DNA of 64,000 bases, taken from assembly GCA_963737525.1 (NCBI GenBank), contig CAVTTD010000034.1, positions 13,483 to 77,482 on the forward strand. Direction: 5' to 3'. The DNA is from an uncultured Actinomycetota bacterium (GTDB taxonomy: Bacteria > Actinomycetota > UBA4738 > HRBIN12). The notes under the pieces are model-generated. The model made no database searches and was not told the origin of the DNA. It saw only the letters and a list, made by a program, of their open reading frames with translations. The number at the start of each line of letters is the position of its first letter. The first letter of the stretch is position 1. Below, piece after piece: positions 1-64,000 of the stretch. The translations under genes were made by a program, and so were the position numbers.

Positions 1-715
1 ACGCCTCCTCGTCCACGATCCCCCCGCGCGAGGTGTTCACGAGGCGCGCGCCCTGCTTGAACATCGCGAGCTGATGCGCGCCGATCAACCCCTGTGTGTC
101 CGGCGATCCCGGAAGGTGGATCGATACGAAGTCCGACTGCACGAGGAGCGACTCCAGTGTGGGCATCACGTCGACGCCCAGCTCCTTCGCTCGCTCCGCG
201 GAGACGTAGGGATCGAACGCGATCACCCGCATGCCGAATCCCTGCGCGCGGGACGCGACGAGGGTGCCGACGCGACCGAGCCCGATCAGTCCGATCGTCT
301 TCCCCTCGAGCTCGACCCCTTCCCATCGTTCCCGATCCCATCGTCCGGCGTGCAGCTCGGTGTTCGCCTGCGGGATGTTCCGCGCCTGCGCCAGCAGGAG
401 CGCCATCGTGTGTTCCGCCGCGCTGATCGTGTTGGACTGCGGCGCGTTCACCACCATGACACCTCGCCGGGTCGCGGCGTCCACGTCCACGTTGTCGACC
501 CCGATCCCGGCGCGGGCGACGACCTTGAGGCGCGGAGCAGCCTCGAGGACGTCGGCGGTGACCCGCGTCGCGCTCCGGATCACGAGCGCGTCATACGGTG
601 CGATCTCCGCGGCCAGGTCGCCGTGCGCGAGGTCTTCGCGCACGTCGACCTGGAACCGCTGTCGCAACAGCTCGAGACCGGCTTCGGACAGCTTCTCGGT
701 GACGAGGACCCGCAC
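1..715 (-). CDS. serA: D-3-phosphoglycerate dehydrogenase (5' part; runs off window edge, probable indel)
   Basis: Manual translation from GTG at 715: MRVLVTEKLSEAGLELL...VIRSATRV...ARAGIGVDNVD...NAPQSNTISAAEHT...GLGRVG. Starts 2 nt after the aminotransferase stop. Confidence 0.88.
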   Translation of the reverse strand, partial: MRVLVTEKLSEAGLELLRQRFQVDVREDLAHGDLAAEIAPYDALVIRSATRVTADVLEAAPRLKVVARAGIGVDNVDVDAATRRGVMVVNAPQSNTISAAEHTMALLLAQARNIPQANTELHAGRWDRERWEGVELEGKTIGLIGLGRVGTLVASRAQGFGMRVIAFDPYVSAERAKELGVDVMPTLESLLVQSDFVSIHLPGSPDTQGLIGAHQLAMFKQGARLVNTSRGGIVDEEA

Positions 716-717
716 GC

Positions 718-1875
718 CTACGTCGCTGCTTCCTGGAAGACGCCCTCGGCCGAGGCCACGGCCGCGCCCCGCTTCACGGGATGGCCGAGGCGTTCGAGGG
801 TCATCTCCAGGGCGGCCAGGCCGCGGATGATGTCGAGCTCGCTCACGTAGCCGAAGTGGCCGATCCGGAAGACCTTCCCTTTCAGCGGTCCCTGGCCCGG
901 AGCGAGGACACAGCCGAAGTCGGAACGGATCCGATCGCCGATGGTGTCGGCGTCGATCCCCTCCGGCGCGCGGATCGCCGTCACGGTCCAGTTCTGCTCC
1001 AGCCCTTCACCGAACAGGTCGAGCCCCAGCGCCTTCACACCCTCCTTGACCCCCCGCGAGAGGAGCTCGTGACGGTGGTGCGCCGCGTCGACGCCGTCCT
1101 GGAAATACAGCTCGAGGGCCGCATGCAGCCCCTGCATCACGCTGATCGCCGGCGTCCACGGGTTCTCCGGCTCGGGAAGCTCGGCGAACCGTCGATAGAT
1201 GGACCAGTCGAAGTAGAACCGAGGAAGCGTTGCCGCGGCGTGGGCCTCCCACGCGCGTTCGCTGACCGCGACGAAGGCGATCCCCGGACTGGCCGACAAC
1301 GCCTTCTGTGACCCACCGACGGCCACGTCGATCCCCCAGCCGTCGAACTCGAAGGGCACGGCGCCGAGGCTGCTCACAACGTCCACGACCACCAACGCGC
1401 CGGCCTCGTTGGCCACGCGGGCGAGCGCTTCAACCGGCTGGATCACACCGGTCGAGGTCTCCGAGTGCGTGAGGAGCACGGCCTTGACCGGATGCTCCGC
1501 GAGCGCGTTCGAGACCCGGGCGGTGTCGATCTTCTGCCCCCACTCGTGGTCCACCGTGCGAACCGTGAGACCCATCGCCGTCGCCAGGGCGCGCCACCGC
1601 TCGGAGAAGAACCCGGCCAGAGGGACCAGGACCTCGTCTCCGGGCGAGAAGACGTTCTGAACGGCGGACTCGAGTCCGCCCGTGCCGGATGAGGTCATCA
1701 ACAGCACGTCCGCCCCATCCGTCCGGTAAAGCTCCTTCAGACGCGCCGTGACATCGCGCATCAGTCGCCCGAACCCGGGGCCTCGGTGATAGACGAGCGG
1801 ACTCCCTTGGGCGAGGAGCACTTCGGGCGGGATCGGCGTGGGTCCGGGCGCCAGGATGATCTCGGGCCTGTCCAT
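718..1875 (-). CDS. PLP-dependent class V aminotransferase (alanine-glyoxylate/serine-pyruvate family)
   Basis: PGPTPIP, HSETSTGV, DVVSS, GSQKAL (PLP Lys), FRIGHFG motifs; AGGAG SD before ATG 1875. Confidence 0.9.
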   Translation of the reverse strand: MDRPEIILAPGPTPIPPEVLLAQGSPLVYHRGPGFGRLMRDVTARLKELYRTDGADVLLMTSSGTGGLESAVQNVFSPGDEVLVPLAGFFSERWRALATAMGLTVRTVDHEWGQKIDTARVSNALAEHPVKAVLLTHSETSTGVIQPVEALARVANEAGALVVVDVVSSLGAVPFEFDGWGIDVAVGGSQKALSASPGIAFVAVSERAWEAHAAATLPRFYFDWSIYRRFAELPEPENPWTPAISVMQGLHAALELYFQDGVDAAHHRHELLSRGVKEGVKALGLDLFGEGLEQNWTVTAIRAPEGIDADTIGDRIRSDFGCVLAPGQGPLKGKVFRIGHFGYVSELDIIRGLAALEMTLERLGHPVKRGAAVASAEGVFQEAAT

Positions 1876-2047
1876 ATGGATCTCCTGTCGTGGTGGCTCT
1901 GGGCGTCTTCTTCGCCAGCGTGGCGGTCGCTCGCAGCCTAGCAAGGGTCCACCGGGGGGCAAGGTTCCGACACTCGTCGCCATCGGCAAGGAAGCGCAGG
2001 TCCGTATCATCGAGCGAACGGGGCCCTCGCCGGGCCTCGAGGTGTGT

Positions 2048-5000
2048 ATGGCGACCCTTCGTTTCCTGTTCAAGCGCTTCGTCGCCCAGCGGATGCTGGG
2101 TCTGGCCGTCGTGGTCACGCTGGCCTTCTCGGTCGGGGTGCTGGTCGCAGGCCCGATCTACGCGGAGGCGGCGCGGGAAGCGATCCTGTCGTCGGAGCTC
2201 ACCGGCGCTCCCCCCACGGTGCGCAACGCCCGGTTCCAGGTCTTCGGCGACGAGAGCTTCGATTGGACGACCGCCGACGGGGTGATCACGGACCGGGTGG
2301 ACGCCCTGCCCACGGACAAGCTCGTCCGGCAGGGACTCGGCACCGTGCGTCTCCTCTCGCCGGCCGGTCCTTCGGTCCCGCTCCTTGCCAGGGAAGGCGC
2401 CGGGGATCATCTCGAGATCCACGGTGAGCCTCCCGGCGCCGACGGCATCCTCATTCACGTGGCGATGGCCCGGACGCTCGGGATCCGTCGCGGCGACCGG
2501 ATCGCGATCATCGGACCGACGGGACGGGAGCTGAAGCTCACCGTCAGCGGCACCTACTCCACACCGGATCGAGGCGACGCGTTCTGGTTCGGTTCGCAGA
2601 GTCCGTTCCCGAACCGCACCGATGACACGGACTCGACCCGGCCTCAGCCGAGCATCGTCGACATCGGTACCCTCGTCCGAGCCACGCAGAGGCTGGAGCT
2701 GACCACTCAGTACTCGTGGGATGCCTACCTCGCCCTCACCGGTGTGCCGTTCGAGCGAGCCTCCGAGGTCCCGAACAACCTCCAGCGGGTTTTCACGAGC
2801 CTCCAGGACGAGGAGGGTCTCGACTCGGTCAGCCTGATCTCAGGACTCGGCACGCTCATGGACCTCGTCCGGCAGCGGGTCGCCGACCTGGCCGTGCCGA
2901 TCCTGCTCGTGGTGTTCCAGATCGGCGCCGTCACGCTCGCCGTCCTGGCCGGGGTCGGTGCCCTCGCGCTCACCCGGCAGGGATTCGAGCTCGCGGTTCT
3001 GCACAGCCGAGGATTCGGCCGAGGTGTCTTGCTGGCGGCGCAGGGCATCCAGGCGGTCTTCGCGGCGATCGTCGCGTTCCCGCTCGGCTTGCTCCTGGGG
3101 ATGGGGCTGGCAGCGCTCGCGAGCACCGCGAACGGACCGGACCTCCCAGGAGTGAGCTTCCCCATCCACTTGAACGCGACGGCCGCGTTGCTCGGGCTCG
3201 TCGCCGCCGTCGTCGGCGGCGTGATCCTCCTGGGACTCTCGGTCCCGTACGTGTCGCGGACGGTGCTCGAGGAGCGGCGGGCCGCGTCCCGGGAAGACCG
3301 TCCGCTCCTCGCGCGGGTGCCTGTCGAGCTGTTCGTCCTGCCGCTCGGCGTGTTCGCGTTCCTCCAGTTGCGGACCGGCACTCAGCCCCAAGCGGGATCC
3401 GGTGAGATCGACCCCCTCATCCTGGTCGCTCCCACCCTCCTCCTGTTCGGTGGATCGTTCCTCGCGCTCCGGCTCCTGCTCCTCGTGTTCCGAGGGCTCG
3501 ACTCCCGGATCGGACGATCACGGCGCCTGCCGAGGTACCTCGCGGGGAGACGGATCGGACGATCGCCGGGGACGGGGTTCGCCGCCGCCCTCCTCCTCCT
3601 GCTCTCGATGGGACTGCTCGTCGTGTCCACCTCGTACCGAGCCATCGTGCTGCGGAACCACCAGGACGCGGCGCACGCACAGGTGGGAGCGGACTGGCGC
3701 GTGAACGTCACGCCGCCCGAGAACGTCCTGTCGGTGATCCGACACATGCCCGAGGCGACGACACCGGTCGTTCGCACCGAGCCGCGCCTCGAGAGCGGGA
3801 CCTTCCAGCTGCCGCCCATCGCTCTCGGCATCGACCCCGCGACCTATCCTGCCGCCGGCTGGTGGCGAGAGGACTTCTCCGACGTCCCGCTGTCCGAGAT
3901 CCTCCCGCGGCTGGAGGCTCCCGCCTTCGGCATGGACCTGCCCGCCGCGACCAGTCAGCTGACGTTCGAGATGGACTCGGGCCGGGACGTGCGGCACCTG
4001 CAGGTGACGGCGACCGCCGTGGACGAGGGCGGGGTCGTCCACACCGCCCCCCTCCGGCCGGTCGAGGCGGGCCCCGCCCATTACGAGATGCCGATCGACG
4101 GTTCCGTCCGGTTGCTGTCGATCACGATCCACCGGACCTCGCTGGACTCACCCGATGAGGGAACCTTCGAGATCTCCTCGGTCGCCGCCGACGGGGCGCC
4201 GCTGTCGTTGTCGGACTGGGAGGCGCTCACCTGGCGCGGCAGCACCGGATCGGTCGAACCCGACGGATCCGGGGTCCGCTACGAGATGATCTCGGGAGCG
4301 TCCGACGTGATCGGCGGGATCGTGCCGCCATCGGACCCCCTCCCCGCGCTCGTCTCGCCCGGGATCGCCGCAGCCGGGGGACCTGTCTTCCCCGTGGCCC
4401 TGGGCGGGCAGGAAACGGAGCTCGATCCGGTCGCGGGCGCGCTCCAGTTCCCGTCGTTGATCCCAAACGCACCGTTCATCGTGGTGTCGGCCTCCGCACT
4501 CCTCGAGCGGGCCGCGGCCGTGCCCGAGCCGGGCCTCGTCCTGAACGAGGTCTGGGCCGAGGGCGAACGGAACCCGGTCCCGCTGCTCCGCGGCGACGGA
4601 TTCATCCAGGGGGACGTGGCGAGAACCGCCCCGATCGAGGGGTTCCTGGCGCAGCTGCCACAGAGCCTCGCCCTGGGGATGAACTTCGTCTCGGCGGCCG
4701 GTGGAGCCGGCCTCGTGGTGGTCGGGGTGGCGGCGGCGCTGTACTTCGCACAGCGCCGCCGCGACTACGAGTTCGCGGCACTCCGGGCGATGGGCTCCGC
4801 GTCCGGACAGATCGTCCGGACGCTCGCCCTCGAACAGGTGCTGCTCCTCGGATTCGCGGTCGTGGCGGGCCTCGGCCTGGGCTATCTCCTGCTTCGCTTG
4901 ATGATGCCGTACGTCGGACCGAGCCTCTCGGTGGCGTATCCGCCTCCGGTGTTCTTGATGGATTGGGTCTCGCTGGGGATCGCGCTCGCCGCCATCGTCG

Positions 5001-5086
5001 GCGCGAGCGCGCTCGCGCTCGCGCTGTCCGCACGCGCGCTCCTCCGCGCCTCCGTCACCGGTGTGCTGCGAGGGGAGGCGGAGTGA
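2048..5086 (+). CDS. FtsX/MacB-like ABC transporter permease (two FtsX-type TM blocks)
   Basis: Multiple TM segments with ELAVLHSRG and EFAALRAMG motifs, large extracytoplasmic loops; overlaps the downstream ATPase start. Confidence 0.85.
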   Translation: MATLRFLFKRFVAQRMLGLAVVVTLAFSVGVLVAGPIYAEAAREAILSSELTGAPPTVRNARFQVFGDESFDWTTADGVITDRVDALPTDKLVRQGLGTVRLLSPAGPSVPLLAREGAGDHLEIHGEPPGADGILIHVAMARTLGIRRGDRIAIIGPTGRELKLTVSGTYSTPDRGDAFWFGSQSPFPNRTDDTDSTRPQPSIVDIGTLVRATQRLELTTQYSWDAYLALTGVPFERASEVPNNLQRVFTSLQDEEGLDSVSLISGLGTLMDLVRQRVADLAVPILLVVFQIGAVTLAVLAGVGALALTRQGFELAVLHSRGFGRGVLLAAQGIQAVFAAIVAFPLGLLLGMGLAALASTANGPDLPGVSFPIHLNATAALLGLVAAVVGGVILLGLSVPYVSRTVLEERRAASREDRPLLARVPVELFVLPLGVFAFLQLRTGTQPQAGSGEIDPLILVAPTLLLFGGSFLALRLLLLVFRGLDSRIGRSRRLPRYLAGRRIGRSPGTGFAAALLLLLSMGLLVVSTSYRAIVLRNHQDAAHAQVGADWRVNVTPPENVLSVIRHMPEATTPVVRTEPRLESGTFQLPPIALGIDPATYPAAGWWREDFSDVPLSEILPRLEAPAFGMDLPAATSQLTFEMDSGRDVRHLQVTATAVDEGGVVHTAPLRPVEAGPAHYEMPIDGSVRLLSITIHRTSLDSPDEGTFEISSVAADGAPLSLSDWEALTWRGSTGSVEPDGSGVRYEMISGASDVIGGIVPPSDPLPALVSPGIAAAGGPVFPVALGGQETELDPVAGALQFPSLIPNAPFIVVSASALLERAAAVPEPGLVLNEVWAEGERNPVPLLRGDGFIQGDVARTAPIEGFLAQLPQSLALGMNFVSAAGGAGLVVVGVAAALYFAQRRRDYEFAALRAMGSASGQIVRTLALEQVLLLGFAVVAGLGLGYLLLRLMMPYVGPSLSVAYPPPVFLMDWVSLGIALAAIVGASALALALSARALLRASVTGVLRGEAE

Positions 5087-5952
5087 TCGAGAACGTCGTC
5101 AGCCCGGATCGCTACCGGCCCGAAGGATCCGACGCGCTCGTGCGCCTCCGACACACCTACAAGGTCTATCGGGTGGGCGACGTCGGCGTGGTGGCCCTCG
5201 GCGGCGTCGACCTCGACGTCCAGCCCGCGGAGTTCCTGGCCGTCGTCGGCCCCAGCGGTGCGGGCAAGTCCACGATCCTGAACCTCGTGGGTGGGCTCGA
5301 TCGAGCGTCGGCCGGCATCGTGGAGGTGGAAGGACGCGACCTGGGGCTGCTGGGCGACGAGGAGCTCACGGAGTATCGGGCGGAACGGGTCGGCTTCGTG
5401 TGGCAGGGAACGGCGCGCAACCTGGTTCCGTACCTGTCGGTGCGCGACAACATCCGCCTCCCCGCGACCGTGCGCCGGACCCAGGTGGCGAGGAAACACG
5501 ACGTCGACGGTCTCCTCGAGCTCGTCGGCCTCACCGATCGCGCGAAGCACACGCCCGGGATGCTCTCCGGTGGCGAGCAGCAGCGGGTGGCGATCGCCGC
5601 GGCGCTCTCCAACACACCCGCGATCCTGCTGGCCGACGAACCGACGGCGGAGCTCGACTCGGAGTCGGCCGCTCGGGTCCTCGAGGCCTTCCGCACGGTC
5701 AACCGCGAGTTCCACGTGACCATCATCATGGTGACACACGACCTGGTGGCGGCGCGGCGCGCCGATCGCCGTATCCGGGTCCGCGACGGCCGCGTCCTGC
5801 ACGAGGGCGTGCCGGTCGACCCGATCGCCGACGACGGCCGTGTCCGGCTCCCCGACGACGCGGTGGCCGCGCTCGGAGGCGCGGACCTCGAGGCCGAAGT
5901 CACCGCGGACGAGGTGCGGCTGCGAAGACGGAGCGAGACCGGCCATGCCTGA
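5083..5952 (+). CDS. ABC transporter ATP-binding protein (LolD/MacB-like) with short C-terminal extension
   Basis: GPSGAGKS, LSGGEQQRV, LLADEPT, VTHD. Confidence 0.92.
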   Translation: MIENVVSPDRYRPEGSDALVRLRHTYKVYRVGDVGVVALGGVDLDVQPAEFLAVVGPSGAGKSTILNLVGGLDRASAGIVEVEGRDLGLLGDEELTEYRAERVGFVWQGTARNLVPYLSVRDNIRLPATVRRTQVARKHDVDGLLELVGLTDRAKHTPGMLSGGEQQRVAIAAALSNTPAILLADEPTAELDSESAARVLEAFRTVNREFHVTIIMVTHDLVAARRADRRIRVRDGRVLHEGVPVDPIADDGRVRLPDDAVAALGGADLEAEVTADEVRLRRRSETGHA

Positions 5953-6664
5953 GCCCGAGCTCCTCGTCGAAGGGATCGACGTCGTCCGCCGCTATCCCGG
6001 CACGCAAGGCGTCGTCGCGGTCCGCGGCGCATCGGTCGCGATCCGATCCAGGGACTTCGTCGCGTTGATGGGTCCGAGCGGCTCGGGGAAGACCACGTTC
6101 CTCGGCGTGCTCGCCGGGCTGGATGCACCCGACGAGGGCGAGGTGCGCTGGAAGGGCCGGCCGATGGACTCGCTGTCCGCCGACGAGCGTCGCGCGCTGC
6201 GGCGACACGGGGTCGGCGTCGTTTTCCAGAGCTTCGGACTGTTGCCCGCGCTCTCGGCGGTCGAGAACGTCGAGCTCCCGCTGCGCGTCAACGGCGTCGA
6301 CCTCATCGAGGCCCGTGAACGGGCGGAACGATGGCTGCAGCGCCTCGGCCTGGAGACGCGCATCCACAACCGAACCTACGAGCTGTCGGCCGGCCAGCAG
6401 CAGCGCGTGGCGGTGGCCCGTGCGCTGATCGCCGAGCCGGAGATCGTGATGGCCGACGAACCGATCGCCGAGGTCGACACCGAGAACGCCGACCTGATCC
6501 TCGAGGCGCTCTGGGACGTGATCCGGCGTGACGGCGCGGTGCTGGCCGCGACGCACAACCCGGAGGCGCTCCGCTACGCGAACCGCGTGGTGCTCTTCCG
6601 AGACGGGTTGGTCGAGGAGGAGGGAACTCCTCAGGAGGTTGCGGGCCACCTCACGGTGGACTGA
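5945..6664 (+). CDS. ABC transporter ATP-binding protein (LolD-like)
   Basis: GPSGSGKT, LSAGQQQRV, MADEP, ATHN. Confidence 0.92.
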   Translation: MPEPELLVEGIDVVRRYPGTQGVVAVRGASVAIRSRDFVALMGPSGSGKTTFLGVLAGLDAPDEGEVRWKGRPMDSLSADERRALRRHGVGVVFQSFGLLPALSAVENVELPLRVNGVDLIEARERAERWLQRLGLETRIHNRTYELSAGQQQRVAVARALIAEPEIVMADEPIAEVDTENADLILEALWDVIRRDGAVLAATHNPEALRYANRVVLFRDGLVEEEGTPQEVAGHLTVD

Positions 6665-6667
6665 GCG

Positions 6668-6874
6668 CTAGAACCGGAACGCCTGGCCGACGTCCTCGCC
6701 GTGCGGACGGAAGACCTCCCCGTCGACGTCCACCGGGTGACCTCTCCCGGATCGGAAACGATGCCGCCTGGTCCCGCGGACCGACCGCGCGACGGCGTCC
6801 CGCCTCGCGTCTCGGATCCGCTGGTGCAGATCAAGATCGCACACGGGGTGCGTGACGACCGGCGAGCCGAACAT
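6668..6874 (-). CDS. small hypothetical protein (68 aa)
   Basis: ATG directly follows the reductase TAG and the ORF fills the gap to the convergent ABC gene; no recognised motif. Confidence 0.4.
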   Translation of the reverse strand: MFGSPVVTHPVCDLDLHQRIRDARRDAVARSVRGTRRHRFRSGRGHPVDVDGEVFRPHGEDVGQAFRF

Positions 6875-8109
6875 CTACCCCGCCTCCTGGGGCACCAGCG
6901 TGCGCAGGTCGACGTCGGCATCGGCGAGCGCCTTCGGGTCGGGGGCCGCCTGAGCCTTGATCAGCCCGAACGAACGCCGCACGTCGCGCTTCCGATCGAG
7001 GGACACCGTCGAACGGATCACCCCTCCATCATCCAACAGGAACGCGCAGAAGGAGCGTTCCTCGAGCGACCCTCGGATGACCATCCGGTCCCACGTCGGG
7101 GCATACCCGGCCATCTCGATCTTCGAGTCGTACTGGTCGGACCAGAACCAGTGCGGATCGTCGAAGACCTCGGACGATCCCAGCATCGCGTGGGCGGCGT
7201 GCTCCCCCATCTTGATCGCGTTGTCGTAGTGCTCGACGCGGATCGGCCCGAAGACGGGATGGTCGTGCAGGGCGACGTCGCCGACGGCGAAGACGCCCGG
7301 CACGACCGTCTCCAGGCCGGGGCCCACGGGGATGCCGCCGCCCTGGTCGAGCCCCGTCCCGGCCATGATCTCCACGGCCGGCTCGGTGCCGACGCCGATC
7401 ACCGCGACGTCGGCGTCGATCTCCTTGCCGCTGTCGGTGACGACGCGTTCGAGCCTGCCGTCGCCTTCGAACCGTTCGACCGAGTCGCTGAAGTGCATCG
7501 TCACCCCGTGGTCGCGATGGATCCCCTCGAGCACGCGGCCGATCTCCGGCCCGAGGATCCGATACAGGGTGGTCTCGAAGATCTCCACGACCGTGACGTC
7601 GCAGCCGATCGTCCGAAGGGACGCCGCCACCTCCGCGCCGATGAACCCCATGCCGACGCACACCGACGCGAGCGCCCTCCGTGGCGGCGTCGCGGATCTG
7701 CACGGCGTCCCGGTGATAGCGGAGGTCGAACACGCCCGGCAGGCCCGCTCCGGGGACCTCGAGACGCCGGTTGCGTCCTCCGGTGCTCACGAGCAGCCGA
7801 TCGAACGGCAGCCGCTCCCCGCCCGCGAGCACCACCTCGCGGCGGATGGACATCGATCTGCACCGCCCGCGTCCCGAAGCGTGCGTCGACGTCGTGCTCC
7901 GCGTACCAGGACGCCGGCCGGACCAAGGCGTCCTCGAGGCTCGTGCTCGCCGCGAAGGAACTCCTTGGAGAGCGGCGGCCGCTCGTACGGAGGCTCCTCC
8001 TCCGCGCCGATCAGGCTGAGTCGGCCCTCGTACCCCTCGTCCCGCAACACTCCCGCGGCGGTGGCGCCGGCGAGGCTCGCTCCGACGATGACGATCGACC
8101 GAGGGACAT
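6875..8109 (-). CDS. FAD-dependent ferredoxin reductase (several frameshifts)
   Basis: IVIVGASLAG, PYERPPLSK, GMGFIGAE, VFAVGDVA, WFWSDQYD, spread across three ORF frames. Confidence 0.85.
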
Positions 8110-8117
8110 CGGTTCCC

Positions 8118-8429
8118 TCAGACACCGACCTGGATCTGTCCGTCGACCTCGCGGGCCTCGAAGGTCTCGAGCGGTTCGGCGGCGGGAGGGTTGCGCACCT
8201 CGCCCGTCCGGATGTCGAAGACGCTGCCGTGGCACTCACACTCGATCTCGAAGCCGTCGAGCTCGCCCCCGTTGGCGAGGTTGCAGTGCCGGTGCGTGCA
8301 GATGTCGCTGAACGCGTACACCTGACCTTCGATCCGAGCGACGGCGATCTCGGCGCCGCTCACGTCGAAGGCCTTCGCCTCTCCCTCCGGGACCTCGGCC
8401 GAATCACCGACCGTCACGAACTCCGCCAT
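8118..8429 (-). CDS. Rieske-type [2Fe-2S] ferredoxin
   Basis: 103 aa with CTH...CECHGS Rieske ligands; GGAGG SD upstream. Confidence 0.92.
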   Translation of the reverse strand: MAEFVTVGDSAEVPEGEAKAFDVSGAEIAVARIEGQVYAFSDICTHRHCNLANGGELDGFEIECECHGSVFDIRTGEVRNPPAAEPLETFEAREVDGQIQVGV

Positions 8430-9756
8430 CGTCTGTCGACCTCCCTCTCCCGCGAGCCGCGGAACGCGTGCAAGCCTACGGCAACGGGGCTGCGGCTCCG
8501 AGCGGCTCCCGGCCCGCCGCGGAAGAAGCGGAGCGCCCATGCGCCCGCGAGGGCGACGTAGAAGCCCGCCACGATCAGCATGCCCGACTTGAAGTCGATC
8601 TGGAGGAGTGCCGGACCCAGGGCTCCCGCGACCCAGGCGAGCTGGAACATCACTTCGTAGCGGACGAAGACGCGGCCGAGCGCTCCCTCCGGCGCGTGGG
8701 CCTGCATCAGGCTCTGGAACGCGAGACGGCCGAGCTCGGTCGCCGCCCCGGCGGTGAGCGCGAAGATCGCGAGGACCGGCAGGGAGAACGCCGTGAAGGC
8801 GAGGAAGGCGCCCAGGCCGGCCGCGATCGTGCAGCCGACGACGATGAACTCCTCGCGGAGCGTCTCGGGCAGCCGGGGGGCGAGGAGGTCGGCGAGGAAG
8901 CCTCCGGCGGCGGCCGAGATCGCCATCGCGGCGAACCACGTGGCGGGGAAGCCCTCGCGCCGGATCGCGAACGCCGACAGGAACAGGATGAACCCCGTGG
9001 CCGCGCGCATGCCGGTCGCGCCGAGCGCCGGCCCGGTGAGGGCGGGGATCCGTCCGCGCCGGCCGAGCGGCTTGGGCTCGGTGCGCACCCGCGGGTGGGG
9101 CAGGCGCAGCGTGACCAGCGCGCAGATCGAGTACACGATCCCGGCCAGCGCCATCGCGCCGCCGGAGTCCCAGAAACGGACGGCGAGGGCGCCGAAGGGC
9201 GCCGCCGTGAGCGCTCCCGCCACCGCCACCCGTCCGAGCCGCGCGTTCGACCGCATCAATCCTTCGCCGGGGCCCGCGTACGCCATCGTCAGCCCGTTCT
9301 TCGTGATCCCGTGGACGCGCGCCGCGACGAGGATCCGCGAGCGCCGCCGGGTAGAGGGCGACGGTGTCCAGGCGTCCCGCCACGAAGAAGGCGATCCCCG
9401 CGCGGACGACCGCCGCGAGGAACGAGATCAGCCGTCGCGGCCCCGTCCGGTCGAGCGGGATCACCAGGAGCGGGGCCGCGACGGCGAGCGGGAGCATCGT
9501 GAGGCCGAGGTAGGCGACGACACGCCACTTCGCCTCGCCCACCGGCAGGGAGAAGAAGACCGAGTCGGCGAGTGAGATCGCGAGGAGCGTGTCGCCGGCG
9601 GCGCTCGTGAGGTGGCAGAGGGCGTAGCGATCGATCGCGTTCTCCGAGTGCCACATCTTCCGGATCGGATGGGTGGCGCCCGAGGCGGCCGCTGCGACCG
9701 CGTAGAGCGCGAGCTGCCAGAACGGGACGCGGTTCGCGCTTGTCGTCGACGTGCAC
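8414..9756 (-). CDS. MFS-like membrane transporter (frameshifted; start uncertain)
   Basis: AGDTLLAISLADSVFF...LGLTMLPLAVAAP N-half plus the hydrophobic C-half ORF 8414-9286 (GRVFVRYE). Confidence 0.75.
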
Positions 9757-9763
9757 GCCGGCG

Positions 9764-11217
9764 CTACCCCGAGAGCCGCTCGCGCAGGAGCTCCTGCGCG
9801 AGCGTCGGGTTGGCCGACCCGCCGGAGGCCTTCATCACCTGACCGACCAAGAAGCCCATCACGCTCTCGTTGCCGCTGCGGAACTTCTCCGCCGCGTCCG
9901 CGTTGTCCGCGATCACCCGGTCGACGACGACCCCCAGCTCGACCGACGTCCGAGACCTGCCGGAGTCCGCGTCGTTCGACGATGGCGGCGATCGGGTCGC
10001 CGGTCTGGAACGCCTCCTCGAGCGCGCGCTTCGCGCCCGCGCCCCCGATCGTGCCGTCGGCGACGAGCGCGACGAGGTCCGCGATGTGCTGCGGTCCCAC
10101 GGTGGCGTCGCCGGCCGCGTCGGCCTCGTTGCGCAGGCCCGCCAGGTCCTGCGTGATCCAGTTGGCCGACGCGGCCGGCTCCGCGCCGAGCGCCACCGTC
10201 TCCTCGAACAGGGTCGTCGCCGTGCGGTCGGCGACGAGGACGCGTCGCGACCTCGGGCTTCAGCCCCAGCTCGTCCACGTAGCGGGTCCGTCGCGCCTGT
10301 GGGAGCTCCGGCAGGGACGCGCGGATCTCCTCGATCCACGACTCGTCCGGCTCCAGCGCGGGGATGTCCGGCTCCGGGAAGTAGCGGTAGTCGAACGCCT
10401 CCTCCTTCGAACGCATCGTCTTCGTCGTGCCGGAGTCCTCGTCCCAGTGCCGCGTCTCCTGCACGAGCGGCGCTCCCGCCTCCAGCGCCGCGATCTGCCG
10501 TGCGGCCTCGAACACGAGCGCCCGCTCGAGGGACCGGACGGAGTTCATGTTCTTGATCTCGACCTTCGTCCCGAGCGCTTCCGTTCCCGGCGGGCGCACC
10601 GACACGTTCGCGTCGCAGCGGAGCGATCCCTCCTCCATCCGGACGTCGGAGACGTCGAGGGACTCGAGGAGTCCGCGGAGCTCACGGAGGTACGCCCCGG
10701 CTTCCTCGGGCGAGCGCATGTCGGGCTCCGAGACGCACTCGACCAGCGGAACGCCGGCGCGGTTGTAGTCGATCAGCGCGTGCTCGGCCTCGTGGATCCG
10801 GCCCGACGCGCTGCCGTGCGCGGTCTTGCCGGTGTCCTCCTCCATGTGCACACGCGTGATGCCCACACGCGTCTTCGACCCGTCGGCGAGCTCCACGTCG
10901 AGGTGGCCGCCCACGCATACGGGCAGGTCGTACTGGCTGATCTGATAGTTCTTCGGCATGTCCGGATAGAAGTAGTTCTTCCGGTGGAACACCGAGCGCG
11001 GGGCGATCCGGCTTCCGAGCGCGAGCCCGATCTTCACGATGCGCGCGATCGCTTCACGGTTGGGAACCGGCAATGACCCGGGATGCCCGAGGCAGACGGG
11101 GCACGTGAGGGTGTTGGGCTCGGCGCCGAACTCGTTGCGGCACCCGCAGAACATCTTGGTGCGGGTGCTGAGCTCGACGTGACACTCGAGGCCGATCACG
11201 GTTTCCCACTCGCCCAT
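9764..11217 (-). CDS. gatB: Asp-tRNA(Asn)/Glu-tRNA(Gln) amidotransferase subunit B (frameshifted)
   Basis: WETVIGLECHVEL, RKNYFYPDMPKNYQISQ, DYRYFPEPD, GFLVGQVMKASGG. Confidence 0.95.
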
Positions 11218-11281
11218 CGCGCGGGCCAGCCTATCGGACCCTCCCGACGGTCCCGTCCGGGCGCGTCCGTATCCTGTGCGG

Positions 11282-12283
11282 ATGTCTGTTTCCCCGGCCA
11301 CGGCGGCCGACTCCACATCGAGACGGCCTGCCCCGACGTGGCTGATCTGGGTCGCGCTCGGGATCGTGTACGTGATCTGGGGCACCACGTACCTCGGGAT
11401 CCGCATCACCAACGAGACCCTGCCCCCCCTGATCGCCGCGGGGACCCGCTTCGTGATCGCCGGCGCAGTCCTGTTCGCCGTTTCGACCCGCCGGCGCGAC
11501 GCGGAGACCGATCCGATCGGCGCGCCGCAGTGGTTCGCGGCCCTTCTCGTAGGAGCCGGACTGATCGCCTTCGGCAACGGCACGGTCGTGCTCGCGGAGC
11601 GCACGGTTCCCTCGGGGACCGTGGCGCTGATCTTCGCTCTCGTTCCCCTGTGGATCGCGCTCTGGGATCGGCTCGTCGGTCGCCGCCGGCTCCCGGGCCG
11701 AGTGGCCATCGGCATCCTTCTCGGCTTCACGGGCGCTGCGCTCCTCGTGAACGACGCGCGCCTCGCGGACGTGCCACTCTCGGGCTTGCTGCTCGCGGTC
11801 GCCGCGTCGATGAGCTGGGCAGGCGGCTCGCTCTTCGCGCGGAGCGCACGGCTCCCGCACCGTCCGCTCGTCGGCAACGCGATGGTGATGATGGCCGGCG
11901 GCACGATCTCGCTCATGTGGGGCATCGCGCGCGGCGAGCTGGCGCTCATCGACCCGCATCGGTTCTCGACGGCATCGCTGCTGGCGCTGGGCTACCTCGT
12001 GGTGTTCGGCTCGTGGATCGCGTTCACGTCCTACCTGTGGCTGCTCCGCAACGCGCGGACGTCCCTGGTCGCGACATACGCCTGGGTGACGCCGATGCTC
12101 GCGGTCTACCTCGGACACCTGATCGCGGACGAGGTGCTCCGGAGCCGATCCCTGATCGCGGGCGCCGTGGTGCTTGCGGCCGTGGCCCTCACGGTGTCGG
12201 CGGGAGGTGTCGCCCGGGACGATGTCGGGTCAGACGCCGGCCAGGAGCGGCGGACGGAGGACGAGGCCGAGGTCCCGCTCTAG
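11282..12283 (+). CDS. EamA/DMT family transporter
   Basis: VYVIWGTTYLGIR; about 10 TM segments; GSWIAFTSYLWLL. Confidence 0.9.
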   Translation: MSVSPATAADSTSRRPAPTWLIWVALGIVYVIWGTTYLGIRITNETLPPLIAAGTRFVIAGAVLFAVSTRRRDAETDPIGAPQWFAALLVGAGLIAFGNGTVVLAERTVPSGTVALIFALVPLWIALWDRLVGRRRLPGRVAIGILLGFTGAALLVNDARLADVPLSGLLLAVAASMSWAGGSLFARSARLPHRPLVGNAMVMMAGGTISLMWGIARGELALIDPHRFSTASLLALGYLVVFGSWIAFTSYLWLLRNARTSLVATYAWVTPMLAVYLGHLIADEVLRSRSLIAGAVVLAAVALTVSAGGVARDDVGSDAGQERRTEDEAEVPL

Positions 12284-13702
12284 CGCGTGCGCCGCGCGGA
12301 ACAGGACCTGCTCCCCGAGCACCGGGGCGGTCAGCTGCAGCCCCACGGGGAGGCCGTCGCCGTCCGACCCGCACGGCACCGTGATGGCCGGCACGCCGGC
12401 GAGGTTCGCCGGGATCGTGAACACGTCCGAGAGGTACATGGCCAAAGGGTCGTCGGCACGCTCGCCGATCCGGAACGCGGTGGTCGGCGACGTCGGCGAG
12501 ACGAGCACGTCGAAGCTCTCGAAGGCCTTCTCGTAGTCGCGGATGATGAGCGTCCGGACCTTCTGCGCCTGGCCGTAGTAGGCCTCGTAGTAGCCCGCGG
12601 ACAGGGCGTAGGTGCCCAGCATGATCCGGCGCTTGACCTCGGGACCGAAGCCCTCGCCGCGCGTCCGGGACATCATCTCGACGGAGTCGGCTCCCTCGGC
12701 CCGGTAGCCGTACCGGACGCCGTCGTAGCGAGCCAGGTTCGAGGACGCCTCGGACGGCGCGATCAGGTAGTACGCCGACAGCGTGTAGTCGGCGTGCGGG
12801 AGCGTGGCGTCGCCGACCTCCGCGCCGAGCGCCGCGAGCCGGTCGACCGAGGCGCGCACCGCGTCGCGGACGCCGGGCTCGACACCCTCGCCGAACGCCT
12901 CCGCCACCACGCCGACGCGGAGTCCGTCGATCCCGTCCTCCAGGTGAGCGAGATAGTCGGGGATCTCCTCGTCGAGGCTCGTGGCGTCGCGGTGGTCCTT
13001 CCCCGCCATCGCGCCGAGCAGCATCGCGGCGTCGCCCACGCTCCTCGTGAGCGTCCCGACCGTGTCCAGCGACGAGGCGAACGCGATCAGGCCGTACCGG
13101 GAGACGAGTCCATAGGTCGGCTTCAGCCCCACGACCCCGCAGAGCGACGCCGGCTGCCGGACCGACCCGCCCGTGTCGGTCCCGAGCGCCCAGACGACCT
13201 CCCCGGCGGCGACCGCGGCGGCGCTGCCGCCGCTGGAGCCGCCGGGGACCCGCTCCAGATCCCAGGGGTTGTGGACCGGCCCGTACGCCGAGTTCTCGTT
13301 CGACGATCCCATCGCGAACTCGTCACAGTTGGTCTTGCCCATCAACACGCTGCCGTGACCCGACAGGCGGGCCCACGCCGTGCACTCGTACGGCGGGATG
13401 TACGTGTCGAGGATCTTCGATCCGCACGTCGTCCGGATCCCCATCGTCGCCAGCACATCCTTGAGCGCCAAGGGGATCCCCGCGACCGGATGCTGCGGCG
13501 CCCCGGTCCCCCGGTGTGTGTCCAGCTCGGCCGCGCGCTCCAGCGCGACCTCGGGCGTGCGCGTGAGGAAGGCCTGCACGCGGTCGTCCACGGCGTCGAT
13601 CCGGCGGAGCGAGGACTCCACGACCTCGGTCGCCGAGACCTCTCCTCCCGCGATCCTGGCGGCGAGCTCGGTGCCCGTCAGGTCGCAGAGCTCGGCCGTC
13701 AT
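12230..13702 (-). CDS. gatA: amidotransferase subunit A
   Basis: GKTNCDEFAMGSS, PGGSSGGSAA, GTDTGGSVRQPA, RRIMLGTYALS. Confidence 0.97.
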   Translation of the reverse strand: MTAELCDLTGTELAARIAGGEVSATEVVESSLRRIDAVDDRVQAFLTRTPEVALERAAELDTHRGTGAPQHPVAGIPLALKDVLATMGIRTTCGSKILDTYIPPYECTAWARLSGHGSVLMGKTNCDEFAMGSSNENSAYGPVHNPWDLERVPGGSSGGSAAAVAAGEVVWALGTDTGGSVRQPASLCGVVGLKPTYGLVSRYGLIAFASSLDTVGTLTRSVGDAAMLLGAMAGKDHRDATSLDEEIPDYLAHLEDGIDGLRVGVVAEAFGEGVEPGVRDAVRASVDRLAALGAEVGDATLPHADYTLSAYYLIAPSEASSNLARYDGVRYGYRAEGADSVEMMSRTRGEGFGPEVKRRIMLGTYALSAGYYEAYYGQAQKVRTLIIRDYEKAFESFDVLVSPTSPTTAFRIGERADDPLAMYLSDVFTIPANLAGVPAITVPCGSDGDGLPVGLQLTAPVLGEQVLFRAAHALERDLGLVLRPPLLAGV

Positions 13703-13992
13703 CCCTGTCCCTCGACGATCCGCACGACCTTGAACCGGCCGTCCTCCTGCTCGGGCGCGTTGGCGAGCGCCTCCGCCTGCGGCAGCGACGGCTCGGGGGT
13801 GTCCTCCCGATACACGTTGGATCGCGGGATCGCGTAGGCGGTCGGCGGGACGTCGTCGGCGGCCACCTCGCCCACCTTCGCCGCGTGTTCGAGGATGAGG
13901 CTCAACTGGTCTCGGAGCTGCGCCTTCTCGTCGTCGGTGAGCGCCACCCGCGCGAGCCGCGCGACGTGATCGATGTCGATCTCGACGGCCAT
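13699..13992 (-). CDS. gatC: amidotransferase subunit C
   Basis: HVARLAR...ALANAP...FKV; overlaps the gatA start. Confidence 0.95.
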   Translation of the reverse strand: MAVEIDIDHVARLARVALTDDEKAQLRDQLSLILEHAAKVGEVAADDVPPTAYAIPRSNVYREDTPEPSLPQAEALANAPEQEDGRFKVVRIVEGQG

Positions 13993-14016
13993 GGCGCGCA
14001 GTCTAGAGACCGGCTC

Positions 14017-14934
14017 TCAGATCGAAACCCCGAAGCGAGGCTCGACACGGAGCGCCGCGGCCGCGGCGCTCACGGCGTTCCCGATCAGCCATACGTCCGT
14101 GATCGGCCCGACGCCGCCGGGGACCGGGGTGATCGCCTCGGCCTTGGCGGCCACGCCGTCGAACTCGATGTCGCCCACGAACCGCACCTTGCCGGTCTCG
14201 GGATCCTTCACCGGATCGATGCCGACGTCGACCGCGATCACCCCGTCGCGCACCATGTCGCCCGTCACGAGCCCCGCCACCCCGGCCGCCACGATCAGGA
14301 TGTCCGCTTGCCGGGTGAACGCCGACAGATCCGTCGTGCGCGAATGGCAGGTCACGACGGTCGCGTGCCGCTGGAGGCCGAGCGAAGCCGCGGGCTTGCC
14401 GACCGAGTCGGACCGACCGACGACGACGAGGGTCTTGCCCGGATAGAACGACTCCGGCTCCCGCCCGGTCGACCTGAGGTAGGAGTCCAGCAGGTAGAAG
14501 CACGACGCAGGTGTCGAGGGCACGAATCGCGGACGGCCCTGCGCCAAGAGGCCCGCGTTCTCCGGATGGACGGCCTCGACGTCCTTGTACGGATCGAGCG
14601 CCCGGTAGACGAGCGGCTCGGAGATGCCCGCGGGGAGCGGGCGAAGGACCAGGATCCCCGTCACGCGCGGATCGGCGTTCAGCTTCCCGACCACGGCGAG
14701 GACGTCGGCGACCTCCGCGTCGTCGGGGAGGTGCTCGTTGGCGTAGTCGCATTCGAGACGCTCGGCCAGCCGCTTCACGTGCCGTTCGTACGCGGCCGCG
14801 GCGTGGTCGTCCCCGACCAGGATCGTCGCGAGCCCCGGCCGAGCCCCGGAGATCCTCAACTGTCGGAGCTCTTCATGGACATGCTCGGAGAGCTCTTCCG
14901 CCAGCTTGTTGCCGTCGATCACCGTCCCCGCCAT
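14017..14934 (-). CDS. folD: methylenetetrahydrofolate dehydrogenase/cyclohydrolase
   Basis: IDG, KDVE, VGRSDSVGKP, ITPVPGGVGP. Confidence 0.93.
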   Translation of the reverse strand: MAGTVIDGNKLAEELSEHVHEELRQLRISGARPGLATILVGDDHAAAAYERHVKRLAERLECDYANEHLPDDAEVADVLAVVGKLNADPRVTGILVLRPLPAGISEPLVYRALDPYKDVEAVHPENAGLLAQGRPRFVPSTPASCFYLLDSYLRSTGREPESFYPGKTLVVVGRSDSVGKPAASLGLQRHATVVTCHSRTTDLSAFTRQADILIVAAGVAGLVTGDMVRDGVIAVDVGIDPVKDPETGKVRFVGDIEFDGVAAKAEAITPVPGGVGPITDVWLIGNAVSAAAAALRVEPRFGVSI

Positions 14935-14956
14935 GCCACGTCCTTCCGTCGCCGGA

Positions 14957-17670
<2,714 letters not shown>

Positions 17671-17745
17671 CGGTCTCTTCTCGACCTCACTCGATGGGCG
17701 GGCGGGCCGATGATAGTCCAGGGGTGGGAGGCACCCCGGAGACGG

Positions 17746-18141
17746 TCAACCGCCGATCAACAGATCCAGCACCGCTTGGTCCTGGTTCATCGTCCAGAAC
17801 TCGACGATCCTGCCGTCGCGCACGTGGGCGACCAGGACCTGTTGCTGGTCATACCGGCGACCGTCGGCCACCTCCAGGTGCTGGTGGACGAGCGCGATCG
17901 CGTGTTCGTCGTTGGCCACGACGTCGTGAACGTCGTAGCGGGAGACGATGCCGGCCTCCTGCAATGCGTCGAGCCGGCTGATCACCGCTTCACGGCCCTC
18001 GAACCGACCGCTGAACCGATTGGTACCCGGCGCATGCCACGTGATGTCCTCGGCGAAGGCGCGCTCCTCGCCCGCGACGTCTCCGGTCGCGAAGGCCTCG
18101 ATGAGCCCGCGGAGCAGGGTCGCGTTCGCGTGCTCGCTCAT
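17746..18141 (-). CDS. NTF2/SnoaL-like protein
   Basis: FAEDITWHAPG...SGRFEGREAV...VRDGRIVEFW. Confidence 0.85.
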   Translation of the reverse strand: MSEHANATLLRGLIEAFATGDVAGEERAFAEDITWHAPGTNRFSGRFEGREAVISRLDALQEAGIVSRYDVHDVVANDEHAIALVHQHLEVADGRRYDQQQVLVAHVRDGRIVEFWTMNQDQAVLDLLIGG

Positions 18142-18151
18142 GCACGCCCAC

Positions 18152-19231
<1,080 letters not shown>

Positions 19232-19263
19232 CTATCAGCGGCGCGTTCTCGGACCGGGCGAGT

Positions 19264-22200
19264 TCAGCCGATCGCGGCTCGATCGATCGCGACGGCCTCG
19301 ACCCGTTCCAGCCAGGGCCTCGCGCGGAGGCGCTCGAACAGCTCGCGAGCCTCGTCGAGGAGCGGCTTCGCGTCGTCCTGCCCTCGCCTCGCTCGACGAG
19401 CCACTCCGCCGGATCCAGGAGAGCGACCGCCAGCCAGAACGGTGTCTCCAACTCCCGGAACATGCCGATCGCGCGCTTGTACCCGGGCTCCACGAGCTCG
19501 GCCTCACCCCGAAGATGGGCGATCCGAGCGCGCAGCCGCCGGGACTGCGCGTCGACGTACGGGCTCTGCCGGCCGGGCGGGATCGCCGCCGCGATCGACA
19601 GGATCCCCTCGGCCTCGTCGAACCGGCCCAGAGAGATCGCGGCCTCGACCGCCTCCACGAACGCATCCTTGATCGCCTCGTGGCCGATGCCGAGCTCGCT
19701 CCGCGCCTCGAGCGCCCGTTCCGCGTCCCGCAGGGCGTCTTCGAACCGCCCTTCGGCGCGAGCGATGATCGCGGCCCCCGCGGCCGCGGTCGACCGCTCC
19801 TGGAGGTCGTCGGACGTTTCCGCATCCGCGAAGATCGGCGTGGCTCGCCCTCGCCTCGTCGAACTCTCCCCGGCGGACGCGGATGGAGGGGATGGAGCAC
19901 AGGAACCCGTTGTAGGCGATCCGATTGTTCTCGATCGCGTCCGGAGGCAGCGCCTCCGCCGTCTCGAGCACGTCGTCCCACTCGCCGAGCGCGACCTGTG
20001 GATACATCTGCCCCACGAACTGCAACTCCCAATCACGATGGCCGACCCGGCGCGCCAGCGCGAGCCCGGACAGGATCCGCTCCGTGGCCTCCCGGTACGA
20101 ATCGACCTGGATCGCCGCGTCGGTGAGGTTGTAGTACGCGCGGAGCGCAGCCGTCGGGATCTCGTGATCGAGCGCGACGTCCAAGGCGTACCGCAGCAGC
20201 GCCAGCGCCTCGCGCTGTCGCCCGCGCGCTTGGAGCGTGAGGCTCTTCGTGTTCAGGGCCTGCGAGAGGATCTCCGGGAGGCCCAAGGCCTCCGCGATCT
20301 CGAGCGCCACCTCGACGCGCGCCGCGGAGGCCGACCGCCTGCCCGGCGAAGAAGAGCAAACGCGCGAGCGTTGCCGCCACCGTCGCCAGGTCGCTGTCTG
20401 GTTCCTCCTCCGAGAGCACCGCGAACGACCGCTCCATCCGCCGGACAGCGTCGCCGAGCCGCCCTCGGTCCCACATGACCTCCGCGAGCCGGGCGGACAC
20501 GCGGGCCGCCGGGTGCGTGGCACCCTCGGCCTCGAACAGCGAGATCGACCGCTCGTAGTGTGCGGTGGCTTCCTCCGCTCGTCCGCCCGCCCGCGCCATG
20601 CGCCGGCTCGCTCGTGGAGTCCCGCTTGCTCCAGTCGCTCGTCCATGAGCTCGGTGGCGTGCTCGAGCGACCGCTGCGCCTCGGCGTTGGCTCCCAACGA
20701 CGCGGCTCGCTCGGCGGCCCGGATCAGCATGTCCCGCGCCTTCGTCCGGATCTCCGGATGCGTCCTCGGCGTTCGGCTCCGCCTGGATAGGCGTCCAGGT
20801 AGTGAGCCGCCACCACCTCGACGATCTCGTCCTCGTCCACCGCACCGAGGAGATACGCGGCGGCGGCCAGATGACCGGCCTTCCGCTCACGCCGGGACAT
20901 CGTGTCGTAGGCCACCTTCTTGACCAGGTCCTGCAGGAACCCGTATTGGCCTCGCTCGGGCGACATCGGATCGGTCGTCACCCCCAGGACCTCCTTGTGG
21001 ACGAGCGAGGACAAGCGTCGAGCTCCAGCTGCGCCTCCTCGATGCCCGGTCACGGCGGCCAGACCCTGCAGCGTGAACGACTTCCCGAGCACCGACGCGC
21101 GCTGGAGCAGGCGGCGCTCTTCGGTGGCGAGCCGTCGAGTCGCGCGGCGATCAGCGCCTGCAGCGTCTCGGGGACCTCGAGCGTCTCGATCGGTCCGGTC
21201 GCCTGGTACACATTCCCCTCCCGGACGATCAGGCCCCGGTCGAGGAGCATCCGGACCGTCTCCACCGCGTAGAAAGGAACGCCCTCGGCCCGCTGCAGGA
21301 TCTTCTCGAGGATGTCGCCGGGAAGCCCCGGGAGCGGTCCGGCCAGGAGTGTCTCCATCGCCTCCGGCGGCAGCGGCTCGAGGAAGATCGAGGTGAACCC
21401 CCGCTTGCCCGCCCCCCACGTGGGCCGACGGTCCAGCAGCTCGGGCCGGGAGAGCGTCAGGATGAAGATCGGCCGCTCTCGGGACCAGTCGAGCATGTGC
21501 TCGATGAAGTCCAGCAAGCGCGCTGTCGGCCCAATGGATGTCCTCGAACAGCATGATCACGGGGTCGGCGTCCGACATCCGCTCGAAGAACAATCGCCAC
21601 GCGGCGAAGAGGTTCGCCTCGTCCCCCGGCGGCCGATCCTCCAGCCCGAGCAGCTGCGCGAGCCTGCGGCTCGACGAATCGCCGTTCGTTCGGATCGGGA
21701 ACGATGTCGTCCACGCGTCGCTCGGAGCTTCGCCGACGCGGAGACGGAGTCCTCGTCCTCGACGATGCCGGCCCGGCCCCGCACCATCTCGGCGAGCGCC
21801 CAGAACGCGACCCCGTCCCCGTACGCGAGGCACCGTCCTCGATGCCACCACGCGGAGTCGGCGAGGCCGTCGAAGTACTTCTCGAACTCCCACGCCAGGC
21901 GGGACTTGCCGATCCCGCCGACGCCGGTCACCGAGACGCAGGTTGGTCCGATGCTCGTCGGCGGTGGCGTGGTAGAGCTCCTTCACGAGCCGCAGCTCGC
22001 GATCCCGGCCGACGAACGGCGGCTCCAGCGCAGAGGACGTCGACACGCCCCCTCGGAGCCCGACCACTCGGACGGCGCGCCAGAGCTGCATCGCCTCCGC
22101 CTTGCCCTTCAGCTCGTGGCTCCCGGCGTCCTCGTAGGCGATCGCGGCGTCGGTCGCCCGCTTGGTCGCATCGCCGACGAACACGCCTCCGGGCTGTGCG

Positions 22201-22793
22201 GACGCTTGGATCCGGGAGGCGGTGTTCACGAGGTCGCCGGCGACCATCCCCTGTCCCTCGGCGCCGAGCGTCACCGCCGCTTCGCCCGTGAGGACGCCTG
22301 CGCGGGCGCGAAGCTCGGGAGCTCCCGCGTCCTCGCCGAGGGTCGCGACGGCCGCGGTGAGCTCGAGTGCCGCCCGCACGGCGCGCTCGGCATCATCCTC
22401 CTTCGCGACCGGCGCCCCCAGACCGCCATCACCGCGTCGCCGATGAACTTCTCGACCGTCCCTCCGTAGCGATCGATCAGCCGCCGGCAGGTGTCGAAGT
22501 AGCTCGTCGAGCAGCTCACGGACCTCCTCGGGGTCTCGCGACTCCGAGATCGTGGTGAAGCCGACGAGATCTGCGAAGAGCACAGATACGAGCCGCCGCT
22601 CGGCGGAGGGCGTGTCCCGGGCGACCTCCGCGGCCGGTTCGCTCGTGAGAGGGGATCCGCATTCGCCGCAGAACTTCGTTCCTGGCGCGTTGGGGGTTGC
22701 GCACACGCCACAGACGACCGACAGGGCGGTGCCGCAGTTGCCGCAGAACTTGCGCCCCTGTTCGTTCTCGGTTCCGCAGCTCGAACAGATCAT
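19264..22793 (-). CDS. double zinc ribbon + class III adenylate/guanylate cyclase + STAND/AAA ATPase + TPR protein (multiple frameshifts)
   Basis: CSSC..CGNC..CGVC..CGEC, VLFADLVGFT, EKFIGDAVMA, GDLVNTASRIQ, GVGGIGKSRL, FEDIHWAD, TPR-like C-terminus ending ...AAIG-TGA at 19264. Confidence 0.88.
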
Positions 22794-22884
22794 CGCCGAA
22801 CGGTCACCCGCCTCTCAGGGGCCGAAGCCTAATCGACGCTCCGCTCCGGTGGGAATCGCGCGTGCCGCCCCGTATCGTGACCGC

Positions 22885-24659
22885 ATGCTCGAAGCGCGAT
22901 TCGACGACCTCACCGGCGCCTCGCCCTCGTTCCGACTCGTGGAACCGGTCGGCGTCCTGGAGGCAACGCGCGCCGGTGAGGTCGTCGCGACTCTCGAGGC
23001 GGCCGAGGCGGCGGCCGGGCGCGGCCTCTGGGTCGCGGGGTTCGTCGCCTACGAGGCCGCGCCCGGCCTCGATCCGGCGCTCGTCGTCCGCTCCCGCGAC
23101 GCCGACGATCCCTTCGCGGCACTGCCCCTCGCCTGGTTCGCGATGTTCGAGCGCGCCGAGGAGACCACGCTGCCGCTCCCCCGCGACGAGGACGGCGTCT
23201 CCGAGACCCCCGAAGGGACGTGGGTGCCGACGACGACCCGCGAGCGGTACGAGTCCTCCGTCGACCGGATCCGCGAGCTGATCGCGGCGGGCGAGACCTA
23301 CCAGGTGAACCACACGATGCGTCTGCGCTCCCACGTCGAAGGGGACCCGCGCGGGCTGTACCGCGATCTCTCCTACGCGCAGCGTGGAGCGTTCTCGGCC
23401 TATCTCGACCTCGGCCGCTATCGAGTGCTCTCGGCCTCGCCGGAGCTCTTCTTCGAGCTCCGCGACGGCGCGATCGTCACCAAGCCGATGAAGGGCACGG
23501 CACCGCGCGGCCGGTGGCCCGACGGAAGATCGCGCCGTCGCGGAGCGGCTGATCGCCTCGGCCAAGGACCGCGCCGAGAACGCGATGATCGTGGACCTCC
23601 TGCGCAACGACCTCGGGCGGATCAGCCGCACCGGTTCGGTCACCTGGGCCGACGTCTTCCAGGCCGAGCGCTTCGAGACCGTCTGGCAACTCACCACCAC
23701 CGTGTCGGCGGCGCTCGACGCCGACGTGGGGTTGGCGAGCGTGTTCCGCGGGCTGTTCCCGAGCGGCTCGGTGACCGGGGCCCCCAAGGTCCGCACGATG
23801 GAGATCATCAGCGAGCTCGAGGACTCGCCGCGAGGGGTCTACTGCGGCGCGATCGGCTACCTCGCACCGGAGGGATCCGGCGCCCCTCGCGCGCGGTTCA
23901 GCGTCGCGATCCGCACGGTGACGCTCGACACCGCCTCGCGGACCGCCGAGTACGGCGTCGGCGGAGGGATCACGTGGGACTCCGACGCGGGCGCCGAGTA
24001 CGAGGAGGCGGTCGCGAAGACCCGCGTCCTGACGGCGCGTCGCCCCGGCTTCGAGCTCCTGGAGACGATGCGGTACGACCCCACCGAAGGTGTGAGACAC
24101 CTGGACATGCATCTCCGGCGGCTGGCCGGGTCCGCCGACTACTTCGGGTTCCACTACGAGGAGATCGACGTACGCGAAGCCGTGGAGAAGACCGTGGTGT
24201 CCGCGCCACCCGCACCGTGCCGCGTCCGCCTCGCGCTCGGCAAGGAGCGGCACGGTACGCGTCGCCTGCACCCCACTCGCGAGCGAGCCGGACGTGGTCC
24301 GGGTGTCACTCGATGACGTGCCTCAGGATCCCCAGGACATCTTCCTGTTCCACAAGACGTCGCGACGCCAGCGCTACGAGGACGCGCGCCGGCGACACCC
24401 CGACGCCGACGACGTGATCCTGATCAACGACCGAGGGGAGGTGACCGAGTCGACGATCGCGAACGTGGCGGTGCACCTCGACGGGCGCTGGGTGACGCCG
24501 CCGATCGATGCGGGGTTGCTGCCAGGGATCGGCCGCGCGGCTGCGCTGGAGGACGGTTCCCTGACCGAAGCGCCGGTGACGATCGAGGACCTGCGGTCCT
24601 CGGAGGAGCTCGTGCTGATCAGCGATGCCCGAGGCTGGCGTCGCGCGATCCTCGTCTAG
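22885..24659 (+). CDS. pabB: aminodeoxychorismate synthase component I fused to ADC lyase (PabB-PabC; frameshifted)
   Basis: GETYQVN, SPELFF, KPMKGT, MIVDLLRNDLG, GSVTGAPK, then a class IV PLP domain (LLETM, FHKT, TESTIAN, GLLPGI). Confidence 0.9.
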
Positions 24660-24832
24660 TCCCGCTCCTGCTCGACGGGGAAGGAGAACGGCCGCATGCC
24701 GTGCTCTTCCAGCGGGCAGTCACAGAGTGGGCAGCGAGGTGGCTCCTCGTACACGAGCACGGTCCGCTCGCAGTACGGGCAATCCCCTTCTCGCATCGCG
24801 GGAGGTTGTTCTGTCTCGTTCGGCATCGGCAT
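24656..24832 (-). CDS. small zinc-ribbon protein (46-58 aa; not in ORF track)
   Basis: Manual translation: (MPMPNETEQPPA)MREGDCPYCERTVLVYEEPPRCPLCDCPLEEHGMRPFSFPVEQERD*. Two CPxC knuckles; its stop overlaps the pabBC stop in CTAG. Confidence 0.7.
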   Translation of the reverse strand: MPMPNETEQPPAMREGDCPYCERTVLVYEEPPRCPLCDCPLEEHGMRPFSFPVEQERD

Positions 24833-24945
24833 CGCGCTCGGGGGGAGCGGTCCACTCCTGCATCGGCAATATCCCGCCTACCTTGAATCAGGCAGACGAC
24901 GCCTCCATCGGCGTGATCGCCGTGCGTCCGGACGGCCCCGGACGT

Positions 24946-24977
24946 GCAGCGACCCTCCCCTGAGGGAGGGTCGCTGC
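24946..24977. terminator. perfect 14-bp GC-rich hairpin, probable terminator of the 72-aa ORF
   Basis: GCAGCGACCCTCCC-ctga-GGGAGGGTCGCTGC, 21 nt after the stop at 24999; no U-tract. Confidence 0.6.
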
Positions 24978-24998
24978 GGGGGGGTACCTCGAGCCGGC

Positions 24999-25217
24999 CT
25001 AGGCGGCTTCCATCTCCTTGCGACTGCGACGCTTGCCGCGCGCGATGTAGGTGTGGACCGGTTCGTGCTGCCAGCAGTAGTCCCATTTGTTGTAGATCGA
25101 AAGCTTGGTCGTGCACCCCGGAGCCGCGCAACTGCGATCGGACTGGTACCGCTTGTTGGCCCTCGGGAGCGACCGGACCGACTGGCCCCGGAAACTCTCC
25201 TCCGCCATCTCGTTCAC
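24999..25217 (-). CDS. small basic Cys/His protein (72 aa)
   Basis: CAAPGC...YCWQH motif, basic tail RGKRRSRK, GAAGGGA SD-like sequence, own promoter and downstream hairpin. Confidence 0.8.
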   Translation of the reverse strand: MNEMAEESFRGQSVRSLPRANKRYQSDRSCAAPGCTTKLSIYNKWDYCWQHEPVHTYIARGKRRSRKEMEAA

Positions 25218-25275
25218 GTCCCTTCGTCGCTCTCACCAGAGGACGGATCGGGCGCCGCCCTCGTCGTGTCATTCG

Positions 25276-25301
25276 AACGATGGGAGGGACCGGTTCATTC
25301 C
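25276..25301 (-). promoter_or_regulatory. ECF sigma (SigR/SigH-type) promoter GGAAT-N18-GTT
   Basis: Minus strand GGAAT gaaccggtccctcccatc GTT, about 60 nt upstream of the 72-aa ORF. Confidence 0.55.
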
Positions 25302-25371
25302 GCGCTCGTCGGCCCGCCCCGGGCTCCTCGGAGCATCCGCACGCCGCGCCCGGACCGGGGGCAAGATGCTT

Positions 25372-26145
25372 CTAGTTGCCCCGGAACTCAGGTGGGCGCT
25401 TCTCGATGAACGCTCGCATGCCCTCGCGCTGGTCATCGGAGCCGAAGAGCGCGGTGAACAGCTCTTTCTCCCGGGCGACCCCCACCGGACCGGGGCTGCT
25501 CACCGCGGCCCGGATCGCCTCCTTGGCGGCGGCCAGGGCGCGACGGGGGCCGTGGGCGAACGCCCGAGCGTCCTCGACGGCGGAGTCGAACACCTGCTCG
25601 GCCGGGAAAACCCGCTCGACCAGCCGGAGCGCCTTCGCTTCTTCGGCGCCCACCTGCCGGCCCGTGTACGCGAGATCCCTCGAGACACCGACCCCCGCGA
25701 GCCACGTCATCCGTTGGGTTCCACCTGCGCCGGGGATCACGCCGAGCCGTACCTCAGGCTGTCCGACCTTCGCGTCGTCGGCGGCGTATCGAAGGTCGCA
25801 GGCGAGCGAGAGCTCGAACCCGCCCCCGAGCGCGAAGCCGGTGATCGCGGCGATCGACACCTTCGGCATCGATCCGAGGAAGTCACACGCGTCGCCGAGC
25901 ATCGTCACCAGCTCGTGGATCCCATCGGGGCTCTGATCGACCATCTCCTTGATGTCCGCCCCGGCCGCGAACAACTTCGGACCCCCCCAGACCACGAGCG
26001 CGCCGACGTCATCACGCGACCCCGCCTCTTGCAGTGCGACGAGGAGCTCCGTCGAAAGCTGCAGCGAGATCGCGTTGGCGGGCGGGCGGTCCAGTCGGAC
26101 GATCCCGACGCCGTCGTCCACGTCGAGATGCACGAACTCAGGCAT
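25372..26145 (-). CDS. enoyl-CoA hydratase/isomerase
   Basis: LDRPPANA, FAAGADI, ALGGGFEL, GQPEVRLGVIPGAGGTQR. Confidence 0.93.
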   Translation of the reverse strand: MPEFVHLDVDDGVGIVRLDRPPANAISLQLSTELLVALQEAGSRDDVGALVVWGGPKLFAAGADIKEMVDQSPDGIHELVTMLGDACDFLGSMPKVSIAAITGFALGGGFELSLACDLRYAADDAKVGQPEVRLGVIPGAGGTQRMTWLAGVGVSRDLAYTGRQVGAEEAKALRLVERVFPAEQVFDSAVEDARAFAHGPRRALAAAKEAIRAAVSSPGPVGVAREKELFTALFGSDDQREGMRAFIEKRPPEFRGN

Positions 26146-26159
26146 CGCGGCGCACCCTA

Positions 26160-27044
26160 TCAGCCGTGCTTCGCGATCCTCGCAGCGATCGAGCGGAGTC
26201 CTTCCTCGAAGGGCGTCGTCGCGACACCGAACGCGTCGGCGGCGTCCGGCGCAGGAACGTGAGGCGCTCCCGCCATGAACGAGTCCGCGAAGAACTCCGC
26301 CGTGCGAACCGAGACGGGGATCTCGAGGAGCTCCGTCAGCCGCTCTGCCGCAGACGATGGATCGAGGTGCACCGGCGTGCCGCCGTCTCCCGCGATCTGG
26401 AAGACCTCGTCGGCGGTCAGCTCCTCCGGGCCGCTCAGGTTCCACACGCCTTCGGTCGGGTCGCGTCGATCGTCGATCGCGGCCACCACCCTGGCCACCT
26501 CGTCGGCGAGCACGGGCGCCACCCGCTGGCTGCCGTCCCCTACGACGAAGCCGTGCTCCGCTCCCATGACGGTCGACGCGAACCAGAGACCTCCCAGCCC
26601 GTAGGCGTGGGAGGAACGAAGAACCGCGTGTTCCAGCCCGCTGTTGACGACCGCCTCTTCCGCGAGGCCCTTCGCGCGAAGGAACGGATGTGTGTGGTCG
26701 ACGGAGGCGCCCGGAACCGAGAGCAGGATCAGCCGGCGGACCCTCCCCTCCTTCGCGGCCGCGACCACGGCGAGCGTCGAACGATGGTTCGCGGCGAGGA
26801 TCTCGTCGTCGCTCGGCTGGTTCACGCCCCCGACGAGATGCACGATCGTGTGCACTCGAGGGAGGATCTCGATCAGTTCGTCCGGCTCCTCGACCGGCCG
26901 CACGGCGACCTTCGCACCGAGTACGCGGAGCGCCTCACCCGCCTCCGGACGCCGGACGGTCGCCCGCACCTCGTCGCGTTGGACCAACGCCTCCACGATC
27001 GAGCGTCCGAGGAGTCCCGAGGCGCCCGTCACCATGACCGTCAT
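26160..27044 (-). CDS. atypical SDR / NAD(P)H-binding protein (NDUFA9-like)
   Basis: VTGASGLLG; LRAKGLAEEAVVNSGL. Confidence 0.85.
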   Translation of the reverse strand: MTVMVTGASGLLGRSIVEALVQRDEVRATVRRPEAGEALRVLGAKVAVRPVEEPDELIEILPRVHTIVHLVGGVNQPSDDEILAANHRSTLAVVAAAKEGRVRRLILLSVPGASVDHTHPFLRAKGLAEEAVVNSGLEHAVLRSSHAYGLGGLWFASTVMGAEHGFVVGDGSQRVAPVLADEVARVVAAIDDRRDPTEGVWNLSGPEELTADEVFQIAGDGGTPVHLDPSSAAERLTELLEIPVSVRTAEFFADSFMAGAPHVPAPDAADAFGVATTPFEEGLRSIAARIAKHG

Positions 27045-27095
27045 ATGGCGCGATGCTATCGGCGGCGCCGCGTGGGCCTCGATAGCCTCGGAGCC

Positions 27096-27983
27096 GTGCA
27101 ACCCGACGCCGCCGACGTCGAACGGGTGGGCCGCGCCCTCGGGGCGACGCCGGTCGCCTGGCGTGCCGCGTCCGGGCACGGCGCCCCGTCCCACCGGCGA
27201 TTCGTCGTGGGCCTCGAGGACGGACGATCCGCGTTCGTGAAGATCGCCGCCTTCGACTACACGGCCGAGTGGCTCCGAGAGGAGCACCGCGTCTACGCTG
27301 CGCTCGACGGACAGCCGTTCTTGCCACGGATGCGGGGGTGGGACGACGACGGTATCGCTCCCGCTCTCGCCCTCGAAGACCTCTCCGCGGCGACGTGGCC
27401 GCCTCCGTGGGACACCGCCCGCGTCGACGCCGTCCTCGCCTCCCTCGCATCGGTGCATGCCACCCGGCCGCCCGTGGGCGTGCCACCGGCCGTCGAGAGC
27501 CAGTTCGGCTTGGACGGCTGGCCGGACGTGACCGCCGACCGGCAGCCATTCCTCTCTCTCGGCCTCTGTTCACCCGAGTGGCTCTCCGAGCACCTGTCCG
27601 CACTCTCGTCTGCGTCAGCCGCGGCCGAGATCGGGGGGACGTCGCTCCTGCATTTCGACGTCCGCAGCGACAACCTCTGTCTGCGGGAGGACCGGGTCGT
27701 GCTGGTCGACTGGAACAACGCGTGCGTCGGGAACCCGCTGATGGACACGGCCTCCTGGCTCCCAAGCCTCGAGGCTGAGGGCGGACCCGCTCCCGACGTC
27801 ATCCTTCCGGACGAGACGCCCGGGTTGCCCGCGATCGCTTCCCTGCTGGCCGGCTACTTCTGCGCGCGGGCCGGTCTCCCGCCGATCCCCCAGGCGCCCC
27901 ACGCGCGGCCACTTCAGCTGATGCAGGCCAGGACGAGTCTCCCGTGGGCGGCACGACTCCTCGACCTGCCGGCGCCCGCCTAG
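27096..27983 (+). CDS. APH/choline-kinase-like phosphotransferase
   Basis: FVK, LLHFDVRSDN, LVDW motifs. Confidence 0.85.
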   Translation: MQPDAADVERVGRALGATPVAWRAASGHGAPSHRRFVVGLEDGRSAFVKIAAFDYTAEWLREEHRVYAALDGQPFLPRMRGWDDDGIAPALALEDLSAATWPPPWDTARVDAVLASLASVHATRPPVGVPPAVESQFGLDGWPDVTADRQPFLSLGLCSPEWLSEHLSALSSASAAAEIGGTSLLHFDVRSDNLCLREDRVVLVDWNNACVGNPLMDTASWLPSLEAEGGPAPDVILPDETPGLPAIASLLAGYFCARAGLPPIPQAPHARPLQLMQARTSLPWAARLLDLPAPA

Positions 27984-28023
27984 CCGGTCCTTGCACCTGC
28001 AACAGACTGCTATTATCCACGCC

Positions 28024-28446
28024 GTGGATACGTCGTACGCCGACCTGATGGATCAGCTCCGGAGCAGAGGGCTCCGCATGACGCCCCAGCGCCGCGCGAT
28101 CGTCTCGGAGGTGATGCGGGCCAAGGGCCACATCTCACCCACCGCGATCGCCCGCAAGGTCCAAGGAGACATGCCGGGTGTGAACGCCTCCACGGTCTAC
28201 CGCACGCTCACGCTGCTGGAGAGCGTCGGTGTGCTCCAACACTCACACGTGGAGACGGGAGCGGAGTACCACCGGGCGGACGAGGCGCATCACGTCCACC
28301 TGACGTGCCGCAACTGCGGGCAGGACGACGAGCTCTCGCTCGAGGAAGCGCGGAAACTGCAGGGTCTGATCAGGCGACACCACGGGTTCGTCGCCGACCT
28401 CACGCACTTCGCGATCACCGGCCTCTGCAGCGACTGCGCCGCCTGA
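28024..28446 (+). CDS. Fur-family metalloregulator, Nur-like
   Basis: RMTPQR, STVYRTL, HSH, HHVHLTCRNC, HFAI.G.CSDC; the HxH and HFAI histidines resemble the Streptomyces Nur nickel site. Confidence 0.88.
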   Translation: MDTSYADLMDQLRSRGLRMTPQRRAIVSEVMRAKGHISPTAIARKVQGDMPGVNASTVYRTLTLLESVGVLQHSHVETGAEYHRADEAHHVHLTCRNCGQDDELSLEEARKLQGLIRRHHGFVADLTHFAITGLCSDCAA

Positions 28447-28452
28447 GCGGCT

Positions 28453-29349
28453 TCAGCCTCCGAACAGCGCGGGGAGAAGGGTGTCCTTGCCCAGGACGAA
28501 CATCACGCCGATCACGAGGCTGAACGTGCCCGTGATCACCGCGACCGCTGCGTAGACCCGGAAGTTCTTCGACGCTCGGAGGAAGCCGAACGCCGTCCCG
28601 ACCGTGATGATCGAGTTGGACGTCATCAGGCCTACGAGGAACGCGCCGAGAACTGCCATCCCGGCAGCTTTCCCTCCCGCGCCTGCGGCCGCCGTGAAGA
28701 TCAGGATCTGGGTCGGTGTCTCGGCCCCGATCCCGTGCAGCATCCCGACGAGGAACGACGTTCCCTTCTGGTAGTTCACGAACGGGTCGTCCGGCTCAGG
28801 GTGCTTGTGGTGGTGATGCCCGGGGCGGCCGTGGTGCCCGTGGTGCCACTCCGCGACACGATCCTCGGCGTCGACCGCGGTGGCCCCGCTCGAGTGGGCG
28901 TGGACCGGCTCGCGTTCATGATCGCGCGCCTCGAGCGTCGACGGTCCACGTCCGGTGATCCTCCACCATCCGCTCCGGACGCCGGCGAAGACGAGCATCC
29001 AGCGGCTTCTCATCCGGAACTCACGACCGTGTCGGATCAGGGAGACGAACACGTAGACGCCGAGCACGATCAGGGTCACACCGACGATCTTCCCCATCGC
29101 GGCGTCGACGCTCTCCGGGAGCTCCTGGCCGATCAGGATCGCGACGATGCCGAGAGCGAGAACGACGGCCGCATGCCCCACGACGTAGAGGGTGCCGAAC
29201 CAGATCGCTTGCCGTTTCTCCTCCTGCGAGGAGGTGATGTCCGTGATCGCCGCGATGTGATCCCAGTCGATCCCGTGCCGGAAGCCGAACCAGAACGAGG
29301 CCACCAGGAGGCCGAAGCCGAACCCACCCTCGGAGAGCGCGCCTAACAC
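28453..29349 (-). CDS. NiCoT/HoxN-like nickel/cobalt permease with His-rich loop
   Basis: FGFRHGIDWDHIAAI signature, GMLHGIGAETPTQ, HHGHHGRPGHHHHKH loop. Confidence 0.85.
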   Translation of the reverse strand: MLGALSEGGFGFGLLVASFWFGFRHGIDWDHIAAITDITSSQEEKRQAIWFGTLYVVGHAAVVLALGIVAILIGQELPESVDAAMGKIVGVTLIVLGVYVFVSLIRHGREFRMRSRWMLVFAGVRSGWWRITGRGPSTLEARDHEREPVHAHSSGATAVDAEDRVAEWHHGHHGRPGHHHHKHPEPDDPFVNYQKGTSFLVGMLHGIGAETPTQILIFTAAAGAGGKAAGMAVLGAFLVGLMTSNSIITVGTAFGFLRASKNFRVYAAVAVITGTFSLVIGVMFVLGKDTLLPALFGG

Positions 29350-29386
29350 GGCCGGATCCCCGATCGAGTTGCTGATGCACGCAGAT

Positions 29387-29416
29387 ACCCTATTCAGTTT
29401 TTGCAAGGACTTGCAA
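29387..29416 (-). promoter_or_regulatory. NiCoT promoter (TTGCAA-N18-TAGGGT) overlapped by palindrome TTGCAAG-ga-CTTGCAA
   Basis: Perfect 7-2-7 inverted repeat at 29401-29416 covering the -35; resembles the TTGCA-N7-TGCAA Nur box but with N6. Confidence 0.65.
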
Positions 29417-29422
29417 CTGGCC

Positions 29423-31058
29423 TCAGAAGGCGGCCGTTTCCCGATAGGTCCCGAAGACCGATGCGAGCGCCCCGACGATCTCGCCCTCCGTGCAGCGGGC
29501 GCGGGCGCACGTGATCAACGGTTCCATCAGGTTGGCGTCGGTCGTGGCGGCCTCCTTCAACGCGATCAGAGCGTCGTCCGCCGCACCCGCGTCACGAGCG
29601 GCGCGGGTGCGGCGGATGCTCTCGAGCTGGGTCCGCTCCGCCTCCTCCCCGATCACGAGGGTGTCGATCGGTGACTCGTTCGCGTCCACGAAGTCGGTCA
29701 CGCCGACCTTGACGAGGTCGCCCGACTCGTAGCGGCGCTGCTCCTCGAACGCCGACTCGGCGATCCGGCGCTGGAACCAGCCCTGCTCGATCCCCGCGAG
29801 GACGCCTTCGAGCATCGAGCCATCTCCCATCCCGTCGATCTCGGCGAAGATCTCCTCGGCCTTGGACTCGATCCGGTCGGTCGCCTCCTCGACGAACCAC
29901 GAGCCGCCGAGCGGGTCGATCACGTCGGGGACTCCCGGATTCGAACGCGATGACCTGCTGCGTGCGGAGGGCGAGCTTCGCGCTGTCCTCGGTGGGGAGC
30001 GCGAGGACCTCGTCGAGGGCGTTGGTGTGGAGCGACTGCGTGCCCCCGAGCACGGCCGCGAGGGCCTCGATCGCCGTGCGAACGACGTTGTTCATCGGCT
30101 GCTGGGCGGTGAGGGAGACGCCGGCGGTCTGCGTGTGGAACCGCAGCCGCATGGACTCCGGGTTCTTCGCGCCGTAGCGATCGCGCATCCAGCGGGCCCA
30201 GATCCGCCTCGCGGCGCGGAGCTTCGCGATCTCCTCGAAGAAGTCGATGTGCGCGTTGAAGAAGAACGAGAGCGCGGGCGCGAAGACGTCGACGTCGAGC
30301 CCGCGTTGCACACCGAGCTCCACGTAGGCGAACCCGTCGGCCAGCGTGAAGGCGAGCTCCTCCGCCGCCGTCGCCCCGGCCTCGCGGATGTGGTAGCCGG
30401 AGACGCTGATCGCATGCCACTTGGGAACATGCTCTGCGCAGAAGGCCATCAGGTCGCCGATCAGCCGCAGATGCGGCCGCGGCGGGAAGACCCACTCCTT
30501 CTGCGCGATGTACTCCTTGAAGATGTCGGTCTGGAGCGTGCCGTCGAGCGACGCCCAGTCGACCCCCTGTCGTTCCGCGGTGGCGAGGAAGAACGCGAAC
30601 GCGACGACCGCCGGTCCGCTGATCGTCATCGAGGTCGTGACGTCGCCGAGCGGGATCTGGTCGAACAATGTCTCGAAGTCGTCGAGCGAGTCCGTGGCGA
30701 CCCCGCAGCGACCGACCTCTCCCTCGCTGCGCGGGTCGTCGGAGTCCAGGCCCATCAGCGTCGGCATGTCGAACGCGACCGAGAGACCGGTCTGGCCGTG
30801 CTCGGTCAGGAAGCGGTAGCGAGCGTTCGTCTCGGCCGGCGTGCCGTACCCGGCGAACTGACGCATCGTCCAGAGCCTGCCCCGGTACATGGTCGGATAG
30901 GCACCGCGCGTGAAGGGATAGGCACCCGGCTCGCCGAGCTTCTCGTCGGCGCTCCAGCCGTCGAGGTCGTCCGGTCCGACGATCGCCGGGACGGGCTCGC
31001 CGGACAGGGAACGATGCGAACGCTCGCTCCACGACGCGCGGGATCGCTCGGGGCTCAC
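29423..31058 (-). CDS. B12-dependent acyl-CoA mutase large subunit, isobutyryl-CoA mutase-like (one frameshift near 29925)
   Basis: [49 protein letters not shown]; no B12-binding domain. Confidence 0.9.
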
Positions 31059-31101
31059 GCTTCGAGGATACGAGGCGTGCCGTGTTCGGGTCTCGTGGCG
31101 G

Positions 31102-32034
31102 TCACCGGGCGCGGCGCAGGAGCTCCTGCGCCGCGGCGTACGGATCGATGCGGCGCTCGGCGAGATCGTCGCCGAGCGCCGGATCGTCCTCGAGCGCCCG
31201 AGCGGCGCGGACGCGGAATCGCTCAGCCGCAAGGCTTTCGGCCTCTCGGAGCAGGCGCGCTCGCCGCTTCGCGGCGAGCGCGCCGGACACTTCGGCCTGA
31301 TCTCGATGCTCTCTCACTGCGGCCCAGACCTCGTCGGTCCCCTCCCCCGTCGAGGCGGTCGCCGTGAGCACCGGCGGATCCCAGTCGCGCGCAGCGCCGA
31401 GATGCAGCATCTGGCGGAGCTCCTTCGCGACCTCCGGTGCGCCGTCGCGGTCCGCCTTGTTCACGACGAAGACGTCGGCCGCCTCGAGGATGCCCGCCTT
31501 CGCCATCTGCACCGCATCGCCCATCCCGGGCGCCAACACGACGACCGCCGTGTCGGTGGCGGCGGCGACGTCGATCTCCGCCTGGCCCACGCCGACCGTC
31601 TCGACGAAGATCACGTCGTAGCCGGCGGCGTCGAGGATCCGCACGGCCTCGGGCGCGGCGAGCGCCATCCCGCCGAGGTGTCCTCGCGTCGCCATCGATC
31701 GGATGAAGACGCCGGGATCGACGGCGTGGTCCTGCATCCGCACGCGATCGCCGAGCAGGGCGCCGCCCGTGTAGGGCGACGTCGGATCCACCGCGAGCAC
31801 GGCCGCACGGAGGTCCTCGGCACGCGCGACGCGGATCAGCTCGGCCGCGAGCGTGGACTTCCCGACGCCGGGAGCGCCGGTCAACCCGATCGTGGTCGCT
31901 CCTCCGGTCTTCCCGTAGATCCCGGCGGAGAGCTCGGCCAGTTCGGGCGAATCGTCCTCGACCGCCGAGATCGCGCGGGCCACCGCACGCCGGTCACGCG
32001 CCAACACCCCCTCGACCAGTGCCGTGACCTCCAT
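31102..32034 (-). CDS. meaB: MeaB/ArgK GTPase chaperone of acyl-CoA mutase
   Basis: [37 protein letters not shown]. Confidence 0.93.
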
Positions 32035-32047
32035 GGCGGGCGTCAGC

Positions 32048-33268
32048 CTATCGGTCGACCGGATGCGACCCGCCGGATCGCAGGGCGAACGAGGCGCCGG
32101 GGATCGCCTCCAATGCATCGCGCAGAGAACGACACACCTCACGTTGCCGGAGCAGCGCTGGATCGGCCTCGGATGCCACTCGAGAGCGGATCATCGCCAG
32201 GTTGACCTGCTCACGCTGGAGGCGCCTCAGGAGGTCGGCGGCGCGCTTCCCCGCCCGACGTTGCAGGTCCCGCCGGGCCTGGAAACGGAGTCGCGGCCTC
32301 TCGAGGATCGCCAGCTCCTCAGGGGTGACGGCATCCTCGTCGAATTCCGAGACGAGCGTTGAATGCAGCCACCGGCGCTCTCGCGCGCGAGCGAGGCGGA
32401 TCGCCAGCAGCACGAAGAGCAGGAGCGGCAGGCCCTTCACGGCGGTGGCGACGGGGATCAGGAACCAGTCGGCTCCGTCCCATGGCTGCGCGGGGAAGAA
32501 GTCGAGGATGGGCGAGTTCCACAGGAAATGCCCGAACACGGCCGCGCCTGCCAGCAGGCCGGCGAGGCGGAGCCGACCGCGGAGCGGCCGATCGTCGCGA
32601 CGCGTCGTGACGATCGCGACCGCCATCCCGACCAGGCCCGTGTAGAGCACGTGGGAGTACAGACCGCTCGAGATCACGCGCACGAAGAACCCGCGCAGGA
32701 CCCCTCCGACGTCGCCGCCGAACACGGCGATGAAGTAGAAGACGTCTTCGACGATCGTGAAACCGAGCCCGCAGAGGGCGCCGTAGACGAAGCCGTCCAT
32801 CACGTCGTCGACCTCGTCGCGCGCGATCAGCACGATCAGGACGACCCCGACACCCTTCAGGATCTCCTCGACGAAGGGCGCGGTGAGCGCGGCGGTCCAA
32901 CGGGACGCGAACTCCGGTCCCGCCAGGCGGGCGACGACGATCCCCCAGCCGGCGTTCCCGATCGCGGCCAGGGTGGTCGCGGCCACGGCTCCCCACACGA
33001 ACGCCGCGATCAGCAGCGGGATCGGCTCCCGCTCGTACAGATCGAGGAGATAGACGAGCACCGCGATCGGCGCGGCATAGAGGAGCACGAGCCCCCATGA
33101 GAGCGCCCAGCCACTCGGCGACATCTGACGGAACAGGTTCTGCTCCGCGATCGCGACCACCCCGGTCAGCGCGACGACCGCCACGTAGAGCCAGAACGCA
33201 GGGAGGCGCGGCTGGAAGAAGCGCGCTTGATGCAGGGAGGAACGCGAGAGCGACCGGGTCGCGACCAC
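32048..33268 (-). CDS. PrsW-family intramembrane metalloprotease
   Basis: DLYEREP, APFVEEILK, GLGFTIVED, SH...HFLWN. Confidence 0.9.
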   Translation of the reverse strand: MVATRSLSRSSLHQARFFQPRLPAFWLYVAVVALTGVVAIAEQNLFRQMSPSGWALSWGLVLLYAAPIAVLVYLLDLYEREPIPLLIAAFVWGAVAATTLAAIGNAGWGIVVARLAGPEFASRWTAALTAPFVEEILKGVGVVLIVLIARDEVDDVMDGFVYGALCGLGFTIVEDVFYFIAVFGGDVGGVLRGFFVRVISSGLYSHVLYTGLVGMAVAIVTTRRDDRPLRGRLRLAGLLAGAAVFGHFLWNSPILDFFPAQPWDGADWFLIPVATAVKGLPLLLFVLLAIRLARARERRWLHSTLVSEFDEDAVTPEELAILERPRLRFQARRDLQRRAGKRAADLLRRLQREQVNLAMIRSRVASEADPALLRQREVCRSLRDALEAIPGASFALRSGGSHPVDR

Positions 33269-33901
33269 TCAGGTCACCTCCGCGGTCTCGATCATCGCGG
33301 CCAGCTCCCCGCTGATCAGCTGCAGCTGACCCTGGAAGGCCCATCCGTCGAAGACGGCTCCGTTGCCGGACGGCGCGACGACTGTCGTGACCGATCCTTC
33401 GATGGCCGCCCCGGTCTGTGGTTCCGACCCGATGTAGCCGAATCGGATGGCCTCCAGTCCGCTCGGAAGGGTGATCCGCTCCACCATGTCCGAGACCGAG
33501 AGCCGCTCGAGCTGACGGGCGAGAACCCCGGTGGCATACGTGTCCGCCAGCTCGACCGCCGTCCCGCCCACCCCCGGCAGCGCGACGAGATCGAGTGCGC
33601 CGCTCCCGCGAGTGAGTTGTACGAACTCCCCGGAGATCTCGGCTCCCGAAGGTGACGGGACCGAGGCCGGCTGACGGCGAACCACTTCCCAGCCCGGGAG
33701 CGGACGGATCGTGAGGACATCTCCGAGCGAGATCTGCGCGACGTCCGGCGCCGGCAGCGTCCCCGCGACGACGAACCCGCCGAGCACCGTCACCGACATG
33801 ACGAGCGAGACCACCACCGTCGGGAGCCAGCGCCGCGCCGGCCGACGCGCGTCGCCGGGCGCGTCCGGCCGGGCCGGCACGCTCAAGGACGAGTCGATCA
33901 C
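33269..33901 (-). CDS. single-pass membrane protein with extracytoplasmic domain
   Basis: One N-terminal TM segment, then PLPGWEV...; abuts both neighbours. Confidence 0.7.
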   Translation of the reverse strand: MIDSSLSVPARPDAPGDARRPARRWLPTVVVSLVMSVTVLGGFVVAGTLPAPDVAQISLGDVLTIRPLPGWEVVRRQPASVPSPSGAEISGEFVQLTRGSGALDLVALPGVGGTAVELADTYATGVLARQLERLSVSDMVERITLPSGLEAIRFGYIGSEPQTGAAIEGSVTTVVAPSGNGAVFDGWAFQGQLQLISGELAAMIETAEVT

Positions 33902-34323
33902 GCCGTGGTCCCGGCGTCGGCCACGGACAGGAGCTGCGTGAGTCGCGCCAGCCGAAGCGGGTGACGCAGCATCCCCTCGATACGGAGGCGCCGGGCGAGG
34001 AGGTCGCGGACGATCGCGCGTCCCTCGGGAGCCATGAGATCTGGGAGGCCGAACCGTAGCGGCGCGGTCGTGAGATCGAGCAGCCGCCCCGAGTCGGCTC
34101 TGATCCGCACGTTCGCATCGGGGACGTCGCCGTCCCCCACCCGAACCCCTTCCGGATCGAGGCGTAGGAACACCGTGACCTCGGCATCCGGCGCGTCCAG
34201 CACCACCACCGACGGACGCAGGAGCCTGCGCCGCTCCGGATCGCGGGCCAGGTTCTGTTCGATGAGCTCGGCGACCATCGCCGCGAGACCGCTCGGCTCG
34301 GGACCCACGACGGTGACGCTCAC
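33898..34323 (-). CDS. SCP2-like hypothetical protein
   Basis: C-terminal part of ORF 33898-35268 from GTG 34323; RLRIEG...LARLTQLL resembles an SCP2 C-terminus. Confidence 0.6.
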   Translation of the reverse strand: MSVTVVGPEPSGLAAMVAELIEQNLARDPERRRLLRPSVVVLDAPDAEVTVFLRLDPEGVRVGDGDVPDANVRIRADSGRLLDLTTAPLRFGLPDLMAPEGRAIVRDLLARRLRIEGMLRHPLRLARLTQLLSVADAGTTA

Positions 34324-35362
34324 GGCTCCAGGACCACCTTGGTCGCCTCGCGACGATCGAACAGGGCGTACCCCTCCGCCGCGTCCTCCAGGGGCAGTCG
34401 ATGGCTGATCAGCGGGCGTGGGATCGACCTCGCCTCGCTCGAGCGCCGCCGTCGCGCGGTCCCACCACGCGAGGATCGGCGTGAGCCCCGCGAACCGCAG
34501 GGTGAGCGCCCGTGACCAGTACGAGCCGAGCTGCAGCTCGGTGGTCTCGGAGGAGTAGACCCCGAGGACCACGACGGTGCCGCCTCTTCGGACCGTGTCG
34601 ATCGCGCCCTCGAAGGCGGTGGGATGGCCCACCGCGTCGATCACCACGTCGGCTCCCCGCCCGTCGGTCGCCTCGGCGAGTGTCGTGACGGGGTTCCGCT
34701 CGTCGACGTGCACCGGGATCGCGCCCGCCGCGCCGGCGAGCGCGAGCCGGGACGGCTCCCGGTCGAGCGCGTAGACGGTCGGCGAGCCCAACGCCCGCAG
34801 CCCTTCGATCGCGCAGAACCCGACCGGACCGCAGCCGAGCACCGCGACGACGTCGTCCGGTCCGGCGCCCGCGAGCGACGCCCCGTAGAAGCCGGTCGTC
34901 AGCACGTCGCCCACGAAGACGGCCGCCTCGTCATCGACCGCGTCGGGGAGACGGATCAGGTTCACGTCGGCGTTCGGGACCCGGAGCCGTTCCGCCTGCG
35001 CGCCGGGAAGCGCCCCGCCGAAGATCCCGTAGCCGAAGATCGCATCGTCGTCGCAGAGAGCGGACTGCCCGTGGCCGCAGAACCAGCAGTGTCCGCACGC
35101 GACGTTGAACGCGACGGCGACGCGATCGCCCGGCCCGACGCGCTCGATGCCGTCACCGACCGACTCCACCACGCCGACGGCCTCGTGGCCGAGCGGCTCG
35201 CCGGGCTCCATCGGCGCCTTGCCGTGCAGCAGATGGAGATCGCTCCCGCAGATCGCCGACCTCGTCACCCGGACGATCGCGTCGTCGGGAGCCTCGAGCT
35301 CCGGGTCGGGCAGAGTCCGTCACACGGACGCGGCCCTCTCCGTCGAAGACCACGCCGCGCAT
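34320..35362 (-). CDS. Zn-dependent alcohol/aldehyde dehydrogenase (MDR; frameshifted)
   Basis: ICGSDLH, GHEAVG, CGHCWFC...C, GCGPVG, DAVG. Confidence 0.9.
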
Positions 35363-35781
35363 CAGCGCTCGTCGGGGAACGTCGTGTCTACCTGGCCGGC
35401 GATGTAGGCCAGCTCCTGCGTGCCCTTCACGTAGCGGAGGATCTTCGGCAGATCGCCCCGAACCCGGAGCTTCCCCTGCACGAGTCCTTTGATGGGCTCG
35501 AGGTCTCCGTGGATCACGTCCTTCCACCGCGAGTACGGGGCCCTGACCACGAATTCGGCGGCGTCCGCCCTCGACTCATCGACGATGCCGCCGCCACGAC
35601 ACCCCCCATGCCACAGGTCGAGGAGCCCGTGCACGTCGGTCGCCAGCCCCTTGTCCGGCTCCGCCTCGACCTGGATGATCACGTCCCCTTCCCAGGTGGC
35701 CGCGTACTCCGCGTATTCCTCCGAGGAGTCGATCGCCTCGATGAACGCCTGGAACCAGTCCTCGGTCGGGAACTCCGGCAC
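35362..35781 (-). CDS. SCP2 sterol/lipid-binding domain protein
   Basis: FPTEDWF...WEGD...GKLRVRGDL. Confidence 0.85.
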   Translation of the reverse strand: MPEFPTEDWFQAFIEAIDSSEEYAEYAATWEGDVIIQVEAEPDKGLATDVHGLLDLWHGGCRGGGIVDESRADAAEFVVRAPYSRWKDVIHGDLEPIKGLVQGKLRVRGDLPKILRYVKGTQELAYIAGQVDTTFPDER

Positions 35782-35784
35782 GTC

Positions 35785-36561
35785 CTATACCTCCAGTCCG
35801 GCGATGATGGCGACCACGGCGATGAGGTTGAACGCGGCATGCCCGGCGATGCTGGCGAGGAGGTTCCTCCGCCTCCAATAGATCCCCGCGAGGCCCAGCC
35901 CGGTGCCGACATGGATGATCCCGAGGGCGAGGACATCGAGACCATCCCCGGGAGTGAGGAGGTGGAACGCGCCGAACGCGACCGCGGAGACGATCGCGCC
36001 GGGCCAGAAGCCTCGGCGATCGGCGATCGAGCGGAACAAGAGACCTCGGAACACGAACTCCTCGAGCACGGGAGCCGCGACGACTGCGAAGATCGCGAAC
36101 CACACGAGCCCCCACCCAGAGAGGTCGGTGCTGACCTGCGTGGGCAAACTGACCGGCCGGTCGAACGCGTCGCGCAGAACGAAGACGACCCCCGTGGCCA
36201 CGAACCCTGCTGCGATACGCACGAGGACCCCGAGGACGGCCCCGATGGCGAGCTCTTTGACGACACCTGATCGCTCCGGCCAACCGATGGTCTCGACCCA
36301 TCGCGGGTGAGCCCTGTTCAGCCACACGATCAGCAGGGCCAACGTCACCGAGTTCGACACGATGGCGATGAACAGGCCCTCGCCGCCGATCGGCCCGTTG
36401 ACAGCCGGTTTGAGGAGGACCACCAGCGGCAGGGAGGCGAGCCCGCCCGCCACCCACGCGAGGACCGACGCGAGGAGCGCCTCCCACCACCGCCATGTGG
36501 CTTTCGCCGGGACCTCCTCGAGGGAGGTCAGGTCCGGCCGTGGCGGCACATACGCGCTCAT
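35785..36561 (-). CDS. CPBP (CAAX/Abi) intramembrane metalloprotease
   Basis: EEFVFRG, FGAFH, HAAFN. Confidence 0.92.
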   Translation of the reverse strand: MSAYVPPRPDLTSLEEVPAKATWRWWEALLASVLAWVAGGLASLPLVVLLKPAVNGPIGGEGLFIAIVSNSVTLALLIVWLNRAHPRWVETIGWPERSGVVKELAIGAVLGVLVRIAAGFVATGVVFVLRDAFDRPVSLPTQVSTDLSGWGLVWFAIFAVVAAPVLEEFVFRGLLFRSIADRRGFWPGAIVSAVAFGAFHLLTPGDGLDVLALGIIHVGTGLGLAGIYWRRRNLLASIAGHAAFNLIAVVAIIAGLEV

Positions 36562-38228
36562 CGAGTCATCATCCTCCGGGCGGTGGCGAGCGACACGTCG
36601 AGGAGGCCGGAGAGCGCGAAGCCGAAGCCGAAGCCGACGGCCGCCGCTCCCGTGTCGTTCGCGAGATACGCCACGATCGAACCGAGCAGGATCACGAGCA
36701 CGGCATCTCGCCAGGCGTCGTGGCCCTCGAAGCTCCGGGCGATCGCACCCGGCGGGCGGAGCACGAGGACCAGCAGCACGAGCGTGCCGACCACGGGGAT
36801 CGCGGCAAGCGGGGTGTCGGTGAGCTGATCGAAGCCGATCTCCAGTCGTCCCGTGAGCCGGTCGAGCACACCGGAGAGGGAGCTCGTGTGCTCGAGGAAC
36901 GCCGTGATATGCGTCGGCCGCTGGGTGAGGTAGCGGTGCATCAGGGCGATCGAGGCCATCCCGATGGCGGTGATCGCGCCGGTGACCAGCACGATCATCC
37001 ACCATCGCCGGCGCCGTCGGATCGCGAGCCACATCCCGGCGGCGGCGAAGAGCGTGATGGCCGCGCCGAAGTTCGAACCGGTCCACGGCGAGCCGGCCAC
37101 GACGGCGCACGCGATGAGGAGCAGCGCCCCGGTGCCCACGCGGAGGCGATGCGCCGCGAACATCGCGGACCCGAGCACGATGCCGATCTCGACGTTCGGC
37201 ATCCCGAAGAAGCGGCCGCCGTCCAGCTGCCCGCCGCCCGCCAGCGGCGTCACGGCGGCCGGCCAGCCGAGCGCGGCCTCGATCGCGAGGACCCCCAGGA
37301 TGACGGCGCCGCAGGCCGCCAAGGCGACGAAGATCCCCCGGCGAGCCTGGACCCATCGCGTGAACACGACACCCACGACCATGACCGCGACGAGGAACGG
37401 AGCCACGGTGGGGACGGTCAGGGACGGCAGGTGCCCCACGAGAAGGAGGCCGAGCGCCAGCCACGGCAGCGACCCGACGAGCGCTCCGGCGACCGTGAGA
37501 ACGCGGGGAGACATGCGCCGGCGGAACGTGAGCGCGAGGACCCCGGTGAGGCCGAAGAGCAGCATCAGACCCCATGAGGCGGCGGCGGCAGGCACGGCGA
37601 GCCGCCGCTGCTGGAGGTAGCGGTCGTAGAGATCCAACGGCGCCGGCTCGCCGCTCCGCTCCATCGGCGCGCCGGCGTCGTACGGGAGGCCGAGCCAATC
37701 GGCGACGGTCGCGGCGGGGTCGACGTCGGCCACGACGCCGGCGCGCCGCGTCGAGTCGGACGTGAGGGCGTGCGGTTCACCGGTCGCCGACAGAAGCTCG
37801 TCGGGGTCGCCCCACGCCGCGATCACGGAGCCGAGCTCGTCGCCGGGCGACGCGGCGGACGGCGATACCGAGACGACCATGGCCAACGTCGGCTGGGGGT
37901 GGCGGTTCAGGAAGTCCTCGATCACGGCGGCGGCCTCTTCCGGCGAGGCCCGCCCGAGATCGACACCGTGATTGGTCAATGGCAACGGGCTGATGTCATG
38001 CATGTCCAGGATCTGCGTCAGTGACGCGCGGGCATCGCCCCGCCCGTTCATCAGAGCCGCACCTCCACGCGACGCGAGCGCCCTCAGCTCGGGGACCGCG
38101 AGCAGATCAGGAAGCGACGAACCATCGAGGATCACGACGATCGCCACCCGTTCGGGGGCGTCCTGGGCAGCGGCCGGGCGAGGGGTGAGGAACGCGAGGA
38201 TGACCCCCGCGAGGAGGACCCGTCTCAC
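36558..38228 (-). CDS. polytopic membrane protein of unknown function
   Basis: Signal peptide, extracellular domain (IVVILDG; STRRAGVV..VD), about 10 TM segments with GGRFFGMPN and NDTG; overlaps the murA stop. Confidence 0.75.
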   Translation of the reverse strand: MRRVLLAGVILAFLTPRPAAAQDAPERVAIVVILDGSSLPDLLAVPELRALASRGGAALMNGRGDARASLTQILDMHDISPLPLTNHGVDLGRASPEEAAAVIEDFLNRHPQPTLAMVVSVSPSAASPGDELGSVIAAWGDPDELLSATGEPHALTSDSTRRAGVVADVDPAATVADWLGLPYDAGAPMERSGEPAPLDLYDRYLQQRRLAVPAAAASWGLMLLFGLTGVLALTFRRRMSPRVLTVAGALVGSLPWLALGLLLVGHLPSLTVPTVAPFLVAVMVVGVVFTRWVQARRGIFVALAACGAVILGVLAIEAALGWPAAVTPLAGGGQLDGGRFFGMPNVEIGIVLGSAMFAAHRLRVGTGALLLIACAVVAGSPWTGSNFGAAITLFAAAGMWLAIRRRRRWWMIVLVTGAITAIGMASIALMHRYLTQRPTHITAFLEHTSSLSGVLDRLTGRLEIGFDQLTDTPLAAIPVVGTLVLLVLVLRPPGAIARSFEGHDAWRDAVLVILLGSIVAYLANDTGAAAVGFGFGFALSGLLDVSLATARRMMTR

Positions 38229-39493
38229 GGGAGTCGGACGAGCTCGGGGTCGCGCCGCACCTCGGCCCCGAGCGCGGTGAGCTTCGCCTCGAAGTCCTCG
38301 TAGCCCCGATCGACGTGGTCGATGTCGGCGATCTCGCTCACGCCGTCCGCCGTCAGAGCGGCGATCGCCATCGCTGCGCCGGCGCGGATGTCCATCGCTC
38401 GGACCGGCGCCGCCGACAGCTGCTCGACCCCGCGGATCACCGCGTGGTGGCCTTCGGTGCGGATGTCCGCGCCCATCCGGCGGAGCTCGTCCACGTAGGT
38501 GAACCGTCCCTCGAAGACGTTCTCGGTCGCGATGCTGGTGCCGTTCGCCGTCGCCAGCATCGCGAGCAGGATCGGCTGGAAGTCGGTGGCGAGCCCGGGA
38601 TACGGAAGCGTGACGAAGTCGGCGGCGCGCGTGCGTTCTTGCTGCCGGACTCGGATCCCCTCGTCCGTCACCCGGATGTCCGCGCCACCCTCCGCGAGCT
38701 TCTCCAGGAACAGCTCGAGGTGATCGGATCGGGCGGCCTTCAGGACGACGTCGCCTCGGGTCGCGACGGAGGCCGCGGCCCAGGTGCCGGCCTCGATCCG
38801 ATCGGGGATCACCGTGTGCTCCGCCGGCTGCAGTCCCTCGACGCCTTCGACCTCGATCGTCGCGGAGCCGGCCCCGCGGATCCCGGCGCCCATCGCCGCC
38901 AGATAGGCCGCCAGGTCCGTGATCTCCGGCTCCCGAGCCGCGTTGTCGATCACGGTGACGCCATCCGCCGTCACCGCCGCCATCATCAGGTTCTCCGTCG
39001 CGCCCACGCTCGGGTAGTCCAGCGTGATCGAAGCGCCATGCAAGCCGTCGGTCCGGGCAACGAGGAACCCGTGTTCTGCATCGATCCTGGCGCCCATGCG
39101 CCGGAGCCCTTCGAGATGGAGATCGATCGGGCGCGAGCCGATGTTGTCGCCTCCCGGCATCGCGACGCTCGCCTCACCGGTCCGCGCCAGGAGCGGGCCG
39201 AGCACGGCGATCGAGGCGCGCATCCGCCGGACCAGCTCGTAGGGCGCATCGACCGAGGACAGGTGGGTCGCGTCCACCGCGACGCCCCCGTCTTCCCACG
39301 ACACGCCGGCGCCGAGATGTTCGAGGACCTCGGCCATCGTGAAGCAGTCCTGGATCCGAGGAACGTTGCGCAGCACCGAACGACCGGGGGCGATCAACGA
39401 TGCCGCCATCAGCTTGAGGGCGGAGTTCTTGGCGCCCGAGATCCGGACGGATCCGGCGAGACGAGCGCCGCCCGTCACGAAGAGGCGGTCCAT
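38225..39493 (-). CDS. murA: UDP-N-acetylglucosamine 1-carboxyvinyltransferase (Asp-type)
   Basis: GAKNSAL, RMRAS, PGGDNIGSRPIDLH, PDRIEAGT, DIRAGA, IDHVDRGYE. Confidence 0.97.
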   Translation of the reverse strand: MDRLFVTGGARLAGSVRISGAKNSALKLMAASLIAPGRSVLRNVPRIQDCFTMAEVLEHLGAGVSWEDGGVAVDATHLSSVDAPYELVRRMRASIAVLGPLLARTGEASVAMPGGDNIGSRPIDLHLEGLRRMGARIDAEHGFLVARTDGLHGASITLDYPSVGATENLMMAAVTADGVTVIDNAAREPEITDLAAYLAAMGAGIRGAGSATIEVEGVEGLQPAEHTVIPDRIEAGTWAAASVATRGDVVLKAARSDHLELFLEKLAEGGADIRVTDEGIRVRQQERTRAADFVTLPYPGLATDFQPILLAMLATANGTSIATENVFEGRFTYVDELRRMGADIRTEGHHAVIRGVEQLSAAPVRAMDIRAGAAMAIAALTADGVSEIADIDHVDRGYEDFEAKLTALGAEVRRDPELVRLP

Positions 39494-39543
39494 GCGGGGC
39501 ATCGTACCGGCGCGGGCACGACGAGCCGCTGAGCGCTCGGTGC

Positions 39544-39944
39544 TCAGCTCGATGCCGTCAGTGCGATCCTGGCCTCCGCGCGAGCGATCTCGGTCGTCAG
39601 GTGCTCGTCGTCGTCGGCATCCGCCGCCGATCGCAGTTGCTCGAGGCGCCCCCTGACCGCGTCCACATCGATCTCCTCTTCGAGTTGCGCGTTCGTGGCG
39701 AGCACGTCGACGCGTGTGGCGCCCTCCTCGGTCGACACGTGCAGGAACCCGCCGTCCGCGACGGCCTTCCGCCACGTGCCGTCCTCCTGCTGGATCTGCA
39801 GAGGCCCGATCGCGAGCTGGACGAGCAACGGCGCGTGCCCGGAGAGGATGCCGACGTCGCCGTCGACGCCGTGCGCGATGACCTCGGTCGCCTGGCCCGC
39901 CCAGACCTCTCGCTCAGGGGTGACGACGTGGACCTCGAGGGCCA

Positions 39945-39945
<1 letters not shown>
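39544..39945 (-). CDS. atpC: ATP synthase epsilon
   Basis: VVTPER, GILSGHAP, GGF. Confidence 0.95.
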
Positions 39946-42276
<2,331 letters not shown>

Positions 42277-42277
<1 letters not shown>

Positions 42278-44037
42278 TAGGCCTCCGACTCGTCCTCGTC
42301 GTCGGGCAGCGGAACCTGCCCTTCGACGTCATCTTCCTCGGCGAGTGACGGTCCGCCCGCTCCCTCCCCGTCGTCCTCTTCGTCGTCGTCGACCGAGGAC
42401 ATCCGATCCCAGCCGATGTCCGGCTTGACCTCGTCGGGCGGCGTGCCGGCGCCGCGGCCGGCCTCGCTGCCGGCCGCGGCGCCGGCTGGCTGGAAGGTCT
42501 CCGCGAACGCCTCGACGGACTCCTTCAGCGTCGCCTCGGTCTCGTCCGACATGTCCCCGGTCTCCCGGATCTTCCCGAGGACATCGGTCCTCGAGTCCAG
42601 GTAGGCGGTGAAGTCCTCCACGAACCGCTTGGCATCCTCGACCGGGAACGGATCGAGGTACCCGCCGGTGGCGGTCCAGATCATCACGACCTCCCGCTCC
42701 ACCGGGAGCGGTTGATACTGCGGCTGCTTCAGCACCTCGACCACGCGAGCGCCGCGGGCGAGCTGCTGCTGCGACGCCTTGTCCAACTCGGAACCGAACT
42801 GGGCGAACGCCTCCAGCGCCCGGAACTGCGCGAGATCCAGCCGGAGGCGGCCCGCCACCTTCTTCATGGCTTTGGTCTGCGCGCTGCCACCCACTCGCGA
42901 GACCGAGATGCCGATGTTGATGGCGGGCCGGACGCCGGCGAAGAACAGGTCCGGCTCGAGGAAGATCTGGCCGTCGGTGATCGAGATCACGTTGGTCGGG
43001 ATGTACGCGGAGATGTCGTTGCCCTTGGTCTCGATGATCGGGAGCGCGGTGAGCGAGCCGGCGCCGAGCTCGTCGGAGAGCTTGGCCGCGCGCTCCAGCA
43101 GACGCGAGTGCAGGTAGAAGACGTCACCCGGGAACGCCTCGCGACCCGGCGGGCGACGAAGCAGGAGCGAGAGCGTCCGGTACGCGGTGGCCTGTTTCGA
43201 GAGGTCGTCGTAGACGATCAGCGCGTGCTCGCCGTTGTACATCCAATGCGCGCCGAACGCAGCTCCGGAGTACGGGGCGATGTACTGGAACGGGGCCGGG
43301 TCCGAGGCGGGGGCGTTCACGACCACGGTGTACTCGAGCGCCCCGTTCTCCTTGAGCGTCGCCACGACCTCCGCCACGGTCGAGGACTTCTGTCCGACCG
43401 CGACGTAGATGCACTTCACCCGCTTCTTCGGATCGCCGCCCGCCCAGTGCTCCTTCTGCGCGATGATCGCGTCGATCGCGACCGCCGTCTTCCCCGTCTG
43501 GCGGTCGCCGATGATCAGCTCCCGCTGACCACGGCCGATCGCCGTCATCGCGTCGATCGCCGTGATGCCCGTGTAGAGCGGTTCCTTCACGGGCTGCCGG
43601 TCCACGACGTTGGGAGCCTGGACCTCCAGGATCCGCCGCTCCTTCGCCTGGATCGGTCCCCTGTCGTCGAGCGGCTCGCCCAGCGCGTTCACGACACGCC
43701 CGAGGAAGCCGTCGCCGACCGGCACCGACAGGATCTGACCGGTCTGCTTGACCGGGTCGCCTTCTTGGATGTGCGATGCGTCGCCGAGGACGATGCATCC
43801 GATCTCGGAGATGTCCAGGTTGAACGCGAGCCCCAGGACCCCGCCCGGGAACTCCAGCAACTCGTTGGCCATGGCTCGCGGCAAGCCGGCCACGCGGGCG
43901 ATGCCATCGCCCGCTTCCATCACGCGACCGAGCTCACCGCGCTCGACCGAGGGCTCCCAGCTCTCGACGTGTTTCCGAAGCGCCTGCGCGATGTCGTCCG
44001 CATCGAAGTCTTTGAAGTCGATCGCCATACCGGTCAC
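42277..44037 (-). CDS. atpA: ATP synthase alpha with acidic C-terminal extension
   Basis: [31 protein letters not shown]. Confidence 0.99.
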
Positions 44038-44576
44038 ACGCTCCCTATGAGGTACTGCCTCGCCTCGGCCAGCCGGCTCGCGACGGAGCCGTCGAAGACC
44101 TCGTCGCCGACCCGCGCGATCACGCCCCCGATCACGGACGGGTCCACGTCCACCTTCAACTCCACCGGATGCCCGGTGGCCTTCGCCAGGGCGTCCACGA
44201 GCTTGGACCTCTGGGCATCGGTGAGCGGCACCGCGACGCTGACCTCGGCGAGTGTCCGCTCGGATCGCTGAGCCGCCTCACGCGCCAGCTCTTCGGCGAT
44301 CGCCCCGATCCGCCGAGCCTGCCCCGCGTCCACGAGGAACCCGACGAGCGTCGCGGTCAGCGGGTGGGCGCGCTCCCCGAGCAACTCGTCGATCACGGCC
44401 TTCTTGCGGTCGGACGGGAGGGCGGCATCGGTGAGCGCCTCCCGCAGGTCCGCGTGGCGTTCGACGGACTTCGCGAAGGCGTAGAGCTCGTCCTGGACTC
44501 GGTCGAGCACCCCCTCCGCCTCGGCGATGGAGAGGAGGGCCTGCGCGTACCCGCGGATCTCGTCGTCTTTCGCCAC
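44034..44576 (-). CDS. atpH: ATP synthase delta
   Basis: [17 protein letters not shown]. Confidence 0.95.
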
Positions 44577-45182
44577 TCAGGCCTCACCCTCGTCTGCGCC
44601 CGTGCCGTTCCCGCTGCCCTTGCCGTTGCCGCGGGACGCCGCACCCGACGCCACCTCATCGATGAACCCGTCGATCAGCCGCTTGTGCGCCTTCTCGTCC
44701 AGCGATGCTCCGACCACTCGCTCTGCCAGCTCGACCGCGATCGAACCGATCTGCGCTCGGAGCTCCTGGAAGGCTCGATCGCGCTCGGCCCGGATCTCCT
44801 CCTGCGCCCGCGCGACCGTCGCCTGCGCCTCCTCCTCGGCCTTCGCCTGGAGATCACGGCGCAGCTGGTCGGCCGTCCCACGTGCTTCCTCGATGATCTT
44901 GTTCGCGTCGTCGCGGGCGCCCGCGAGCTGCGTTCGGTATTCCTCTTGGAGCTTGTCGGCCTCCTTGCGGGTGGCCTCGGCGCGCTCCATCTCTCCCTGG
45001 ATCTTCTCCCGGCGCTCCTCGAGCACCTGTTTGAACCTCGGGAGCACCCACTTCCAGGTGAAGAAGAAGAGGATGGCGAAGGCGACGAACCCGACCATGA
45101 GCTCGCCCACCGCCGGGTACAGGTCCTTCGCGTCCGAAACCTCTTCGGCCTGTGGGAGGATCGATGCGATCAACGCGAACAT
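44577..45182 (-). CDS. atpF: ATP synthase b
   Basis: N-terminal TM segment plus coiled coil; position in operon. Confidence 0.95.
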   Translation of the reverse strand: MFALIASILPQAEEVSDAKDLYPAVGELMVGFVAFAILFFFTWKWVLPRFKQVLEERREKIQGEMERAEATRKEADKLQEEYRTQLAGARDDANKIIEEARGTADQLRRDLQAKAEEEAQATVARAQEEIRAERDRAFQELRAQIGSIAVELAERVVGASLDEKAHKRLIDGFIDEVASGAASRGNGKGSGNGTGADEGEA

Positions 45183-45192
45183 CGTCCGCCCC

Positions 45193-46646
<1,454 letters not shown>

Positions 46647-46663
<17 letters not shown>

Positions 46664-46877
46664 CCGTCTCCTTGCCGTATCGCAGATACACGATGTAGAT
46701 CGCGCTGGCCGCCCCGAGGACGATCCCGAGGGCCGTGAACCCGGATCCCGTGTCGAGGAGCCGGTCGAGCAGGTATCCCAATCCACCGACGAACGCCATC
46801 CCCGCGACGAGGGTCGAGGTGATCGCCCAGCCGATCCCCATGCCGGCCCACGCTTCGCTCTTGCGGGGTCCGCTCAT
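46647..46877 (-). CDS. AtpZ/AtpI-family 2-TM protein
   Basis: GGLGYLLDRLLDT motif; first gene of the atp operon. Confidence 0.85.
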
Positions 46878-46887
46878 CGGAGCGGAC

Positions 46888-46917
46888 ACTTTAAACGCCT
46901 GCGCTGCACGCCGTCAA
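46888..46917 (-). promoter_or_regulatory. sigma70-type promoter of the atp operon
   Basis: TTGACG-N18-TAAAGT, 10 nt upstream of ATG 46877. Confidence 0.7.
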
Positions 46918-46976
46918 ACGCCGGGCGACGCATTTCCGCTGGTCAGAGGCCCTTTCGGGGGCCGGCGGGGTCGCGC

Positions 46977-46994
46977 TTGTGAAGGTTTTCACAT
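46977..46994. promoter_or_regulatory. Rex operator
   Basis: TTGTGAA-GGTT-TTCACAT, 13/14 match to TTGTGAA-N4-TTCACAA, about 60 bp upstream of the atp -35. Confidence 0.7.
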
Positions 46995-48159
46995 GCGGTC
47001 GGCCGGCTTCGTGTCCGCCACTCCTCGGTTCGCAGCATCGCGAGCGCCGTTGAGCTCGCCGTTCCGCCGCCGCTCGAGCAGGCGAGGCAGCGCGGTCACG
47101 AGGAACAGGACCAACGCGCAGCCGACGATCGCGCCGGCGACGAGTCGCCCGTCGATGACCCCGATCGCGAGCGCCGAGCCGCAGACCAACGCCGACCACA
47201 GGTACATCAGCAGCACGGCCCCGCGGTGACCGTGCCCGATGTCCATGAGGTGATGGAAGATGTGCTCCTTGTCCGCATGCCCGATCCCGATGCCCTTTCG
47301 GGTGCGACGCACGATCGCGAGCAGCACATCGAGGAACGGGATCCCGAGCACCAGCAGCGGCACGAGCAGTGGCAGCGCGATCACCGCCACCTCCCCTCGG
47401 GGAGGTGGCACGGGGTTCCGGCCGACACCCGAGATCGTCGCGATCGCGACGAGCATGCCGAGGAGCATCGAGCCCGTATCGCCCATGAAGATCTTCGCCG
47501 GATAGAAGTTCCAGGGCAGGAACCCGGCGCAGACCCCCACGGTGATCGCCGAGAGGAGCGCCGCGACCGAGGCAGACTCCGACGTGTCGCCGCCGCGGAC
47601 GAGGTAGATGAAGAACGTGGCGGCCGAGATCGCGACCATCCCCGCCGCCAGCCCGTCCAGCCCATCCACGAGGTTGATCGCGTTCGCAGCCGCCAGGACC
47701 CACAGGATCGTGAGCGGCACGGCCTCGTCGGTCCCGAGCACGGCGAGGCCTTCGCCGGGCAGGACGAAGTAGAGGAGCTGCACACCGAGCAGGATCAGGA
47801 TGCCGGCGATGAAGATCTGGGCGGTCAGCTTGGCGAGGGCCGATGTGCCGCGCCGGTCGTCGATCACGCCGAGACCGACCATCAGCGTGCACGTGACGAC
47901 CGCGGCGAGCGGTTCGGCCGCGGTGTCGTTCATCGAGTCGAAGAACGGCAGGAACCGAGAGACCCCCATCGCCACGAGGAATCCGGCCCACATCGCCAGA
48001 CCGCCCATCGTCGGGGTCGGAACCACGTGCAGCTTCCGATCCGATGGCTGATCGATCGCCCCGAACCGCACCGCGAGCCGTCTGATCGAAGGGTGTCAGA
48101 CCGAACGTGACGCCCGCTGCGATGAGGAAGACGATCAGGTAGGCGGCCACGGTTGCCAC
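46989..48159 (-). CDS. undecaprenyl-phosphate GlcNAc-1-P transferase WecA/TagO (frameshift near 5' end)
   Basis: PTMGG, GVIDD, NAINLVDGLDGL, IFMGDTGS, DKEHIFH. Confidence 0.92.
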
Positions 48160-48164
48160 AGTCT

Positions 48165-48198
48165 GCGGGGGCGGTTGCCGTCCGGCAACCGCCCCCGC
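48165..48198. terminator. perfect 16-bp inverted repeat between glyA and wecA
   Basis: GCGGGGGCGGTTGCCG-tc-CGGCAACCGCCCCCGC; no U-tract. Confidence 0.6.
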
Positions 48199-48222
48199 GT
48201 CGCTCGGTCTGCAGCGCAGAGA

Positions 48223-49490
<1,268 letters not shown>

Positions 49491-49491
49491 G

Positions 49492-49938
49492 TCACAGCTC
49501 CCCTCGCTCGATCTGCGCGATCTCCTCAAGCCTCGCGACGTGACGCCCGCCCTCGAACGGCGTGTCCAGCCACACGCGCACGATCTCCCGAGCGTACGCG
49601 GGCGCGATCACGCGGGCGCCCATCGCGAGGACGTTTGCGTCGTTGTGCGCTCGGGACAGACGGGCCAGGAACAGGTCGTGACACAGGGCCGCGCGGATCC
49701 CGTCGACCTTGTTCGCGGCGATCTGCTCCCCCTGTCCGGAGCCGCCGAGCACGATCGCCCGATCCGCCTCGCCCCGCACGACGGCACGGGCGGCAGCGGC
49801 GCAGAAGGGCGGGTAGTCGACCGGCTCGGTGGAGTCGGTGCCGTGGTCGAGCGCGTCGTGGCCTTCCTCGGCGAGGAAGGCCATCAGGTCCTCCTTGAGC
49901 GGGAATCCCGCGTGATCCGCGCCGAGGGCGACCCGCAT
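49492..49938 (-). CDS. rpiB: ribose-5-phosphate isomerase B
   Basis: [29 protein letters not shown]. Confidence 0.96.
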
Positions 49939-50480
49939 CAGGCCCGGTCCCGGGTGAGCGCGATCGCCAGCCGGCCGGACAGGTCGTACAGCTCGTCCGC
50001 CACCTCCCGATACCCCTCGATCGGATCGCCGAGCGGGTCCCGGACGTCCTCGGTCTGGGGCGATGAGCCGTTCCTCGCGGCCGCGGCGGCGGCGACACGA
50101 GCCTCGAAGGGACCACCGGCCCTCGACCGCTCCAGCAACCGGACGAGCTCCTTGATGGTGAAGGTCTTGGACTCGAGGTCCGGCATCGCGCCGACGATCG
50201 CCTCACGATGCTCCCCCGCCATGCACACGATGAGATCGGCGTCCTCGAGCATCGCGCCGTGCAACTTGCGCGCCTGATGCGACCGGATGTCGACTCCGTG
50301 CTCCTGCGCGGAGCGGATCGACTCCTCCATCGCGCCCGAACCGTCCCACCCCGCAGTGCCCGCCGAGCTCACGAACGGCGCGGCCGCGCCGAGCCGTTCG
50401 ACGAGCGCGGCGCGAAGGAACCCCTCGGCCATCGGCGAGCGGCAGACGTTTCCCGTGCACACGACCAGGATCTCGCTCAT
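49938..50480 (-). CDS. low-molecular-weight protein phosphatase (YwlE position)
   Basis: CTGNVCRSPMAE, SAGT, DP. Confidence 0.92.
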   Translation of the reverse strand: MSEILVVCTGNVCRSPMAEGFLRAALVERLGAAAPFVSSAGTAGWDGSGAMEESIRSAQEHGVDIRSHQARKLHGAMLEDADLIVCMAGEHREAIVGAMPDLESKTFTIKELVRLLERSRAGGPFEARVAAAAAARNGSSPQTEDVRDPLGDPIEGYREVADELYDLSGRLAIALTRDRA

Positions 50481-50496
50481 GAGGAAGAGGGCGAGT

Positions 50497-51116
50497 CTAA
50501 CAATGAGGGCTCGCCGGGCAGGAGCTCGATGAGCGCCTCGCGGGGGAGCGAGCCCTCGCGGATGATCGCCGCCGCCCCGTGGGCCAGGTCGAGCACGGTC
50601 GACGCGATACCGGCCAGCGGCTCCTCCTGGCAGAGATAGACCGCGACCTGATCCCCGAAGAACCTCTGGAGTTCGTCACAGGTCTCGGCCGGCGCCGAAC
50701 CGGAGAGGTTCGCGCTGGTGACGGCGAGGGGACCCGTGTCCGCGAGCAGGGTGAGTGCGAGCGGGTGGTGCGGGGCGCGGACGCCGACGGTGGCCGGGTC
50801 GCCCCCGAGGTCCCACCCGGAGGCGTCCGCGCCCCGGGGCAGGACCAGCGTGAGCGGTCCCGGGCCAGAGCGACGACGCCAACCGCTCGGCCCGCTCGTC
50901 GAACACCGCCAGGGCGCGCGCCGCCTCGGTGGTCGCGACGAGCACGGGGAGCTCCAGATCCCTGGGTCGTCGCTTCGCCTCGAACAGCCGCGCGGTCGCG
51001 CCTGGATCGTCGGGGCGCGTCCCGAGCCCGTAGACGGTGTCGGTCGGGAACACGATCAGCTCGCCACGGCGGGCGGCGGCCCCCGCGTCACGCAGCGGAC
51101 CGATGAGCGACGTCAT
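50497..51116 (-). CDS. tsaC: threonylcarbamoyl-AMP synthase TsaC/Sua5 (frameshifted)
   Basis: FPTDTVYGLG, KRRP, WPG, TSANLSG, STVLD. Confidence 0.92.
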
Positions 51117-51140
51117 GGCAACGGCGTCATGGGAACAACG

Positions 51141-51980
51141 TCACGAGGACAGCGGCCGCCGCCCGCTCACGACCCGGTCCCGTCCGGTGAGGTCCCGACG
51201 CACGGAGAGTTCCGCGAATCCTTCCTGTTCGGCGGCCGCCGACACGGATGCCGCCGTGCTCTCCTCGATCTCGGCGGCCACGAGCCCTCCGGGCCGCAGG
51301 CTCGCGAACGCCTGGTGGAACAGCCGTTCGTAGATGTCGATCCCGCCGAAGACCGCGAGCTCCGGCTCGGCCAGGACGTCCGGTGGCAGCGAGTCGCGCG
51401 CTTCGAGCGCCACGTAGGGAGGGTTGCAGACGACCGCGTCCAGCCCACCGCGAAGGTCGCCCGGAAGCGGCGAGAGCAGATCCCCCTCGAGGACCGTCAC
51501 CTCCAGGTCGAGCGCCTGCGCGTTCTCGCGCGTGAGGGCGACCGCCTCGGGCGAAAGATCGACGGCGTACACCGTCGCGTCGGGGCGTTCGTCTTTGATC
51601 GCCAGCGCGACGGCCCCGCTGCCGGTGGCCACGTCGACCACCGTGGGCGTCTTCGTCTCCGTCAAGCCGTCGAGCGCCACCTGGACGAGCACCTCGGTCT
51701 CCGGCCGTGGGACGAAGACGCCGGGACGCACGCGAACGGTGAGCCGGCGGAATCCCTGCTCACCCGTCACGTGCTGGAGCGGCTCTCCGACGCAGCGCCG
51801 GCAGAGAGCCCGTCCGAAGAGCTTCGCCTCGCGCGACGTCAGTCCCTCCCGGGCGTACATCCCCGTCCGGTCGGTGCCGAGGACGTGGGACAGGAGCCCC
51901 TCGGCGGTGGGAACCGGGCTCTCCACCCCGTGCCGCTCCAGGTACTCGGCCGCGCGCTCGACGACCTGCGCGGGCCGCAC
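51141..51980 (-). CDS. prmC: release factor glutamine methyltransferase
   Basis: PRPETE, TGSGA, NPPY. Confidence 0.96.
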   Translation of the reverse strand: MRPAQVVERAAEYLERHGVESPVPTAEGLLSHVLGTDRTGMYAREGLTSREAKLFGRALCRRCVGEPLQHVTGEQGFRRLTVRVRPGVFVPRPETEVLVQVALDGLTETKTPTVVDVATGSGAVALAIKDERPDATVYAVDLSPEAVALTRENAQALDLEVTVLEGDLLSPLPGDLRGGLDAVVCNPPYVALEARDSLPPDVLAEPELAVFGGIDIYERLFHQAFASLRPGGLVAAEIEESTAASVSAAAEQEGFAELSVRRDLTGRDRVVSGRRPLSS

Positions 51981-51981
51981 G

Positions 51982-53125
51982 TCAGCCCTTCGCGTCCGGC
52001 TGCGCCGACGCTCCCTGGGCGGCCTCCGCGTGCGCCGACCGCTCGTCCTCGGTCTCGGCCAACTGCGCCGATCGCTCGGCGGCGTTCAGTCGCTCGGTGA
52101 AACCGTCCAGCTCGTCCCCGCCGCCGAGCACGTTCGCGAGCTGGTGGGAGGTGTGCTTGATGCGATGGTCGGTGACCCGTCCCTCCGGGAAGTTGTACGT
52201 GCGGATCTTCTCCGACCGCTCCCCCGTGCCCACCATCGAGCGGCGAGCCGCGGCCTCCTTCGCCTGCTGCTCGTCGAGCGCCTTCTGATGGAGACGTGCG
52301 CGCAGATACCGCATCGCCTTCTCGCGGTTCTGCAGCTGCGAACGCTCCTCTTGGACCTCGACCTTGATCCCGCTGGGCTTGTGGACGATCCGCACGGCCG
52401 AGTCGGTCGTGTTCACGGACTGCCCACCGGGTCCGCTCGATCGGTAGACGTCGATGTCGAGATCCTCCGGCCGGATCTCGACCTCCACTTCCTCGGCCTC
52501 GGGCATCACGGCGACCGTCGCGGTCGAGGTGTGGATCCGCCCCTGGGACTCCGTCACCGGGACCCGCTGGACGCGGTGCACGCCGGACTCGTGCTTCAGC
52601 CGCCCGAAGGCGTCGCGCCCGCGGATCCCCACCACGACCTCCTTGAACCCGCCGACCTCCGACGGCGTCGAGGCAAGCACGTCGGTCTTCCACTTCCGCC
52701 GGTCCGCGAGGTGTTGATACATCTCGAACAGGTCGCCTGCCCACAGGGCCGCTTCCTGACCACCGGCACCCGCCCTGATCTCGAGGATGAGATCCTTCCC
52801 GTCGTTGGGATCCTTCGGCACCAGCAACGCTTCGATCCGTCCACGGAGCGCCTCCGCCCTCTCGGATGCCGAGCGAGCTTCCTCCTCGAACGCCTCCGCC
52901 ATCTCGGGGTCGCCCTCCGCGGCCGCGAGCTCATGTGCCTCCGCCGCGTCGGCCGTCGCCTGCCGATACTCCCGGTACGGGGCGGACGATCTGCTCGAGC
53001 TCGGCGAAGAGCTGGCCGAGGGTGCGCATCCGGTCGTGATCGGTCGCCGCCTCGAGCGACGACATCTCAGCCTGGATCTGCTCGAAGCGGGCCTCGATCT
53101 CCTTCAGGCGATCCTCGACGTCCAT
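51982..53125 (-). CDS. prfA: peptide chain release factor 1 (one indel near 52980)
   Basis: PVT anticodon motif (RVPVTE), [13 protein letters not shown]; adjacent to prmC. Confidence 0.96.
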
Positions 53126-53163
53126 GACGCCGATTCTCCCAGGCGCCGTCCCGGCGCCCGGGG

Positions 53164-53927
53164 CTATTCCTCCTGTTCGTCGAAGTCGAGATCGATCGAC
53201 GCGAGATCCGGGAGCTGCAGCGACCCCTCGGTGTTCACCCAGAGATCCTCGTAGCGAGGATCCACCGGCGTGTCGGCACCGTCGGTGTCGTCGGTGTCGT
53301 CGCTCGTCTCCGCGAGGTCGGCGTCTTCCGCATCGGCTCGCGCGGCATCCTCGATCGGTCCGGTCGAGATCGTCCGCGACCTCGATGAGCTTCCCGCGCA
53401 TCTCCTGCAACTGCGCCACCAGAGCCCCGCCGACGGTCGGCGAGACCCGAGAGCAACCGGTCGGATTCGGTCTTGGCTCGCTCCAGCAGATCCGTCCCCT
53501 CCTGCCGGGCCTCCTCGGCATGCGCTTGGGCGTCGACGCGGATGCGGTCGGCCTCGCTCGTCGCCTCGTCGAGCGTTCGGGCCGCATCCGATCTCGCGTT
53601 CTCGAGGATCCTCTCGGCTTCCTGGTCGGCCATCTCGATCAGCGTGGCGAAGCGCTTCGACAGGGTCTCGTACGGGTCGCCGGGCGGCGCAACGGGGGCG
53701 GGCGTCTTCGCATGGTCGGTGCCGTGGTCGCTCCTCGCGGCTGCCGAGCCGGCCTCCAGGCGCAGTTGGCTGAGCTCGCGCTCCAACGTCCCCACCTGCG
53801 TTGCGATCGAAGTGAGGTACGCGCGCACCTGCTGTGGGTCGTATCCGCGACGAACCGTTGCGAACTCGCGTCTGCTGATCTGCTCCGCGCTCGGCAGCAA
53901 CGGCATGTCTAGGTCGCTCGTCGGCAT
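53164..53927 (-). CDS. DivIVA-domain coiled-coil protein with acidic tail (frameshifted)
   Basis: AEQISRREFATVRRGYDPQQVRAYL, coiled coil, tail ...DLDFDEQEE; GGGAGG SD. Confidence 0.82.
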
Positions 53928-54038
53928 GGGGAAACCTCCCGAGTCGTGGGAACCGCTTCATCTTCGCGCAAGAAACGGCCGATGCAACGACCTCCCGCGA
54001 ACGGCCTCCTGCCGTGAATTCCCTTCTCGCTCGGGCCC

Positions 54039-54959
54039 TTATCGCTCGGGCACGGTCGCCTCCGCCTCGCGGCGGAGGAGCTCCCGGAACGACGTGACGG
54101 CGATCTCGATCTGGGAGTGGTCGGGCTGCTGCGTCGTGATCCGCTGCAGCCAGATCCCGGGCTTCATCAGGCCCCGCATCACGAGCGACCCGGGGTGCTT
54201 CGCACCGAACCGGAGCGCCTCGTAGGAGATCGCGGCGATGATCGGGATCGCGATGACGCGGGAGACGATGCGCCACACGAGCGCCGGCGTACCGAACAGC
54301 GTGAACACGAAGATCGTGATGATCATCACGATGATCAGGAAGTTCGTGCCGCACCGGACGTGCTCCTTGGGGTATCGGTCGATCAGCTCGGGCTCCAGCT
54401 CCTCGCCGTGTTCGAACGCCGCGATCGTCTTGTGTTCGGCGCCGTGATACTCGAACACGCGGTGGATGTCCTTCGTCTTGCCGATCAGCCAGAGGTAGGC
54501 GACGAAGATCGCGACGCGGAACACGCCCTCGCCCATCAGCGTGAGGATCCCCGTGCTGCCCGTACGGTTCTCGAACCAGGCGAAGAGCGTGGTCGGTCCG
54601 ATGATGAAGATCCCGACGAAGAGCGCCAACGCGAGGGCGATCGACAAGGCGACCTGACGCGGGGTGAGCTTCTCCTCTTCTTCCAAGGACTGGTTGGCGG
54701 AGACCATCAACGCCCGCATGCCGATCGCGAGCGATTGACCGAGCACGATGATGCCGCGGAAGAACGGCTTCCCCAGGAGCGGGATGCGCAGGACGACGGA
54801 GTCGATCTCGTGCGACTCGACGTGGACCGTGCTGTCGGGCCGACGGACGGCGATCGCCCAGAAGCCGGCGCCGCGCATCATCACGCCCTCGACGACCGCC
54901 TGACCGCCGTAGAGGTGGGTGCGTGGGGACGCCGCTTTGGGGGCCGCTGCCTCCGCCAC
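54039..54959 (-). CDS. DUF1385 membrane protein
   Basis: GGQAVVEGVMM, FEYHGAEHK, HVRCGTNF; usual position between rpmE and prfA. Confidence 0.92.
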   Translation of the reverse strand: MAEAAAPKAASPRTHLYGGQAVVEGVMMRGAGFWAIAVRRPDSTVHVESHEIDSVVLRIPLLGKPFFRGIIVLGQSLAIGMRALMVSANQSLEEEEKLTPRQVALSIALALALFVGIFIIGPTTLFAWFENRTGSTGILTLMGEGVFRVAIFVAYLWLIGKTKDIHRVFEYHGAEHKTIAAFEHGEELEPELIDRYPKEHVRCGTNFLIIVMIITIFVFTLFGTPALVWRIVSRVIAIPIIAAISYEALRFGAKHPGSLVMRGLMKPGIWLQRITTQQPDHSQIEIAVTSFRELLRREAEATVPER

Positions 54960-54966
54960 GGGTCGG

Positions 54967-55194
54967 TTAGCCCTGCTGTGCCTGCTGGGCCGCCTGCGTC
55001 TTCGCGTACCGCCGCTGGAACCGCTCGACCCGGCCCCCCGCGTCCACGAACTTCTGCTTGCCCGTGTAGAAGGGATGGCAGTTCGAGCAGAGCTCAGCGC
55101 GGATCTCACTCACGGTGGAACGGGTCTGGAACGTATTGCCGCACGAGCAGTGCACGTTGGCGATCTGGTATTCGGGATGGATGCCCTGTTTCAT
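54967..55194 (-). CDS. rpmE: 50S ribosomal protein L31 (Zn-binding type)
   Basis: [23 protein letters not shown]. Confidence 0.98.
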
Positions 55195-55253
55195 GTCGTC
55201 TCCTCTTCGGCCACCCAGGGTAACCGAGGCCGTCGACCGTTGGTCAGCGGCCC

Positions 55254-56936
55254 CTACCCTCCGGACGGCGCCTTCGCGATCTCCTTCAGGAACTGCTCGT
55301 TGGACTTCGTCGCACGGATCTTGTCGACGAGCAGCTCGAGCGCCGCGCCCACATCGAGCGCGTGGAGCACCCGTCGCAGCTTGATCACGAGGGCGAGCTC
55401 CTCGGGCGGCAGGAGCAGCTCCTCCTTCCGGGTGCTCGAGGCGTCCACGTTGATCGCCGGGAACAGGCGCTTCTCTGAGAGTGAACGATCGAGACGGAGC
55501 TCCATGTTCCCGGTGCCCTTGAACTCCTCGAAGATCGCGTCGTCCATCCGGGAGCCGGTTTCGACGAGCGCGCTGGCGATGATCGTGAGCGACCCGCCTT
55601 CCTCGATGTTCCTCGCCGCGCCGAAGAACCGCCGCGGGGGGTAGAGGGCGCCCGAGTCGATCCCGCCGGACAGGATCTTGCCCGAGGAAGGCGCAGCCAG
55701 GTTGTAGGCCCGCGACAACCGGGTGATCGAGTCGAGGATGATCGCGACGTCCCTGCCGGATTCGGCGAGACGCCGGGCCCGCTCCAAGACGAGCTCCGTG
55801 ACCTGGATGTGCTGGTCGGTGGGCTTATCGAACGTCGAATAGACGACCTCGGCGGCCTCGACGGTTCGTTGCCAGTCCGTGACCTCCTCCGGCCGCTCAT
55901 CGACGAGGAGCACGATCACGTGCGTGTCGGGACTCGAGCTGATGATCCCGTTCGCGATCTGCTTGAGGACCGTGGTCTTCCCGGCCTTGGGCGGGGACAC
56001 GACCATCCCTCGCTGGCCTTTCCCGATCGGGGCGATCATGTCGATGATCCGCTCGGTCACGGCCGCCGGGCCGGATTCGAGCCGGAACCGATCGTCGGGG
56101 AACAGCGGTGTGAGCTTGTCGAAGTTCTTGCGCTCCGTGACGTCGTCGACGTTGATGTCGTTGACCTTCTCCACCTCGAGGAGTGCCCAGTACTTCTCGT
56201 TGTCCTTGGGTTGGCGCACCTTGCCCGTCACGACATCGCCCTTCCGGAGCTGGTGCTTGCGCACCTGGGACATCGAGACGTAGATGTCGTCGGGACCCGG
56301 CAGGTAGCCGGAGGTGCGCATGAAGCCGTATCCGTCCGGGAGCAGGTCGAGGATGCCGGACGCGGAGGGAGCGGTCTTCAGCGCCTCGATGCGCTCCTGC
56401 TCCTCGCGTTCCCGGCGCTCTTCTCGCTGCTGCCGCCGCTCCTCGCGGGTAGGCCGCCGACGCCGGTTGCGTGGGTCGTTCCGGTCGCCGTCGCCGCCGC
56501 GGTCACCCCCCTGGGGACGTGCGTCCCCGGGGCCCTGACGGTCGTCCGGGCGGCGATCCTCACCGCCCGGGCGACGGTCCTCCTCGGGCCGGCGGTCGCG
56601 GGTCGGCGCGTCGGAGGGCGACCGTTGGTCGGTGTCGCTCGTGGCGCTCTCGGGTCCGGACCCGGCCGCGGCGACGTCGCCCGTTGCGTCGTCGCTCGCG
56701 ACGGCGCCATCGGCCTCCGTCGACACCGCGGCGATCGCCACGGAGCTCTCACGAGATGAGGACGTCGTCGCTTCGCCGTTCCCCGGTCGTTCGCCGTTGG
56801 ACGACGCCTCGACGATCGCGTCGATGAGTCCTGCCTTGCGCAGACGCTGGGATCCTTCGATCCCCATCGTCTGCGCGATCTGCTGCAGCTCCGGGAGGAG
56901 CTTCCCCTCCAACGTGCTGCGATCGATCGTTTCCAT
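55254..56936 (-). CDS. rho: transcription termination factor Rho with N-terminal insertion
   Basis: [28 protein letters not shown]; R/D/G-rich insertion. Confidence 0.98.
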
Positions 56937-56971
56937 CAGTGCCCTGCCTCTCTTTCTGCTGCTTTCGGCTG

Positions 56972-57646
56972 CTAGGGCGTGTCGTTGTGCATGGAGGGCT
57001 GTTCGCCCTGGAGCTTCCGCCAGTCGGCGAGGAATCGCTCCAATCCTGAGTCGGTCAGTGGGTGCTTCACGAGCTTCGTGAAGACGTCGTACGGCATCGT
57101 AGCGATGTCCGCGCCCGCGAGCGCGGCGTCCACGACGTGCATCGGATGACGCAATGACGCGGCCAGCACGTTCGAGGCGTAGCCCTGCACGGCGTAGATC
57201 TCGCAGATGTCGTGGAGGAGCTTCATCCCGTCGGCTCCGATGTCGTCCAGCCGGCCGAGGAACGGTGAGACGCAGTACGCCCCGATCTCGGCGGCGAGGA
57301 TCGCCTGCGTCGCGGAGAAGACCAGGGTCACGTTGGTCCGGATCCCTTCGCTCGTCAGTCGCTTGCCGGTCTCCAGGCCGGCGGGGGTCATCGGCACCTT
57401 GACCACCGCGTTCGGCGCCATCCCCGCGAGGCGAAGCCCTTCCTCGTACATCGGGCCGGCCTCGAGCTCCGTGGTCTCCAGGGAGATGTCGCCGTCGACC
57501 TCCGCGAGGATCTCCTTCCACACGGCCTCGGGGTCGTCGTTCTCCTTCGCGACCAGCGAAGGGTTGGTGGTGACGCCGGAGAGCACGCCCCAGCGATTGA
57601 TCTCGCGGATCTCCTCGATGTCTGCGGTGTCCAGGAACAGTCTCAC
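56972..57646 (-). CDS. tal: transaldolase (TalC/FSA family)
   Basis: FLDTA, GVTTNPSL, VKVP, SPFLGRLDD, HPLTDSGL. Confidence 0.93.
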   Translation of the reverse strand: MRLFLDTADIEEIREINRWGVLSGVTTNPSLVAKENDDPEAVWKEILAEVDGDISLETTELEAGPMYEEGLRLAGMAPNAVVKVPMTPAGLETGKRLTSEGIRTNVTLVFSATQAILAAEIGAYCVSPFLGRLDDIGADGMKLLHDICEIYAVQGYASNVLAASLRHPMHVVDAALAGADIATMPYDVFTKLVKHPLTDSGLERFLADWRKLQGEQPSMHNDTP

Positions 57647-58587
57647 GCCGTCCTCCCCTGTTGTCCGTGTTGCTCTGCTTGCTGCGCCGCCCGCGCGGTG
57701 GCGCGTTCCATCACCAGGTCCAGGACGGCGGAGATCGCCTGGTCGAAGCTGTGGTTCGGAACGATCGGCACTCCGTGGGACAGTGCCTGGCTCTTGATGT
57801 AGCGCTGGAGCTTCCTGATGTTCTCGAAGTTCTGGGCGTAGCGCTCTGCCGGACGGACGCCCGTCTCGCGCCTCGCGAAGTGGTTCAGGTGCCGGCCTTC
57901 GTCATCGACCTCGAGCACCAAGGGTACGGCAACGATGCGATCTCCGAACGGGTCCACGTCGAAGAACCCCGGGACGACGTGGACACCTTCGATGACGATG
58001 CTGGTGCCCTCGGTCGCCGATCGCTTGATCATCGCCTCGATACCCACCGACACGGCCAGCGTCTGCTCCCGGAATCCGGCGACGAGCGCGTCGGAGCGGC
58101 GCGTGGGCTCGCGGACGGCTCGATCGGTCTGGAAGGACGACACGTGCAGCGCCGGCATCAGTTCGGCCGACAGCATCGCGCGCATGACCTCGCGGATGGC
58201 GGCGTCGGTCGCGACCACCCGCACGATCCCCAACCGGTGTGCGAGGTGCGTGGCGATCGTCGACTTCCCGACCCCCACGGCGCCCCCGATCAGGATCACC
58301 AGCGGCACATCGAGCCGCTGCACCTCCTGCCAGCGCGTGAAGTTGGTCGCGTAGCGATCCCCCGCCAGCTCCCGGATGACGTCGAGCGCGATCTGCGACA
58401 GCTCGAGGCTGCTGATCGAGGAACGGCCTTCGTCCAGAAGTCGGACCTCGATCGTCTCCGCCACCTCGTATGCGCGATAGGCGGAGAGCCCCGTGACCAT
58501 GACTTCCGAAGCCATCAGCCCCTTGGAGTAGGGCAGGCCGGGATCCTGGTCGGAGATCGTGATGTGTGGGTTCTTGTCTCTGGTCAT
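57643..58587 (-). CDS. pgk2: 2-phosphoglycerate kinase (ATP-cone + P-loop)
   Basis: LPYSKGLMA ATP-cone start, ILIGGAVGVGKST, TD..IREVMR, LHVSSF, IEGVHVVPG, NFENIRKLQ. Confidence 0.9.
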   Translation of the reverse strand: MTRDKNPHITISDQDPGLPYSKGLMASEVMVTGLSAYRAYEVAETIEVRLLDEGRSSISSLELSQIALDVIRELAGDRYATNFTRWQEVQRLDVPLVILIGGAVGVGKSTIATHLAHRLGIVRVVATDAAIREVMRAMLSAELMPALHVSSFQTDRAVREPTRRSDALVAGFREQTLAVSVGIEAMIKRSATEGTSIVIEGVHVVPGFFDVDPFGDRIVAVPLVLEVDDEGRHLNHFARRETGVRPAERYAQNFENIRKLQRYIKSQALSHGVPIVPNHSFDQAISAVLDLVMERATARAAQQAEQHGQQGRTA

Positions 58588-59918
58588 GAGCGTTCTTCAG
58601 CCCGGCCGAGCGCGGTGTCGATCGCGCCGCCGAGCGCGGTGTCGAGGTCTACGGATCCCTCCACGGCCTCTGCGCGGTTGTCCACGAACACGACCTCCGC
58701 CCCTCGGTCGAGGGCTCTGGCGATCGCCGTATCGACGGCCGCCGCCTTCAGCTCCGTGAGGAGGACGTCGTATCCCTGGACGGCATCGAGGTCTTCGACC
58801 AGGCCGGCGCGATCCGCCAGCCGAGCGCTCCATCCCACGACCCTGCACCCATGGTCGGCCTCGAGGCGTCGGATCAGCCCCTCGACGACCGCAGGAGGAG
58901 CAGTCGTGGTGAAGAACACTTCCTTGCCCCGGATATCTTCCAGCGGTACCGGAACGAAGTCCGTGACGATGAACGCTGCATCGTCCAGGTAACGCCGAAC
59001 AGGGGAACGGAGCTCGGAAAGGTTTTCGAACCCGGATGGGTCGCTAGCCATGGTAGCAACCACCAGGTCCGACCGCAAGAGTCGGTAGGGGCCGAGGTAT
59101 CCACCCAGGTACTCGGGAGGCGCCGTGGCGGGCACCACGAGGATGCCTGCGTCCCAGGGGATCGGTGGGATCGCCGCGCCGCTCCCCTCCACGATCACGA
59201 GCCCGGGGCTGAGGGAGGCCGCCAGCTCGGCGGCCTCCCGGACGTTGGAGGTGTAGGGCGCGCCGGCGAGCCCGCCGCCGGCGCGCCGGGCGCCCACGGT
59301 GGTGACGCCGGTGGTGACGGCGTCCTCCAGGTAGTCCGAAGCGGCGTGGGAGCCCTCGGCGGCCAGCCGCACGAGGTGGTCGAGGTCGACCGAGCCCGCC
59401 ATCGCCAGGGTGGGCTCGGGCGGCCCGCCGCGGCCCATCGCGACGATGACCGGCTGCAGACCGCGGCGGGCCGCCAGTCGGGCCACCGCACCGGCGATCG
59501 CGGTCTTCCCCGTCCGCTTCCCGGTGCCGATGACCGCGAGCGTGGGCATCGCCAGCGGCGGGCCGAGCGCCGGTGGCTCGAATCGGAAGTCGGGGCCCAC
59601 GTACGGGATGCCCGCCACCAGAGCGACGGCCGCCATCTCCATCCGCTCCCGGTACCCCAGGACGGGCTCGTCGGAGAGGTCGAGGACGACCTCCGGAGAG
59701 CGTTCGGCGATGGCGGCGCGCAGCGCGTGCATCGGGTCCCCGGCGACAACGAGGAGGGGCACGCCGAGGTCGGGCGGCTCGCCGCCGGGAGCGAGCTTCT
59801 CGGTCCCGCCGACGAGGAGCGCGGCCACGATCTCGTGGCCGCGCTCCCGCGCCACTTCCAAAGCGGCGCGTGTGACCGGCGGGTAGTGCTCGCCGTCCAC
59901 GAGGACGAGCGTTCGCAT
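58584..59918 (-). CDS. cpgS: cyclic 2,3-diphosphoglycerate synthetase
   Basis: LVDGEHYPPV, GGTEK, DLSDEPVL, GTGKRTGKTA, MGRGGP, HAASDYLEDA, RRAGGGLAG, EGSGAAIPP, TELKAAAVD; overlaps pgk2. Confidence 0.92.
   Translation of the reverse strand: MRTLVLVDGEHYPPVTRAALEVARERGHEIVAALLVGGTEKLAPGGEPPDLGVPLLVVAGDPMHALRAAIAERSPEVVLDLSDEPVLGYRERMEMAAVALVAGIPYVGPDFRFEPPALGPPLAMPTLAVIGTGKRTGKTAIAGAVARLAARRGLQPVIVAMGRGGPPEPTLAMAGSVDLDHLVRLAAEGSHAASDYLEDAVTTGVTTVGARRAGGGLAGAPYTSNVREAAELAASLSPGLVIVEGSGAAIPPIPWDAGILVVPATAPPEYLGGYLGPYRLLRSDLVVATMASDPSGFENLSELRSPVRRYLDDAAFIVTDFVPVPLEDIRGKEVFFTTTAPPAVVEGLIRRLEADHGCRVVGWSARLADRAGLVEDLDAVQGYDVLLTELKAAAVDTAIARALDRGAEVVFVDNRAEAVEGSVDLDTALGGAIDTALGRAEERS
59050..59078 (-). 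promoter_or_regulatory. putative internal sigma70 promoter inside cpgS
   Basis: TTGCGG-N17-TACCAT at the point where cpgS codons switch to A/T-ending. Confidence 0.45.
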
Positions 59919-59961
59919 GTGGTCTCCTTGCCGGGCCGGATGGAGTTGGGGTTCGCCGCGG

Positions 59962-60765
59962 TCAGTCGGCGGGAGGTTGGCCGGACACCTGCGCCGACTC
60001 CTGCACCAGGCTTTCACCTTCGCGCTGCATCTGGGTTCCGGTCGCGATCGCGACCTGCGCCATCTGCTGTCGCTCGCCGAACGGGAACTTCCGGAAGATC
60101 GTGACCTCCCCCGCCTCGATCTCCAGCACGTTGTAGCAGGGCTTCGTGTGCCCCCGCACGCGAAGGGACGAACACGTGCCCGCGCTCGCGAGGTACATGT
60201 CCTCGAGCCGCCACACGTAGGGGACATGCTTGTGGCCGGCGAGGACCACGTGCACGCCGGCGTGCACGAGGACCTCGAGGAGGTCTCCGGCGTCCATCAC
60301 CGTGCTTCGCTCGCGTCCGGTCCCCGGGATCGGGATCAGATGATGGTGCAGGACGAACACCTTGAGGTCCGCGGGATCGGCGAACTGCTCCGTGATCCAC
60401 GCGTAATGGCTCCGTCCCACCATCCCCTCGTTCAGGTCGGGTTCGCTGGAATCGACGCCGACGATCCGGATTCCCTCGACGTCCACGGACCAATTCCGAG
60501 CGCCGATCAGCTCTTCGAAGTGCAGGTACCCGACGTTCCGCGAGTCGTGGTTGCCGGGGATCGTGTGCAACGGCGCCTCGATCCGCTCGGCGTAGGAGAG
60601 CCAGGCTTGGTACTCCTGCCGGTACCCGTCCGTCGTCAGGTCCCCACTGCAGATCACCGCATCGGGTTGCAATCCATTGATCTCCTCGATCACCCGATGG
60701 AGCAGGTTCGGCACGAAGTGGGGGGAACCGACGTGCGGATCTGAGATGTGGGCGATCGTGACCAC
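59962..60765 (-). CDS. calcineurin-like metallophosphoesterase (CpdA/Icc-like)
   Basis: SDPH, SGDLT, PGNHD, LHHH, GHKH; TACACT 6 nt before GTG. Confidence 0.93.
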   Translation of the reverse strand: MVTIAHISDPHVGSPHFVPNLLHRVIEEINGLQPDAVICSGDLTTDGYRQEYQAWLSYAERIEAPLHTIPGNHDSRNVGYLHFEELIGARNWSVDVEGIRIVGVDSSEPDLNEGMVGRSHYAWITEQFADPADLKVFVLHHHLIPIPGTGRERSTVMDAGDLLEVLVHAGVHVVLAGHKHVPYVWRLEDMYLASAGTCSSLRVRGHTKPCYNVLEIEAGEVTIFRKFPFGERQQMAQVAIATGTQMQREGESLVQESAQVSGQPPAD

Positions 60766-60844
60766 GTCGGCAGTGTAGGGGGCGGCGCCATCCGTCGACG
60801 CGCGTCCACCGAAGCGACGAGGCGGCGTGGGACGATATCGCCCC

Positions 60845-62010
60845 GTGACCGTCCTGGACGTGGTCCTCATCGGGTTGCTCCTGTTGTCGGCGTGGGGCGG
60901 CTATCGACGCGGAGCCATGCTCCAGGTGGCCGGGCTCCTTGGGCTCGGGGTCGGGTTCGTCGTGGGCGCGTGGCTCGCGCCACACACGGCCGACCTCGTC
61001 CGGTCCGACCCGGCGAAGGCGGGAGTGGCGCTCGGCACGGTCCTGCTCCTGGGCGCGATCGGCGATGCGCTGGGGTCCGTGGTCGGGGCTCAAGCTCAGG
61101 AAGCGCACCCTCGGAACGCGCTTCAAGGTGGCGGACGCGGTGGGTGGGTCCGCGCTCTCGGCGGGCGCTCTGGTGCTCGCGATCTGGTTCCTCGGCCTCA
61201 ACCTCGCAGCCGGGCCCTTCCCCTCCATCGCCCGCTCCCTCCAGCATTCCGCCGTCGTCCGCGTCGTGGATGCGGCGCTTCCCCCGCCGCCGTCACTCGC
61301 CGCGCAGATCGGGAACGTGCTGGACCTGATCGGGTTCCCGGACGTCTTCTCGGGGCTGCCGCCGCTACCGGCGGAGCCCGTCCCGCAGCCCGCGCGAGGA
61401 CTCGCCGCCCGAGCAGCCCGGGCGGCGCGCCCCTCGGTGGTGCTGATCGCCGGACCCGCGTGCGATGGGATCCTCCAGGGCACCGGGGTCGTGGTGGAGG
61501 ACGATCTCGTCCTCACGAACGCCCACGTCGATCGCCGGCGGCAGCCCGAGGGTCGAATGGGGAGGGAAGACCTTCACCGCGGTGCCGGTGCTCTTCGACC
61601 GAGATATGGACGCGGCGCTCCTTCGGGTCGACGGTCTGGACGCCCCGCCGCTCACGCTCCTGTCGCGAGAAGTGGACCGAGGGGCGGGTGGGGCCGTGCT
61701 CGGGTACCCGCACGGGCGATACACGGAGCTCCGTGCCGCGGCCCGTCGGGCGCTGGACGCCGTCGGTCGGGACATCTACTCCGAGGACCAGGTGCGTCGC
61801 CGGATCTACGAGCTGCAGGTGACGGTGAAGCCGGGCAACAGCGGCGGACCGTTCGTGCTGCCCGGCGGGAAGCTCGCGGGCCTGATCTTCGGAGCGTCCA
61901 TCACGAACGGGGACCTGGGCTATGCGCTCACGTCACCCGAGCTGATCCCGTTGGTCGATCGGGCGGCGGCCCGTACCGACGCAGTCGGGACGGGCCGCTG
62001 CGTCCGCTGA
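60845..62010 (+). CDS. MarP-like membrane serine protease (CvpA-like TM + trypsin domain; frameshifted)
   Basis: LDVVLIG...GGYRRG TM domain; TNAHV, DAALL, GNSGGP triad. Confidence 0.88.
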
Positions 62011-62014
62011 GGGT

Positions 62015-62912
62015 TCAGTCTTCGATCGCGACCTCGACGCCCTTCGCATTGACGCCCGGCCGGATCGCGCGCCAGCCGTCCGGGAGGTCACCGATCGTGC
62101 TTCCCTCGCGTTCGAAGGCCAGGAGCGAAGGACCCGCTCCGGAGACACAAGACGGGACCTGCCGGCGCTGTCGCAACTCGTGAAGCAGACCTTTGGCCTC
62201 AGGGATCAGTTCGAGGCGTGCATCTTCGTGGAGCCGATCGAAGAGCGCCATGTGCAGAAGCTCGGGGTCTCGAGTGAAGGCGATCGCCGCCAGTGAGGCG
62301 TGGCTCACGTTGAACACCGCATCGCGACGAGAGACCTCCTCCGTCAGAGCCCTTCGGGCTTCTGCGGTTGACAACCTGAGTCGATCGGGAACGAGGACGA
62401 CAGGATCGAGATCGGGGTGCGGATCGAGTCGATGCACGAATCCGGTCCGCGACGATCGTGAATCCCCCGTAGACCGCCGCGGCTGCGTTGTCGGGATGGC
62501 CCTCGATCGAGGCCGCGTACCCGAAGATGGGATACGGGTCGTCCGGCGTCGCGCTGGTCGCGGACTCCCCGAGCAGCGCGTTGGCAAGGGCGACACCCGC
62601 GACAGCCGCGGCCGACGAGGAGCCCAGCCCGCGTTCAAGCGGTATCCGATTGACGCCGTGGAGCGAGAACGGCGGGAGCTTCGCGTGCGGATGGGATCCG
62701 CGCTGTTGCTCGAGGGTATGCGCGATCGCGCGGCTCACCATGTCGGAACCGTCGGTCGGGAGCTCGTCGGCCCCCTCCCCTTCCCACGTGACGCCGGGTT
62801 CGACCTCGGTGTCGACGGTCACCTCGTTGCACAGATCGAGCGCGAGCCCGAAACAATCGAACCCGGGACCGAGGTTCGCCGACGTGGCCGGCACCCGGAC
62901 GGTGATGCGCAC
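62015..62912 (-). CDS. thrB: homoserine kinase (frameshifted)
   Basis: [36 protein letters not shown]. Confidence 0.94.
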
Positions 62913-63993
62913 CTACAGCCCCAGCTCGGCGGCGACCACGGCAGGGTCGGCCGGCACGGTCTCGGGCCGCGCCGCCCCGGAGATCGCCCACTCCGGATCC
63001 TTCAGCCCGTGTCCGGTCAGGACGCACACCACGGTCGCGTCGGCCGCGAGCTCGCCCTCGGCGTGCAGGTGCAGCAGCCCGGCGACGCTCGCGGCCGACG
63101 CCGGCTCCGCGAACAGCCCCTCCCGAGCCACGCGCCGGTACGCCGCCAGGATCTCCCGGTCGGTCACGGCCAGGATCGCACCCTCGGACTCCTTCGCCGC
63201 CGCGACCGCCTTCTCCCACGACGCCGGGTTCCCGATCCGGATCGCGGTCGCGATCGTCTGCGGGTCCTTGACCGGCTCCCCGAGCACGATCGGTGCCGCA
63301 CCCTGAGCCTGGAAGCCGAAGAGTCGCGGTGGTTCGTGGATCAGTCCGGCCTCCAGGTACTCGGTGTAGCCGAGCCAGTGGCTCGAGATGTTGCCGGCGT
63401 TGCCCGACCGGCACGAGGTGGAGATCGGGCGCGCGGTCGAGCGTGTCGCAGATCTCGAACGCCGCGGTCTTCTGTCCCTCGAGCCGGTAGGGGTTCACGC
63501 TGTTCACCAGCGTCACGGGGTAGCGGTCCGCGAGACCCTTCGCCAGTTCCAGCGATGCGTCGAAGTTGCCGTCGACCTCGAGCACCCGGGCGCCGTGCAC
63601 GAGCGTCTGCGCCATCTTGCCAAGCGCGATCTTTCCTTTCGGAACGAGCACCGCACACGTGAGGCCGGCTTTCGCCGCGTACGCCGCCGCGCTCGCGCTC
63701 GTGTTGCCCGTGGACGCGCATACGACGGCCTTCGCGCCCTCCTCGAGCGCCTTCGAGATCGCGAGCGTCATCCCACGGTCCTTGAAGGACCCGGTGGGGT
63801 TCGCGCCGTCGTACTTGAGCCAGCACGTCGCAGCCGGTCTCGGCCGACAGGACCTCCGATCGGACCAGAGGGGTCCCGCCTTCACAGAGGGTGACCACGG
63901 GTGTGTCGGCCGAGACCGGCAACCGCGCCCGGTACTCCTCGATGATCCCGCGCCACTGGGGCGCCCCGGACCCGGTGCCTCCGCGGAGGTCAT
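62913..63993 (-). CDS. thrC: threonine synthase (frameshifted)
   Basis: [43 protein letters not shown]. Confidence 0.95.
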
Positions 63994-64000
63994 TCCTCGC

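What the first reader, a model, noticed from the sequence alone, without database searches (positions are those of the whole stretch)
57643..60765. Archaeal-type cyclic 2,3-diphosphoglycerate (cDPG) gene cluster in an actinobacterium
Seen: three co-oriented genes, a metallophosphoesterase, cDPG synthetase and 2-phosphoglycerate kinase. All are intact, and cpgS/pgk2 overlap by ATGA. Established: 2PGK and cDPGS form the two-step route 2-PG to 2,3-DPG to cDPG, a compatible solute and possible phosphate/energy store characterised in methanogens (Methanothermus, Methanothermobacter, Methanopyrus). I recall cpgS homologues being annotated in a few bacteria such as Rubrobacter, but I know of no characterised bacterial pathway. 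Inference: this bacterium makes cDPG and probably also turns it over, as a stress protectant or phosphoryl reserve.
Basis: partly seen in the sequence, partly recalled or inferred. Interest (0 to 1): 0.88.

Follow-up and report, generated by a model that had tools for sequence, protein, structure and literature searches.

The report
Bacterial cyclic-diphosphoglycerate operon beside rho
An uncultured actinobacterium carries intact, tightly coupled genes for the two enzymes that methanogenic archaea use to make the solute cyclic 2,3-diphosphoglycerate, led by a conserved phosphoesterase; the block is old, widespread and already machine-annotated in this bacterial phylum, yet nobody has shown that any bacterium makes the compound.

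Summary
On the minus strand lie a metallophosphoesterase (59962-60765), a cDPG synthetase homologue (58584-59918) and a 2-phosphoglycerate kinase homologue (57643-58587, ATGA overlap).

CpgS matches the solved Methanothermus fervidus enzyme over its full length (E 9e-92). Ten ligand or catalytic residues named in that structure paper are invariant in 93 of 93 actinobacterial copies.

"Archaeal-type" and "a few bacteria" mislead. CpgS, 2PGK and the phosphoesterase each occur in about 227-229 of 401 genomes sampled across the phylum, with the same family pattern. The five-gene order recurs in 20 further families, so this is an old, vertically kept operon, not a recent transfer. Public pipelines already name it.

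No held paper reports cDPG or its enzymes in a bacterium. The distant homologue arginine synthetase (ArcE) is an unlikely rival.

cDPG synthesis here remains an inference (about 0.6). The phosphoesterase as turnover enzyme is a weaker one.

This scan has already reported the same module at least ten times on other genomes. It is an interesting, untested variant, and this window adds only another member.

The parts
59962..60765 (-). Metallophosphoesterase (267 aa, GTG start), first gene of the unit. Candidate hydrolase of cDPG or 2,3-DPG.
   Evidence: PF00149 at E 1.5e-18. Nearest solved relatives are Rv0805 and GpdQ, E about 1e-13. All five MPE motifs are present and no membrane helix is predicted. 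It lies next to cpgS in 78/80 and 17/20 related loci. Its distribution across families matches that of CpgS.
58584..59918 (-). Cyclic 2,3-diphosphoglycerate synthetase homologue (CpgS, 444 aa).
   Evidence: PDB 8ORK/8ORU at E 9.1e-92, full length. Carries Pfam PF27272 CpgS_N. Ten ligand residues are invariant in 93/93 copies.
57643..58587 (-). 2-phosphoglycerate kinase homologue (314 aa). Its start overlaps the cpgS stop (ATGA, 58584-58587).
   Evidence: NF003259 at E 1.9e-83, profile positions 5-302 of 306, 280 bits against a cut-off of 343. Adjacent to cpgS in 79/80 and 19/20 loci. Found in 227/401 phylum genomes.
56972..57646 (-). Fructose-6-phosphate aldolase/transaldolase (Fsa/TalC type, 224 aa). 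Its GTG start overlaps the 2PGK stop (GTGA, 57643-57646).
   Evidence: TIGR00875 at 273.6 bits, above the cut-off of 245.95. PF00923. Present after 2PGK in 78/80 and 17/20 loci.
55254..56936 (-). Transcription termination factor Rho (about 560 aa from the start I chose), the co-oriented downstream neighbour.
   Evidence: Translation. Found in the same place in 72/80 and 20/20 related loci. The start codon is my inference from where the conserved N-terminus begins.
60766..60826 (.). 61-base divergent intergenic region between the MPE and the CvpA-protease gene. It must hold the unit's promoter.
   Evidence: Coordinates. No sigma-70-like consensus was found. No terminator-like site lies on the minus strand between 55000 and 61500.

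Best explanation
The window holds a bacterial three-gene module for cyclic 2,3-diphosphoglycerate.

- The 2PGK homologue phosphorylates 2-phosphoglycerate with ATP to 2,3-diphosphoglycerate.
- The CpgS homologue uses a second ATP to close the two phosphates into the cyclic pyrophosphate cDPG. Its active site is built across a dimer, as in the M. fervidus enzyme.
- The metallophosphoesterase that leads the unit most likely opens the ring again or dephosphorylates 2,3-DPG, so that the pool can be drawn down.

The three genes are translationally coupled or closely spaced, and they run on into fsa and rho. The module is an ancient, vertically inherited feature of a large part of Actinomycetota, not a recent archaeal import.

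Its carriers are mostly not thermophiles. The likely role is therefore a phosphate, carbon or energy reserve and/or a general stress solute, rather than thermoprotection.

Shown: gene integrity, homology, residue conservation, synteny, shared distribution across genomes, and presence in RNA-library assemblies.

Inferred: the substrates and product, the MPE's reaction, and the physiological role.
For: 1. CpgS aligns over its full length with the crystallised, assayed M. fervidus enzyme: E 9.1e-92 and 311 bits to 8ORK/8ORU, E 3.5e-92 to 9SXB.

2. De Rose et al. 2023 (PMC10690619, section 8 read) name E45 and K46 from the partner protomer, K145, R146, K149 and T150 in the P-loop, and D208, T353, E404 and K406. 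These correspond to window residues E40, K41, K134, R135, K138, T139, D195, T339, E389 and K391. All are invariant in 93 of 93 sequences, the window plus 92 locus-derived copies.

3. The protein carries PF27272 CpgS_N, the N-terminal domain the structure paper found unique.

4. 2PGK covers positions 5-302 of the 306-position 2PGK model at E 1.9e-83. Its start overlaps the cpgS stop.

5. Synteny in 80 named Actinomycetota MAG loci: MPE 78, CpgS 80, 2PGK 79, Fsa 78, Rho 72. All misses lie at contig ends. In 20 genomes of 20 other families: MPE 17, 2PGK 19, Fsa 17, Rho 20.

6. Shared distribution: CpgS 229/401, 2PGK 227/401, MPE 227/401. Ten named families (84 genomes) have none of the three. One 92%-complete genome of the window's own family lacks all three.

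7. Independent arrangements exist. An archaeal-type contig with a Cdc6/Orc1 neighbour has cpgS-2PGK-MPE in another order, and its MPE scores E 1e-109 against the operon-type MPE profile. Three contigs have 2PGK upstream of cpgS.

8. Contigs assembled from RNA libraries of four studies cover the operon at 90-99% identity. They bridge cpgS/2PGK in two studies, and 2PGK/fsa and MPE/cpgS in one study each.

9. The MPE has all catalytic motifs. Its nearest solved relatives are phosphodiesterases.
Against: - No bacterial enzyme of this module has been assayed, and no bacterium is reported to contain cDPG. The structure paper's abstract states that cDPG is found exclusively in hyperthermophilic methanogens.
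- 2PGK scores 280 bits, below NCBIfam's equivalog cut-off of 343. The same model also matches Thermus, Deinococcus, Haloferax and Sulfolobus control genomes, so the family is wider than cDPG producers.
- E305 of the M. fervidus enzyme, an adenosine contact, is not conserved. It is S, with a neighbouring D, in the alignment. P335 could not be mapped.
- The only biochemically described cDPG hydrolase was membrane-bound (Roberts 2005 review, PMC1224877, passages read). This MPE has no predicted membrane helix.
- In 49 of 80 metagenome loci whose CpgS is nearest the M. fervidus type, neither MPE nor 2PGK is adjacent; 28 of these 49 have at least 1.5 kb on both sides. The MPE is therefore not a universal partner.
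- RNA-library contigs cannot prove transcription or a single transcript.
Confidence: 0.6

Rival explanations
1. Same folds, different chemistry. The bacterial pair acts on a related phospho-acid. Alternatively it stops at 2,3-DPG, for example as a cofactor or regulator, and the MPE removes it, so that cDPG itself is not accumulated.
For: - 2PGK is below the curated equivalog cut-off.
- The 2PGK family also holds enzymes with other substrates, such as the mevalonate-3-phosphate 5-kinase model NF008996, which it matches weakly.
- No cDPG is reported from bacteria in any held paper.
- One large family (f19) keeps MPE-CpgS next to GlpX instead of 2PGK. There its 2PGK is more divergent, E about 1e-45.
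Against: Every residue that contacts 2,3-DPG, Mg or the phosphates in the M. fervidus complex is invariant in 93/93 copies. CpgS, which would be pointless if the route stopped at 2,3-DPG, is kept with 2PGK in 227-229 of 401 genomes.
Confidence: 0.22
2. The CpgS-like protein is an arginine synthetase (ArcE). This ATP-forming arginine/citrulline enzyme was recently found to be a distant homologue of cDPG synthetase and to occur in bacteria, Actinomycetota included.
For: Michimori et al. 2024 (PMC11032458; abstract and passages read) state that ArcE homologues show low similarity to cDPGS homologues and occur in Actinomycetota (Intrasporangium).
Against: - The window protein is about 45% identical over its full length to the assayed cDPGS, whereas ArcE similarity to cDPGS is described as low.
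- It keeps the 2,3-DPG ligands and the CpgS_N domain.
- It is translationally coupled to 2PGK.
- No ornithine carbamoyltransferase or carbamate kinase gene lies in the unit.
- In the tree it sits in one continuous family with P0148, which scores 442 bits to 8ORK.
- No ArcE sequence could be brought in for a direct test.
Confidence: 0.03
3. The cluster is a recent horizontal acquisition from archaea, an 'archaeal-type' island.
For: The characterised enzymes are archaeal. Local GC rises to 0.74 within cpgS.
Against: - The same five-gene order next to rho is found in 20 further families and in 38 of 41 close relatives.
- The window's CpgS nests deep inside actinobacterial sequences.
- The archaeal-labelled representatives (Thermococcus, Asgard) and the M. 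fervidus-like P0148 lie in the other half of the tree.
- GC of 0.66-0.74 is within the window's range.
Confidence: 0.03

Closest known systems
cDPG biosynthesis of Methanothermus fervidus: 2-phosphoglycerate kinase plus cyclic 2,3-diphosphoglycerate synthetase (PDB 8ORK apo; 8ORU with ADP/Mg/2,3-DPG; De Rose et al. 2023, PMC10690619)
   Same: - Full-length homology of CpgS, E 9e-92.
- CpgS_N domain, P-loop GTGKRxGKT and all ten mapped ligand residues.
- A full-length 2PGK homologue.
   Different: - The host is a bacterium from a non-thermal setting.
- The genes are fused into one unit with a metallophosphoesterase, fsa and rho.
- 2PGK is below the equivalog cut-off.
- Most loci with M. fervidus-like CpgS have cpgS standing alone.
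- Activity is untested.
Membrane-bound cDPG hydrolase activity of Methanothermobacter thermautotrophicus (van Alebeek 1994, as cited in Roberts 2005, PMC1224877; I recall no gene assigned to it)
   Same: It would catalyse the reaction I propose for the MPE, cDPG to 2,3-DPG. The MPE superfamily includes enzymes that cleave substituted pyrophosphates (LpxG matched weakly) and phosphodiesters (Rv0805, GpdQ).
   Different: That activity was membrane-bound and inhibited by K+ and Pi. The window's MPE has no predicted membrane helix. No sequence exists for comparison.
Arginine synthetase ArcE (TK2200) of Thermococcus kodakarensis (Michimori et al. 2024, PMC11032458)
   Same: Distant homologue of cDPGS with a P-loop core. 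Found in bacteria, Actinomycetota included.
   Different: ArcE has only low similarity to cDPGS. It associates with arcB/arcC, not with 2PGK. The window protein keeps the 2,3-DPG ligands.
Class III cyclic-nucleotide phosphodiesterase Rv0805 and glycerophosphodiesterase GpdQ (PDB 2HY1, 3IB7, 2ZO9, 2DXL)
   Same: Nearest solved relatives of the MPE, with the same metal-binding motifs.
   Different: E is only about 1e-13. The operon-type MPE forms its own tight group: E 1e-109 to 1e-129 to its own profile, and E 1e-60 to 1e-139 across the phylum.

Membership tests
Cyclic 2,3-diphosphoglycerate synthetase (CpgS) | Full-length sequence homology to the assayed and crystallised M. fervidus enzyme | tested here: met
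   8ORK/8ORU at E 9.1e-92, query residues 3-436 against chain residues 7-452.
Cyclic 2,3-diphosphoglycerate synthetase (CpgS) | N-terminal CpgS_N domain (PF27272), with no structural relatives outside the family | tested here: met
   One search lists PF27272.1 for the window's own protein (P0001). One search names it CpgS_N. The local Pfam copy lacks the model.
Cyclic 2,3-diphosphoglycerate synthetase (CpgS) | Walker A GxxGxGK[T/S] carrying K145/R146, plus the 2,3-DPG, Mg and phosphate ligands E45, K46, K149, T150, D208, T353, E404 and K406 | tested here: met
   all ten are invariant in 93/93 sequences. The numbering was mapped from the alignment and the text.
Cyclic 2,3-diphosphoglycerate synthetase (CpgS) | Adenosine contacts E305 and P335 | tested here: inconclusive
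   The E305 position is S, with D beside it, in the window. It is also not kept in 9SXB. P335 could not be mapped to a proline by my count.
Cyclic 2,3-diphosphoglycerate synthetase (CpgS) | Catalyses 2,3-DPG + ATP to cDPG + ADP + Pi | not testable with these tools
   Needs an enzyme assay.
2-phosphoglycerate kinase (NF003259 / PRK04220) | Score above the curated equivalog cut-off | tested here: not met
   280.3 bits against a cut-off of 343. The match itself is end to end (positions 5-302 of 306, E 1.9e-83). I therefore call it a 2PGK-family homologue, not a proven equivalog.
2-phosphoglycerate kinase (NF003259 / PRK04220) | P-loop kinase core and genomic coupling to cpgS | tested here: met
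   The P-loop GGAVGVGKST is in the translation. ATGA overlap. Adjacent in 79/80 and 19/20 loci.
2-phosphoglycerate kinase (NF003259 / PRK04220) | N-terminal ATP-cone-type domain, seen in an archaeal-contig homologue | tested here: inconclusive
   Pfam ATP-cone matches the L169 homologue at E 8e-08. It does not match the window protein even at E 10. The N-terminal 90 residues are nevertheless covered by the NF003259 alignment.
Calcineurin-like metallophosphoesterase | Five metal-binding motifs (DxH, GD, GNH[DE], H, GHxH) | tested here: met
   DPH9, GD41, GNHD71, HH140, GHKH177. PF00149 at E 1.5e-18.
cDPG hydrolase (biochemical activity of M. thermautotrophicus) | Membrane-bound, inhibited by K+ and Pi, converts cDPG to 2,3-DPG | tested here: not met
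   No membrane helix is predicted (maximum 19-residue hydropathy 1.42). Activity is untestable here. I therefore propose a similar reaction, not membership.
Arginine synthetase ArcE | Neighbourhood or co-occurrence with arcB/arcC, and clustering with TK2200 rather than cDPGS | tested here: inconclusive
   No arcB or arcC lies in the unit, and similarity to cDPGS is high. No ArcE sequence or model was available for a direct comparison.

The most novel reading that the evidence does not exclude
Cyclic 2,3-diphosphoglycerate, held in print to be exclusive to hyperthermophilic methanogens, is in fact a common metabolite of mesophilic soil and water Actinomycetota. There it would serve as a phosphagen-like phosphate and energy reserve. 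The conserved operon-leading metallophosphoesterase would be the long-sought cDPG hydrolase, whose gene has not been identified in any organism. The same orthologue sits beside cpgS-2PGK on at least one archaeal contig.
Probability: 0.35. Interest if true: 0.75.

Novelty: new variant of a known kind. Interest (0 to 1): 0.5.

Why it matters
If the inference holds, an 'archaea-only, heat-protection' compound is made by more than half of the sampled lineages of a major bacterial phylum living at ordinary temperatures. That would change what cDPG is thought to be for: a phosphate, carbon or energy reserve, or a stress solute. It would add an unmeasured organic pyrophosphate pool to soil phosphorus biology.

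It would also give biotechnology many non-thermophilic enzyme sources and a candidate gene for cDPG breakdown. The test is simple: two or three recombinant proteins, or 31P-NMR of a cultured carrier.

Two things weigh against this. The genes are already named this way by annotation pipelines. This scan has reported the same module at least ten times before, so this window adds a member, not a discovery.

Tried and rejected
- Pfam and NCBIfam scans of CpgS gave nothing at E 0.001. At E 10 they gave only chance P-loop matches. The local Pfam copy lacks PF27272, so this says nothing against the family.
- The promoter scan found 0 sites. The 3 terminator-like sites all lie on the plus strand, so this gives no information on transcript ends.
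- The whole-word paper search for 'cpgS' was swamped by CpG papers.
- Matussek 1998 (PMC107676) is not held.
- Names from the listing of cluster members were sparse. No representative could be tied by name to a methanogen. The place of the M. fervidus enzyme in the tree is inferred only from P0148's 442 bits to 8ORK. P0149 scored 401 bits.
- The tree is a quick LG+G4 search with SH-aLRT support only. Thirty of 83 inner branches are unresolved and the root is at the midpoint. I draw no conclusion on the direction of any inter-domain transfer, nor on whether Actinomycetota form one clade. They fall in two places.
- No ArcE sequence could be obtained with the tools, so the ArcE rival was not tested by a tree.
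- Bins without cover in the RNA-library runs are not evidence of anything.
- The nearby-place look-up in earlier findings returned nothing.
- Complex prediction, structure prediction and fold search were not used. The solved homologue made a model unnecessary, and an enzyme-substrate question does not suit a complex job.


Full report
**What is there.**
On the minus strand of the window lie five co-oriented open frames.

| Gene | Coordinates | Length | Note |
|---|---|---|---|
| Metallophosphoesterase (MPE) | 59962-60765 | 267 aa | GTG start |
| CpgS homologue | 58584-59918 | 444 aa | ATG start, AAGGAG upstream |
| 2PGK homologue | 57643-58587 | 314 aa | overlaps cpgS stop |
| Fsa/transaldolase | 56972-57646 | 224 aa | overlaps 2PGK stop |
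| Rho | 55254 to about 56936 | about 560 aa | start inferred by me |

- The cpgS stop and the 2PGK start overlap as ATGA (58584-58587).
- The 2PGK stop and the fsa start overlap as GTGA (57643-57646).
- MPE and cpgS are 43 bases apart.
- No terminator-like site lies on the minus strand in 55000-61500, and no sigma-70 consensus was found.
- Upstream, 61 bases away, a CvpA plus trypsin-like protease gene runs the other way. The unit therefore begins with the MPE.

**What the proteins are.**
*CpgS.*
- It matches the solved 'cyclic 2,3-diphosphoglycerate synthetase' chains 8ORK/8ORU of Methanothermus fervidus at E 9.1e-92 over residues 3-436. It matches 9SXB at E 3.5e-92.
- The public collection's precomputed Pfam for the window's own protein is PF27272, which the Atlas names CpgS_N. 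The local Pfam and NCBIfam copies have no model for it.
- From section 8 of De Rose et al. 2023 (PMC10690619, read) I took the residues that hold 2,3-DPG, Mg and the nucleotide.
- Ten of them (E45, K46, K145, R146, K149, T150, D208, T353, E404, K406) map to window residues E40, K41, K134, R135, K138, T139, D195, T339, E389 and K391.
- All ten are invariant in 93 of 93 sequences, the window plus 92 copies taken from 100 related loci. Eight loci with under 80% coverage were left out.
- E305 is not kept, and I could not map P335.

*2PGK.*
- It aligns end to end with NCBIfam NF003259 '2-phosphoglycerate kinase' at E 1.9e-83.
- Its 280 bits are below the curated 343.
- That model also matches Thermus, Deinococcus, Haloferax and Sulfolobus control genomes. 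On its own the kinase is therefore not diagnostic.

*MPE.*
- It has all five metal-binding motifs and no membrane helix.
- Its nearest solved relatives are the phosphodiesterases Rv0805 and GpdQ at E about 1e-13.

**How widespread it is.**
The window is part of a 1.88-Mb, 59%-complete MAG.
- CpgS is found in 38 of 41 close relatives.
- At E 1e-20 or better it is found in 229 of 401 genomes drawn evenly from the phylum, and in 209 of 367 high-quality ones.
- 2PGK at E 1e-30 or better is in 227 of 401. The MPE at E 1e-40 or better is in 227 of 401.
- The three share the same family pattern. Ten named families (f14, f15, f17, f20, f22, f24, f27, f28, f29, f32; 84 genomes) have none of the three.
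- Families f9, f16, f19, f31 and f33 have them in all or nearly all genomes.
- One 92%-complete genome of the window's own family (G343) lacks all three.
- These tallies include up to 14 genomes flagged unpublished. No sequence from those is used here.
- In genome contigs, at least 438 stretches encode a relative. The best 80 are nearly all titled Actinomycetota MAGs.
- JGI and NCBI already name these proteins 'cyclic 2,3-diphosphoglycerate synthetase'.

**Synteny.**

| Set of loci | MPE | CpgS | 2PGK | Fsa | Rho |
|---|---|---|---|---|---|
| 80 named loci | 78 | 80 | 79 | 78 | 72 |
| 20 genomes of 20 other families (CpgS 40-54% identical) | 17 | 20 | 19 | 17 | 20 |

- In both sets the genes keep the same order and strand.
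- Every miss in the 80 named loci lies where the held DNA ends.
- In one family (f19, locus L099) a GlpX fructose-bisphosphatase sits between cpgS and rho in place of 2PGK and fsa. A more divergent 2PGK lies elsewhere in those genomes, E about 1e-45.
- This is the signature of an old, vertically kept core operon, not of an island.

**Beyond the phylum.**
- A search of 1.84 billion representatives gave 258 clusters at E 1e-30 or better, 680 at 1e-10 and 1038 at 1e-3.
- I built a quick tree of 87 rows: 68 full-length representatives of the 150 listed, the window, and 18 locus copies. The rest were fragments or over-long and were left out.
- The tree puts the window deep inside actinobacterial sequences.
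- The other half of the midpoint-rooted tree holds clusters named from Bipolaricaulota, Cloacimonadota, Eremiobacterota, Thermococcus paralvinellae and Asgard archaea.
- That half also holds P0148, which scores 442 bits to 8ORK against the window's 311. A small actinobacterial clade sits there too.
- Deep branches are short and unresolved, so I draw no direction of transfer.
- A profile of that other half pulled 80 metagenome loci. Profiles built from the actinobacterial MPE and 2PGK were run against them:

| Neighbours of cpgS | Loci (of 80) |
|---|---|
| MPE only | 18 |
| MPE and 2PGK | 10 |
| 2PGK only | 3 |
| Neither | 49 |

- Of the 49 with neither, 28 have at least 1.5 kb on both sides and 40 have GC of 50% or less.
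- One contig with a Cdc6/Orc1 neighbour, hence archaeal in type, carries cpgS, an overlapping 2PGK with an ATP-cone, and then an MPE that scores E 1e-109 to the operon-type profile. This is an independent arrangement of the same three genes.

**Expression.**
- Contigs assembled from four RNA libraries of four studies (labelled soil, rhizosphere, soil, freshwater sediment) lie on the operon at 90-99% identity.
- Pieces bridge cpgS/2PGK in two studies: X15 record 5 (1075 bases) and X20 record 29 (632 bases).
- Pieces bridge 2PGK/fsa (X15 record 4) and MPE/cpgS (X15 record 7) in one study.
- Such contigs show presence in RNA libraries of close relatives. They do not show strand, a single transcript or freedom from DNA carry-over.

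**Literature.**
- Full-text searches for the enzyme and compound names returned no paper on cDPG or its enzymes in a bacterium. The searches covered synthetase/synthase, cDPG, cDPGS, bisphospho spellings, 2-phosphoglycerate kinase, and combinations with Actinobacteria.
- The 2023 structure paper's abstract says the compound is found exclusively in hyperthermophilic methanogens.
- One search surfaced an important rival. Michimori et al. 2024 (PMC11032458; abstract and passages read) showed that ArcE, a distant homologue of cDPGS found also in Actinomycetota, is an arginine synthetase.
- The window protein is far closer to cDPGS. It keeps the 2,3-DPG ligands and CpgS_N, is coupled to 2PGK, and has no arcB/arcC neighbours. 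I put this rival at about 3%.
- Roberts 2005 (PMC1224877, passages read) records two points. The M. fervidus synthetase is reversible. A membrane-bound cDPG hydrolase inhibited by K+ and Pi exists in M. thermautotrophicus. I recall no gene assigned to it.

**Mechanism and verdict.**
- The best reading (about 0.6) is a bacterial cDPG module. 2PGK makes 2,3-DPG from 2-PG. CpgS, as a dimer, closes it to cDPG at the cost of a second ATP. The MPE probably reopens or dephosphorylates it.
- The MPE step (about 0.4 on its own) rests on shared distribution, adjacency and the superfamily's chemistry. The enzyme is soluble, unlike the described archaeal activity.
- The carriers come from ordinary-temperature settings. 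A reserve or general stress role is therefore more likely than thermoprotection; this is inference.
- The main rival (about 0.2) is that the bacterial pair makes something related, or stops at 2,3-DPG.
- A recent archaeal transfer is contradicted by synteny.

**Relation to earlier work of this scan.**
Look-ups by words and by sequence returned ten earlier reports of the same module on other genomes. They reached the same conclusions: old, widespread, auto-annotated, partnered with a phosphoesterase, untested. I formed my reading before seeing them, and my tests agree with them.

- the three-way family-level distribution of CpgS, 2PGK and the MPE;
- the archaeal-type contig with the same MPE orthologue;
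- the stand-alone state of most M. fervidus-like loci;
- the RNA-library contigs;
- the explicit ArcE rival.

The window is one more member of an interesting but still untested variant of a known pathway.

Noticed in passing
window 60827-62183 (+): The divergent CvpA (colicin V production) plus trypsin-like protease gene is split between two reading frames in the window (60827.. and 60939-62183, change near 61075-61100). In relatives it is one 400-407 aa frame (L017 3902-5104, L052 3877-5100). This is either a frameshift or an assembly indel.
   Followed up: partly
window 62015-62912 (-): A GHMP-kinase gene (homoserine-kinase-like; Pfam on the L013 copy) is split at about 62447 into two frames (62199-62912 and 62015-62638). 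In L013 it is a single 298-aa frame (3008-3904). A PALP (threonine-synthase-like) frame lies upstream at 62635-63993.
   Followed up: partly
L169 4939-9103: A metagenome contig with a Cdc6/Orc1 gene, hence archaeal in type, carries cpgS, an overlapping 2PGK homologue with an ATP-cone, and a 518-aa frame with two Metallophos stretches. That frame scores E 1e-109 to the actinobacterial operon-type MPE profile.
   Followed up: partly
L099 5802-6803 (-): In family f19 (complete genomes of about 3 Mb) a class II fructose-1,6-bisphosphatase (GlpX, E 1.6e-105) sits between cpgS and rho in place of 2PGK and fsa. The 2PGK homologue of these genomes is more divergent (E about 1e-45) and lies elsewhere.
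   Followed up: partly
L115 6442-8085 (+): A stand-alone, low-GC cpgS is followed directly by a cofactor-independent phosphoglycerate mutase, the enzyme that supplies 2-PG from 3-PG.
   Followed up: no
L079 (record titled Candidatus Velamenicoccus archaeovorus): This contig carries the complete actinobacterial block MPE-cpgS-2PGK-fsa-rho at 57-80% identity to the window, and its CpgS groups with Actinomycetota in the tree. The record's Omnitrophota label may be a binning error.
   Followed up: no
window 54039-55109 (-): A DUF1385 gene lies downstream of rho on the same strand.
   Followed up: no
window 55254-57521 (-): The Rho frame stays open about 195 codons upstream of the conserved N-terminus, across fsa in another frame. 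Rho itself has a long Arg/Asp/Gly/Pro-rich insert after its N-terminal domain. I recall such inserts as common in Actinomycetota; this was not tested here.
   Followed up: no

Follow-up and report, generated by a model that had tools for sequence, protein, structure and literature searches.

A metallophosphoesterase gene linked to 2-phosphoglycerate kinase and cyclic 2,3-diphosphoglycerate synthetase genes encodes a candidate 2,3-diphosphoglycerate hydrolase in Actinomycetota and archaea

Introduction

Genes for the synthesis of cyclic 2,3-diphosphoglycerate (cDPG) have been known since the 1990s, and the gene cluster described here raises the question of which gene serves the opposite direction, the hydrolysis of cDPG or the removal of 2,3-diphosphoglycerate (2,3-DPG). 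In the papers reached by a full-text literature search, neither cDPG hydrolysis nor prokaryotic 2,3-DPG dephosphorylation had been assigned a gene, in agreement with what an earlier reading of this locus (the original prediction) had held for the cDPG-hydrolysing activity. The activity itself has been described in Methanothermobacter thermautotrophicus, as a membrane-bound cDPG hydrolase inhibited by K+ and Pi (Sastry et al. 1992, as summarized in PMC1224877); section 24 of that 2005 review describes the interconversion of cDPG and 2,3-DPG and names no gene for the hydrolase.

cDPG is a studied extremolyte of biotechnological interest (PMC12136491, PMC10690619). Both cDPG synthesis genes of Pyrococcus yayanosii and the cDPG synthase of Thermococcus eurythermalis are described as pressure-responsive (PMC4890121, PMC7511516), and an account of thermophile-associated families includes "phosphoesterases related to Icc" (COG2129) among these families and lists 2-phosphoglycerate kinase (2PGK) in Thermus and Deinococcus (PMC1274311).

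In the window, by which we mean the whole 64,000-nucleotide stretch of Actinomycetota DNA that was analysed, a metallophosphoesterase (MPE) gene stands at the head of a string that continues with a cDPG synthetase homologue (cpgS), a 2PGK gene and a fructose-6-phosphate aldolase/transaldolase-type gene (fsa). The MPE product had originally been proposed as a candidate cDPG hydrolase or 2,3-DPG phosphatase. Here we examine its gene context, its family and its distribution, and weigh which of these reactions, if either, it may catalyse.

Results

Gene organization of the locus

The MPE gene (59962..60765, minus strand; stop codon at 59962-59964) begins with GTG and translates without internal stop into 267 residues, so the originally predicted reading frame is intact. 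In an alignment of 18 sequences, the orthologues share the start at the GTG at 60765; a longer frame opens at an ATG at 60870, and this start was rejected because the extension is not conserved and falls before the common start of the orthologues. A divergent intergenic region of 61 nt (60766..60826) lies between the MPE start and that of a CvpA-like gene. Within it, a TACACT hexamer on the minus strand (60777..60772), 6 nt upstream of the GTG, may be the -10 element of a leaderless promoter, and no Shine-Dalgarno-like purine run was seen in this region before the GTG. Together, the hexamer and the missing purine run make a leaderless start plausible; a scan for consensus promoters and terminators found no promoter site upstream of MPE. 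The gene is therefore the first of its string, as had been stated, while its description as apparently leaderless is softened to a plausible one.

All four genes of the string (MPE-cpgS-2PGK-fsa) lie on the minus strand. [quoted passage not shown] At the window locus MPE is thus adjacent to, and on the same strand as, a cpgS and 2PGK cluster. No CBS gene was found in the Actinomycetota clusters by the window's open reading frame map and Pfam.

MPE belongs to a distinct subfamily of two-metal phosphoesterases

The original prediction credited MPE with a complete binuclear metal site, and all five motifs were located by script (DPH at residue 9, GD at 41, GNHD at 71, HHH at 140 and GHKH at 177), as were the three arginine-rich strings noted with it (GNHDSRNVGY at 71, PGTGRER at 147 and SSLRVRG at 199). 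The predicted metal ligands (D9/H11, D42, N72/H73, H140-142 and H178/H180) are present, and they are invariant in the 18 aligned orthologues, which come from Actinomycetota, Methanobacteriaceae, Thermococci and one Promethearchaeota contig. The alignment holds 35 invariant positions, among them all metal ligands and, beyond the ligands, D105-S106, P109-D110, T149-G150-R151-E152-R153 and R204; R76 and K179 are nearly invariant. The resulting subfamily signature reads GNHDxRNVG / DSxxPD / HHHLxPxPxTGRER / GHKH / RxRG, with subfamily-specific basic residues beside the HH motif.

Profile, motifs and fold agree on the wider family. The Pfam Metallophos profile (PF00149) matched MPE far beyond chance (68.4 bits against a gathering threshold of 21.5, E 1.5e-18), and an AlphaFold2 model built from the 18-sequence alignment (pLDDT 87.0, pTM 0.86; pLDDT below 50 in residues 251-267, the last 17 or so) shows the beta-sandwich fold of the calcineurin-like metallophosphoesterase superfamily. 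A Foldseek search with this model returned 425 PDB matches at E <= 0.001, headed by GpdQ and Rv0805 and followed by purple acid phosphatases; the match to GpdQ and Rv0805 has a TM-score of 0.64-0.73 at 19-24% identity. At the sequence level, matches in the PDB are limited to Rv0805 (E 6.5e-14) and GpdQ (E 3.6e-12), so that the solved structures include no orthologue of MPE. MPE shares its two-metal motifs with both proteins, the class III cyclic-nucleotide phosphodiesterase of Mycobacterium tuberculosis (Rv0805) and the glycerophosphodiesterase of Enterobacter aerogenes (GpdQ), and differs from both in its genomic partners, 2PGK and cpgS. In a pairwise alignment, the loop that comes straight after the HH motif differs in Rv0805, at the place where the MPE subfamily has the invariant TGRER.

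Among the curated NCBIfam models, none had its cut-off reached by MPE. The 3',5'-cyclic-AMP phosphodiesterase CpdA (NF008359) scored 48.7 bits against an equivalog cut-off of 225, and SpdA (NF050112) 45.9 bits against 400. The top match by E-value was the anti-phage phosphoesterase DS9 (NF053862, E 1.9e-17), of which MPE is not a member, with 63.3 bits against 420 and a match confined to residues 101-194. A scan of 1.84 billion cluster representatives with MPE gave 193 at E <= 1e-30; among the best 150 of these, 103 are at least 230 residues long, 80 of which carry [STNA]GRE[RK], and 34 are tandem forms of at least 450 residues. Look-ups in the ESM Atlas gave only Actinomycetota members of the proteins' own families. 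We read MPE as a new, uncharacterized subfamily of a known superfamily. No membrane segment was predicted in it; the 19-residue Kyte-Doolittle mean never exceeds 1.42, a value reached in the core strand-helix region, and on this hydropathy profile we take the protein to be soluble.

These relatives bear on what MPE might cleave. A dedicated cDPG hydrolase, acting only on the phosphoanhydride of cDPG to release 2,3-DPG, would suit a fold and nearest relatives of the diesterase type, since both phosphorus atoms of cDPG resemble those of a diester and carry a good leaving group; it would also suit a gene that directly adjoins cpgS in Actinomycetota. It would catalyse the same hydrolytic reaction, cDPG to 2,3-DPG, as the enzyme of M. 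thermautotrophicus (PMC1224877). That activity is reported as membrane-bound, whereas MPE has no predicted membrane segment, which counts against the identification, peripheral association being possible.

Linkage and co-occurrence in Actinomycetota

Conservation of the string was assessed in the best 80 cpgS loci of the genome collection, which are labelled Actinomycetota or similar and have 64-89% identity. Of these loci, 78 have MPE as the next gene upstream of cpgS, and the other two (L062 and L079) are truncated by the end of a contig; cpgS is followed by 2PGK in 79, and 2PGK by fsa in 78. For the phylum, an even draw of 401 genomes was searched for cpgS (E <= 1e-10, with the window protein as query) and for MPE (E <= 1e-15), and the two presence lists were compared by hand. 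cpgS was found in 230 genomes and MPE in 229: both genes in 225, cpgS only in five (G019, G177, G195, G281, G391), MPE only in four (G108, G372, G117, G315) and neither in 167. Fourteen of the genomes are flagged as unpublished, one with cpgS only (G391) and the rest with both genes (G088, G343, G239, G318, G174, G048, G148, G120, G226, G018, G001, G082, G268); with these set aside, the counts are 212, 4, 4 and 167 of 387, in the same order.

The MPE matches in cpgS-bearing genomes all have E-values of 1e-44 or lower, which clearly separates orthologues from paralogues, and two of the four MPE-only genomes have matches at paralogue level (G108, 6e-19; G372, 2e-16). Of the other two, G315 carries an open frame of 142 aa that matches part of 2PGK (residues 166-299), and in G117, which is 98% complete, cpgS and 2PGK were not found. 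Conversely, G019, G195 and G281 have cpgS and 2PGK, and MPE was not found in them. The additional MPE paralogues seen in two Actinomycetota families and one Methanobacteriaceae genome have heterogeneous neighbourhoods, with a SAM hydroxide adenosyltransferase gene twice, a PhoU-domain gene once and an ABC transporter once.

As Actinomycetota genomes are kin, the 225 co-occurrences may represent one evolutionary event, and the trio may simply be co-inherited. This leaves room for MPE as a generic phosphodiesterase functionally unrelated to its neighbours, its adjacency being inherited synteny; the heterogeneous paralogue contexts, together with the unlinked genes of Methanobacteriaceae described below, would fit such an enzyme. 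Other observations speak against it. Linkage recurs in at least five arrangements in distant lineages, the presence and absence of MPE tracks that of 2PGK in the Thermococci-class sample, and MPE is split in a genome where its partners are deleted (G606), so that we regard a generic enzyme as quite improbable.

Archaeal clusters couple MPE to 2PGK more tightly than to cpgS

A DNA pattern scan yielded 120 loci, 104 of them with cpgS, and 12 of these 104 also carry MPE. Eight low-GC Actinomycetota loci from the scan have the order MPE-cpgS, and three Thermococci loci and one Promethearchaeota locus have MPE near cpgS and 2PGK. Many Methanobacteriales pieces in the scan carry cpgS alone, and at one further locus (L099) MPE was not found in the 5 kb upstream of cpgS. 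The Thermococci and Promethearchaeota proteins are tandem forms of 505-511 residues with two phosphoesterase domains. Their N-terminal domain bears the complete signature. Several ligand motifs are gone from the C-terminal domain of the Thermococci proteins, which has GHND and GHGG in place of GNHD and GHKH. The gene order is cpgS-2PGK-CBS-tandem MPE at one Thermococci locus (L139), a second (L088) shows a convergent form of the cluster, and the Promethearchaeota locus (L172) reads cpgS-2PGK-tandem MPE. In Thermococci a CBS-pair gene is directly upstream of MPE.

The Thermococci-class sample consisted of 101 genomes around the Thermococcus genome G405, for which presence lists and gene places were compared by hand. 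cpgS was present in 69 genomes, 2PGK in 81 and MPE in 82. All 69 genomes with cpgS carry MPE, in 58 of them on the same contig and within 5 kb of cpgS; 13 genomes have MPE only, none cpgS only, and 19 neither. Against 2PGK, the corresponding counts are 81 with both, one with MPE only (G606), none with 2PGK only and 19 with neither. The tightest partner of MPE is therefore 2PGK, not cpgS. In 11 of the 13 MPE-bearing genomes that lack cpgS, the tandem MPE has a CBS gene and a 2PGK gene as neighbours, and cpgS was found neither in the 1.8-4.9 kb beyond 2PGK nor elsewhere in the genome. These 2PGK-CBS-MPE clusters occur in two arrangements, in which either all genes run in the same direction or the CBS gene runs opposite to the others, and the N-terminal domains of their MPE keep GNHDxRNVG, HHHLxPxP[TS]GRER and GHKH or AHRH.

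G606 is a close relative of the organism of locus L139; 2PGK and cpgS were not found in it, its CBS gene is reduced to the last 27 codons and its MPE is split into two open reading frames of 243 and 262 residues, which we read as decay following the loss of its partners. In G405 the CBS gene and the tandem MPE stay paired, with cpgS and 2PGK on other contigs.

All five cpgS-bearing archaeal genomes tested directly gave orthologue-grade MPE matches (E 1e-52 to 5e-67). In Methanobacteriaceae, MPE and cpgS are unlinked, and there are two or three MPE paralogues. A sample of 151 genomes drawn around the Methanobacteriaceae genome G403 had both genes in 132, cpgS only in eight, MPE only in six and neither in five, and this co-occurrence says little, since both genes are near-ubiquitous there (MPE in 138 of 151). 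The eight are genomes without an orthologue-grade MPE among 140 with cpgS; the same holds outside this sample for a Bacillota genome (G654, best E 3e-16), an Undinarchaeota genome (G655) and two Desulfurococcales genomes (G656, G657). Among the cpgS-less genomes of the G403 sample, three (G447, G461, G515) have 2PGK without MPE, and one has MPE without a 2PGK match. As genome completeness was not reported, the archaeal absences stand for "not found in those searched".

With these exceptions, MPE follows the pathway genes in presence and absence in both the Actinomycetota and the Thermococci-class samples. The original prediction had suggested profiling the GTGRER subfamily against cpgS and had named a lack of association as an outcome that would count against it; the subfamily with the TGRER motif in fact co-occurs and clusters with cpgS in Actinomycetota, Thermococci and Promethearchaeota, and the phylum-sample counts and the archaeal clusters gave no such lack.

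The eleven cpgS-less clusters with an intact signature shift weight from a cDPG hydrolase to a 2,3-DPG-directed one. A dedicated cDPG hydrolase requires that orthologues in genomes without cpgS do something else, yet in these eleven genomes MPE still adjoins 2PGK and its signature residues are the same, and it co-occurs more tightly with 2PGK (81 genomes with both, one with MPE only) than with cpgS (69 and 13). We consider a strictly cDPG-specific enzyme improbable. Because MPE stays coupled to 2PGK, and its signature stays the same, where cpgS is absent, we infer 2,3-DPG as at least one substrate. The candidate status that the original prediction gave to MPE is thus well supported by linkage and co-occurrence, and, of its two options, the cDPG hydrolase loses weight through the tighter bond to 2PGK. 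The complete cDPG cycle that it drew from the co-encoding of synthesis and breakdown is not demonstrated by these data; some cpgS-bearing lineages have no MPE.

Discussion

The reading that we favour, although we would put it at a little under an even chance, is that MPE is a 2,3-DPG-directed hydrolase of the 2PGK/cDPG synthetase pathway, with or without activity on cDPG. Soluble, with a two-metal site and a fold like that of GpdQ and Rv0805, this phosphohydrolase would form the hydrolytic arm of this pathway, removing a phosphate from 2,3-DPG, the product of 2PGK, and returning monophosphoglycerate and Pi to central metabolism. Attack by a metal-bridged hydroxide is established for the calcineurin-like metallophosphoesterase superfamily and would carry over to MPE, and, judged by their position in the alignment, R76, R151, R153, K179 and R204 may bind the polyanion. 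Opening of the pyrophosphate ring of cDPG could be a second activity, one that is chemically natural for a diesterase-type member of the superfamily; where several paralogues exist, it might be the task of one of them.

Some considerations count against a role in 2,3-DPG removal. GpdQ and Rv0805 are mainly diesterases, and by analogy MPE would fit the anhydride of cDPG better than the monoesters of 2,3-DPG. Furthermore, if a kinase is co-transcribed with the phosphatase that acts on what it makes, the pair would run a futile cycle in the absence of phosphatase regulation, and co-transcription of MPE with the kinase would imply that such control is post-translational. The archaeal CBS partner is a candidate for this control of MPE. 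An analogous reaction, the removal of one phosphate from 2,3-DPG, is known from the eukaryotic 2,3-bisphosphoglycerate phosphatases (bisphosphoglycerate mutase and MIPP1); these belong to the histidine phosphatase superfamily, with another fold and mechanism, and the likeness to the reaction proposed for MPE would be convergent.

The CBS gene also opens another way to tie MPE to the pathway. CBS proteins usually sense adenine nucleotides, and MPE could act outside catabolism, on a side product, a nucleotide or a cyclic-nucleotide signal, or could regulate the synthetase or kinase, jointly with the CBS-pair protein in archaea. Consistent with this, in Thermococci, as in the clusters without cpgS, the tandem MPE is immediately preceded by the CBS-pair gene, the pairing is kept in G405 despite the dispersal of cpgS and 2PGK, and the best family-level matches of MPE are to cyclic-nucleotide phosphodiesterases, all below their cut-offs. 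Yet the CBS gene is absent from the Actinomycetota clusters, the invariant arginine/lysine set suits a small polyanion, and neither of the known pathway reactions, as the review sets them out, gives a diester by-product (PMC1224877). We judge such a non-catabolic role unlikely, if less so than a cDPG-only enzyme. Taking the 2,3-DPG-directed hydrolase one step further, MPE may be the missing catabolic enzyme of a widespread 2,3-DPG/cDPG cycle made up of 2PGK, MPE and, in some genomes, cpgS, with a CBS-pair sensor gating it in archaea, a wider proposal that we put forward tentatively and hold less firmly than the hydrolase assignment itself.

The value of this assignment is that a specific gene candidate shared across domains makes the question of cDPG breakdown and 2,3-DPG removal directly testable, 2,3-DPG being sold commercially and cDPG accessible by enzymatic synthesis. 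For strains built to produce cDPG, a co-encoded hydrolase would lower yields. The wide spread of cpgS, 2PGK and MPE in metagenome-assembled Actinomycetota also calls into question the published claim that cDPG is exclusive to hyperthermophilic methanogens. If the proposal holds, the 2,3-DPG/cDPG cycle would not be a speciality of those methanogens, and would instead serve widely as a buffer of phosphate, carbon or charge, present in more than half of the Actinomycetota sample, in Thermococci and in Asgard archaea.

Gene organization around the metallophosphoesterase

The gene string headed by the metallophosphoesterase (MPE) continues beyond the span of the cDPG synthetase homologue cpgS and the 2-phosphoglycerate kinase family gene 2PGK (window 57643..59918, minus strand) into a fructose-6-phosphate aldolase/transaldolase gene, fsa (56972..57646, minus strand), whose start shares 4 nt with the 2PGK stop. 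Of 80 related loci, 78 have an fsa-type gene after 2PGK, so the window's clade possesses a four-gene string; the fsa-type gene was not kept in the more distant clusters whose neighbourhoods were compared. Downstream of fsa lies a long ORF (55254..57521, minus strand), the translation of which reads as a long N-terminal stretch rich in Arg, Asp and Gly, with Rho-like ATPase sequence at the end.

On the other side of the MPE, the neighbouring genes (60827..63999) appear frame-shifted. The threonine synthase (PALP) profile match is divided between two ORFs (62635..63993 and 62913..63287). ORF 62199..62912 contains the N-domain of a homoserine kinase, the remainder of which apparently falls within 62015..62638, and a MarP-like gene has its CvpA-like and trypsin-like parts in separate frames. 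These breaks may represent assembly indels or pseudogenes; the genome assembly is 58.7% complete and comprises 44 contigs.

Tandem orthologues and a CBS-pair neighbour in archaea

Archaeal orthologues of the MPE are tandem two-domain phosphoesterases, found in two Thermococci loci (L139, 4065..5582; L088, 1211..2731) and in a Promethearchaeota locus (L172, 3250..4785). Several metal-ligand motifs are gone from the second domain of the Thermococci proteins, and the second domain in the Promethearchaeota contig has most of the ligands and lacks TGRER. The archaeal tandem protein may represent a fused pseudo-dimer.

A CBS-pair gene of about 135 aa consistently neighbours the tandem MPE in Thermococci-class genomes; it is present at L139 (3642..4058), at L088 (807..1214) and across loci L217-L228. 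In the Thermococcus genome G405, the CBS-pair gene and the MPE remain together even though 2PGK and cpgS are located on other contigs. The CBS-pair gene may encode a regulator. A decayed version of the locus was observed in G606, where the tandem MPE is broken into two ORFs (L229, 5016..6622) and the CBS gene is reduced to 27 codons; a search of this genome identified neither 2PGK nor cpgS, and the locus looks like the product of a recent deletion followed by decay.

Distribution in Actinomycetota

Two Actinomycetota genomes encode a second MPE paralogue (L230, 7070..7924; L233, 5353..6174), in both cases adjoining a SAM hydroxide adenosyltransferase (SAM_HAT) gene. The abstract of PMC10690619 describes cDPG as exclusive to hyperthermophilic methanogens. 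The cpgS gene was present in 230 of the 401 genomes sampled from the window's phylum, the relatives in which carry the label Actinomycetota.
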